Source of the DNA: a virus
Lineage: Duplodnaviria; Caudoviricetes
Virus record (IMG/VR): IMGVR_UViG_3300032253_000228
Coordinates: 1-40,974 of that record
DNA: 40,974 nt
Strand: one strand, 5' to 3'
Shown here: positions 1-40,974 of the stretch, piece after piece
Layout: every line of letters starts with the position of its first letter
How positions within the stretch are numbered: the first letter of the stretch is position 1
Made by a program: the position numbers and the translations under genes
The notes under the pieces: model-generated
The model's database searches: none
The model's input: only the letters and a program-made list of their open reading frames with translations
What the model was told of the DNA's origin: nothing

Positions 1-717
1 TCAAACCCAGCCCTGCCGCAAGAAGGTTCGGTAAAGCGGCCAGTTGCCTTCATGCAAGTAGCTGAACCGGTGATCTCCGATGCTGTCAGGGTTATCGCCG
101 CGCAGATCCCAACCATATTGACGGCGGTAAAATTGCTGAGTGCCTTTATCATCAAGCTGGACCTCTGTCAGATTTTCAAGGCCCGCAGATGCACCGATTC
201 CCCGATACCCAATAAGAGCATGTTTTCCAAATTCCGGTTCGAACCACGCCCCTAACCGCTTGAGGACGTCATCCGTTGAAACACTGATATTGAGAAATTG
301 GGTCCATGGTGAATTGCGAATGATAGGAGTTGCCGCCTTGACTGTCTCGGCACCGTTCAGGAAAATAACGCGCCGGAATGAGTTGGGCCGTTCTTCCAGC
401 GCCCGAAGGATCACTCGGCTGCCAAGCGAATGACAGATCACGTCAGGTAGGCGTGGAGCTTTGATGTTGAGTAGTTTATCCACTGCGGGCTCGACAAGAT
501 CGAGATAGGCCCAGCTATATGTCGTCAAATGACCGGCCATCCATGCCCTGAAGATATCCTTGACCGCCCGTGCTGAATACCAGGGTAACGGCACAATCTT
601 TTTACCATCGAGATGCTTTGTCCAGGCGGTGAACGCCCCGTCATTGGCGAAGGGTGAGTTATTAGGATCAAACGGGTCATAGTCATAGCCGTGGATCATG
701 ACGACAGGACTACTCAT
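1..717 (-). CDS. Alpha/beta hydrolase (DUF900-like esterase/lipase)
   Basis: VMIHGY oxyanion motif, CHSLG nucleophile elbow, DDVL acid and C-terminal DH; ATG at 717 overlaps the end of the upstream lipoprotein gene. Confidence 0.8.
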   Translation of the reverse strand: MSSPVVMIHGYDYDPFDPNNSPFANDGAFTAWTKHLDGKKIVPLPWYSARAVKDIFRAWMAGHLTTYSWAYLDLVEPAVDKLLNIKAPRLPDVICHSLGSRVILRALEERPNSFRRVIFLNGAETVKAATPIIRNSPWTQFLNISVSTDDVLKRLGAWFEPEFGKHALIGYRGIGASAGLENLTEVQLDDKGTQQFYRRQYGWDLRGDNPDSIGDHRFSYLHEGNWPLYRTFLRQGWV

Positions 718-1081
718 CTGTAGCCTCTTCCCCTGCATCTTTTTTAGGCGCGGGCTTGTTCGCCTTCTCCCGGGCCAAAAACTTTTGAAGCAGGAATTTC
801 GGTTTTGCCAATTCGTGAACGGCCCGCGCCTGTTCGAACAACTTCAGACCACCCTCAATATCGCCATTCGTGATCTTCGCTTGCCCTTGAATGATGAGAA
901 CGCTGGTGATCGAGTTCGTGAGCTCACGGTCCCTATCATACCAATACTTAAGATCATCAGCCCTGCCCACCAATTCAGCTTTGGCAAACTCTTTGACTTG
1001 AACAGCATCCTGCAATGCGACTGAGCATCCAGACAGAAAAAAAGCCGCCAAAATGGCGACCAAAATAAACTTGATATTCAT
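710..1081 (-). CDS. Lipoprotein in lysis region
   Basis: Signal peptide MNIKFILVAILAAFF plus lipobox LSGC; helical body; directly downstream of endolysin. Confidence 0.75.
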   Translation of the reverse strand: MNIKFILVAILAAFFLSGCSVALQDAVQVKEFAKAELVGRADDLKYWYDRDRELTNSITSVLIIQGQAKITNGDIEGGLKLFEQARAVHELAKPKFLLQKFLAREKANKPAPKKDAGEEATDE

Positions 1082-1094
1082 AACGATATATCCT

Positions 1095-1535
1095 TTATAA
1101 AATGTCCTTATAGAAAATATGCTGGCCGATTTTTGCCGTCGGGGTTTGTCCTACGGCCCATGTAGGTTTTACCGCTTTCGTGTGATAGTGGGTTGCGCCA
1201 GCGGTTGGGTCCGGATAAATGCCAGACAGTGCGCCCCGACTTGCTGCCCCGCAGATTACAAACACAGAATCGGTTTCATTAACTTTCAACAATTTTTTGT
1301 AGTTTGGATCGTTGGGATTCCAGCAAGAAAATTGCCATTTCTTTTTGCAAATATCCGCAATGGTCTCGCCCTGCCAATGCACTTTTTTATATTTTTTGCG
1401 GTATGCTTTTGACTCGGCCAATCTGTTCAAAATAACATGCGCAACCGCCACCTTCCCCTCGAACGGCCCCCCGCGCACCTCCCCCCAGATAGTGCGATCA
1501 AGCACATCGAGACTGTCGTGATCTGTTTGAACCAT
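1095..1535 (-). CDS. Endolysin, cell wall hydrolase (SleB/Hydrolase_2 family)
   Basis: RTIWGEVRG, VAHVILNR, QFSCWNPNDPN, DPTAGATHYH, IGQHIFY motifs. Confidence 0.93.
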   Translation of the reverse strand: MVQTDHDSLDVLDRTIWGEVRGGPFEGKVAVAHVILNRLAESKAYRKKYKKVHWQGETIADICKKKWQFSCWNPNDPNYKKLLKVNETDSVFVICGAASRGALSGIYPDPTAGATHYHTKAVKPTWAVGQTPTAKIGQHIFYKDIL

Positions 1536-1696
1536 TTGTCTGCCCCCCAGCGTTCAAAAAGTAGATTTCTATTTTATTTGCAAACCAATAAGTAATTTTT
1601 ATTAGTACTTTAATACAAGCTCAAAATATGACGAACTTTAGGCATAGTTTTGAAAATACCGTGCTCATTCTCTGCATAGGTGCGGAAAATATTAAC

Positions 1697-2065
1697 CTAA
1701 CTATCTGTTTTAATTATAGTTTTAACTGATATTGCATACTCAGACCAAATTTTCGAGAGCTTATCCGTCGCAAAGACACGTATCTTTCTACGATCTGCAC
1801 TGTCTCGCCTGAAGAAGACGAGTTCTAAATCATGCATTCGGTGTATAATTTTTGATGTGGTCTCTCTTGTGCCGCTAACTTGCGAAACAATCATCGAGAA
1901 ATCTGCCCGCTGGCCACGGCTCTCAGCAAGAGCGAGAGCGGCTGTTATCTGAAGTATCCTTTGATCTCTGAATACATCTGGAACTTCATTTGTCGAGGCG
2001 GAGAAAATTTGAACAAGTGTGGCGACATCTGCAAAAAACAGAAAAGCCGGTTGATCTTCACTCAC
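1697..2065 (-). CDS. MarR-like winged-helix DNA-binding protein (AT-rich moron)
   Basis: HTH plus wing motif RRDSADRRKIRVFAT; AT-rich flanks. Confidence 0.7.
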   Translation of the reverse strand: MSEDQPAFLFFADVATLVQIFSASTNEVPDVFRDQRILQITAALALAESRGQRADFSMIVSQVSGTRETTSKIIHRMHDLELVFFRRDSADRRKIRVFATDKLSKIWSEYAISVKTIIKTDS

Positions 2066-2149
2066 GAATTAATACCAAATAAGCTACTTTAATATTCACC
2101 TATTAGCATAAAAGTATAATTTCCGCAGCGGTGATATATTGTCGCGGCA

Positions 2150-2662
2150 TCAGACCACCACAAATGCCGTCAACATATCCCCCGCCGCCCAAACGGCGTA
2201 TTGACCAAAGATACTGTCCATTCGCTGTGTGTAAGCATCCATAACAGACCGCAGATCGGTAATGGTGCTGATACGGATAGAATTATCAGCCATTATCCAG
2301 CCTCGGTTTTCGGCTTCAAAACCATTCCGGACCGCGTAGTCAATTGCTACACGGATATTCTCGCGGGCTTTCTCATCGACCTGCCAAACGGCACCAAGCA
2401 CTGAAATATCTGAATTGATTGTGTTGTCTCGCAGCTGTTGCGCCGCTTTTCTGTTTTGGGCAGTCGCGCGGGCGTCCGCTTGAGTTTGCAGCCAAGATAA
2501 ATAAGCGGGTTCAGCAGCAACGATATCTTCATATGTTGGCAGAGTACCTGTATATGTCACAAAAACCGGTCCTAGCGCGGTCGCGCCTGGAAATGAGGTT
2601 GCTGACAGTTGATTGATTTCTGTGCCAGCAAACTGTGTTTTGACAATTCCTTGAATATTCAT
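2150..2662 (-). CDS. DUF4376-like tail fibre assembly/associated protein
   Basis: LRD..I, WQVDEKARENI, WIMADNS motifs; follows the tail fibre gene. Confidence 0.75.
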   Translation of the reverse strand: MNIQGIVKTQFAGTEINQLSATSFPGATALGPVFVTYTGTLPTYEDIVAAEPAYLSWLQTQADARATAQNRKAAQQLRDNTINSDISVLGAVWQVDEKARENIRVAIDYAVRNGFEAENRGWIMADNSIRISTITDLRSVMDAYTQRMDSIFGQYAVWAAGDMLTAFVVV

Positions 2663-3424
2663 TTACGCTTCTACCCTAAGATTAAAGATTGTCGGGCTTG
2701 TGGCCCCTTTAACAACGCCCGCTTGTGTCGATGAAGCGCCACCGCTAATCATCACATCAACTGTGTAATTTGCAGCTACTGTAATAAAATCTGACGCCAG
2801 AACCGCAAACGTTCCAGCATGGTGACTTTTCGTATATGTCAACACAGTTCCGGCTGTGGCGGATGTGTAATTATACAGCCCTCCACTCCCTCCTAGTGGA
2901 AATTGATCTACACCGTCCTTTGCTGGACCTGTTGTACTATCAAATCCGTTTATTCTTAACCAGACGTTAGGGGTTGTCGAGTTCGAACCTGCTGTGTTGT
3001 CCAGCTGCATGTTTTCAACATCAACTATAAGTCTGTCAGTCGGTTTCAAAGGCACCGCAGCCTTTGTCGCGACGACCAGCCCTGAAGCGATAAAGTCGGC
3101 GGGAGTATAACCAGCCGCAATCGGCAACGAAACATCAAAGGAACTCGTTAGGTCATGGAGTACTGGGCCAGTCACGACAACAGGGTGTGTATGACTGCTA
3201 ATCTCCCCCGTTAGCGCGCCCTCGACGTCAGATTGGTCTGTTAAATATCCAAGTTTTGATTTTACCTCTGCGGATGTCCCGCCCGCGCCAAATAACCCTG
3301 ACAGATATGCAATAATTGAATTCGATTTATCAACATTTCCAGCAATATCCGACCGCGCGGCTTTTGGGTCGTCCGTTCCCTGATCAAGGTTTGTCTTCGT
3401 CAAATTGCCCGGTAGTGCCGTCAT
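2663..3424 (-). CDS. Tail fibre / receptor-binding protein
   Basis: N-terminal NLDQGTDDPKAARSDI anchor, HTH(P) fibre motif, beta-rich Thr/Gly C-terminus; ATGA-coupled to the tail tip gene. Confidence 0.65.
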   Translation of the reverse strand: MTALPGNLTKTNLDQGTDDPKAARSDIAGNVDKSNSIIAYLSGLFGAGGTSAEVKSKLGYLTDQSDVEGALTGEISSHTHPVVVTGPVLHDLTSSFDVSLPIAAGYTPADFIASGLVVATKAAVPLKPTDRLIVDVENMQLDNTAGSNSTTPNVWLRINGFDSTTGPAKDGVDQFPLGGSGGLYNYTSATAGTVLTYTKSHHAGTFAVLASDFITVAANYTVDVMISGGASSTQAGVVKGATSPTIFNLRVEA

Positions 3425-6168
3425 GCTTTTGGCCCCTTCAATGTCACGTCAATTATTGCATCGGCCAAAGCGCCGGCGCTGTTATAGAGTTTGAATTCAG
3501 CCGCTGGCGTCCCGTCGAGCAATGTCGTAGATTTGCTGATAAGTTCGTCCGACCAACCCGACCCGACATTCTGTTTTGCAACAATCTGCGCCGAGGTTAT
3601 GCTGGCGATTGAGCGCGATACACCTACTTTGAAATGACCGGTTGCAATTTTCTCGAAAGTGCCAGCACTGGCCAGCGCCGTATTGATATCGCCTTGATCA
3701 TTGATCAGGATTTCACCATCAAGAATGGGCGTTAATGTCTTGATAACCGGCGTTGTGCCGGTCACTGTGATTTCAAACTGGATATATCTGCATGTGACTT
3801 GTGCGGTATCGATATAGGACAGTGCTGACAGGTCTGACCCGGCAGCATCGGTCGCCGTCCGCATCTTGATTGCCACCGTCCCAATGGCACCAACGCCGAC
3901 CAACGGAGTGACGCTCACATCAGAATTGATATCGTAAACTTCTGTCTCGTATTTGATCGGTGATTTTGACGTTACAACGCCTGACCAACTGCCAGCCAAT
4001 GCGTCCCATGTCGCGCCCAGATCATCCCAAGCTTGCGCGGCGCTCGCTTCAAGTTCGTTTTCATAATTCACAAAGCAATCTGTCTTAATGCCCGGCCAGC
4101 CGAGGGATTTTTCATTCCATGCTGCAACCGCATTGCGCATGCGAGGGTCTGGCAAGGTCGCGGTAATGATCTTTGGATTTTGGGAGACGTTGCCGGTGCT
4201 GTCCTCTACGCGACAAGCGAAAGTGTATTCACCAGCGGGCAGCTGATTGTTTTCCCACGGCCAACTAGTGATTTTGCCGGTATTCAAACTATCCGCAGTA
4301 TCCAGATCAATCGTTGGGCCCGGAGCATAAGGAATGTGATAACCACCACCTACACGGACGTCGGCCTCTGGCTGCAAATGCACAACATTAAATTCACGAG
4401 TGCCGTCTGGTTGAACAGATATCGTGAACTGATCGACATCGCCCGGATTGCCAGCTTTCCCCACAACCAAATGGGTGATCGCGACCGCCGGCGACGACAC
4501 ACCGATTCCGTTGAATGACGTGACTTCGATATCATAAAGAACAGAGTCCGTTACCGGTCCGACAATAACGCTTCGAGAGCCGGGAATAATCTGCGCATAC
4601 TCAAAATCTGTATCGGCTGCTTTTTTAAAACCGACAACAACAGTTTCACTCTGATCGGGGGGCGTCCAACTGATCTTCATTTGCGAATTCAGAGAGCCGT
4701 CAGACGCAACAGTGATTAGATCGCTACCACTTGTCGCGGTTAAATAAGTGACCTGTCCATGATTAAATGGACTATCAAAACTGGTATCCGGTGACGGGTC
4801 TTGAATGACTTCATCGTTGGCGTAGTTCCAGTTCCAATCGACGTCAGCCTCTTCACGCAGAACAAGACTGATCGTCTGGTCCTCATTCATAGCCCAAGAT
4901 TCAATACGGAACTTCTTCGCCGACCAGCCAAATTCTTCCAGCGTTAAAAATACTGTGTCCCACGCCTGTACTCGTAGCATCCGAATATTGCATGTCAGAT
5001 TGACGCTTATTTGCTGCCGCGATCTCGCTAACGCGATACCAGCTAACCTTTGAACCGTTCCTGTAGACGTCGTGAAATCAAAATTGAGTGACTTGACGAT
5101 TTCTTCGCCATTATCCTCGGCCACATAAGTAGCATTCGAGATAATTGGATAATCAACTGACTGATAGAGATCATCCTTGTTCGCAAAGATACCGCGAACC
5201 GTATTGAACAGCTGATCTCTCGAAATCCTTGGGCTAACACGAACAGGACCGGCCAGATCATCTTCTGTAATTGTTAGCGTGGCCGCTTTTGGCCCGCCAG
5301 CATAAATATGAAATTGCCCGCCCGCATAAACTACTGCGCCCATACCAGCGCTTAGCATTGAATTTATAGCGTCCTCACGCGGCGTATCAGCCTCAAGGGT
5401 GCCGTTGACCACATAGCGTTTTTCAGTGCCGTTCAATGTCGTAACGGTCTCGTCACTGACGTTGGCTGACGCTATCAGGGTCGGTTCGTTGATTTCGGTC
5501 CAAGGGGCACCGACACCAATTTTGGCGGTAATGTAATCGGCTTCGCACAAAGCCCAGTTGTCGGTATATTTATTTAGTCCGTCGCGCGGATCATAAATCG
5601 TATTTTTACCCTTCAGAAGAACGCGCGGCACCGGAATTCCCGCCGGAAATATGCTGCCATTATAAATAAGCTCGATATGCAAGTAGGTCTGTCCACGCAA
5701 TCGATGCTCAGACGTCCACTCTCCGCCTGAAGCGGCAATCAGGTCAGCATCAGCCACCTGATCCGGATCACCCATGTGAAAATTCAGTTTCACGTTATTT
5801 GCATATTTGGCATCAATCACATTGAGGTTGGCATCAAGTTCCAGTTCATCGGTATCCAGCCAAACGCCCTCAACGCTTTCGCAAGAATGCGACGCCAAAA
5901 CAACAACCAGATGCAGTGATTTGTTGCCTGACCCGCTAGACGTGGCATAGACCATCGGGCCTGACACCCGCACCTCGCCATAAATTACGCGGCGGGGCTC
6001 GACCCCTGAGCGGATCATTTCCTGTCGGTCTTGCAAATTCCGCTTCGGCTTATCCTGAAAAAGAGACGTTAGCGCCGACATGATAAACGACATGGCAATG
6101 TTGAAAATTATCTGACCAATCGATATCTGAGAGATTGCAGCCGCAACCAAGGCTCCTACAGCGGGCAT
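3421..6168 (-). CDS. Central tail tip / host-specificity protein (lambda J-like, with fibronectin-like domains)
   Basis: 915 aa; PRRVIYGEVRVSG, HRLRGQTY, IYDPRD, NTVRGIF motifs; position after TMP-Dit-hub-peptidase. Confidence 0.88.
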   Translation of the reverse strand: MPAVGALVAAAISQISIGQIIFNIAMSFIMSALTSLFQDKPKRNLQDRQEMIRSGVEPRRVIYGEVRVSGPMVYATSSGSGNKSLHLVVVLASHSCESVEGVWLDTDELELDANLNVIDAKYANNVKLNFHMGDPDQVADADLIAASGGEWTSEHRLRGQTYLHIELIYNGSIFPAGIPVPRVLLKGKNTIYDPRDGLNKYTDNWALCEADYITAKIGVGAPWTEINEPTLIASANVSDETVTTLNGTEKRYVVNGTLEADTPREDAINSMLSAGMGAVVYAGGQFHIYAGGPKAATLTITEDDLAGPVRVSPRISRDQLFNTVRGIFANKDDLYQSVDYPIISNATYVAEDNGEEIVKSLNFDFTTSTGTVQRLAGIALARSRQQISVNLTCNIRMLRVQAWDTVFLTLEEFGWSAKKFRIESWAMNEDQTISLVLREEADVDWNWNYANDEVIQDPSPDTSFDSPFNHGQVTYLTATSGSDLITVASDGSLNSQMKISWTPPDQSETVVVGFKKAADTDFEYAQIIPGSRSVIVGPVTDSVLYDIEVTSFNGIGVSSPAVAITHLVVGKAGNPGDVDQFTISVQPDGTREFNVVHLQPEADVRVGGGYHIPYAPGPTIDLDTADSLNTGKITSWPWENNQLPAGEYTFACRVEDSTGNVSQNPKIITATLPDPRMRNAVAAWNEKSLGWPGIKTDCFVNYENELEASAAQAWDDLGATWDALAGSWSGVVTSKSPIKYETEVYDINSDVSVTPLVGVGAIGTVAIKMRTATDAAGSDLSALSYIDTAQVTCRYIQFEITVTGTTPVIKTLTPILDGEILINDQGDINTALASAGTFEKIATGHFKVGVSRSIASITSAQIVAKQNVGSGWSDELISKSTTLLDGTPAAEFKLYNSAGALADAIIDVTLKGPKA

Positions 6169-6609
6169 CTATGAAACCCTCCAGGCTTTGGCGCAAAACT
6201 TCATATGAACATAGGACAACCCCTTTGGCTCATGGGCAAACGCCGCCTCTGATCCGACACATACTCCCAGCCTCTCAGTGAAAAAGGCATCATCTTTTAC
6301 ATTTTGAAGAACAACGTCACCACGCTGGGCAAACATAGGGTTGATCTCTTCACCCAACTGACGAGCCGCTGCAACAGCGAGTGAGCCGTCATCAAGTTTG
6401 TAAAGTAAACGATACGCGCTTTTGGCCGTTTTATACCGCCCCTGACCGGCTTCATTGACATAATCGGCAAGAGGGTTTGTTCCGGTTATGGCCTCAACGG
6501 ACCGGCCCGCAAAAATCGCGCAGTCATGCTCGCCCCATGAAAAAGGCCGCTCTGTGGCGGCCTCCATGAATTCTACAAATTTTTGTTCCCAATGGGTTAA
6601 TCGCGGCAA
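6169..6609 (-). CDS. Tail-associated NlpC/P60-like protein (DUF6950 type)
   Basis: PFSWGEHDCAIFA and AQRGDVV motifs; probable TTG start at 6609 after GGGGAG. Confidence 0.8.
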   Translation of the reverse strand: MPRLTHWEQKFVEFMEAATERPFSWGEHDCAIFAGRSVEAITGTNPLADYVNEAGQGRYKTAKSAYRLLYKLDDGSLAVAAARQLGEEINPMFAQRGDVVLQNVKDDAFFTERLGVCVGSEAAFAHEPKGLSYVHMKFCAKAWRVS

Positions 6610-6610
6610 A

Positions 6611-7171
6611 TCAAGCTCTCCCCCAGATAAGACGTTTTTCCTGCATGGCTGCAACAAATTCAAAGCCACGATCGCCCGGATACAAAGACTTCTGATCCTG
6701 ATCTGTATATCTGGTCAAGGGGGCTTGCCGGAGTTGCCGAAGGCGGCTTTCAGCCCGAACAACAATGTCGGCAGTTCGTCCTGTCTGCTCGATCTCCATC
6801 ACATCCAGCATGCCCTTGTAGATCGACAGCGGGCTTTGTATTGGTTGCCCGTCATCATCAAAAAAGCACAGAAACATTTCGACCGCTCGGCCCTGATAGT
6901 TCTCGCCCAAAGCAATGGCAATGATTGAGCTATCGATACCGGATAGACCGAAATCAACTTTTTCCGCAACAACCTCGGATGTTTCGCTAACCCGAGATAT
7001 CTTGATAAGCTGGCCGCCTCCGATCCAAGTCTCCCCGCCCGCAATCAACTCATTGACACCCGTCCAAAGCCGCAGATCACCGCTATCAAAAGCCATGTGA
7101 ATAAGCCCCTGAACATTGAGGCCGTGTTTTTCAACCTCAGCGGATATGTCAATATGCAAAACTCTGGACAT
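6611..7171 (-). CDS. Baseplate hub / minor tail protein
   Basis: LRLWTG, WIGGG, YTDQDQKSLYPGDRGFEFV..IWGR motifs; synteny. Confidence 0.8.
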   Translation of the reverse strand: MSRVLHIDISAEVEKHGLNVQGLIHMAFDSGDLRLWTGVNELIAGGETWIGGGQLIKISRVSETSEVVAEKVDFGLSGIDSSIIAIALGENYQGRAVEMFLCFFDDDGQPIQSPLSIYKGMLDVMEIEQTGRTADIVVRAESRLRQLRQAPLTRYTDQDQKSLYPGDRGFEFVAAMQEKRLIWGRA

Positions 7172-7758
7172 TAGACAAAATCCTCAATGATCGACAGGGT
7201 GATTCCGTATAGGCACATCTCGTTATTTTCCCAGCGCCGCTCGTCTGACGAAAGACGAAAAATTCCCTTTGGATTGCTGTAGACAACAACCGAATTGGTA
7301 TGATCTTTTCGAAGGAAAGGTTCAATCAATACCGGCCCACCGATACCGGCGTCCCAGTCCTGAATAACCATTTTATATTCATTGCCGACCTGAAGATAAT
7401 CACCGGCTTTGAGCGTACCGGCAGCCCCTGTTAGCGTAACTTCGCGGCTTCTCGCCGTACCGGTTGCCGTAACAGTTCCGCTGATAGTTCCTTGAGGCTC
7501 GGCAGCGTCAGGGTCCCAACAATAGAAGGTTCCGAACTGCCCGCGTAAGGACATCAGAAAAGCCGTCCATTGACGCCCTTCTGGCTTGCCCATTTGCGGT
7601 AACGTCAACTCTCCAGACCAGACAGAGTTAAATTGCTCAAGCTTCTTCGTCACACCTGAAAACGGTGACGTTTGAATATTCGTCACGTCCTCATTCGCCC
7701 AAGAGGACAGCTTGAAGCCGGGGGACGTCGGCATTGTGACGGGGAAAGAAATAGGCAA
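7171..7758 (-). CDS. Distal tail protein (Dit-like)
   Basis: SPFSG, AFLMSLRG, LKAGDYLQVG, IEPFLR motifs; directly after TMP. Confidence 0.75.
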   Translation of the reverse strand: MPISFPVTMPTSPGFKLSSWANEDVTNIQTSPFSGVTKKLEQFNSVWSGELTLPQMGKPEGRQWTAFLMSLRGQFGTFYCWDPDAAEPQGTISGTVTATGTARSREVTLTGAAGTLKAGDYLQVGNEYKMVIQDWDAGIGGPVLIEPFLRKDHTNSVVVYSNPKGIFRLSSDERRWENNEMCLYGITLSIIEDFV

Positions 7759-7761
7759 TTT

Positions 7762-9906
7762 TTAAGCCTCCCTGAACCGCTGGCCAAAGGTGCCGCCGCG
7801 CCCAACAGCTTCAACAACTGAATTCTTTGTTGCGGCCGTAATCTGCGGCATCATGCTTTTAATCTCGGCCCGGACCGTGCTTTGAACACCCGTCGAGATA
7901 TTGAAGACAGGGGCAACCGTAATTGAAGACCCTCCCGAATTTTGCTGCTCTGTGCCCGGACGGATCGGGACGACACGCCCTCCTGAGTTTGGCTTGAAGA
8001 ACTCTTTTCCCCGTTCATTGACTTGATAAATTTTGCCGCCATTCACCGCACCACCAGATGCAAATTGTGGAAACTGAAAGCCGCCGGTGTTTTGGGGCAT
8101 AAAATTGGTGCTTCCTGAGCTCACACCACCGCCAAGTCCACCAAATATGGACCCTAGAACAGAGCTTAAAATCCCGCCGCCGCCACTTCCACCGCCCTGT
8201 TTTGACGTGTTGATAACGTCGATCAGCTTTTCGATAATCGCGTCCAGCGCCCGCAGAGCAATGCGTTTGACGCCTTCCCAACCGTCTATCAGGTCGCGGG
8301 CAAGCTGCTTTGAATTTCGCTTGATCTCATCAATTTTCTCTTTCTCTTTTTTGAGTTCTTTCTCGCGTAGTTCGTCACGTTTCTTCTGATATTCAGCCTC
8401 AAGGTCCTTTTTGGCCTGTTCATACTCTTTGTCAGTGATCAATTTCTTGTCGAGAAATGCTTGGTATTTTGCGAGCTGTTGCTCCTGTTGACGCGCCAGA
8501 TATTCCGCTTCTGACATGGTGGCTTGAAAAAAGGCTTCACGCTGCTCAGCTAGAACCGCCTTAGCCTCTTCCTTTGCGCCTTTGAAGGCAGCCTTCGCCT
8601 TCTCAACCATCTTTTGAAGGCGTTCCATGTCATTTTCATAATCATCAAATGACTGAACACCGATTTCGATACCGCGTGGTTTCTTCCGGGGTTTGGGTGC
8701 GGGAGCCTCATAAGTCGGAATGTAAATCTCATCAGGCTTTTTGCGAGGTGTAGGCACAGTGGATATGTCAGTATCCTGTTTCAGTTCATCGAACCTCGAC
8801 TGCAATTGCCTTAAAAGTTTCTCAGCATTTTTTAGCTCAAAATTTGCGGCGGCAATTGCGGCGGCTTTGAGCGGTGCGTCTGAGTTTTTTGCGTTATCAA
8901 GGGCTGCCGTTAGCCTTTCAACTTCAGTCCTCGCCTTTAACAAATCTCTGAACAGGGCATCAGCGTTGGTCCGCTCGCCAACCTTACCAAGCTTATCATC
9001 AACAATTTCAAGCGAAATTGACATGCGATCAAATAGTTCGGCCATAACGCCCAGAAAACCGGTAGAGACTTTTTCGCCGCCACTTTCAAAAATGGTTTTC
9101 TGCAACATGAACCACGAGGTTTCAAACCGACCCATGGCCGCTTGTGCACTATTCACCGCATCGGCGACACCTTTACCAAAAGTCTTGCGAAGCTCGGCGG
9201 CAAGCTTTGGAAGAAGGTCTTCCGCCAACACCTCCCCGCTATCAAGCATTTTGTTGAGCTCTTGCGTCGAGACACCCATTGCTCGGGCCGCAAGCTGGAA
9301 AGCACCCGGCAACCGCTCTCCGAGCTGACCTCTAAGCTCCTCTGCCTGCACATTTCCCTTTGACATCATCTGCTCTATGGCCTTGAGAGCGCCCTCGGTA
9401 TCAAACGAAGAGCGCCCCAAAACCACCATGCTTTCAGACACAGCAGAAAATATATCTCGTGTTGCCTGACCTTCAAGGCGCGTCCCTTTAGCCGCAGCTG
9501 ATAAGCTTGCATATGTAGAGGCCGTAGATTGTAAGTTAAGGCCCAGCCGGTCCGCCTCCGAAGACACGAAAGCGAACTCTCTGCGCGCGCCCTGCATGGA
9601 GCCACTTACTGTTTTCAGTGTTCTTTGTATGGATTCAAAAGCCGTCCCTGCCCTAAAGATAGACGCGATTGTAGCCCCGCCCAGCGCCGCCACAATTGCA
9701 GCACCAACGAACTTAACTGCCGCCCCCGCAGCGGTGCTTGCCTTCTCCATCCGTCTAAACGATTTTGAGGCCTTGTCAATTTCATTTTCAATATTTTTTG
9801 AAGCTTTAGAGGTTGCCCGAATTGCTTTTTTCAATTCTCCCTGATACGCCCGAATATCAGCATCCAGTTTCACAAAAATTTCATCAACCGAAACGCCAAC
9901 ACTCAT
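7762..9906 (-). CDS. Tail tape measure protein
   Basis: QMMSKGNVQAEELRGQLGERLPGA tape-measure domain, coiled coils, C-terminal FASGG..YQVNERGKEFF. Confidence 0.95.
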   Translation of the reverse strand: MSVGVSVDEIFVKLDADIRAYQGELKKAIRATSKASKNIENEIDKASKSFRRMEKASTAAGAAVKFVGAAIVAALGGATIASIFRAGTAFESIQRTLKTVSGSMQGARREFAFVSSEADRLGLNLQSTASTYASLSAAAKGTRLEGQATRDIFSAVSESMVVLGRSSFDTEGALKAIEQMMSKGNVQAEELRGQLGERLPGAFQLAARAMGVSTQELNKMLDSGEVLAEDLLPKLAAELRKTFGKGVADAVNSAQAAMGRFETSWFMLQKTIFESGGEKVSTGFLGVMAELFDRMSISLEIVDDKLGKVGERTNADALFRDLLKARTEVERLTAALDNAKNSDAPLKAAAIAAANFELKNAEKLLRQLQSRFDELKQDTDISTVPTPRKKPDEIYIPTYEAPAPKPRKKPRGIEIGVQSFDDYENDMERLQKMVEKAKAAFKGAKEEAKAVLAEQREAFFQATMSEAEYLARQQEQQLAKYQAFLDKKLITDKEYEQAKKDLEAEYQKKRDELREKELKKEKEKIDEIKRNSKQLARDLIDGWEGVKRIALRALDAIIEKLIDVINTSKQGGGSGGGGILSSVLGSIFGGLGGGVSSGSTNFMPQNTGGFQFPQFASGGAVNGGKIYQVNERGKEFFKPNSGGRVVPIRPGTEQQNSGGSSITVAPVFNISTGVQSTVRAEIKSMMPQITAATKNSVVEAVGRGGTFGQRFREA

Positions 9907-10172
9907 CAACTTACCCTCGCATTATTCATCATTTTTTTGAGTTCATCATTTGGTATTCGCCAAGCATCAGGTTTGGCTTTTGGCGCATCGCCGGCATCAG
10001 GATCAATACCGTGGAAACGTTGCTGACCACGAACGGCAAGATGGAATTCTTTCGGCGTCATTCGGTAAAAGTCAGCAGGAGAAAAACCCATACCGCCAAC
10101 GGCTATTTCAAAGAAGTCTTCCCAACCGACGCCTTTTTCGCCGGTTTCTTCCTCGGCGTCCGTGGCTTTTTT
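9906..10172 (-). CDS. Tail assembly chaperone T segment (C-terminus of G-T frameshift fusion)
   Basis: The -1 frame is open from the slippery site: KATDAEEETGEKGVGWEDFFEIAVGGMGFSPADFYRMTPKEF. Confidence 0.8.
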   Translation of the reverse strand, partial: KKATDAEEETGEKGVGWEDFFEIAVGGMGFSPADFYRMTPKEFHLAVRGQQRFHGIDPDAGDAPKAKPDAWRIPNDELKKMMNNARVS

Positions 10173-10531
10173 TTCGGTTTGTCCGTCGCCGGTTCATCCT
10201 CCGTCATGGAAACCATTAAGGATGTTAGCAATTCAATCGCGGGGGCAAGCAGACCAACGATGCCGTTATGGCCGAGGCACAACTCACCGAAAGGGACAAA
10301 CTCATAGCTGCTTTTCCACGCCATCGCCTCAGCGTCGTAGGTGCCAGTTCCACAGTACAAAACTGTAACAACCTCCCTGCCCCTCAAATGCCCGTCCTTG
10401 GCTTTGTCGAGAAGCGAGAAAACCGTTTCTGGTGCAAGGCGATCTTCGATTTCCATGAGGTTCGAAAAGGAAGGGGTAAGCTTGATCGCCTTACCCCTCA
10501 CTTGTAATTTGATATCACCGCGAAAACTCAT
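10103..10531 (-). CDS. Tail assembly chaperone G (GTA gp10-like)
   Basis: LTPSFSNLMEIEDRL motif; between tail tube and TMP. Confidence 0.8.
   Translation of the reverse strand: MSFRGDIKLQVRGKAIKLTPSFSNLMEIEDRLAPETVFSLLDKAKDGHLRGREVVTVLYCGTGTYDAEAMAWKSSYEFVPFGELCLGHNGIVGLLAPAIELLTSLMVSMTEDEPATDKPKKKPRTPRKKPAKKASVGKTSLK
10166..10172 (-). other. -1 ribosomal frameshift slippery heptamer A_AAA_AAG
   Basis: In-frame CCG AAA AAA AAG near the 3' end of chaperone G; a -1 shift joins the T ORF. Confidence 0.8.
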
Positions 10532-10966
10532 TTATGGGCCCGCTGTGAAGGTCACGACGCCGGAATTGTTCAGCGTAAAATCATAACTGTGCTCGCCGTT
10601 GAATTCACCGTTCTCGGACCAGTTTGTCGCAAAGAACTGACCTTCAAAGATATCACCAAATTCATTGATGATTTTGAACCAAGACCTTGTACGATTAAGG
10701 GCTGCGGTACGAAGAGCCGTCAATACCGCATCTCCTTCTTCCATCACACCCGAGCCGGTCACTTCCATAGATCGAAGACCAGCCAGCGTATCCGACCAGC
10801 CGCCTGAGGTTTTATCAGAAACGTCGATTGGCTCCATTGACAAATTCATGCCATTGGATCGCAATCCGCCTATTACTGCATAATCTGGAATTACATGATC
10901 CGCCGATTTATCCAAATGCACGACGTAAAATTCGCCGCGATACTTATCCCCCGTTGCCATTGGCAA
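10532..10966 (-). CDS. Major tail tube protein (TP901-1 family)
   Basis: IGGLRS, IDVSDKTSGGW, GLRSMEVTGSGV, GEFNGE motifs. Confidence 0.9.
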   Translation of the reverse strand: MPMATGDKYRGEFYVVHLDKSADHVIPDYAVIGGLRSNGMNLSMEPIDVSDKTSGGWSDTLAGLRSMEVTGSGVMEEGDAVLTALRTAALNRTRSWFKIINEFGDIFEGQFFATNWSENGEFNGEHSYDFTLNNSGVVTFTAGP

Positions 10967-10971
10967 TACTC

Positions 10972-11391
10972 CTATTTGTTAGTGAAGGCACGACATCGCA
11001 TGACACCGTGATAAAGATCGCCATTCTCTTCAGTGAATGACTCCGAAAACTCCCAGCGGAATTCTGAGACTGTGCCGCTATCGAGCGTTAGCGGTTGCCG
11101 GTCGGTTGCCTGTTCCACCGCCGCCATGATTTTTTTGAGGTCTTTACGGCCCCGGTTGCCGCCTTGGGCTGTTCGTGCCGCAGCAAAGATATGAAGGGTT
11201 AAAGTGTGCTGGTAATGCTGTCGTGTCTTGGTGCCGTCCGCCGTCGTTGTATCGTCTCCAATCACAACATACGGTAACTCGTCAGAGCCGTTCGGCGCAT
11301 CGTGAACACCTGTTATCAAGGCCGTCAAAGGGACGTCAGCCGTCAATTTTGCATAGATAGCCTTCTGCAAGGCCCAAGCATTGCTAGACAT
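10972..11391 (-). CDS. Tail completion/terminator protein (DUF3168)
   Basis: ALQKAIYAKL, HDAP, PYVVIG, HGVMR motifs. Confidence 0.88.
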   Translation of the reverse strand: MSSNAWALQKAIYAKLTADVPLTALITGVHDAPNGSDELPYVVIGDDTTTADGTKTRQHYQHTLTLHIFAAARTAQGGNRGRKDLKKIMAAVEQATDRQPLTLDSGTVSEFRWEFSESFTEENGDLYHGVMRCRAFTNK

Positions 11392-11444
11392 TCGAAGAAC
11401 CTTTTCTATTGATCTACGGGTGTTTTTTGAATTATGGTTCGCGC

Positions 11445-11771
11445 ATGAAGAAAATTATTTTAATATCTATGCTCGTTTTAGCAGGATGTACTCAGGCCCA
11501 AGAACTCAACATCATGCGTGATGATCGCCGCGTTGTGGTCGAAGCGTCATCTTCTGAAAAATTTGATTACGTTGTGAAGGTCCGGAACGAAATGGCCGGT
11601 TACTATGACTTTGACAAAAAGGAAGATCGCGTTCGCGTGGCCAATGATTATCTGAAAGACCAATGCCCGGGACTGAAGGTTATTGAAGAGCGAAAAGTGA
11701 TTACCGGAGAATACATCACCGGCTCGCCATCCATCACCTACAGCCTGTTGATCAAGTGTGAGAGGCGTTAG
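11445..11771 (+). CDS. Counter-oriented lipoprotein (moron; superinfection-exclusion candidate)
   Basis: MKKIILISMLVLAGC lipobox; antisense to the tail operon. Confidence 0.75.
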   Translation: MKKIILISMLVLAGCTQAQELNIMRDDRRVVVEASSSEKFDYVVKVRNEMAGYYDFDKKEDRVRVANDYLKDQCPGLKVIEERKVITGEYITGSPSITYSLLIKCERR

Positions 11772-11775
11772 GATA

Positions 11776-12156
11776 ATGAAAACGTTTTTCAAAAGTATGT
11801 TCTACACGTCTCTTACTCTGCTCGCTCTTCTTCTTGTTGTGATTGTGTATAAAGGGAGTGACGACTCTCCAACAGACGCGTATCAGAAAGAAAAAGACCG
11901 AATTGCCGGATTTCATTGTCTGAGCTCTTGGGACGGTTCACATCGACAGCTTGAAAGAGACATAAAAAACAGATTGAAAGACCCTGACAGCTACGAGCAT
12001 ATTGAAACAAGTATTACGCCCGTTAATACGCAGGGCACTCATACTTTATACACCTCATTTAGAGCACGAAACGGGTTTGGCGGAATGACAATCACCAACG
12101 TTGTGGCAACTGTCAATAATAGTGATTGCACCGCGACGATAATATCAATGGAGTAA
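11776..12156 (+). CDS. Membrane-anchored periplasmic protein (moron)
   Basis: N-terminal TM helix; LKDPDSYEHIET and FRARNGFGG motifs. Confidence 0.75.
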   Translation: MKTFFKSMFYTSLTLLALLLVVIVYKGSDDSPTDAYQKEKDRIAGFHCLSSWDGSHRQLERDIKNRLKDPDSYEHIETSITPVNTQGTHTLYTSFRARNGFGGMTITNVVATVNNSDCTATIISME

Positions 12157-12157
12157 C

Positions 12158-12619
12158 CTACTTCTTCCGAGCTTTTCGCCCAGCGCGCCGGATTGCATTT
12201 ATAATCCTGCGTTTTAATTTCGGTTTCTCTTCCTCAAACGTTGGCCCAAGAACCGGCCTTGCCGCCATTTTTGATGTTCCAAATTCCAAGTCTTTCGCAT
12301 ATCCAACACCCGAGATGCTGACTTTAGCCCCGAGACCGTCGATATCAACGCTATGGCCGACAGCGGACATCAACCGGCCTGTATCACCGGCTGGCGGTTC
12401 TCCTGGCAATGATACTTGGTGAACGCGGGTCGGATCATACCGAATGACTGTCTTCCCGCCACCACGCTGCCGGATTTTATTTTTAACCTCGGCATTAATA
12501 GCAAATGCTGCCTTTTTGAATTCGCCCGAAAGTTCCTTCTCGATTTTGTCTCCGAGCCGCTTCAACGTCCTGTCGAGAGAACGATGTTTAACTTTTCCAA
12601 AGAACCGGCTTCTCGCCAT
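12158..12619 (-). CDS. HK97 gp10-like neck/tail component
   Basis: PGEPPAGDTGRL, YAKDLEFGTSKMAARP motifs. Confidence 0.9.
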   Translation of the reverse strand: MARSRFFGKVKHRSLDRTLKRLGDKIEKELSGEFKKAAFAINAEVKNKIRQRGGGKTVIRYDPTRVHQVSLPGEPPAGDTGRLMSAVGHSVDIDGLGAKVSISGVGYAKDLEFGTSKMAARPVLGPTFEEEKPKLKRRIINAIRRAGRKARKK

Positions 12620-12939
12620 TACGCCGCCCGCTCCTTGACCTTGATTTCCAGAAACCTGTTTCGCTCTTCAATATTCTTGATCGACAGAATATCGAAGACC
12701 CGTCCTTTATGATCGAACCAACAATCACGGTTCAGGTCTTTACGATATCGTATTGTAATTTTGTGCGTGATCACCTGCTTAAGGGCCGCTGCCGATTGCA
12801 CTGCATAATCACTCGCTGGCTTTATATCGCACCATGAGCGGCCCACCATCTGGGGCGCCGTATCATTTCCGCCGCCGCCGTCTGGCGTCTCCACAGCCTT
12901 ATAGACGGTTACAAGCTTGTTCATCTTTCCGATCTTCAT
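12619..12939 (-). CDS. Head closure protein (SPP1 gp16-like)
   Basis: IGKMNK, DGGGG, THKITIRYR, FDILSI motifs. Confidence 0.88.
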   Translation of the reverse strand: MKIGKMNKLVTVYKAVETPDGGGGNDTAPQMVGRSWCDIKPASDYAVQSAAALKQVITHKITIRYRKDLNRDCWFDHKGRVFDILSIKNIEERNRFLEIKVKERAA

Positions 12940-13550
12940 AGCCTTAGCACCCTCCAAGAATTGAGCAGAGGTTTGGCAATGGCTGGAACCACCCCGTCGC
13001 CGCCCCGCTTTTCATAAAGCTCGACAAAGCTATGAAGAATTGCTGTTCTGATAGCGGGATTGACCGCAGCCGGATCGGCACCATATCCGGCCACATAATC
13101 AATTTGGATGCCATCTATATCGCGCCCCGGTATCGGCCATGTACCGACCGGATGAAGCTTGGCTCCCATAGTATCAAGCTCAAGCTGATAACTGGCGGTA
13201 TCGACGATACTTGACTGGTTATCAGCATCAAAAACTCGAACCTCAGAAATGGAAACGGTTGGTGGTTTCGGCAACTCGACCGCAGCACTGGCAACCAAAG
13301 ACGATATCGGCCCGTCTCGAACGCCGTCCCACCATTCAGACCCGTTCGGTACTTCCGGCCAATCATTGAGGCTCAAGGTGTACGTTCGGTTGATCAATGC
13401 CCTGCCGATATAGGCCTCGACAAGCTCAGTTGCCGACCCGATAAACAACTCGATTATCTCAACCTTGTCGTCATCAATTTTAGCAAACTCTATTGCCGTT
13501 TCGACTTCGACAGGTAGCTTTTCCGGTGCCGTTTTTATCGCCAGTTTCAT
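12936..13550 (-). CDS. Head-tail connector/adaptor
   Basis: ATELVEAYIGRALI, IDYVAGYG, YEKRG motifs. Confidence 0.88.
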   Translation of the reverse strand: MKLAIKTAPEKLPVEVETAIEFAKIDDDKVEIIELFIGSATELVEAYIGRALINRTYTLSLNDWPEVPNGSEWWDGVRDGPISSLVASAAVELPKPPTVSISEVRVFDADNQSSIVDTASYQLELDTMGAKLHPVGTWPIPGRDIDGIQIDYVAGYGADPAAVNPAIRTAILHSFVELYEKRGGDGVVPAIAKPLLNSWRVLRL

Positions 13551-13552
13551 GA

Positions 13553-13882
13553 CTATTTCTCCTTGATCCGGAGACGAAGAGTTTCTTTCAACTCACGGCC
13601 CGACGTTGTGGTCACAGCATGAACAATATCGATCTTTTGCCCGCCCAAGGCGGCAAGACAGGCCGCAGCATCATTGCAATCAAACCAGACGACAGCCTTC
13701 ATGTTGGCAGCGGCGGTGACGGCGACTACAACGGTTAGTCCCGCATCAATCGCCACCTGAGGCAAAGTAAAATTCACAGCCGACAGGGTGTCTCCCGTTG
13801 CTTCAAGCTCGAGGGTCCAGTCGCGGCTATAGTCCTTTTTTTCTGCCGGATCGTAAGGCGCGGACCAAATGGCAAAAGACAT
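13553..13882 (-). CDS. Virion fibre adaptor-like protein
   Basis: DPAEKKDY.DW and VTTTSGR motifs seen in small phage Ig-like adaptors. Confidence 0.55.
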   Translation of the reverse strand: MSFAIWSAPYDPAEKKDYSRDWTLELEATGDTLSAVNFTLPQVAIDAGLTVVVAVTAAANMKAVVWFDCNDAAACLAALGGQKIDIVHAVTTTSGRELKETLRLRIKEK

Positions 13883-13894
13883 GCTTTCGGCTCC

Positions 13895-14077
13895 TTATGC
13901 TTCAAGGTCAGAAATGCGCCGCTTCACATTTGCAACCCGAGCTTCGAGTGTTGGAAGCTTTTCCTTCAACCGAGCAAGCTCACGCGTATTTCCGAGCTTG
14001 ATCTTTGCCTCGGCCGCATCAAGATCGGCGCGGGCCTGAGACACTTCATTCAGGTTTTTAGGTCGGTTCATTGACAT
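13895..14077 (-). CDS. Small coiled-coil hypothetical protein
   Basis: ORF with RBS in operon context. Confidence 0.6.
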   Translation of the reverse strand: MSMNRPKNLNEVSQARADLDAAEAKIKLGNTRELARLKEKLPTLEARVANVKRRISDLEA

Positions 14078-14110
14078 TGCGGTTTTCCCCCAAGTTTTCA
14101 GAGTTGAAAT

Positions 14111-14560
14111 TTATACGCGGAGTGCGTCAAACAATCCGCTGGCATTAATCGCGATATCAAAGTCACCGGCTGTCGAGCTCTGTACCGCTGTGCCGTTTGT
14201 GTCGTCCAGATCCATACCGCCCAGAATTAGATCCCCAGCCAATAGCCCGCCGGACGTGCCGACAATTATGTATAGCCACTTGGCCGTGATCGTGACCGCA
14301 TTACCAAAATCGATATCAGCACAATCAAATTTCATGCCGTTCGTTATTTGATTGACGACCTGTCCACTAATTGCAACTTGCGCATAACCGACATCAGCGA
14401 TCTCGTTTGCTGAAATGTCAGACAAAATCGCATCGAGCGGATTCCAAGCATGCGTTGCCGACAACAGGATCGCCGTCATATTGTCAGCATCAAGATCGAT
14501 ATTGCCGTTAAAAATATTCTCGACTGCATTATCAACCAGATTGAATTTACCTACCGCCAT
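14111..14560 (-). CDS. Virion structural protein (fibre module subunit)
   Basis: IDLDAD..AILL, GYA, FDCADI.F motifs typical of beta-rich phage fibre proteins. Confidence 0.6.
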   Translation of the reverse strand: MAVGKFNLVDNAVENIFNGNIDLDADNMTAILLSATHAWNPLDAILSDISANEIADVGYAQVAISGQVVNQITNGMKFDCADIDFGNAVTITAKWLYIIVGTSGGLLAGDLILGGMDLDDTNGTAVQSSTAGDFDIAINASGLFDALRV

Positions 14561-14584
14561 GGCGACAACTCCCCGTAATAAAGG

Positions 14585-16501
14585 TTAAAGACTGCGGACT
14601 TCGGCGTCCAAAAGAAGCTCTCGGGATTCTTCCTCGTTGGAAATCTCCCGCAGCTCTGCTCTCATAATGATTGTTCGATCGGGGCTTGGCGTAATCTCAA
14701 CCGTCAGCACATAGGCTGCATAGCCGTTAATCGACATCCTTCCAGCGCTCGGAAACAGTCGGACACCTGATTTCAACAGTCCGGCATATCCGGATAGTTG
14801 CACCGCACCCTTTTGGCTCTGCCCGTTAAAGTTAGCGCTAACGATTGAAGAACCGGCGAGACCCACTAGCGACAGGCCACCCTTAACGGACGTCAGCCGC
14901 ACCTCGCCAGAGACAAGAAGCGATCCCGCCCGACCGTTGAGCGAGATATTCCCTTTGGAGGCCTGAAGGATGCAGCCGGCCACCAGCGCGGCTGTCTTAC
15001 CTTGAAGCGTGATTTCGCCTTTTGTGGTGGTGATCGAAACCCTATTGCTCGCCAATATGCTGGACGCTTTGCCCGTCAGAGACAAAACGCCTTTTTGCGA
15101 TGTAACGAGTACATTCCCGCCAGTCGTCACGCTGGATATAGTGCCGTTGATTTCAACAACACCCTTTTGCGCGGTCAGACGAACAGCATCACTGGTCGTC
15201 ACCGATCCAGTTTTACCAGTTATAGACACGGAGCCTTTCTGAGCAACCTCTACAACAGATGAGTTGACGAGCGTACTCGCCACTTTTCCGAATAGAGATA
15301 CAGTTCCTTTCAAGGCTGTCAGCGAGACATTGACAACCGCCGTTGCCAGCGAGCATACCGCTCCCCGGAAATTCGCAACGCCAATAGTCCGAGGCTCCCC
15401 GAACACGTCATTCGCGGGGGTTAAGCTGAAATCAACTTCTGCCGCATTGACGACCAAGGCCGACGATGAGGCTAGCGGCTGAATATCAGCGGTAGCGAGG
15501 CTGGATACGTCCGTCACCAGATCAACACCGTTGGAAATTGTCCCTGCTTGCGTTGGGAACTGTATTCCGGCTGTGCCGTCAGAGGAAACATTGCCGGTGC
15601 AAGTGGTTAGAGTGACCACACCCACGCCTGTATAGTCTGTCAAATTACCAACGCCTACACAGTTTGTTAGTCGTGATCCTGATGTATTGTTGATCCAATA
15701 ACCTGTACTAACGCCATTCAGATCAACGGCTAAGCAGTTTTCAAGTTCTCCTCCCCAAGGTACACTGAATAATGTGGTCCCCGCCGTACTTCCAGAAATA
15801 GCTATGCAGTTTTCAAGCCGACCTTGACCGCTATCGAACAAGTTCCGACCTGATAAATTTGCAGCGGCCTGCACGAGGCAGCCGGAAATCAAAGCACCAT
15901 TTGGCGTCGATTTAAAACCATAAGAATTTGATGCGTTGGTTTTAGCTTGAATATTTAGGACTTCACAATATCCACATCCAGAATTCAACAAAATCACCTG
16001 AACGTATTTATTGTTGATAATCGCGGTACCGTAATTTTCGTCAAAACGAACAGGATCAACACCACGTTCGATATTTTCCCAAATGGAATCCCCTGCCGGC
16101 GGGCTAATCACCATTCTATTTGTTGCAGATGTCCCTTCAGCAAAATCAATAGTTGAGCTCGTTGATCCTTGCCAATAAGCCCCTCTCCGGTCATGCCAGA
16201 TATAGACTGTCCAGTTCTCGTTATCAGTGACCAGAGTGTCCGATATACCAACCCCGATATCAGCAATAAAATCTGTATGGATGGCATAATCCTGCACACA
16301 GAGGAATTTCCACGTAACGGTTCCATCCACCACGATATCGCCAACCGTGGCGAATAGCGGCGAGGTACCTCCCGTGGTTCCGGCCACCGTGCACTCGATC
16401 AGCTGCGCTGTACCGGTCAACCGTCTATCACCGAGCGTCACCGCTTGGGTAGCAGCCCAAGGATCTGCCGCGCAAATGTTATATGTGATTTCAGTCGCCA
16501 T
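14585..16501 (-). CDS. Large head/neck fibre protein with beta-helix domain and C-terminal repeats
   Basis: N-terminal WAAT..CTVAGTTG..DGTVTW module; repeated LENC-type beta-helix rungs; about 12 KGxxSLxG repeats. Confidence 0.6.
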   Translation of the reverse strand: MATEITYNICAADPWAATQAVTLGDRRLTGTAQLIECTVAGTTGGTSPLFATVGDIVVDGTVTWKFLCVQDYAIHTDFIADIGVGISDTLVTDNENWTVYIWHDRRGAYWQGSTSSTIDFAEGTSATNRMVISPPAGDSIWENIERGVDPVRFDENYGTAIINNKYVQVILLNSGCGYCEVLNIQAKTNASNSYGFKSTPNGALISGCLVQAAANLSGRNLFDSGQGRLENCIAISGSTAGTTLFSVPWGGELENCLAVDLNGVSTGYWINNTSGSRLTNCVGVGNLTDYTGVGVVTLTTCTGNVSSDGTAGIQFPTQAGTISNGVDLVTDVSSLATADIQPLASSSALVVNAAEVDFSLTPANDVFGEPRTIGVANFRGAVCSLATAVVNVSLTALKGTVSLFGKVASTLVNSSVVEVAQKGSVSITGKTGSVTTSDAVRLTAQKGVVEINGTISSVTTGGNVLVTSQKGVLSLTGKASSILASNRVSITTTKGEITLQGKTAALVAGCILQASKGNISLNGRAGSLLVSGEVRLTSVKGGLSLVGLAGSSIVSANFNGQSQKGAVQLSGYAGLLKSGVRLFPSAGRMSINGYAAYVLTVEITPSPDRTIIMRAELREISNEEESRELLLDAEVRSL

Positions 16502-16944
16502 TACAGGTCAGCCACCGTAAAAAGCCCCAAGTCATCCACCAGTACGCTCGCAAGTGCCGCGCGGTCGGTCACAATCTCGCCATTGGTGATCAATTCTGCT
16601 TGCCGCTCTGGCGATATAGCAGATGCTTCAAAACCCCAGCGGCGGTTATATACGATTTCATCGTCCGGATTGGCTTCCGTGATCTCTGGAAAGGGCGCAA
16701 CAAGCTTTTCGGCTTGTTCGTCCGTCAAATCTGTAATTTCCACAATGACGAATGCCAGAGGGAAATCAGCCGCCGCACGTCCTGCTTTAAGCCATTTCTG
16801 CTTACTCTGGCGGATACCCACATCATCCCGACTTTTCAGCACCCGAACCACATCGCCGCGATTGATCCGCGTGGCCGTTTCTTCAGCAACGGTTGCGGCA
16901 TGCTGGTTTTTGTTAAAGGCCATTTGAACAAGGATAAGAGCCAT
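16501..16944 (-). CDS. Hypothetical protein of the fibre module
   Basis: TAATG-coupled to the fibre gene; RGDVV motif. Confidence 0.6.
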   Translation of the reverse strand: MALILVQMAFNKNQHAATVAEETATRINRGDVVRVLKSRDDVGIRQSKQKWLKAGRAAADFPLAFVIVEITDLTDEQAEKLVAPFPEITEANPDDEIVYNRRWGFEASAISPERQAELITNGEIVTDRAALASVLVDDLGLFTVADL

Positions 16945-17304
16945 TTATTTAACCCTTCCGAGAACAAGCTGATATCCGTAGCCGGGGTATCCGTTCAACC
17001 TCAAACGAGTCCCTGCCAACTTATGACGGACGCGAGAGGCAATAACACGGGCGGTGCCTTCCTGCCCCTGCTTCAGCTGGTGAATTGGATATAGCCGGTC
17101 CATTATTTGAGTGATGGTCACGAAATTCGGCATATCCCGAAAAAGCCGCCGGAACAGTTTCATTTCTGATGGCGTCAACTCTATGACGGCTTTGTCCACC
17201 CGCAAAAAGGGACTGTTTTCGAACAACTCTACCGGAACACTTTTAGACCAATTGCGGGAAATCTCGAACTGGTCGGACCCGCAACATTTGCAAATCTTTG
17301 CCAT
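16945..17304 (-). CDS. Orphan OmpR/PhoB-type winged-helix protein with N-terminal CKCC
   Basis: IELTPSEMKLF..L, RVRHKL, GYGYQL effector-domain motifs; no receiver domain. Confidence 0.8.
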   Translation of the reverse strand: MAKICKCCGSDQFEISRNWSKSVPVELFENSPFLRVDKAVIELTPSEMKLFRRLFRDMPNFVTITQIMDRLYPIHQLKQGQEGTARVIASRVRHKLAGTRLRLNGYPGYGYQLVLGRVK

Positions 17305-17327
17305 AACGACACCCCTAATGGCCGATA

Positions 17328-17528
17328 TTACTTGTTGCTATCAGGCCCGCCGCCGTCCTTATTCTCCGGGGCATTTGCCTTCTTTGTGAATTTCACAGCC
17401 TTCTTGGCATCAAGCGCACATTCGGCATATCTGCCTTCGAGGACATCGCCAGATTTTGCGACAGTTTTTGTGTATCCATCTGGATAATATGTGAAGGTTT
17501 CGCCGTCTTTGATCTGCGCCTTTGTCAT
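17328..17528 (-). CDS. Small capsid-associated hypothetical protein
   Basis: C-terminal APENK motif common after capsid genes; GGAG RBS. Confidence 0.65.
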   Translation of the reverse strand: MTKAQIKDGETFTYYPDGYTKTVAKSGDVLEGRYAECALDAKKAVKFTKKANAPENKDGGGPDSNK

Positions 17529-17551
17529 ATTTCTTACTCCTGAGATTTTGA

Positions 17552-17579
17552 AGGAAATGAGCGACCCGAAAGCCGCTCA
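17552..17579 (-). terminator. Hairpin / probable intrinsic terminator
   Basis: TGAGCGGCT-TTCG-GGTCGCTCA followed by TTTCCTT. Confidence 0.55.
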
Positions 17580-17597
17580 AGCTATAATCACCAGCGC

Positions 17598-18008
17598 TTA
17601 GGTCTTGCCGATCATTTCAGGTCGCAGGATGGCCACGCCAGACAACAGGGCTGCCGCTGTATTTGCCGCCGGTGTAATCGTCATGCGGACATAACGCTTG
17701 GTGCCGACATACCCGATCTGATTAACCGTATCGTCATCGGTTGCGACGAATGAAGCTGCCGCCTCGGTACCGACAAGATCGCCATCGGCAACCGCAGCGG
17801 CGTCCGACATATCAGAGGCATCGCCTTCTTCAATCAAAACGGTAAAAGTCGCATCAACATCGGCAAGAGAACCGGCCGCCGGTACAAACAGACAGCCCTG
17901 ATAACCTTGAAGATCGATGATATTGCCAACTTGCGCAGTGTCGTCGGCAACTGAAACAGGTGAAAGTGCGGCAGTTGCAAGCAACGCCGTTGAGATATCA
18001 CGGAGCAT
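17598..18008 (-). CDS. Capsid decoration/cement protein
   Basis: IDLQGY, GYVGTKRYVR motifs; directly after MCP. Confidence 0.7.
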   Translation of the reverse strand: MLRDISTALLATAALSPVSVADDTAQVGNIIDLQGYQGCLFVPAAGSLADVDATFTVLIEEGDASDMSDAAAVADGDLVGTEAAASFVATDDDTVNQIGYVGTKRYVRMTITPAANTAAALLSGVAILRPEMIGKT

Positions 18009-18042
18009 AATTGTTCCCCTTTAAAATTTGCGAATATATTGA

Positions 18043-18070
18043 GAAAAGTCCGCCCGAAATCCGGACGGGC
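18043..18070 (-). terminator. Intrinsic terminator after major capsid gene
   Basis: CCGTCCG-GATTT-CGGGCGG then ACTTTT on the - strand. Confidence 0.5.
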
Positions 18071-18080
18071 TCTCAGGTGA

Positions 18081-19421
18081 TTAAGCTGAAACCTTCAACA
18101 GTTTCACAGCCTCGCCGTTGGTAAGGCCACCGCCCACACGTTTGGTTGTGTAGAACTGCACCCAAGGCTTGGCAGAGAATGGATCGCGAAGAGTCCGGAT
18201 GCCGATCCGGTCAACAATCATATAAGCCTCGCGGAAATCACCGAATGCGAGAGGGAAGGCATCGGCGGCAATGCCCGGCATATCTTCGCCTTCGAACACA
18301 CCAAAGCCAGCAAGCAAAGACGGTTGCCCGGCCTGTGCGGATGGCTGCCACAGATAGTTGCCGTCACCGTCCTTCAGTTTTCGAACGGTGCCCACTGTCG
18401 CGCGATTGCACAGGAAGCGAGCATTGTTACGATAAGATGCTTTCAGCGAGTAAATCAGGTCAATGATTTTATCGTAAGCGGCAGTACCGGCCCCGATCGT
18501 GTTGGCGTTTCCTGAGACGATATATTGCAACACGTCCCACTTACGGCCAGCAGAATCAGCGTCTGCGCTTGTTCCGTAAGATAGTAACCCACGAGGCTTC
18601 AAAGTACCGTTGCCGGTAAGGAAGGCTGCATTTTCAATGCGGGCGAACTTGTCAGCAACCTTATCCGCGAGCCAACCTTCAACACCAAACTGGGCATCGT
18701 CGAGCAAGGTTTGTGAGGCCTTTGGGTTTGCGTAGATTTCATGAACTGGAATTTCCAGTTCGCCAATTCCTGGCGTATTGGTTCCGGTCCGATCTTGACG
18801 CTCCCCGACCCAACCAGCATCAGCTTCGTCATTGTCAATCGACAGCTTTACTCGGTCCGTACCGATTGAAATCACCGAGCAAATCTGACGCATCGCCGTT
18901 GTCTCGTAGACTTTTTGCAAAATCCGATTTGACATGGTCGGAGCGACAAAGAAACCACCTTCCGGATCAGTCGCGAGAGACAACGCTTTTCGTGTCTCTT
19001 CCCCAAGGTTTAACCCTTGAGGATCACCAGACTTGCGCAGATAATCATCAAACGCTTTTGTGTATGCCCGATATTCATCAAGCTTCACATCTTCCGGAGC
19101 GATAACTTTGCCTGTTTTGATGGAGTAAAGCTGCGCGGCATGTTTGCGGGCGTCTTTATCATCGTCATTAGCAGGGGCCGCCGCCATCCGGTTCATGGCT
19201 GTTTCAACTTCTTCAAGTTGCTTTTTCAGCCCTTCGATTTCATCAAGGCGACCGTTGATTTTTGAGAGTTTTTCTTCTGTATCAGATGTTACTTGACCGT
19301 ACTTTTTAACCTCGGACAGAGCTTCATCATTGGCCGCTTTGTAATCCTCAAAGTTTTTGTTGAGGGCTGCAACGGCCTGTGTGGCTGTTTGAATTTGTTC
19401 TTTCAATACTACGTCTGGCAT
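18081..19421 (-). CDS. Major capsid protein, HK97 family
   Basis: N-terminal coiled-coil delta domain; GGFFV, AFLTGNGTLKPRG, FGDF, KRVGG motifs. Confidence 0.97.
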   Translation of the reverse strand: MPDVVLKEQIQTATQAVAALNKNFEDYKAANDEALSEVKKYGQVTSDTEEKLSKINGRLDEIEGLKKQLEEVETAMNRMAAAPANDDDKDARKHAAQLYSIKTGKVIAPEDVKLDEYRAYTKAFDDYLRKSGDPQGLNLGEETRKALSLATDPEGGFFVAPTMSNRILQKVYETTAMRQICSVISIGTDRVKLSIDNDEADAGWVGERQDRTGTNTPGIGELEIPVHEIYANPKASQTLLDDAQFGVEGWLADKVADKFARIENAAFLTGNGTLKPRGLLSYGTSADADSAGRKWDVLQYIVSGNANTIGAGTAAYDKIIDLIYSLKASYRNNARFLCNRATVGTVRKLKDGDGNYLWQPSAQAGQPSLLAGFGVFEGEDMPGIAADAFPLAFGDFREAYMIVDRIGIRTLRDPFSAKPWVQFYTTKRVGGGLTNGEAVKLLKVSA

Positions 19422-19432
19422 GATTATGCCTC

Positions 19433-20116
19433 CTATTGCGTGAGTGTGCTTGATGCTGACCGAACGCTTTCGGTCAGTGCTTTTAACGCCGAGGCGATCT
19501 CTTGCGAGCCTTCGCCTTCTACATCTGCCTGTTCGTCACGAACATTCAGCAAACGCCAAAGGTCGGGCGAAGCTTTGCGGCTTGCCCGGTGAGAGAAACC
19601 GAGTTCGTCACGCAACGCGGTCTCTAAATCTTTAATTGTTTGAAAGCGGTCACTTGCTTTGACCGCATTAATAAACGCCTGATCATTGGCCGGAAAAGTC
19701 ACCAGCGAGATTTCCATCAGGTCGGTTTTGGTAATCGTGCGAATTTCCTTTTCACGGTCCCAGTTATCTTCGAGTGTTCGAAAACCAATCGACAGGCTGT
19801 CCAGCGCCCCGGCCTTCAGAAGCTCATAAGCTTCTCTGGCCTTTTGGACGCCGAGCAGAAGCCGGCCCTTTACATACAGGCCCTTAGCGTCTTCGCGAAT
19901 TTCGTCATAGACACCGATAGGCTGACGCCGGTCATGCTGCCAAAGAAGCTTTACTTTGCTCAGCGGTTTTGATGACAAGGTATCCGTAAAAGCCCCGTGA
20001 GCGATAATATCACGATCACTATCAACATTGCCAAAAACAGAGCCGTACCCTTCAAAGACGCCTTTGTCATCGACGCCTTTGAGTTCGAGCGGTGCATGAA
20101 TTCGTTCTTTGGTCAT
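19433..20116 (-). CDS. HK97-family prohead maturation protease
   Basis: FEGYGSVF, LLWQHD, LSIGF, EISLVTFPAN motifs. Confidence 0.96.
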   Translation of the reverse strand: MTKERIHAPLELKGVDDKGVFEGYGSVFGNVDSDRDIIAHGAFTDTLSSKPLSKVKLLWQHDRRQPIGVYDEIREDAKGLYVKGRLLLGVQKAREAYELLKAGALDSLSIGFRTLEDNWDREKEIRTITKTDLMEISLVTFPANDQAFINAVKASDRFQTIKDLETALRDELGFSHRASRKASPDLWRLLNVRDEQADVEGEGSQEIASALKALTESVRSASSTLTQ

Positions 20117-20361
20117 TTGTCCGCCTTTCTATCGAGCTTTTCCTCGATGCGGATAAGAAGTGCTTTAATCTCTGAAAACTTCTCTGATTGCCGCCGCTCG
20201 CTGGCAATAATTGCAATCGAGTTATCCTCGATATTGTCGGCGTTCAGTTCGACTTTGCTTTCCAGTCTGACAAAAGCGACCACGAGAGAAACCGCGACAA
20301 TTGCGGTCGTGGCGATATGTCCAACATTGATATGTCGGTCGAATTTCCATTGCTCAGCCAA
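20113..20361 (-). CDS. Single-TM coiled-coil protein (holin-like candidate)
   Basis: W..D..INVGHI, one TM helix, C-terminal RIEEKLDRKADK; ATGA-coupled to protease. Confidence 0.55.
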   Translation of the reverse strand: MAEQWKFDRHINVGHIATTAIVAVSLVVAFVRLESKVELNADNIEDNSIAIIASERRQSEKFSEIKALLIRIEEKLDRKADK

Positions 20362-20387
20362 GTGCGCCCCCTTAGAAATCAGGCAAT

Positions 20388-20413
20388 AAAAAAGGCCGGA
20401 TAAATCCGACCTC
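20388..20413 (-). terminator. Intrinsic terminator after MuF gene
   Basis: AGGTCGG-ATTTAT-CCGGCCT followed by TTTTT. Confidence 0.75.
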
Positions 20414-20433
20414 GGTATTAAATTTTGAAAGCG

Positions 20434-22218
20434 TTATTTGTTCCGAAGCTCTTCACGAAGTTGATCTTCAAAAGAGACTTCCGGCTCATCTTCGAACTGA
20501 AGGCCTTCGTCTTCTCTTATCTGCATGTCACCGATATAGTTTCCAGCGTCGTCAAACTCTTCAGTGATTTGAACAACCCGTTGTCCAGGCTTGGGGCCTT
20601 CAATAGGGTCGGACTGAGCAAAGCCAGCATAAAAATTGGCGTTTTCCGCGTCCCGTCCTATGATTTTACCAGTTTTGTCCCTATCGGGAAGTTTGCCTTT
20701 AGTCATGATTTCCAACAACTCTTCAAGTTCTTCTGGGAGCTCCCCTTTAACATAGTTCCCCGCCGTGTATCTTGCAAATGCCTCGGCAATAGCTTCTTTA
20801 ATGTTCCTACCACTGTATTCAGATAAGTTCATATAGAACCAAGTTTGCGCTGCGCTATTTTTTTGTCGTTTATTAAGCTCATCATACGAACTTTCGGGCA
20901 TCCGCTTCTTCAAAAAAAGGCGGCCGGCAACCTCCCTGAACCTTGAAATGGTTAGCGGGCTTGTCAGCGTATGGCCAAGTTCATGCCTGAAAGTTGTCCC
21001 GATAAAGCTGCCGTTTTTGTCTTTGGATTTCACCGACCAAGGTTGCCCTGCCGAATTGACGATCCTGTGTGTTTTTGCTATTTCCTCTGCCGTCGCCTTT
21101 GCTTTCAACGCAATAGCCCGAGGAATTTCAATGTCCAAAAATGAATTGTGAAAGGCCCCCGTAGCCTCTCCCCACGACCCTGCGCTTGATGCCATCGGCA
21201 TAATATTGACGTTCTTCGCAATATCAGGATATCCGGCTTTCTTCAGCCGAACCAACTCTGCCTCGACCGTCTCCAGCACCAAATTCATATTTTCTTTTGA
21301 ATGCCGACGACCAAAGATATTTCCATTAAACAAGATTTCAGGCTCAACCACATTGACGCCATATTCACTTTTCAGCCGTTCTTTCACGTCTTGCTGAGGT
21401 GAAGTTCCTTGAGCCGCTGCGGGCTCGTTGATACCTTCGACTTCATCACCCTTACCCGGACGAAAAGCCAAGGCGCAGCGACAATTGATAATCTCATGGG
21501 CTGGACCGCGAGGGTCGCCCGGGAAACGCAACTCAAAACCGCCAACCTTAAACTTGTTCCCGGACTTCCGACGCTGGCCGTCGGCCCTTCGATGAGTAGA
21601 CCTTGTCCGATCCCCCCGAATGGACATCCACTCAAATACACCTTCGATACCACTTGATTCAGCTGCATCGAAGGTTGCCGAATTTGCCGCCGAATGAGTT
21701 TCTGTTCGCGCTATCGTATTTGCGCGGGCTTTACCAATTTTACCCCCAACCCTTTGACGGATACGGGTTGCAATTGCCGCAACCCCTTCTCCGTTGGCTT
21801 CTCCTTTAGCGACCGCCTTCATAATACTGGATCGAGTTGACTGAGAGATTTGCTGAATTTTCCGACCACCAACAGACGACATATAAAAACGCGTTCTGGT
21901 CTCAAAATCGTCCAACACGTTATCTTGATCTTTTGTCTCGAACTGGTTCGATGATTTCAGGTCGTTGAAAAACCTGTTTCCGAAAATTGTATATACCCGC
22001 CGGTAATGCGGCATCAATATCTTGGCGAGTCCGTTTTCAAAACCTTCAACAGATCGAAGCGCCGCACCTCTACCGCCCAGCAAATAAGCCTGTTCGGCTT
22101 TGCTGGCCGTATTATCAAAAAGGCGTTGCAACCTCGCTATACCGGTTTTCTCAACCGCGCTCAGAACACGGGAGTAGCTGAGAAGTTCAGCCGCCCGTCT
22201 TCGCGCCCGTGCCTTCAT
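20434..22218 (-). CDS. MuF (SPP1 gp7-like) head morphogenesis protein with C-terminal zincin metallopeptidase domain
   Basis: RANTIARTETHSA, RTRSTH, PGDP, INCRC MuF motifs; then FRHELGH..SEY...EAIAEAF. Confidence 0.9.
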   Translation of the reverse strand: MKARARRRAAELLSYSRVLSAVEKTGIARLQRLFDNTASKAEQAYLLGGRGAALRSVEGFENGLAKILMPHYRRVYTIFGNRFFNDLKSSNQFETKDQDNVLDDFETRTRFYMSSVGGRKIQQISQSTRSSIMKAVAKGEANGEGVAAIATRIRQRVGGKIGKARANTIARTETHSAANSATFDAAESSGIEGVFEWMSIRGDRTRSTHRRADGQRRKSGNKFKVGGFELRFPGDPRGPAHEIINCRCALAFRPGKGDEVEGINEPAAAQGTSPQQDVKERLKSEYGVNVVEPEILFNGNIFGRRHSKENMNLVLETVEAELVRLKKAGYPDIAKNVNIMPMASSAGSWGEATGAFHNSFLDIEIPRAIALKAKATAEEIAKTHRIVNSAGQPWSVKSKDKNGSFIGTTFRHELGHTLTSPLTISRFREVAGRLFLKKRMPESSYDELNKRQKNSAAQTWFYMNLSEYSGRNIKEAIAEAFARYTAGNYVKGELPEELEELLEIMTKGKLPDRDKTGKIIGRDAENANFYAGFAQSDPIEGPKPGQRVVQITEEFDDAGNYIGDMQIREDEGLQFEDEPEVSFEDQLREELRNK

Positions 22219-23504
22219 TCGTCTTCGTCATCATTGACGTTAGGGTCAACGCTCTCGCCTTGGCCGTCATCACCTTCACCAAGAGGCACAAGCGTTGCGC
22301 TCTGAAGAATAACATCGCCGCCTTCGGTTGGCTCATAGCCGACCTGTTCACGCTTTTCATTAATGGTCAGGAAATCAACGTTCTGAACGCGCTCATATGC
22401 CTTTTGTCGGCGCAAACCCAAAGCTGGAATATCATCGAGATTGAAACCGAGCTTCAAGTCATCGCCAAAGCGTGGAACGAGCCAGCGCTGCAAGTCTTCT
22501 GTAAGCTCTTCACGGGCAGGAATGACCGTGTCTTCCCACAAACCGAGGCGGGCCTCCTGCATGTTGGAATAGGTGTTATCCCCTGGAATTCCCAACATTT
22601 GCGGCGGATAGCCGTAGACAACCGAAATTTCGCGGGCAGACGTGTTTTTACCTTCCAGAAATTCAAGCTCGCGAGGGCTGAGCGACATATTTATCCAATC
22701 AAGACCCCCTTCAAGCAAAAGAGGGCGACCCGCGTTTCTCGGGCCGCTATGACGATCTTCAAGTTCAGACTTCAATCTGACAAATTGTGCTTCGTCAAGT
22801 GAACCGTCATTTGTCATGCGCAGAGCGCCACTGGGGCGGGCCGAGTTATCAATAAGGGCCTTGTTCCAATCGGTTCCACCATTATGCGTATCGACAGATC
22901 GGGCCGCAGCTTCGAGCGGTGACATACCGTAAAAATCGTCAGTCGGGTTAAACGTTTTGCAATGCAGGATATCTGACCGGCCTCGCACGAAATCGACCTT
23001 GAACTCTCGCGTGCTCTGGCCAACCCGATAGATATAAGCTCCGGGGAAACCGGACGTTCCCGCCTTAATCGTCACGCGATCAGGGCGAAGGACGAATAGC
23101 TCCATCGGCTCGGCATCGGCCCGTTTTGGTCCCACAGCCTCGGAATAAGCGTTTCCGGCAATCATGCGAAAGGCCCAGAGATATTGCAAATAGTCACGAC
23201 CGGACATGATAGGATTTGGTTTGTTCAGCAAATCAAGAAGCTTGTGCTCCTCGATCTCAACGCCCCGCTTGTTGGTCAGTTTCCAGCGCGGTAACGCAAC
23301 TGCTTTCGAAATCCGGTCAATCGCGACATAAGCGATAACGTTTTTCTGATAACCCTCTTTTGCAAACTGCTCGTAATTGCGTTCTGACCAGACAGCTTTA
23401 TTCAAATACTGCATTGAGATCATGGGCCCGACGGCACTTGCCTTAGAACCTATATTCCAAACGGAATTGAAGGCGGGCTGAATGTATTTTCCAACAAATC
23501 CCAT
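22215..23504 (-). CDS. Portal protein, HK97 family
   Basis: GNAY, LRPDRV, YGMSPL, NAGRPLLLEGGLDW, LTINEKR motifs. Confidence 0.96.
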   Translation of the reverse strand: MGFVGKYIQPAFNSVWNIGSKASAVGPMISMQYLNKAVWSERNYEQFAKEGYQKNVIAYVAIDRISKAVALPRWKLTNKRGVEIEEHKLLDLLNKPNPIMSGRDYLQYLWAFRMIAGNAYSEAVGPKRADAEPMELFVLRPDRVTIKAGTSGFPGAYIYRVGQSTREFKVDFVRGRSDILHCKTFNPTDDFYGMSPLEAAARSVDTHNGGTDWNKALIDNSARPSGALRMTNDGSLDEAQFVRLKSELEDRHSGPRNAGRPLLLEGGLDWINMSLSPRELEFLEGKNTSAREISVVYGYPPQMLGIPGDNTYSNMQEARLGLWEDTVIPAREELTEDLQRWLVPRFGDDLKLGFNLDDIPALGLRRQKAYERVQNVDFLTINEKREQVGYEPTEGGDVILQSATLVPLGEGDDGQGESVDPNVNDDEDE

Positions 23505-23512
23505 TAAGCCCC

Positions 23513-24844
23513 CTAGAGTTGTCTTACTTTTGGCGCTGAAACACCGCCCAGCATCAGTTCGGTGAAGCCCCACACCAGCGCGTCAATTCGGTCAGGGCTG
23601 CCCTTGGTATCGAGCCCCGGCTCCCAAGTCACCATTTGATCTTCAAGCTCTGCAAAGCCGCCGACGTGGCTGATTTTACCTTGCTCATATAGCGCTGATA
23701 CCGGCTCAGCCCTTGTGTGCTTTCCTTTGCTCGCATGAACCGCGCGATACGAGATGTTAGCGTCAACAGTCCGGATATTCGTTTCAACCAGATCACCGCC
23801 GTTATTAACTTCGGCGACAACGCGGTCAGCGCTCCATTTGTGATAAGCGGCGACAGCAATTTCTGCCCATTCAAGAGGCGTATAGACGCCCGATAAATCT
23901 TCAAGAACATAGCCGCGCCCTTGATTATCAATCCCGACAACGATGATGCCTGTTTCATTGCTGCCCTCTTCCGCCGTGACCGCCGGATCGATAGCGACAA
24001 CAATCCGCACCAGATCGAGTTTGAAAGTTCCGTCTTTGTTGTGTGACCGCTCGTAATTAATTCGCGTTTTGTCCAGCCAAGCCAGTTTCCAAAGGGCACC
24101 TTCAGCCTCGTCAAGGATTGCCGCTTCGAGTTCCTGCCGTCCTAGCCTTGTTCCGTCGTATTTTGCTTTCAGGCGATCGAGGACGACTTTTGGCAAGTTA
24201 GCGAGATTGTCAAAGGTAGAGCCGCGCGTCAGGTGCGTATTCGGATCACGAATAACGTCCCGAACCAGTTTTGTAGGCCGTGGCGTTGTGGTCACGACAA
24301 CTTGGGGATGCGCTCCGAGCCGAAGCCCGAATATCAAATTGTCCCACGTCTCCGAATACCGAAAGGCGGCCAGTTCATCGACCCATGCAAAGTGATGTTG
24401 CGGCCCACGAAGAAGGTCCGGCTTATCTCCTGAATAAGTCGTCAGAAGGGCAACCTTGACGCCTTTATCATTGTAAACGGTTATGCGCCTTTTTGAGGGC
24501 TCATATTCGGCCCGAACCCATGGCGGAAAGATCGACAGCAAGCCGCTTTCACCTTCGACCATCACGTCACGGGCATCAGCTGCGGTTCGAGCCACCAGCG
24601 CTATTCGGATAACCTTTTTAATTTCGGGTTGAAAGACATTGATCCATTCGCGGCATGTCTCGGCGCCTGTTCTGGTTTTTCCGAAACCGCGACCGGCGAT
24701 GATCGCCCAGATCGACCAATCGCCTTCGGGTAATCGCTGAGTCGGTCTGGCATGTAGTGACCAGTCGAATTTCTTAATCAGCGCCCGCTTTTTAACAGCA
24801 AGTTCTTTTAAAGCCGCTGCGGCGCGTTTAAATGCCTTCGACAT
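23513..24844 (-). CDS. terL: Terminase large subunit
   Basis: Walker A AGRGFGKT, Walker B WVDE, TTTP, nuclease AIDPA and SPDRIDALVW. Confidence 0.97.
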   Translation of the reverse strand: MSKAFKRAAAALKELAVKKRALIKKFDWSLHARPTQRLPEGDWSIWAIIAGRGFGKTRTGAETCREWINVFQPEIKKVIRIALVARTAADARDVMVEGESGLLSIFPPWVRAEYEPSKRRITVYNDKGVKVALLTTYSGDKPDLLRGPQHHFAWVDELAAFRYSETWDNLIFGLRLGAHPQVVVTTTPRPTKLVRDVIRDPNTHLTRGSTFDNLANLPKVVLDRLKAKYDGTRLGRQELEAAILDEAEGALWKLAWLDKTRINYERSHNKDGTFKLDLVRIVVAIDPAVTAEEGSNETGIIVVGIDNQGRGYVLEDLSGVYTPLEWAEIAVAAYHKWSADRVVAEVNNGGDLVETNIRTVDANISYRAVHASKGKHTRAEPVSALYEQGKISHVGGFAELEDQMVTWEPGLDTKGSPDRIDALVWGFTELMLGGVSAPKVRQL

Positions 24845-25379
24845 CCGAGGTTTCTAACTGCTCGGCAAACTTCTCAAGGTCTTCGGGTGTCATTGCGAGA
24901 AGCTGTTCAATGTTGAAATTGACTTCTTTTTCTTTGTACAGGCCCAGATGGCGGCAGAGCTTATCTAAGGCTGCGACCTTGTCGTGAAGCTTGAACTCGG
25001 TCACTTCTATAGACTGTTTAACGGATGCCACCGCGCGGGCTTTATCTTCATCAAGGCCCGAGAAATTCTTGATTTTGACGCTGTTGTTTTCGACATCGAC
25101 ATAATCGGTGATATCCGAAAATGCAATTCTGGCAACCTCTTTGAGAACCCGCTCGGCTGTAATTTCCAGCTTGCTCGCGAGCTTTGCCTCCTGCCCCTTA
25201 ATGTATTTTTGAACCTCGGGATGATGCAAGACCCTGTAACCGGCATTGCGCGGTGAGGAATAACCGGCCCGCTTCGCTGCGGCGGTCGCGTTCCTATCCA
25301 CCAAATACTCGTCAGCAAACAACCGCATTTTATCGGTCATAGGCATATGAGTTTGTTTTTTTGCTTTTGGTCTGGCCAT
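24828..25379 (-). CDS. terS: Terminase small subunit
   Basis: FADEYLVDRNATAAAKRAGYS, KLHDKVAALDKL motifs; start uncertain. Confidence 0.94.
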   Translation of the reverse strand: MARPKAKKQTHMPMTDKMRLFADEYLVDRNATAAAKRAGYSSPRNAGYRVLHHPEVQKYIKGQEAKLASKLEITAERVLKEVARIAFSDITDYVDVENNSVKIKNFSGLDEDKARAVASVKQSIEVTEFKLHDKVAALDKLCRHLGLYKEKEVNFNIEQLLAMTPEDLEKFAEQLETSDVEGI

Positions 25380-25383
25380 GGTC

Positions 25384-25409
25384 AAAAAAATACCGGGGAC
25401 AAGCCCCGG
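25384..25409 (-). terminator. Intrinsic terminator in the late-operon leader
   Basis: CCGGGG-CTTGT-CCCCGG followed by TATTTTTTT immediately before terS. Confidence 0.75.
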
Positions 25410-25472
25410 CTAAGTCAACAGTGAGAGAAAATGGTGTCACAAACGTACACCCAATACCGGATGTTGAGTAAC

Positions 25473-25501
25473 AGAGTGCAGGAGAGGCGTCGGATGGTCA
25501 A
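25473..25501 (-). promoter_or_regulatory. Putative late promoter
   Basis: TTGACC-17 nt-CACTCT pointing at terS. Confidence 0.4.
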
Positions 25502-25510
25502 GATAAAAAG

Positions 25511-25577
25511 TTGCCTATAAGTCAATTATTATGTTGATTTGAATTTCTATCTTTGCTATTAATTGCCTATTAGGCAA
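25511..25577. promoter_or_regulatory. Two putative operator palindromes flanking a + strand promoter
   Basis: TTGCCTATAAGTCAA (25511-25525) and TTGCCTATTAGGCAA (25563-25577); TTGATT-17 nt-TATTAA with extended TG between them. Confidence 0.75.
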
Positions 25578-25578
25578 C

Positions 25579-25776
25579 ATGAAAGGCAAAAACATAATGC
25601 AAAAAACGATGACAATCGAAGTTCTGACCTCCCAGATAAAGGACATGAAAGATCAGATATTCCGCGCAGAGATGTGTGACAACAGTTATGCAAACTCGGG
25701 GCGCATGGATGAAGATCATAAGCATCTTCGGCGTCTTAACGATCAACTTGCCGTGCTCCAGAAGAGCGCGGCGTAA
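25579..25776 (+). CDS. Small hypothetical protein
   Basis: ORF right after promoter/operator; alternative start at 25597. Confidence 0.6.
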   Translation: MKGKNIMQKTMTIEVLTSQIKDMKDQIFRAEMCDNSYANSGRMDEDHKHLRRLNDQLAVLQKSAA

Positions 25777-25790
25777 CCCCACACCGGTGG

Positions 25791-26180
25791 GTGGCGGTTT
25801 TCCGGTTCCGCCCGAACAGAACCAAAGACCGGAAATTATACCAGCTAGGGGGAGATGACAGGAAGGCGCGTATTGTACGCCCCCGCGATATACCGAGGTT
25901 CACTGGGCCCCTTACTTCCGAAAATGCCCAGTCCAGGTTTAATACGTGTGGCGTTGAGAAAGCTATGGGGCTGAAGAAGGGCGAAAAAATCCAGCGTCTC
26001 GGCTTCATCAGGGTCATCAGCACCCGCAAGGAAAAACTACGAGAGATCACTCAAGAAGACGTCATCAAGGAAGGCTTTCCAAACTGGGCACCGTATGATT
26101 TTTGCAAGTTCTTGACGGAGCATTATAGGTGCCGGCCAGATGCAATTGTGAACCGCATCGAGTTTGAGTATCTGGATTAG
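25791..26180 (+). CDS. ASCH-domain protein, N-terminus divergent or degraded
   Basis: VEKAMGLKKGEKI..IRVISTRKEKLREIT..DVIKEGF..VNRIEFEY is an ASCH C-terminal signature; the typical N-terminus is poorly recognisable. Confidence 0.6.
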   Translation: MAVFRFRPNRTKDRKLYQLGGDDRKARIVRPRDIPRFTGPLTSENAQSRFNTCGVEKAMGLKKGEKIQRLGFIRVISTRKEKLREITQEDVIKEGFPNWAPYDFCKFLTEHYRCRPDAIVNRIEFEYLD

Positions 26181-26216
26181 AAAGAGGATATTTCTTCATT
26201 TATTTTAATTATATTG

Positions 26217-26245
26217 TTGACACATAGGCTCTAAGCGCCTATATT
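26217..26245 (+). promoter_or_regulatory. Near-consensus sigma70 promoter
   Basis: TTGACA-17 nt-TATATT with AT-rich UP region. Confidence 0.85.
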
Positions 26246-26259
26246 AAGTCTATCAGCAG

Positions 26260-26537
26260 ACGGAACATCGAGTTCCACCAGAAAAGGGAAAATCAAAATG
26301 GCTACTCAAAAAGAAATCGCACAAGAACTTGATCATTCAGCTGCACGTGCTGGATATTCCGCAGCAACTGGAAAACAGTGCTGGTTTCTAGCAAAACTTT
26401 TACTTGAAGCTGGTGATACTCCTACAACTTGGGAAGTTGGCTACGCAAATACTAACAGCGCACTAACAAAGAAAAAAGCAAGTTTTATGATTGACGAATA
26501 TCTTAACTAAAATTTCAAACGGAACATCGAGTTCCAC
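26260..26537 (+). repeat. 19-bp direct repeat ACGGAACATCGAGTTCCAC (26260-26278, 26519-26537)
   Basis: Identical copies with internal GGAAC/GTTCC inverted repeat, each about 20 nt before a start codon. Confidence 0.92.
26298..26510 (+). CDS. Small hypothetical protein (70 aa)
   Basis: RBS, first gene after strong promoter; ATGKQCWFLAKL motif. Confidence 0.8.
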   Translation: MATQKEIAQELDHSAARAGYSAATGKQCWFLAKLLLEAGDTPTTWEVGYANTNSALTKKKASFMIDEYLN

Positions 26538-26558
26538 TAATCCATAGGAGAATGGAAA

Positions 26559-26921
26559 ATGACAAACTTTTATTTTACACACGACGTTGAAGATTATGAC
26601 CACATCGAAGAAGATGCGGTAATTGAAGTTGCAGCTTCAAAAGAAGATATGATTTCAAAATTGCTTGCTCCTTATGATCTTGAAGAAGGCGAAAAGGCAT
26701 ATTTGATCCAACTTCGGACAAGCGATTGCTGGATCAAAACAAATGATGATCCAACCCTTGAAATGATTGCACCTTTCAATATGGATCAAGTTTATGTGGC
26801 TCACGCTCACCCCGGTGTAGAGGCTTATTGGGTCTCACCAACAGAGGAAGTTTACGGAATTTACGTTGGAGATCGTGAAGACTTATACTACCCCGAAGAC
26901 GCCGAAGAAATTTCAATTTAA
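26559..26921 (+). CDS. Highly acidic hypothetical protein (120 aa)
   Basis: AGGAG RBS; Asp/Glu-rich. Confidence 0.8.
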   Translation: MTNFYFTHDVEDYDHIEEDAVIEVAASKEDMISKLLAPYDLEEGEKAYLIQLRTSDCWIKTNDDPTLEMIAPFNMDQVYVAHAHPGVEAYWVSPTEEVYGIYVGDREDLYYPEDAEEISI

Positions 26922-26928
26922 CGTAACT

Positions 26929-26956
26929 GGCGGGGTAATCCCCCGCCTTTTATTTT
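26929..26956 (+). terminator. Intrinsic terminator
   Basis: GGCGGGG-TAATC-CCCCGCC followed by TTTTATTTT. Confidence 0.85.
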
Positions 26957-26968
26957 GGAGAAAACAAT

Positions 26969-27430
26969 ATGTCCAATTTAAAAGATGCGGAACTGATGAA
27001 AGAAATCCGGGAATTAGCCGGGTTTACCCAAAGTCAAATCGCCGATGTTCTTGGGTACAGCGGCAACAGAGCCATCCGGGCAATTGAAACGGGGGATAAA
27101 TCTATGTCTGGCCCCGCCCGAGCCGCTGCCGAATATCTGGCGCAGGGGTTGCTTGATGATGATATGAAATTGATAGTGCCTGAATTTGGCTTGTTTGAAT
27201 GTTCGGCCGGCGCCGCAGTTGGTGAAATTTTACTGCGAAATTATTTCCCGCGCTTTCTTGGAATTGTTCACGACAATGAGATGCCAGGACTTGAGAATAT
27301 CAAGATATTTCCAGACCCAATGTATCTGACAATCATCAACTGGCTGGACAACCCAATCCACTCAAACAAAGATACGATTATTAAGCGGGCCGCCAGTTAT
27401 GTCGAAGGGGAGTATCAACTCGGTAGCTAA
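26969..27430 (+). CDS. XRE-family HTH protein with C-terminal extension
   Basis: IRELAGFTQSQIADVLG..IETG..SGPA. Confidence 0.85.
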   Translation: MSNLKDAELMKEIRELAGFTQSQIADVLGYSGNRAIRAIETGDKSMSGPARAAAEYLAQGLLDDDMKLIVPEFGLFECSAGAAVGEILLRNYFPRFLGIVHDNEMPGLENIKIFPDPMYLTIINWLDNPIHSNKDTIIKRAASYVEGEYQLGS

Positions 27431-27436
27431 GTAAAA

Positions 27437-27464
27437 CGGCGGTTCAGCATTAGCCGAACCACCG
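27437..27464. terminator. Hairpin between convergent genes
   Basis: CGGCGGTTC...GAACCACCG imperfect stem. Confidence 0.4.
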
Positions 27465-27539
27465 TCCTAGACACATCCGAAAGGCAAATAACGGACGTGT
27501 GAGGGTTATGGGGGAAAACCGATTGAGTGTAAAGAGTGA

Positions 27540-28106
27540 CTAACCTTCTAACGCGCCGATAGCTGCTTCAATATTTACCAATCCGCTTTTATACATCGAT
27601 TCTAGATGTAGATATGCTGGAGGGGCAATTCTAGCGTGAAAACCGTTCACTTGATATGCCAGTACAGTTGCATTTGTTTTGAATGCGCTTAAACTACCAT
27701 ACGCCTTTAGAACTGGCGTTAATTCATCGGGTTCAAGTAAACCAATACTGCCGCGCTGTGCGCCAAAAATTAGGTCCAACTCATCAAGACAAACTGTCAT
27801 ATACGATGTTGGTGTTCTCGGTGCGGCCGCGAACCCATCGAGGTTGCTTACAAATATCTCTTTAACATACTTAAGCTCTTCCAAAATCGAACGTCTAAAC
27901 ACATTACACTGATGTTCCTTGTCTTCTTGGCGTTCTTGTTTTGATAATCTTGCGCTATGTTGCAAGGTCATGATAACACCCGCGAAACCCAGAATACCAA
28001 TGATTGAAGCCTCGTAATTCTTGTAACTAAACGTAGTGAAGTCACTAACAGCACTGCCAATGGCCAAACCTACAAACACTAATAGTATTCCATTTATTAA
28101 ACTCAT
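27540..28106 (-). CDS. Two-TM membrane protein (AT-rich moron)
   Basis: GGGGG RBS, ATG at 28106, two hydrophobic helices then a helical domain. Confidence 0.75.
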   Translation of the reverse strand: MSLINGILLVFVGLAIGSAVSDFTTFSYKNYEASIIGILGFAGVIMTLQHSARLSKQERQEDKEHQCNVFRRSILEELKYVKEIFVSNLDGFAAAPRTPTSYMTVCLDELDLIFGAQRGSIGLLEPDELTPVLKAYGSLSAFKTNATVLAYQVNGFHARIAPPAYLHLESMYKSGLVNIEAAIGALEG

Positions 28107-28114
28107 TTTTCCCC

Positions 28115-28762
28115 CTATATCGCCCTTATTCTGGCGTGTTTTGGCGACCTTAACCGCTTTGGGTCGATTAACCCCCGAAACTCGGCTAAGCGGTGTAACG
28201 CGATCCTGAACACGGGCAAGCCGGCACCTGATCGCCATTTCTTCTTTTTCTCGAATTCTTTCATGGTAAGACCGCGACAAACCACTTCCAGGAGAACGTC
28301 GTCAAGGTCAGGGCCGCCGACCGTATCTAGGGCGTTGTAGACTTCCTCAAGGGCTGTCAGGCCAAGTGACGCACTATCATGCTCACGGACACCGCCACGG
28401 ACCCTGTCCCCGTTCATATCGCTGATCCGGTAGCCGTTACGTCCTGCCAGTTCATAGCGGTCACGTATCCATTTTCCCGCCTCATACAAGTGCAAAGTGA
28501 ACAGCTGCGGTTTGTGAAAATGATACCAGTCGAGAGCATCCTCGATGCGCTTTGACGGCCTTGAACGGCCATCTTCTTCCTTCTTGTTGGCTACGACCAC
28601 AGTACGGCTTATTTGGCCGTCTCGCGCATAGAACAACTCGCTCGATCGTGCGTCCGGCTCTCCAACATCAACGGGACAATACGGCTGTAGTTGCCCCCCG
28701 GCTCCGTAATCAACAAATTTCTTCTCAGTGATTGACCGAGATTTGTTTTTGCCCTTCGCCAT
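28115..28762 (-). CDS. DUF6456-type late gene regulator
   Basis: EAG..R.RYE.AG, ALDTVGG, VVCRG..EKKKKW..G..VFRIALHRLA; occupies the lambda Q position. Confidence 0.7.
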   Translation of the reverse strand: MAKGKNKSRSITEKKFVDYGAGGQLQPYCPVDVGEPDARSSELFYARDGQISRTVVVANKKEEDGRSRPSKRIEDALDWYHFHKPQLFTLHLYEAGKWIRDRYELAGRNGYRISDMNGDRVRGGVREHDSASLGLTALEEVYNALDTVGGPDLDDVLLEVVCRGLTMKEFEKKKKWRSGAGLPVFRIALHRLAEFRGLIDPKRLRSPKHARIRAI

Positions 28763-29276
28763 CTTGCCCCCTCAAATATTCCTGATATTCCATTAATCCC
28801 GGCGGAACTGAACTGACACCCGACACCTTAACAGCTTCGGATAGTGGCGCCCCGCCCCTCATTCCCTGCGGCAAAGGTCCGGTCGGTTGAATGATGCATT
28901 GCCACTCTGCCGCCATCGGCCCACCACAACCATACCACTTTTTTACACGCAATACACGCGATCTGTACGGCAGTGCGAACCGCTTACGACCATCGAGCGC
29001 AAAGGTCCCGTTCTCGGTATCCACCAGCAACACAGCATGCATCTGCCCGCTAAACAGCTTGCAGATAGCTATTCGCATGCTTTGGTCAGACCAACCGAGG
29101 GCCCGCAGCTGGTAGAAATACCCGAGTGCAAAGTCCTCGCAGTCGCCTTTGGTAAAGCCGTTAAACCCGAGCGGGCGCCAAACATCGCGCTTCTCAAAGG
29201 TCTTGATATCTGGCTGATATTGATCGAGGGAATAGGTCGAGATTACCTGATTGAGTTGATCATATTTTGCCTTCAT
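28725..29276 (-). CDS. Transglutaminase-like cysteine peptidase (BTLCP / peptidase C93, LapG-like)
   Basis: GDCEDFA, HAVLLV, ALD Cys-His-Asp triad. Confidence 0.85.
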   Translation of the reverse strand: MKAKYDQLNQVISTYSLDQYQPDIKTFEKRDVWRPLGFNGFTKGDCEDFALGYFYQLRALGWSDQSMRIAICKLFSGQMHAVLLVDTENGTFALDGRKRFALPYRSRVLRVKKWYGCGGPMAAEWQCIIQPTGPLPQGMRGGAPLSEAVKVSGVSSVPPGLMEYQEYLRGQDGEGQKQISVNH

Positions 29277-29527
29277 GAATCCAACCTCGTGATGCTGGTT
29301 GACGTCATTGCGCGAAAACGGACAGAAACGGGCCTAGAAACGCCGCTAAGGTGTTTTGCTATGTGGTGATGCCTATTTGGCACCAGAAGCGCCTCAGCGG
29401 CAAGATTTAGGGCCTCGGCGTCCAATTTACCACGCAATCGTGCCAAGGATTTACGGTTTCGGCGAAGCTCCCCAAGTGTGGCGCATCTGATTTTGATGGC
29501 GGTATCCATTTCGTCCCCTTTCGTCAT
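29273..29527 (-). CDS. Hypothetical protein
   Basis: ATGA-coupled within operon. Confidence 0.55.
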   Translation of the reverse strand: MTKGDEMDTAIKIRCATLGELRRNRKSLARLRGKLDAEALNLAAEALLVPNRHHHIAKHLSGVSRPVSVRFRAMTSTSITRLDS

Positions 29528-29530
29528 TGG

Positions 29531-29989
29531 CTAAATTAAGGCTTGCTGAGACTTGCCTGTCAGGTTCCCAAGCAACTTGTCGGCATGAGCAATTCGATTT
29601 TGGTAATAGGTTTCTTGCGAGATATCTGCGCGGCGGGCAGCACTCCTCATCTTTTCGAGATCATTTTCACGAACCTGTTCGATGTACATGATTTTGACTT
29701 TGATCGGCTGTTTTGTGAACCATTCGTCAAATTTCTGTTTTGTCGAAAACTTCAAATCTGACACTTTCACATTGGATTGTTGGCGCAAATGGTCGAGGTA
29801 ATGGGCTGGCTTGGGTGGTGTTTGGGTTTTCCACACCGACATAACCGAGGAATGAGCATGCTGGAGTTGCTCGTCATCGAATGGCGACAAGAGGTCAAGG
29901 AACGAATTCAGAACCTCTTTTTCCTGTTCAGCCTTCCATGGATTATCAAACATGACTTTCAGTTTTTTGAAGATATCCTGCGGTTTCAT
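29531..29989 (-). CDS. Hypothetical replication-module protein
   Basis: Coupled to the initiator; W....PPKPAH motif of helicase-loader-associated phage proteins. Confidence 0.55.
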   Translation of the reverse strand: MKPQDIFKKLKVMFDNPWKAEQEKEVLNSFLDLLSPFDDEQLQHAHSSVMSVWKTQTPPKPAHYLDHLRQQSNVKVSDLKFSTKQKFDEWFTKQPIKVKIMYIEQVRENDLEKMRSAARRADISQETYYQNRIAHADKLLGNLTGKSQQALI

Positions 29990-30798
29990 GACGCGACCCT
30001 CCGTTGTTCTGCTATGCGGTCTATCTCGTCATCGGACAGCCCCCCGCTTTCGCCTTTGAGTACTTCGAGAATGTAGGGAACCGGATCACCAGTATCGGCC
30101 TTGCGGGCTTGCTCCAAGGCTGCAATGAGGGCTGTATCCCCGTAATCCTTCAACCAGCGGCCTATGACTTTACGAGCTCTGTCCTCGGAGACATTCTTCG
30201 CCTTCAGGAAAAAAAGACCATTTTTCCAAATGACTTCCTTCACAAAAGAGGCGTTTTTCGCAGTTTCGATAGAAACTGAATTCTTAGTCTCTGTTTCTGT
30301 CTCTGTTTCCGTCTGAGTCTGTGTCTCTGTCTCTGTCTCTGTAGGGGGTAGTGTATGGATACCCGTATCTATAGGCGTATCAGGAAGGGGTAGGATACCC
30401 GTATTTTTTACTGTCTTTATTTGGCTCAACTCGTTGATAATATGTAGTTTTTGATCGCAATCAGGAAGAAGTAGCGCAGCCTTGGCCGCTCCGGCGCCAT
30501 GTTTTCCGTTGTTAATGGGCGAATGAGCAAGGAAATCGACTATCCGGACGACTTCTTCCTCCTCATTCCACCCTATTAGACCCGTATCGATACACGTATG
30601 TATAGCCGTATCTATAGCCGTATTTGAAAGGTTTAAATCGGCCATGACATACCCCTTGGGAAGTCTAAAGCACCCGATCGAATTGCCGTGCGGGCATGCC
30701 AATAAATAGATATAAAATAGCCTCGCATCATTATTCGGCAGCTTCCGAAATTTGCGTGAGCTCCATATGCTCGTTCCAAGTTTTCCGTACTCTCTCAT
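29986..30798 (-). CDS. Phage replication initiator (O-like)
   Basis: IWSSRKFRKL..ARLFYIYLL N-terminal wHTH, ETETET linker, C-terminal DPVPYI domain. Confidence 0.8.
   Translation of the reverse strand: MREYGKLGTSIWSSRKFRKLPNNDARLFYIYLLACPHGNSIGCFRLPKGYVMADLNLSNTAIDTAIHTCIDTGLIGWNEEEEVVRIVDFLAHSPINNGKHGAGAAKAALLLPDCDQKLHIINELSQIKTVKNTGILPLPDTPIDTGIHTLPPTETETETQTQTETETETETKNSVSIETAKNASFVKEVIWKNGLFFLKAKNVSEDRARKVIGRWLKDYGDTALIAALEQARKADTGDPVPYILEVLKGESGGLSDDEIDRIAEQRRVAS
30287..30625. repeat. Hexamer (TCTCTG-type) array and 12-bp CGTATCTATAG-type repeats; putative replication origin
   Basis: ET-encoding repeats at 30287-30341; CGTAT-cored repeats at about 30352-30403 and 30580-30624. Confidence 0.6.
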
Positions 30799-31445
30799 TA
30801 GCCCGCGTCCCTTAGTTCAAATTTGTCAATTTGGTTGCCCCAAGCGCTCCAGCCCGGCCATTTTTGGCGGGCAAATAGCTCGACATATGGGCCGTCAAAC
30901 ATGGTCTCAATTCGCCGGTATTGTTCATCAGGTTTACGGCTATGACCGTCGCTTCGTGCTCGAATGCAGTCCTGAGGCATATATTCAATAAAATCTCGTA
31001 CTGAGCGCGCGCCTTCAGCCGAAACGCCCTCAAATAGATCAGCGCAGTATTCTTTTTTTACGGATGGTTTTCCGCGCGTAGCCATCAAGCAAGGTTCAAG
31101 GTTTTTACGAGTTCCGTAGCCAAGGCCAAAAGCATATTTCTCTGTTTCCGAGTTGTACTTGATCCACTCCCACGCAAGACCGGCATATTCAAAACCCCAT
31201 GCTTCAATTACCTTGAGCCAAACCGGCATAAGCGGCCATGTACACCAGATAAAGAGGACGCTGTTTTTCGCCGCCAAATGTGAAACCGGCATTTTGCAGA
31301 TTTCATCAATTTCCATACAGTCATATTGAGATTTTGCGTTCTTCTCGTCGCCCTTTTCCGAGTACCCTTCAAACAGCCAAGGCGGATCAGCCAAGATCAC
31401 CTTGAAGCCGCCGTTCGGGCGCATTGCGAGGAAATCATTTTTCAT
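30798..31445 (-). CDS. MT-A70 family adenine methyltransferase
   Basis: ILADPPW, LFIW, AWGF, HSRKP, VELFAR, WGNQ motifs. Confidence 0.95.
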   Translation of the reverse strand: MKNDFLAMRPNGGFKVILADPPWLFEGYSEKGDEKNAKSQYDCMEIDEICKMPVSHLAAKNSVLFIWCTWPLMPVWLKVIEAWGFEYAGLAWEWIKYNSETEKYAFGLGYGTRKNLEPCLMATRGKPSVKKEYCADLFEGVSAEGARSVRDFIEYMPQDCIRARSDGHSRKPDEQYRRIETMFDGPYVELFARQKWPGWSAWGNQIDKFELRDAG

Positions 31446-31639
31446 GCAGCCCTCTCTTTCTTCAAATTCATCACCCACGACAGGTGCGTCAGCACGTCAT
31501 AGGCGGTTATCCAGTCGCGCCGCTTGGTGCCCTGATAACCAACGGCGGTTAAAATTTCCTCGGCTGTAATTCCTTTGCTCTTGCACCAGAAAACATGTTC
31601 TCTGGCTATATCTCGGGCGAGGGACAGGTTCATTTTCAT
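31442..31639 (-). CDS. Hypothetical protein
   Basis: ATGA-coupled at both ends; ends in ERAA. Confidence 0.6.
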   Translation of the reverse strand: MKMNLSLARDIAREHVFWCKSKGITAEEILTAVGYQGTKRRDWITAYDVLTHLSWVMNLKKERAA

Positions 31640-32400
31640 GCAACCACCTCTTGCAATATTGTGGGGTTTCGACCAACATTCCGGCCATGACTGAAACTAT
31701 TAAAGAATTCTGGAACAAGCTGAATAAACCAATCTTGATATTGGTTGCGCTTATAACGGGCGGCGTCGGGTTCATTTATTCTTACGAGCCTGCTTGGACG
31801 TGGCTGCTGAAAAAAATCGACACTGGTTTCATCACACTTCTTACAGGCGTGATTGGGTTTGCGGGATTGATTTTTGTCGCTTGGTGGAGCGGTCGACAGA
31901 ATTCGCAAGCAATTTATCAATCTGCAATGCTGCAAAAACAGCTTAGTGAAGATCAGTTGCATATAGAAAAAATTGCGAAAATTACGTATTTTATTGAAAT
32001 TTTGCACGACCTTCGGCTTCATGTAGACGAAGTTAGTAAAATGATGGATGATGTCCTGGAAGATGGTACAGAAGCGGAAGCAAAAGATTGCTTTAGTTGG
32101 ATTCAAAAATATATTTTGGATACGAGCGTACTTATTTACCCCGAAAGCATTAATGGCTTCGAATTTTTGCACAATACCGAACAGTCTATAATAGAATATT
32201 CGCTTAGAATTAGTAGTTTTACAAAGGCTATTCAGGTTGGGGTCAGTTCGGCTGAACGGCACCCTTTGAATCAGGTTCCATTGGTACTCGACAGCTGTAA
32301 AGGCTGTATTACAACTATCGATATGGCAATTAAACAGTATGAGCCATTGCTTACCAAAATTACTGATAACACTGCGGGAAAATCGACGACTTAATTCCAT
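31636..32400 (-). CDS. Antisense bridging ORF (254 aa), function unknown
   Basis: Stop-free across the whole moron; TGATG overlap upstream and ATGA overlap downstream. Confidence 0.4.
   Translation of the reverse strand: MELSRRFSRSVISNFGKQWLILFNCHIDSCNTAFTAVEYQWNLIQRVPFSRTDPNLNSLCKTTNSKRIFYYRLFGIVQKFEAINAFGVNKYARIQNIFLNPTKAIFCFRFCTIFQDIIHHFTNFVYMKPKVVQNFNKIRNFRNFFYMQLIFTKLFLQHCRLINCLRILSTAPPSDKNQSRKPNHACKKCDETSVDFFQQPRPSRLVRINEPDAARYKRNQYQDWFIQLVPEFFNSFSHGRNVGRNPTILQEVVA
31687..32394 (+). CDS. Counter-oriented two-TM membrane protein (moron)
   Basis: AT-rich; two N-terminal TM helices; candidate promoter TTGCAA-17 nt-CAACAT just before the ATG. Confidence 0.75.
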   Translation: MTETIKEFWNKLNKPILILVALITGGVGFIYSYEPAWTWLLKKIDTGFITLLTGVIGFAGLIFVAWWSGRQNSQAIYQSAMLQKQLSEDQLHIEKIAKITYFIEILHDLRLHVDEVSKMMDDVLEDGTEAEAKDCFSWIQKYILDTSVLIYPESINGFEFLHNTEQSIIEYSLRISSFTKAIQVGVSSAERHPLNQVPLVLDSCKGCITTIDMAIKQYEPLLTKITDNTAGKSTT

Positions 32401-32759
32401 CACACCGCCCCCCATTTATTCAAAGCCACGTCAATTTCCTCTATCGTTTTTGCCACGATGTAGGGCGCCGATATGGCGTCACAGCATTGCTCGAAGATTT
32501 TCTGTTTATCCGATTGAGTACCCTTTGGCGCTTTGAGCTCGACGAACCCAACTCTTGCCCCTGCCCCGTCGCTCCAGACAAAGACGAGATCCGCAACACC
32601 GGCCTTTACGCCCGTTGCTTTCAGGATGCCGGACTCAGCCTTGGAACGCCGGCCCCCATTAGGTACAGAGAAGTACATCAGCATTGGATATTGCCATCCG
32701 AGCCATTCAACGACGGTGCGTTGAAATAGCTCTTCAGGCTGATTGCGGCGTTTAGGCAT
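32400..32759 (-). CDS. VRR-NUC domain nuclease / Holliday junction resolvase
   Basis: VPNGGRR, GVKAGVADL, FVELKAPKG.QS..QK motifs. Confidence 0.92.
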   Translation of the reverse strand: MPKRRNQPEELFQRTVVEWLGWQYPMLMYFSVPNGGRRSKAESGILKATGVKAGVADLVFVWSDGAGARVGFVELKAPKGTQSDKQKIFEQCCDAISAPYIVAKTIEEIDVALNKWGAV

Positions 32760-33162
32760 TGGCGGTCTGTTCGGTTATTTTTTCGAACTCGCCTTCTTTG
32801 CCTTTTATCGTGATGCTTGTTCCGGGGTTTTGACGGACATATCTTTTTAACCCGTCAAAAAGGATGCTTTTCGATTTTTCGGGGTCTTCAAGATCACCAA
32901 CACCAAATAAATCCGGCTGAAACATTCCAAGGGCTTCAGTGTAAATGTTGATCATATACGACTGCTCTTGAACGTCGGCCTTGTCCATTTTGCGAATTTT
33001 GATAATTGCCCGCATAGCCTTAACGTCAAAGCCGGTTCCTTTTGCCTCTGCAAAAATTTCCTTGATATCATCAGCCAATGATTTCTTTTCTTCTTCCAAC
33101 CGCTCGATCCGCTCAATAAATGAACGTAGATGTTCTCCAGCGACGCCATTAACGTTTGCCAT
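32752..33162 (-). CDS. gapR: GapR / DUF2312 nucleoid-associated protein homologue
   Basis: LRSFIERIERLEEEKKSLADDIKEIFAEAKGTGFD. Confidence 0.93.
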   Translation of the reverse strand: MANVNGVAGEHLRSFIERIERLEEEKKSLADDIKEIFAEAKGTGFDVKAMRAIIKIRKMDKADVQEQSYMINIYTEALGMFQPDLFGVGDLEDPEKSKSILFDGLKRYVRQNPGTSITIKGKEGEFEKITEQTANA

Positions 33163-33201
33163 TTTATTGCCTTTCATGTGTCCAAAGTTAAAGTTTGAAA
33201 G

Positions 33202-33663
33202 TCAGCGAATAGACGTGACTTTCGACTCGATCATCGCCCGGCCCTGTGCTTCCAGCGCCCGGGCCAGTTCGATTAATTGCGGCCCCATTGCGGCCCGATC
33301 TCTGTGACAGAATTTTCCGTCTTTCAGCCGCTCAGCCATTTCTGCGCAATGCCTGGAAAGTTCGGCCATTGTTCCCGGTGCATCAACATTCTGAGGCTCG
33401 ATGATTTCCACACCGCCAAGACCGGCGGGCCTCAAGGCTTCTGACATGAATGACGGGGGAAGATGCAAGGCCAGATTAAGCAGGGTTGCAAAGCTGGGAA
33501 TGTGATTGCCTTCAAGGATGGCGTAGATCGACTTGTCAGCCATCCCGCTACTACCCGCCAGATCAGAAACAGAGACTTGCTTCGTCCTGCCCACATACCG
33601 GCGAAGGGCATCGGTGACGACCTCCTGAACCACATCGGTAGAAATTACAGTTCTTTTTTCCAT
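33202..33663 (-). CDS. CII-like phage regulatory protein
   Basis: HTH N-terminus, DGKFCHRD motif, position after cro. Confidence 0.6.
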   Translation of the reverse strand: MEKRTVISTDVVQEVVTDALRRYVGRTKQVSVSDLAGSSGMADKSIYAILEGNHIPSFATLLNLALHLPPSFMSEALRPAGLGGVEIIEPQNVDAPGTMAELSRHCAEMAERLKDGKFCHRDRAAMGPQLIELARALEAQGRAMIESKVTSIR

Positions 33664-33687
33664 AGGGATGCCCCTTCGATTTGTGAT

Positions 33688-33927
33688 TTAAAGAGTTCTA
33701 GGACGGGAATTGTGAAATACAGCCCGCTCTTTTCCGATTACTTCGGGAAAGAAATCGGCCGGTTTCACAGCACCATTTGTTGCTTTTGTGATTTTGTGCA
33801 TCATTTTTTGCGAAGGGCCTCGTTTGCCCGCAATTATTCGCGCAAGATGACTGGTGCTAACCTCGATCTTTCGAGCGAGCTCAGAAATAGACATGTCGTT
33901 TTTGTTTAAAAAATCGGCGAGCTGCAT
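33688..33927 (-). CDS. cro: Cro-like HTH repressor
   Basis: MQLADFL..ELARKI, ITKATNGAVKPADFF; divergent from cI. Confidence 0.88.
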   Translation of the reverse strand: MQLADFLNKNDMSISELARKIEVSTSHLARIIAGKRGPSQKMMHKITKATNGAVKPADFFPEVIGKERAVFHNSRPRTL

Positions 33928-33935
33928 GAGAAAAA

Positions 33936-33970
33936 TTGCCTGTTGTTGCCTAATATTGACTAATAGGCAA
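33936..33970. promoter_or_regulatory. Putative operator in the cro-cI intergenic region
   Basis: TTGACTAATAGGCAA (33956-33970) plus TTGCCT half-sites at 33936 and 33946 (10-bp phasing). Confidence 0.75.
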
Positions 33971-34069
33971 CATACATCAGCTTTTGAATTCTAGTCAAGG
34001 GGACAATTCGACACTTTTATAAAAGAAGCGTTCACGCTAACTCTAAGCAATAGTTTGGAGCTGATATAA

Positions 34070-34627
34070 ATGACTAACCTTCTTCGAGAAATCCGAGAGT
34101 CGAAAGGCTTGTCTGGTCGTGAACTAGCAAAACGCTCAGGCCTGTCTCCCGCGTTTATTTCACGAATGGAAAGAGGCGAGAGAAATATCTCTATTCATCA
34201 ACTAGAGAAACTGGCGGAAGCTCTCTCAGTCACTCCAGGTGATCTGGTAGAAAGACAGCTAAAGCCTTTCGCCATTCCCTATCTCGGCGAAGCAACAGCA
34301 GAGGGCATCACAAAAGACGGTTTTATGCCGGACGCCTTCAGTTTTGACTTTGATAAGAGAACGCATGTCGTCGTAGAGGTTAAAACGAGTTTCGAAGGTT
34401 TCGTTTCAGGAGACCACCTTTTCGCAAAAAGAATGGACAGCACAGAAGACGCCCTCAATAAACTTTGTATAGTGAAAATCGAGGGTATCGAAAAGCCTGT
34501 TATTCGCCGTTTAATAGCTGGATCAAAAGTAGATAGATTTACGCTGGTTGGATCAACTGAAACGCTTACAGACATCAAAGTCGATTGGGTCGCATTGATT
34601 CTGTTTAAACTACAGAGCGTTTCCTGA
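34070..34627 (+). CDS. cI: CI-like repressor (XRE HTH plus degenerate S24 domain)
   Basis: LREIRESKGLSGRELA..ISRMERG..LAEAL; C-terminal S24-like fold; divergent from cro. Confidence 0.88.
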   Translation: MTNLLREIRESKGLSGRELAKRSGLSPAFISRMERGERNISIHQLEKLAEALSVTPGDLVERQLKPFAIPYLGEATAEGITKDGFMPDAFSFDFDKRTHVVVEVKTSFEGFVSGDHLFAKRMDSTEDALNKLCIVKIEGIEKPVIRRLIAGSKVDRFTLVGSTETLTDIKVDWVALILFKLQSVS

Positions 34628-34715
34628 CACTCCCTAAAAGTATGCATTAAGTGCTTTAACTCTCACCTTGAGGAAGAATTTTCAAAAATTTTTTCTCCCT
34701 CTTTTTGTTTTTAGT

Positions 34716-34762
34716 GTTGCCACATAGGCAATTGTATGTTTATAGTGTTGCCTATTAGTCAA
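34716..34762. promoter_or_regulatory. Putative operators at the early promoter of the recombination operon
   Basis: TTGCCCACATAGGCAA (34716-34731) and TTGCCTATTAGTCAA (34748-34762), with TATAGT between them. Confidence 0.75.
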
Positions 34763-34895
34763 CTATATAGGTGAACTATGCTGAAAATGATTAAGCGGAT
34801 TTTGCGGCGTGTAGAGAGAAAAAAACGCCAGCCACTTTCACCAACATTTCGCACAGTGCTCGCCTATCACATCGAGGGAGCGACACCGAAGCAAA

Positions 34896-35831
34896 ATGAC
34901 AAATATTACTAAAGACGAGCGTCGCAACTTTGTCGGCGCGTCCGAGGTTTCCGCCCTGTTTGGCGTACATCCTCAGATAACACTTTTTGAACTCTGGCAT
35001 CGAAAAGCGGGCAATCTTGAAGAGCCCGATTTGTCAGACGTTGAGCGGATATTCTGGGGGCAGACTTTGGAACCCGCCATAGCAAAAGGTATTGCTGAGC
35101 AAGAGAATTGGAAAATTCGCAACGTGAGGCGCTACATCACACATCCAACGATAGGCGGTATGGGTGCTAGCCTTGACTTTGAAGTCCTCAAAGACAAGCA
35201 CGGCTCAGGCGTTCTCGAAATCAAGAATGTTGACCGGTTGATTTATCGAAATTGGCCTGAGGGCGAGGCCCCGCTGTACTTCCAGCTGCAAGTGCAGCAT
35301 CAGCTTTCTGTTTCTCGAAAAGCGTGGGGCGCAGTCGGTGCTCTGGTCGGCGGCAACGAGCCTGTTGTCTTCAAAATGGATCGGCATGAAGGCGCGATAA
35401 AGAAGATCGAACAGGCGGTTGAAGCTTTTTGGCTTTCCATCAAAGAAGGGCAAGAACCATCCCCTGATTTTTCTCAGGATCAAGACGCCATCGGGGAGCT
35501 CTACGGCTCCTCAACCCCCGGCAAGTTCCTCGATATGACCGGCGAAGATCACTTTGAAGAACTCTGCCGAACCTATGACGAGGCCCGAGCGGCTGAACGG
35601 TTCGAGAAGTCGCGCAAAGATACTGCAAAGGCTGAAATTCTGACGCTCAGCGAAGAGGCCGAACAGATCAGGTGCGAACCCTACACGATCAACCGGAAAA
35701 ACAACTTTCGGCTATTCAAGATATCTCGGAATGAAGAGCTCGACACGTTGTCGTCTCCCCCTACCCCCGATTTACCGGCGACCAGAATTAGGACGTCACC
35801 ACCGCTCGGCAAGCAAGCGAGCATCTTCTAA
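34896..35831 (+). CDS. YqaJ-like viral recombinase exonuclease
   Basis: RRNFVGASEV, WGQTLEP, ASLD, LEIKN, QVQHQL motifs. Confidence 0.93.
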   Translation: MTNITKDERRNFVGASEVSALFGVHPQITLFELWHRKAGNLEEPDLSDVERIFWGQTLEPAIAKGIAEQENWKIRNVRRYITHPTIGGMGASLDFEVLKDKHGSGVLEIKNVDRLIYRNWPEGEAPLYFQLQVQHQLSVSRKAWGAVGALVGGNEPVVFKMDRHEGAIKKIEQAVEAFWLSIKEGQEPSPDFSQDQDAIGELYGSSTPGKFLDMTGEDHFEELCRTYDEARAAERFEKSRKDTAKAEILTLSEEAEQIRCEPYTINRKNNFRLFKISRNEELDTLSSPPTPDLPATRIRTSPPLGKQASIF

Positions 35832-35855
35832 GACACTCATGAAAGGCAAAATATC

Positions 35856-36620
35856 ATGGAAAATACAGTCGTCGCAATTGGTCACAACAACCCGCCCTCA
35901 ATGGCGGAACAGGTGGCCGCAAACCTTCCAGAGCATCACGCTGACGAGGTGAAGCAAGCAACCGATATCCTTGCTGGTGTAGATCGCATGCCGGCAGCTA
36001 TTGAAGACGAAGAAACAGCGCAGAAGGCGACCGCCTTTATCAAACAGATCGGCGAGGTCGCAAAAAATGCTGAGGCCACCCGCAAAGCCACGAAAGAGCC
36101 CTATCACACCGCAGGAAAAGCGGTCGATACGTTTTTCAACAAGACGTTCAAAGATCCGCTGGCGCGCGCGAAATTAAAAGTTCAATGCAAATTGCATCCC
36201 TACATCGAGGCAAAGGCAAAAGCAGAGCGCATCGCTCAGGAAGAAGCCCGCGCCAAGGCTGAGGAAGAGGCCAAGAAAGCCCGCGCCAAGGCTGAGGAAG
36301 AGGCCAAGCAGAACGCAACCAGCTTCGCCGCCGAGGAAGCAAGCCTTGTCGCCGCCGAACTGGATGAAGCCGCCGAGAAGGCGGCGAAGACGGCCGAAAA
36401 CCATAAAACAGCGGTCCGCTCCGACATGGGCGCCACAACCAGCACCCGGACAACATGGGTCGGCGAGATTACCGATCTTCGGGCGATCGATCTTGACGCC
36501 CTGCGCGATCACTTCACCGTTGGCGATATCGAAAAGGCCTTGCGCGGTTTTATTCGGGCGGGCGGGCGCACCATCAAAGGCGCTGACATTCGGGAGAAAT
36601 CGACTGTCGTCGTTCGTTAA
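35856..36620 (+). CDS. Coiled-coil phage protein of the recombination module
   Basis: IGHNNPP N-terminus, Ala/Glu/Lys-rich helix, IKGADI C-terminus. Confidence 0.75.
   Translation: MENTVVAIGHNNPPSMAEQVAANLPEHHADEVKQATDILAGVDRMPAAIEDEETAQKATAFIKQIGEVAKNAEATRKATKEPYHTAGKAVDTFFNKTFKDPLARAKLKVQCKLHPYIEAKAKAERIAQEEARAKAEEEAKKARAKAEEEAKQNATSFAAEEASLVAAELDEAAEKAAKTAENHKTAVRSDMGATTSTRTTWVGEITDLRAIDLDALRDHFTVGDIEKALRGFIRAGGRTIKGADIREKSTVVVR
36244..36308 (+). repeat. 33-bp-period perfect tandem duplication (ARAKAEEEAK x2)
   Basis: AAGCCCGCGCCAAGGCTGAGGAAGAGGCCAAG at 36244 and 36277. Confidence 0.95.
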
Positions 36621-36647
36621 TTCATAGATCAACTTTCAGGAGACAAG

Positions 36648-37676
36648 ATGTCAAATCAAGCACTCGCCATCAAGCAAGAAGCGAACACGGTTCGCGCGAC
36701 ACTTGAGAAAATGCAGCCTCAGCTTCAAGCGGCGCTACCCCGACACATTACCCCCGAGCGCCTAGTTCGCGTGGCAATGTCAGCCATTCAGAACACGCCG
36801 AAGCTTTTGCAGTGCAATCGTCAAAGCCTGTTCTCGGCGATCATGACATGCGCTCAACTCGGACTGGAGCCAGACGGCGTTTTGGGGCAAGCCTACCTGA
36901 TACCCTTCAAGGACAAAGTTCAATTCATTCCAGGTTATCGCGGGCTAATCACTCTCGCCCGCAATTCAGGCGAAGTCTCCAGCATACAGGCGCAAGCCGT
37001 GTATCAAAATGACGACTTCAAATATCAATTTGGCCTGAACGAACGGCTTGATCATGTGCCGGCTGAAGGAGATCGCGGGGAAATTACCCATTTCTACGCA
37101 ATGGCAAAATTTAAAGACGGTGGGCATCACTGGGATGTTCTCACTGTTGAAATGATCGAGAGCATTCGAAACAAGTCGGACGGCTACAAAGCTGCCGTTC
37201 GCTTTGCCAAAACAGACAAGGCGGGGAACAAAATCATTCGCAGCCCTTGGACAGATCATTTTGAAGAAATGGGCCGGAAGACCGCAATCAGACGGATCGC
37301 CAAATACTTGCCGATGGATGTGCAAAAGGCGGCCTTTATTGCCGATAGTTACGACACAGGACGACATTCGGCCATCGTCAACGGCGATCTCGTTATCGAT
37401 GCACCAACCGAAGAGCAAGACGTCATCGAGGACAACCGCGAGGACACAACGAGCCAACTTGACCAGTTTGCAACCGAAGACGGGGCAGAAGCGGAAACAC
37501 AGAAGGAAGAGAAGGCCGAGACGCTCGAAGAGCATGCTTACAAACTTGGCTTCGATGCCTTTCAAAATGGCGGGGATAGTACGCCCCCCACCAAATACAA
37601 CAAGGCATGCGCCAACGCCTATACCGCAGGGTTTAACGACGGAGAGAAAGACTTCTTTGCAAAGGAAGAGGCCTAA
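36648..37676 (+). CDS. recT: RecT family single-strand annealing protein
   Basis: ALPRHITPER, AQLGLEP..LGQAYLIPF, GYRGLI, EMGRKTAIRR..KYLP. Confidence 0.96.
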   Translation: MSNQALAIKQEANTVRATLEKMQPQLQAALPRHITPERLVRVAMSAIQNTPKLLQCNRQSLFSAIMTCAQLGLEPDGVLGQAYLIPFKDKVQFIPGYRGLITLARNSGEVSSIQAQAVYQNDDFKYQFGLNERLDHVPAEGDRGEITHFYAMAKFKDGGHHWDVLTVEMIESIRNKSDGYKAAVRFAKTDKAGNKIIRSPWTDHFEEMGRKTAIRRIAKYLPMDVQKAAFIADSYDTGRHSAIVNGDLVIDAPTEEQDVIEDNREDTTSQLDQFATEDGAEAETQKEEKAETLEEHAYKLGFDAFQNGGDSTPPTKYNKACANAYTAGFNDGEKDFFAKEEA

Positions 37677-37678
37677 AA

Positions 37679-38155
37679 ATGATACCGCACTCTCTTTCGA
37701 AAGTTCAGCTTAAACGGTTCAAGCTTTGGCTGGAATGTAGCGGCGCCGAGTTGCTTCACGAAAAATCGCGAAGAAACCTTCTGACTGCCAGAATTAAAGG
37801 GAGTGCGTTTTCATTGAAGATTATCAGGGGAACGCTGATCTGGCCGAGGGCACTAGCGACTGCTTATCACTGTTTTTCAGAAGGCCACCCATGGTCTGGA
37901 AGTGAGCGGAACAACGCAAACTACAACGCTCAGGCTTTGATTAGAGCAATAGTTGAGCGGGATGGTGCAAATTGCTTTTTTTGCCAAAAGCCCGTACCGC
38001 GATCTGACCGAACCGTCGAGCATCTTGTTCCCCGGGCTCACGGTGGGCCCAACCATTTGAGCAACCTGTTTCTAGCACACAAGGACTGCAACAACGCCGC
38101 CGGATCACTTCCGGCCACTCAAAAAATTGAAATAAGGGAAAAGAATCATGCGTAA
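37679..38155 (+). CDS. HNH endonuclease
   Basis: RDG..CFFC, TVEHLVPRAHGG, NL..AHKDCN. Confidence 0.9.
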   Translation: MIPHSLSKVQLKRFKLWLECSGAELLHEKSRRNLLTARIKGSAFSLKIIRGTLIWPRALATAYHCFSEGHPWSGSERNNANYNAQALIRAIVERDGANCFFCQKPVPRSDRTVEHLVPRAHGGPNHLSNLFLAHKDCNNAAGSLPATQKIEIREKNHA

Positions 38156-38792
38156 AAAAGCGGAGAGAAATTATCTGAACGTTACCGGTTTGGCGATTGG
38201 CATTCAGAAGATATCAAAAGATGCCACAGCAATTGGCCTTACTTTCACCCCTGGTCTGCTTAAAAAGCTAAAATGGGTCGCCGATCAAACTCGGCTGACT
38301 GTGAAATATCAGAATAAAAAGATGATCATTCAGGTAGCGACCGACGAGGATCATTTTTCAACCATTCGCTCGAAGCTACTGAGCACTGCGCCAAGCGGAA
38401 AAGGACGGGTTCGGTTTTCAAAGTTCCCCGACTGGATCGCGAGCGGAAACACGTTTTCACGTCATGCAAATTTTCGAATTACCCAATATGGAGAATTGGA
38501 AATTATTGTACCTGACGAACTGACCACGGAAGACCCGAAGCTGTTCAAGGACATCAATATATCTGGCGGGCCAGAGCGACGAATGGATATGTCTCACGCC
38601 GTTCTTTCCTCGCCCATTGATCCGGCGGCGCAGGGACATCTAAAAGATGACGCAAGCGAAGGCTGGGGCGGTCAGGTCAGGCTTTTGACCGAGGGCAAAA
38701 AATCACCAGTTACCTTCACAGAGATGCAGTTTGAGGCCGCTCTGGATATCGCCGTGAAGATCGCCCTGAAGCACATCAGAAAGGCTGCATGA
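38148..38792 (+). CDS. Hypothetical protein
   Basis: Overlap-coupled in operon. Confidence 0.7.
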   Translation: MRKKAERNYLNVTGLAIGIQKISKDATAIGLTFTPGLLKKLKWVADQTRLTVKYQNKKMIIQVATDEDHFSTIRSKLLSTAPSGKGRVRFSKFPDWIASGNTFSRHANFRITQYGELEIIVPDELTTEDPKLFKDINISGGPERRMDMSHAVLSSPIDPAAQGHLKDDASEGWGGQVRLLTEGKKSPVTFTEMQFEAALDIAVKIALKHIRKAA

Positions 38793-39268
38793 TGGCTCGA
38801 TATGCCGAAAGCACATCAGTCTCTTCAGATAGGTCTCGCGCAGAAATAGAGAAAACCCTGTCTCGATACGGCGCTACCGGCTTTATGTACGGTTGGGAAG
38901 AAGACAGAGCAATGATCATCTTCAAAACCGAAGATAGGCAGGTAAAATTCATTTTGCCTTTACCTAACAAAAAATCTCCAGAGTTTTCGTTAACTCCGGA
39001 AAAGCGGCGAAGACGATCTCAAGAGCAAATAGAAAAAGCTTATGAACAAGCTGTCAGACAGCGTTGGCGGGCATTATCGCTTGTCATAAAGGCGAAACTT
39101 GAGGCTGTAGAGACAGGCATCACAAGCTTTGATAGCGAATTCATGGCGCATCTGGTCCTGCCTAATGGAGCAACCATTGGGGAGTTCATGCAGCCACAAA
39201 TCATCAACGCTTATGAAACCGGACGCATGCCGAAAATGCTTCCATCACCAAAGGAGCTAGAAAAATGA
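38789..39268 (+). CDS. Conserved phage hypothetical protein
   Basis: YAESTSVS..RSRAEIE..L.RYGA, WRAL.LVIKAKLEAV. Confidence 0.8.
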   Translation: MMARYAESTSVSSDRSRAEIEKTLSRYGATGFMYGWEEDRAMIIFKTEDRQVKFILPLPNKKSPEFSLTPEKRRRRSQEQIEKAYEQAVRQRWRALSLVIKAKLEAVETGITSFDSEFMAHLVLPNGATIGEFMQPQIINAYETGRMPKMLPSPKELEK

Positions 39269-39358
39269 ACCTCTTTTTCTTGGCCCGCCGACATTGTGTC
39301 TTTGCTCAATCAGAAGCTAATATGAGGATCGGCATTTCACAACTCAAGGCGATCATAA

Positions 39359-39559
39359 ATGACCTACGATCAAGAGCGTCTCGTTTATGCGGCTCTGATG
39401 TTCCTCGAATGCAGCCGAGGGGCCTATCACATTGCCAAAGAGCAAGTAGACCAACACAAAACGACCGAAGGCCGGGTTACAGCAATGTTGTTTACAGAGA
39501 CTTTCGACGAGCTCACGGCAGCCCTCGAAGCATTTGATGAATCCGAAACAGAACCATAG
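39359..39559 (+). CDS. Small acidic hypothetical protein
   Basis: Plausible ORF; competes with overlapping 39265-39537. Confidence 0.45.
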   Translation: MTYDQERLVYAALMFLECSRGAYHIAKEQVDQHKTTEGRVTAMLFTETFDELTAALEAFDESETEP

Positions 39560-39586
39560 TAACTGAAGGCAAAAAAGGGATGAGTA

Positions 39587-40003
39587 ATGGCCGATGAAAT
39601 GCGCATTAATCAAGTTTGTCGACGCTTGGGATTAAGCAAAGCCACCCTCAGCAACTGGTTGAGGGAAGACGCAAAAAAATCGCCACTGTCCCGCATTCTT
39701 CAGTTCCACGACTACATAGGAAGGTCACGGGTATGGAACGAAACTCAATTCCAAGAACTAAAAGACGCCATAAAGAAGAAATCTTCGAAGGGCCACTCAA
39801 AATCTTTGAACGTGGAAATAGAATCTATATTCGGGGGACAATCACCGTTCGAGGACAATCGGTCAGCATCCGTCAAAGCTCTGGCCTCAATAGCGAAGTT
39901 GAAGAAAACTGGGAACTCGCGAGAGAAATCGCAAGAAAAGCTGTCAACGAGGCTCAGGACAGCATCATCCACGGTATTACACCTTCCCCGAAATTCGGCG
40001 TAA
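39587..40003 (+). CDS. Excisionase-like HTH protein
   Basis: MRINQVCRRLGLSKATLSNW..IGRSRVW MerR/AlpA-like fold; precedes integrase. Confidence 0.7.
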   Translation: MADEMRINQVCRRLGLSKATLSNWLREDAKKSPLSRILQFHDYIGRSRVWNETQFQELKDAIKKKSSKGHSKSLNVEIESIFGGQSPFEDNRSASVKALASIAKLKKTGNSREKSQEKLSTRLRTASSTVLHLPRNSA

Positions 40004-40974
40004 TTGTTGCGAAATACCTGAACAGTTGGGATGAAGACAAGGTCACAGATAGCGATAACATAATGGAGCTTCTGTTAGGATACCCTTTACCCGACAAACT
40101 GAAACGAGGACAAAAGCAAAAAGCTCGTCCTTTGGCCGACGTAGAACTTGCCGCTCTGACAAAAACCAAAATAGAGGAATGGTATTTAAGCCGGTTTCCA
40201 AATCACGCGCCGGCAACAATCAGGCGCCATCAAAACACACTTTCAGCTATTCTGAAATTTGCGTCAGAAAAGCTGAATTACCAGGTGCCAAATTTTGTGA
40301 AGACCAAAGTTAAAGAGCGGGCCGGTCGACATATGCGGAAAAAACTTGAAGCGGAGGAAATTCGAAAACTTATTGAATTCGCGGCACCCCACCTAAAGCC
40401 CTTGCTGGCGACGCTATTCGTCACAGGTGCTCGTGTTGGTATGACACTCTATCTTGAAAGAACCGATTTTCTTATCGTCCGGAACGGGAGAGATATGATC
40501 TTCTTTCCCGACAGTAAAAACGATAACGCTTATGAGCGAGTTCTACATGATTATGCAGCGAGCATTTTAGAGGATTGGCTCAAAAGCCGAGAAGACAGTT
40601 ATTCTGCAATGTTCCTCACACAATCGGGCAAGCCATACATCTATAGGAAAGGCGGCGGCGGTCAGATCAAAACGGCCTTTCATTCAGCCCGAAAAAAGCT
40701 CGTGGAGTATTTGGAAGAGCAAGGAAAACTAGACCGCGCAAAAATCGTATCAAAAATCACTCCACATTGGGCAAGACACAACTTTGCTAACACGCTGAGA
40801 GCGGAAGGAGCGGACCTACTAGAGATTGCTGAGGCGGGTATGTGGGAAAGTCCGGATGTAGTGAGAAAACACTACATGAGCGACACACCGGAAAGGGTCG
40901 CAAAGCGGGTTAGAGACCTTGATTTTGGCCCAAAATCCGCCCAGTCCGATAAAACGAAACTGAAAAATAAATGA
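39733..40974 (+). CDS. int: Tyrosine recombinase / integrase
   Basis: TGAR, SKN, TPHWARH, MW, HY catalytic residues; ATG at 39733 after AGGAAGG. Confidence 0.95.
   Translation: MERNSIPRTKRRHKEEIFEGPLKIFERGNRIYIRGTITVRGQSVSIRQSSGLNSEVEENWELAREIARKAVNEAQDSIIHGITPSPKFGVIVAKYLNSWDEDKVTDSDNIMELLLGYPLPDKLKRGQKQKARPLADVELAALTKTKIEEWYLSRFPNHAPATIRRHQNTLSAILKFASEKLNYQVPNFVKTKVKERAGRHMRKKLEAEEIRKLIEFAAPHLKPLLATLFVTGARVGMTLYLERTDFLIVRNGRDMIFFPDSKNDNAYERVLHDYAASILEDWLKSREDSYSAMFLTQSGKPYIYRKGGGGQIKTAFHSARKKLVEYLEEQGKLDRAKIVSKITPHWARHNFANTLRAEGADLLEIAEAGMWESPDVVRKHYMSDTPERVAKRVRDLDFGPKSAQSDKTKLKNK

Follow-up and report, generated by a model that had tools for sequence, protein, structure and literature searches.

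The locus considered here raises the question of why a gene set backwards in a phage early operon lies, along its whole length, within a stop-free reading frame of the operon strand. The DNA analysed (the window) is the genome of a temperate tailed phage, with 40,974 bp and a GC content of 0.49. The original prediction from this sequence offered two answers: selection for an operon strand that can be translated through the insert, or a real two-strand gene pair, for instance a defence protein and its antidote. In the following, the open frame is called the bridge and the counter-oriented gene the + gene.

The phage and its early operon

The genes of the phage recognised by Pfam encode an integrase, RecT, YqaJ, a divergent repressor/Cro pair, a GapR-like protein, VRR-NUC, MT-A70, terminase, portal and capsid. 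The contig runs past the integrase into host DNA and the phage is therefore integrated. The host is probably alphaproteobacterial, judging from the GapR-like gene and the Sneathiella labels on two homologues of the + protein. No tRNA was detected in the right flank, and a single DNA sequencing run, which may itself be the source, contained no variant within the insert.

The early operon is placed on the - strand and runs from Cro towards a replication initiator or helicase loader (Table 1). With the bridge included, all operon junctions from the GapR-like gene to a 152-aa gene located after the replication gene overlap by 1 to 8 nt. The 65-aa gene that follows the bridge gave no Pfam or PHROG family. 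The early operon also contains a transglutaminase-like cysteine peptidase (PF06035, window 28725-29276), and a short repeat coding a Thr-Glu run in the replication gene (window 30279-30349) is a contig breakpoint. The other early operon is headed, in the position of N in lambda, by a 44-aa Arg-rich ORF (window 34778-34912) that could be an antiterminator or a chance frame.

No close relative of the locus was found among viral contigs with VRR-NUC, the + protein, the 65-aa protein and the family alignment as queries, and a metagenome scan returned solely the window's own contig. A genome scan gave one chromosomal member of the + family. Among 39 genomes of the Sneathiella family, VRR-NUC had one distant match and the cII-like protein none.

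Geometry of the overlap

The + gene had been described as lying wholly inside a 254-codon - strand ORF in the same codon register, and both the coordinates and the register were confirmed. Its other two antisense frames contain 11 and 25 stops. The junctions were also as described: the bridge starts at a TGATG shared with the VRR-NUC stop (gap -1) and ends at an ATGA shared with the 65-aa gene at 31639 (gap -4), whose GAGGTG occupies 31650-31645. The anti-SD pairing at the bridge start equals in strength that of other operon genes, and an alternative in-frame ATG at 32415 has almost no SD pairing. The absence of TTA, CTA and TCA from the + gene holds for all of its 25 Leu and 17 Ser codons. 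The description of the gene as Leu/Ser-rich stands as a slight excess (10.6% and 7.2%) and not as a strong one, the other genes having 8.3% and 6.7%.

Table 1. Features of the early region around the bridge (positions in the window).
Feature	Position	Strand	Details
Repressor (cI-like HTH), divergent	34070..34627	+	PF01381
Cro-like HTH gene	33688-33927	-	Early operon upstream of the bridge (32752..33927)
cII-like gene	33202-33663	-	Label taken from position
GapR-like gene	32752-33162	-	Upstream early operon
VRR-NUC nuclease gene	32400..32759	-	PF08774, E 2e-4, below cut-off; homologues carry the family; TGA overlaps the bridge ATG
SD-like G run for the bridge start	32408..32413	-	Within the VRR-NUC 3' end; anti-SD duplex -9.3 kcal/mol
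Bridge	31636..32400	-	Operon strand; stop-free, 254 codons, codon-aligned with the + gene
Counter-oriented accessory gene (+ gene)	31687..32394	+	235 aa; GC 0.40; no TTA/CTA/TCA; coding score 3.1
C-rich, weakly folded operon-strand RNA	32013..32130	-	C/G up to 3.25 (78-nt windows), -8 to -9.5 kcal/mol; candidate Rho loading site if untranslated
Putative + gene promoter	31651..31679	+	TTGCAA, 17 nt, CAACAT; ends 7 nt before the ATG; read by eye
SD of the 65-aa gene (GAGGTG)	31645..31650	-	In the final codons of the bridge; abuts the putative -35; -7.9 kcal/mol
65-aa gene	31442..31639	-	ATGA-coupled to the bridge stop and, by a second ATGA, to MT-A70; coding score 4.9
MT-A70 adenine methyltransferase	30798..31445	-	PF05063, E 4e-26
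Replication initiator or helicase loader	29986..30798	-	Downstream of the bridge; phrog_1701, E 1e-19

The counter-oriented gene and its family

A full profile search gave six homologues of the + protein (E 2e-30 to 3e-9, 21-30% identity), a seventh, weak repeat-protein match being excluded; a word search gave no relative. The protein matched no Pfam or PHROG family, the HEPN domain that characterises Tha included. A fold search of viral structures returned no match at E < 0.001, the structural look-alikes in the Atlas were below TM 0.5 by query, and PADLOC found nothing meaningful in the family (best E 0.002, one member). Two hydrophobic or membrane segments are placed near the N-terminus, at about 15-33 and 47-65, and the model is all-helical, formed by a long helix and a helical bundle (mean pLDDT 78.6). 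As judged from sequence and model, the + gene is a real accessory gene for a predicted membrane protein, set backwards in the early operon. By analogy only, the protein might have a role in phage exclusion.

The gene shares several features with morons: it is located amid conserved phage modules (VRR-NUC, MT-A70), its family stands alone in host chromosomes, and its GC content is lower than that of the phage (0.40 versus 0.49). A terminator of its own is not among these features, the scan for intrinsic terminators in 31300-32800 having returned none.

There is no SD pairing upstream of 31687, and the start of the + gene is likely leaderless. A consensus promoter scan did not detect the putative promoter listed in Table 1; alphaproteobacterial promoters are described as often deviating from the E. 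coli -10 consensus. The N-terminal extensions of two homologues (P0024 and P0025) align without gaps to window codons -22 to -1, with Ser at -17 (TCA in the window, which is the stop of the bridge), Leu at -12 (where the TTGCAA of the -35 starts), Cys at -9 and Ile at -3. At the protein level (24-25% identity), this alignment suggests that both homologues share the same junction and leaderless promoter. P0024 lies on a contig equal in length (46,006 bp) to the one that carries the closest VRR-NUC homologue, P0003.

The 39 Sneathiella-family genomes contain seven matches to the + family. One, broken by a stop, was excluded and six intact ones were kept, four of which have a weak or partial profile match. 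The six chromosomal members adjoin housekeeping or tRNA genes and contain 16, 22, 13, 6, 2 and 8 TTA/CTA/TCA codons, corresponding to 67 per 244 Leu/Ser codons, with stops in all three antisense frames; the open antisense ORF is absent from all six. The chromosomal members carry the stop codons, and the open frame is therefore linked to a place in the operon and not to the family.

Codon usage and coding status

The codon test proposed for the missing TTA, CTA and TCA was run and places the chance of a zero count at about 1e-4 to 1e-6 per gene. Codon usage of the window gives a probability of 1.4e-4, conditioning on codon blocks gives 4.4e-4, and the usage of the window's AT-rich genes about 2e-6; when 1311 control genes are used to fit a beta-binomial null, the value is about 1e-6. 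Resampling 200,000 times from the codon usage of the six family members never gave a zero count. A-ending codons are absent from the TTR/CTN/TCN blocks (0/32) versus 23/93 in seven others (Fisher p 9e-4), and out of frame the three triplets occur 35 times in the gene. A general avoidance of A-ending codons was considered and rejected, given their use outside the three blocks.

Shadow ORFs of GC-rich genes are codon-aligned antisense frames that follow from high GC3. The bridge resembles them in its register and in its non-coding composition. Unlike them (6/706 in-run genes are doubly coupled), it is coupled at both ends and covers an AT-rich gene (GC3 0.33-0.40) in which ATA, GTA, ACA and GCA are freely used; neither the high GC3 nor the general avoidance of A-ending codons that mark a codon-bias shadow is found in the + gene. 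Among control genes of at least 200 codons with GC3 < 0.45, 0/173 have any open antisense frame, and such frames are frequent in GC-rich controls (43/164 at GC3 above 0.75). Two caveats apply: recT in the window (GC3 0.57) includes a run of 235 codons without TTA, CTA or TCA, and under a simple model 0.04 fully open genes of at least 200 codons would be expected per window. The feature is real and its origin by chance very unlikely.

Within the run in recT (window 36648-37676) there is a 199-aa antisense ORF. A second AT-rich membrane-type gene, co-oriented and placed at the end of the early operon (window 27540-28106), contains 14 TTA/CTA/TCA codons and forms an internal contrast.

The - ORF has no homologue and no Pfam or PHROG family. 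Its best value in the Atlas was 0.86, with low recognition (900), and its composition is shadow-like (28 Phe, 24 Asn, 9 Cys). An amino-acid coding classifier with a cross-validated AUC of about 0.99 scored it at -1.2 versus 3.1 for the + ORF.

Bridged and unbridged genes in other phages

The cohort was formed by 80 GapR-anchored and 80 VRR-NUC-anchored viral loci, in which genes of at least 100 codons were scored automatically. Its counts may contain duplicates, include gene-caller errors (the 'insert' of L083 is a miscall according to Pfam, and that of L158 probably too), and are diluted by several 'counter-oriented' genes that are repressors or operon genes. In the first 83 loci (L001-L083), at GC3 < 0.6, TTA/CTA/TCA are absent from 7/34 counter-oriented genes (0.6 expected) versus 2/109 in-run genes (p 6e-4). 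Frames open and coupled at both ends cover 7/34 versus 0/109 (p 3e-5); these seven bridged genes come from four loci and are not independent, and the coupling control is imperfect, since whatever the insert, real starts will be close to its ends. With all GC levels taken together, 11/101 counter-oriented versus 6/706 in-run genes are doubly coupled, and zero counts are not enriched (29/101 versus 198/706, p 0.49).

In the longest example, L047:2705-6546, two ATGA-joined frames (385 and 895 codons) cover three counter-oriented genes (3.1 kb), of which two have Pfam pentapeptide repeats. The 895-codon frame spans two genes, and the bridge ends by ATGA on an HTH replication-type gene. An 870-codon frame covers two genes in L066 and leads towards a primase; two bridged genes precede the replication initiator in L052:2349-3960, one follows cII in L039:5244-5657, and L010 is partly bridged. 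The cohort bridges follow cII-like genes and mostly precede replication genes. Nine bridges have no mutual similarity, and their cargo genes are unrelated to the + gene. A homologue of the bridged L039 gene, placed beside the repressor in L023, contains 7 TTA/CTA/TCA codons.

Some further observations concern these loci. The 895-codon frame of L047 seems to continue in frame into a small real gene that precedes the replication gene. In L066 (2356-7228), coupled frames follow one another through nearly the whole early operon, and two of them, 321 and 870 codons long, bridge three counter-oriented genes. Another bridged insert is present at L027:11725-12699, and most of the inserts of L052, L039 and L027 have ATGA at both ends. 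L037, related to L039, diverges near the insert site.

The remaining 27 of the 34 low-GC3 counter-oriented genes are unbridged. Those that were labelled lie after an antiterminator, before terS or beside repressors, or are themselves homing endonucleases or a transposase, a sorting of cases outside the early operon that is post hoc and covers a subset only. Six of the seven other counter-oriented genes of the window (tail region and pre-terS island) are stopped in all three antisense frames, and the seventh, with 65 aa, has one frame open. Two of the unbridged genes, lipoprotein-like and membrane-anchored by eye, are placed in the head-tail operon (window 11409-12156); another unbridged group comprises five + strand genes, including an HTH protein, from the DUF6456 gene to terS (window 25579-27430).

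Loci L084-L160 (77 loci, mostly GC 0.3-0.45) are likely from Bacteroidota phages, and one of their 20 counter-oriented genes is open, probably a miscall; many of their inserts adjoin VRR-NUC. In the low-GC phages L088-L159, a small counter-oriented gene of DNA-binding type often comes directly after VRR-NUC, unbridged. Lambda (NC_001416) and 80 lambdoid loci, 59 of them with a match to lambda N, were also examined. The 20 copies of sieB have 9-10 stops in the aligned frame, and the longest opposite ORF has 41 aa. A 164-aa counter-oriented gene beside N in three lambdoid prophages (L190:1181-1684) has 2 antisense stops (2 of 27) where 10 are expected, a depleted and not an open frame. The lambdoid result is consistent with a rule for early transcripts that lack protection; two families underlie it, one of which is depleted.

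A probable ribosome relay across the insert

The open - frame is probably a ribosome relay, whose product is itself probably irrelevant. Ribosomes that terminate on VRR-NUC would restart at the TGATG, cross the insert and restart at the ATGA on the next gene. In this way the relay would shield 765 nt of C-rich RNA from Rho, with continued expression of the methylase and replication genes. As described in PMC12360218, RNA that is not translated leaves Rho sites accessible and causes silencing of the genes downstream, an effect from which the N and Q proteins of lambda give protection. The operon-strand RNA of the insert has a C/G ratio of 1.21 versus 0.74-0.88 in 8/9 other early genes; the ninth, the 152-aa gene, is also C-rich (1.15). 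A Sneathiella genome with a + family member encodes Rho, and the relay likely prevents Rho polarity. After induction, the insert would be transcribed through and the bridge translated. The + gene would be expressed in the lysogen from its leaderless promoter and silenced by the opposing lytic transcript. This phage may have an N-like antiterminator, which would speak against the relay.

The first answer of the original prediction, selection on the operon strand, is supported by the codon-specific avoidance, the stops in the family outside operons and the coupled unrelated inserts; for ribosome passage and Rho pressure the support is by inference. A wider rule, about as likely as not, would be that in proteobacterial temperate phages without N-type antitermination the backward cargo of early operons is recoded, so that a meaningless translated frame relays ribosomes.

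Alternative explanations

The main rival of the relay is a functional antisense protein, such as a lytic-phase inhibitor of the + protein (as in Tha/Ith) or a second exclusion protein (as in phage Fc02). The good SD and the coupled ATG would suit it, precedents are described in PMC11087260 and PMC9936078, and the layout is appropriate for expression in opposite phases of the life cycle. On the other hand, the - ORF has neither homologue nor family, its composition and Atlas recognition are those given above, and the six chromosomal relatives of the + gene lack it. The + family is also very divergent for a doubly constrained gene, and the nine bridges do not resemble each other. This reading is unlikely, and the second answer of the original prediction, the defence protein and its antidote, received little support from the same evidence. 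The frame could alternatively be translated mainly to silence the + gene, either by ribosome-backed polymerases winning head-on collisions or by stabilised antisense RNA, turning off a self-harming defence gene during lysis. Noncontiguous operons do switch opposed genes via antisense transcription (PMC11034616, PMC11087260), and the putative + promoter is within the bridge. This promoter is placed at the far end, so that read-through would also be required, which is compatible with the relay; silencing alone, moreover, needs no ATGA hand-over to the next gene, and as the main purpose it is decidedly improbable.

A shadow ORF arising by chance or from codon bias, selected from many windows, would draw on the frequent open frames of GC-rich genes, the recT run and the small number expected per window. 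It is largely refuted, and is given very little probability, by the AT-rich composition of the + gene and its free use of other A-ending codons, by the matched controls and by the recurrence of doubly coupled frames elsewhere. The frame might finally be a historical remnant, now needless, either of a once-real operon gene on which the + gene was overprinted or of junctions inherited from the insertion site. VRR-NUC ends here and in P0003, its 70%-identical homologue, about 10 residues before the end of four homologues, and insertion may have taken place in the former VRR-NUC 3' end, with inheritance of the SD and ATGA. However, the + family has no open antisense frame elsewhere, and an unselected frame would acquire stops at about 0.27 per Leu/Ser codon; a remnant is hardly credible.

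Relation to known systems and significance

The locus resembles the noncontiguous operons of PMC11034616 (the S. aureus men operon and phage 80alpha), in which an opposite-strand gene with its own promoter interrupts an operon and expression is likely mutually exclusive; here too, same-strand genes lie on both sides of the opposite-strand + gene. In that account the antisense stretch is untranslated and its survival is explained by runaway transcription in Gram-positives, whereas here the stretch is open, coupled at both ends and part of an alphaproteobacterial phage. Tha/Ith of S. aureus prophages (PMC11087260) is likewise an opposite-strand prophage pair with expression in opposite phases of the life cycle, but there the antisense gene, a small functional inhibitor, is placed within the lysogenic operon and a HEPN domain is present in Tha, while the long ORF here looks non-coding and the family searches gave neither HEPN nor any other match. 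The olg1/gene 10 pair of Pseudomonas phage Fc02 (PMC9936078) shares the antisense overlap in the early lytic operon of a temperate phage; both of its products are expressed and exclude phages, and its overlap is presented without mention of a relay over an insert.

Ambigrammatic narnaviruses (PMC8316113) have a reverse ORF without homologues over a real gene. They require this ORF to be translated, and the proposal is that translating it is more important than the protein made. They are eukaryotic RNA viruses without operon, coupling or Rho, in contrast to the temperate tailed phage described here. In lambda, sieB (NC_001416) is also a membrane-type accessory gene set backwards in the early (pL) operon, downstream of N, but it is unbridged and lambda early transcripts are protected by N (PMC12360218). 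In the literature, judged by titles and abstract openings with subscription journals mostly outside the search, no open, coupled frames across counter-oriented phage genes were found.

The relay is a candidate answer to the problem posed by PMC11034616, namely how, in cells that couple transcription to translation, a transcript can persist through a long antisense stretch that is not translated. There would also be a risk for annotation, as the bridge may be called in place of the real gene. If the relay is true, synonymous codons would be selected for the sake of the opposite strand, some long 'spurious' antisense ORFs would gain a function, and counter-oriented prophage cargo would become a searchable class. 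Under the wider rule, junk translation would replace antitermination, and a lysogeny gene would be silenced by the lytic transcript with the downstream genes unharmed.
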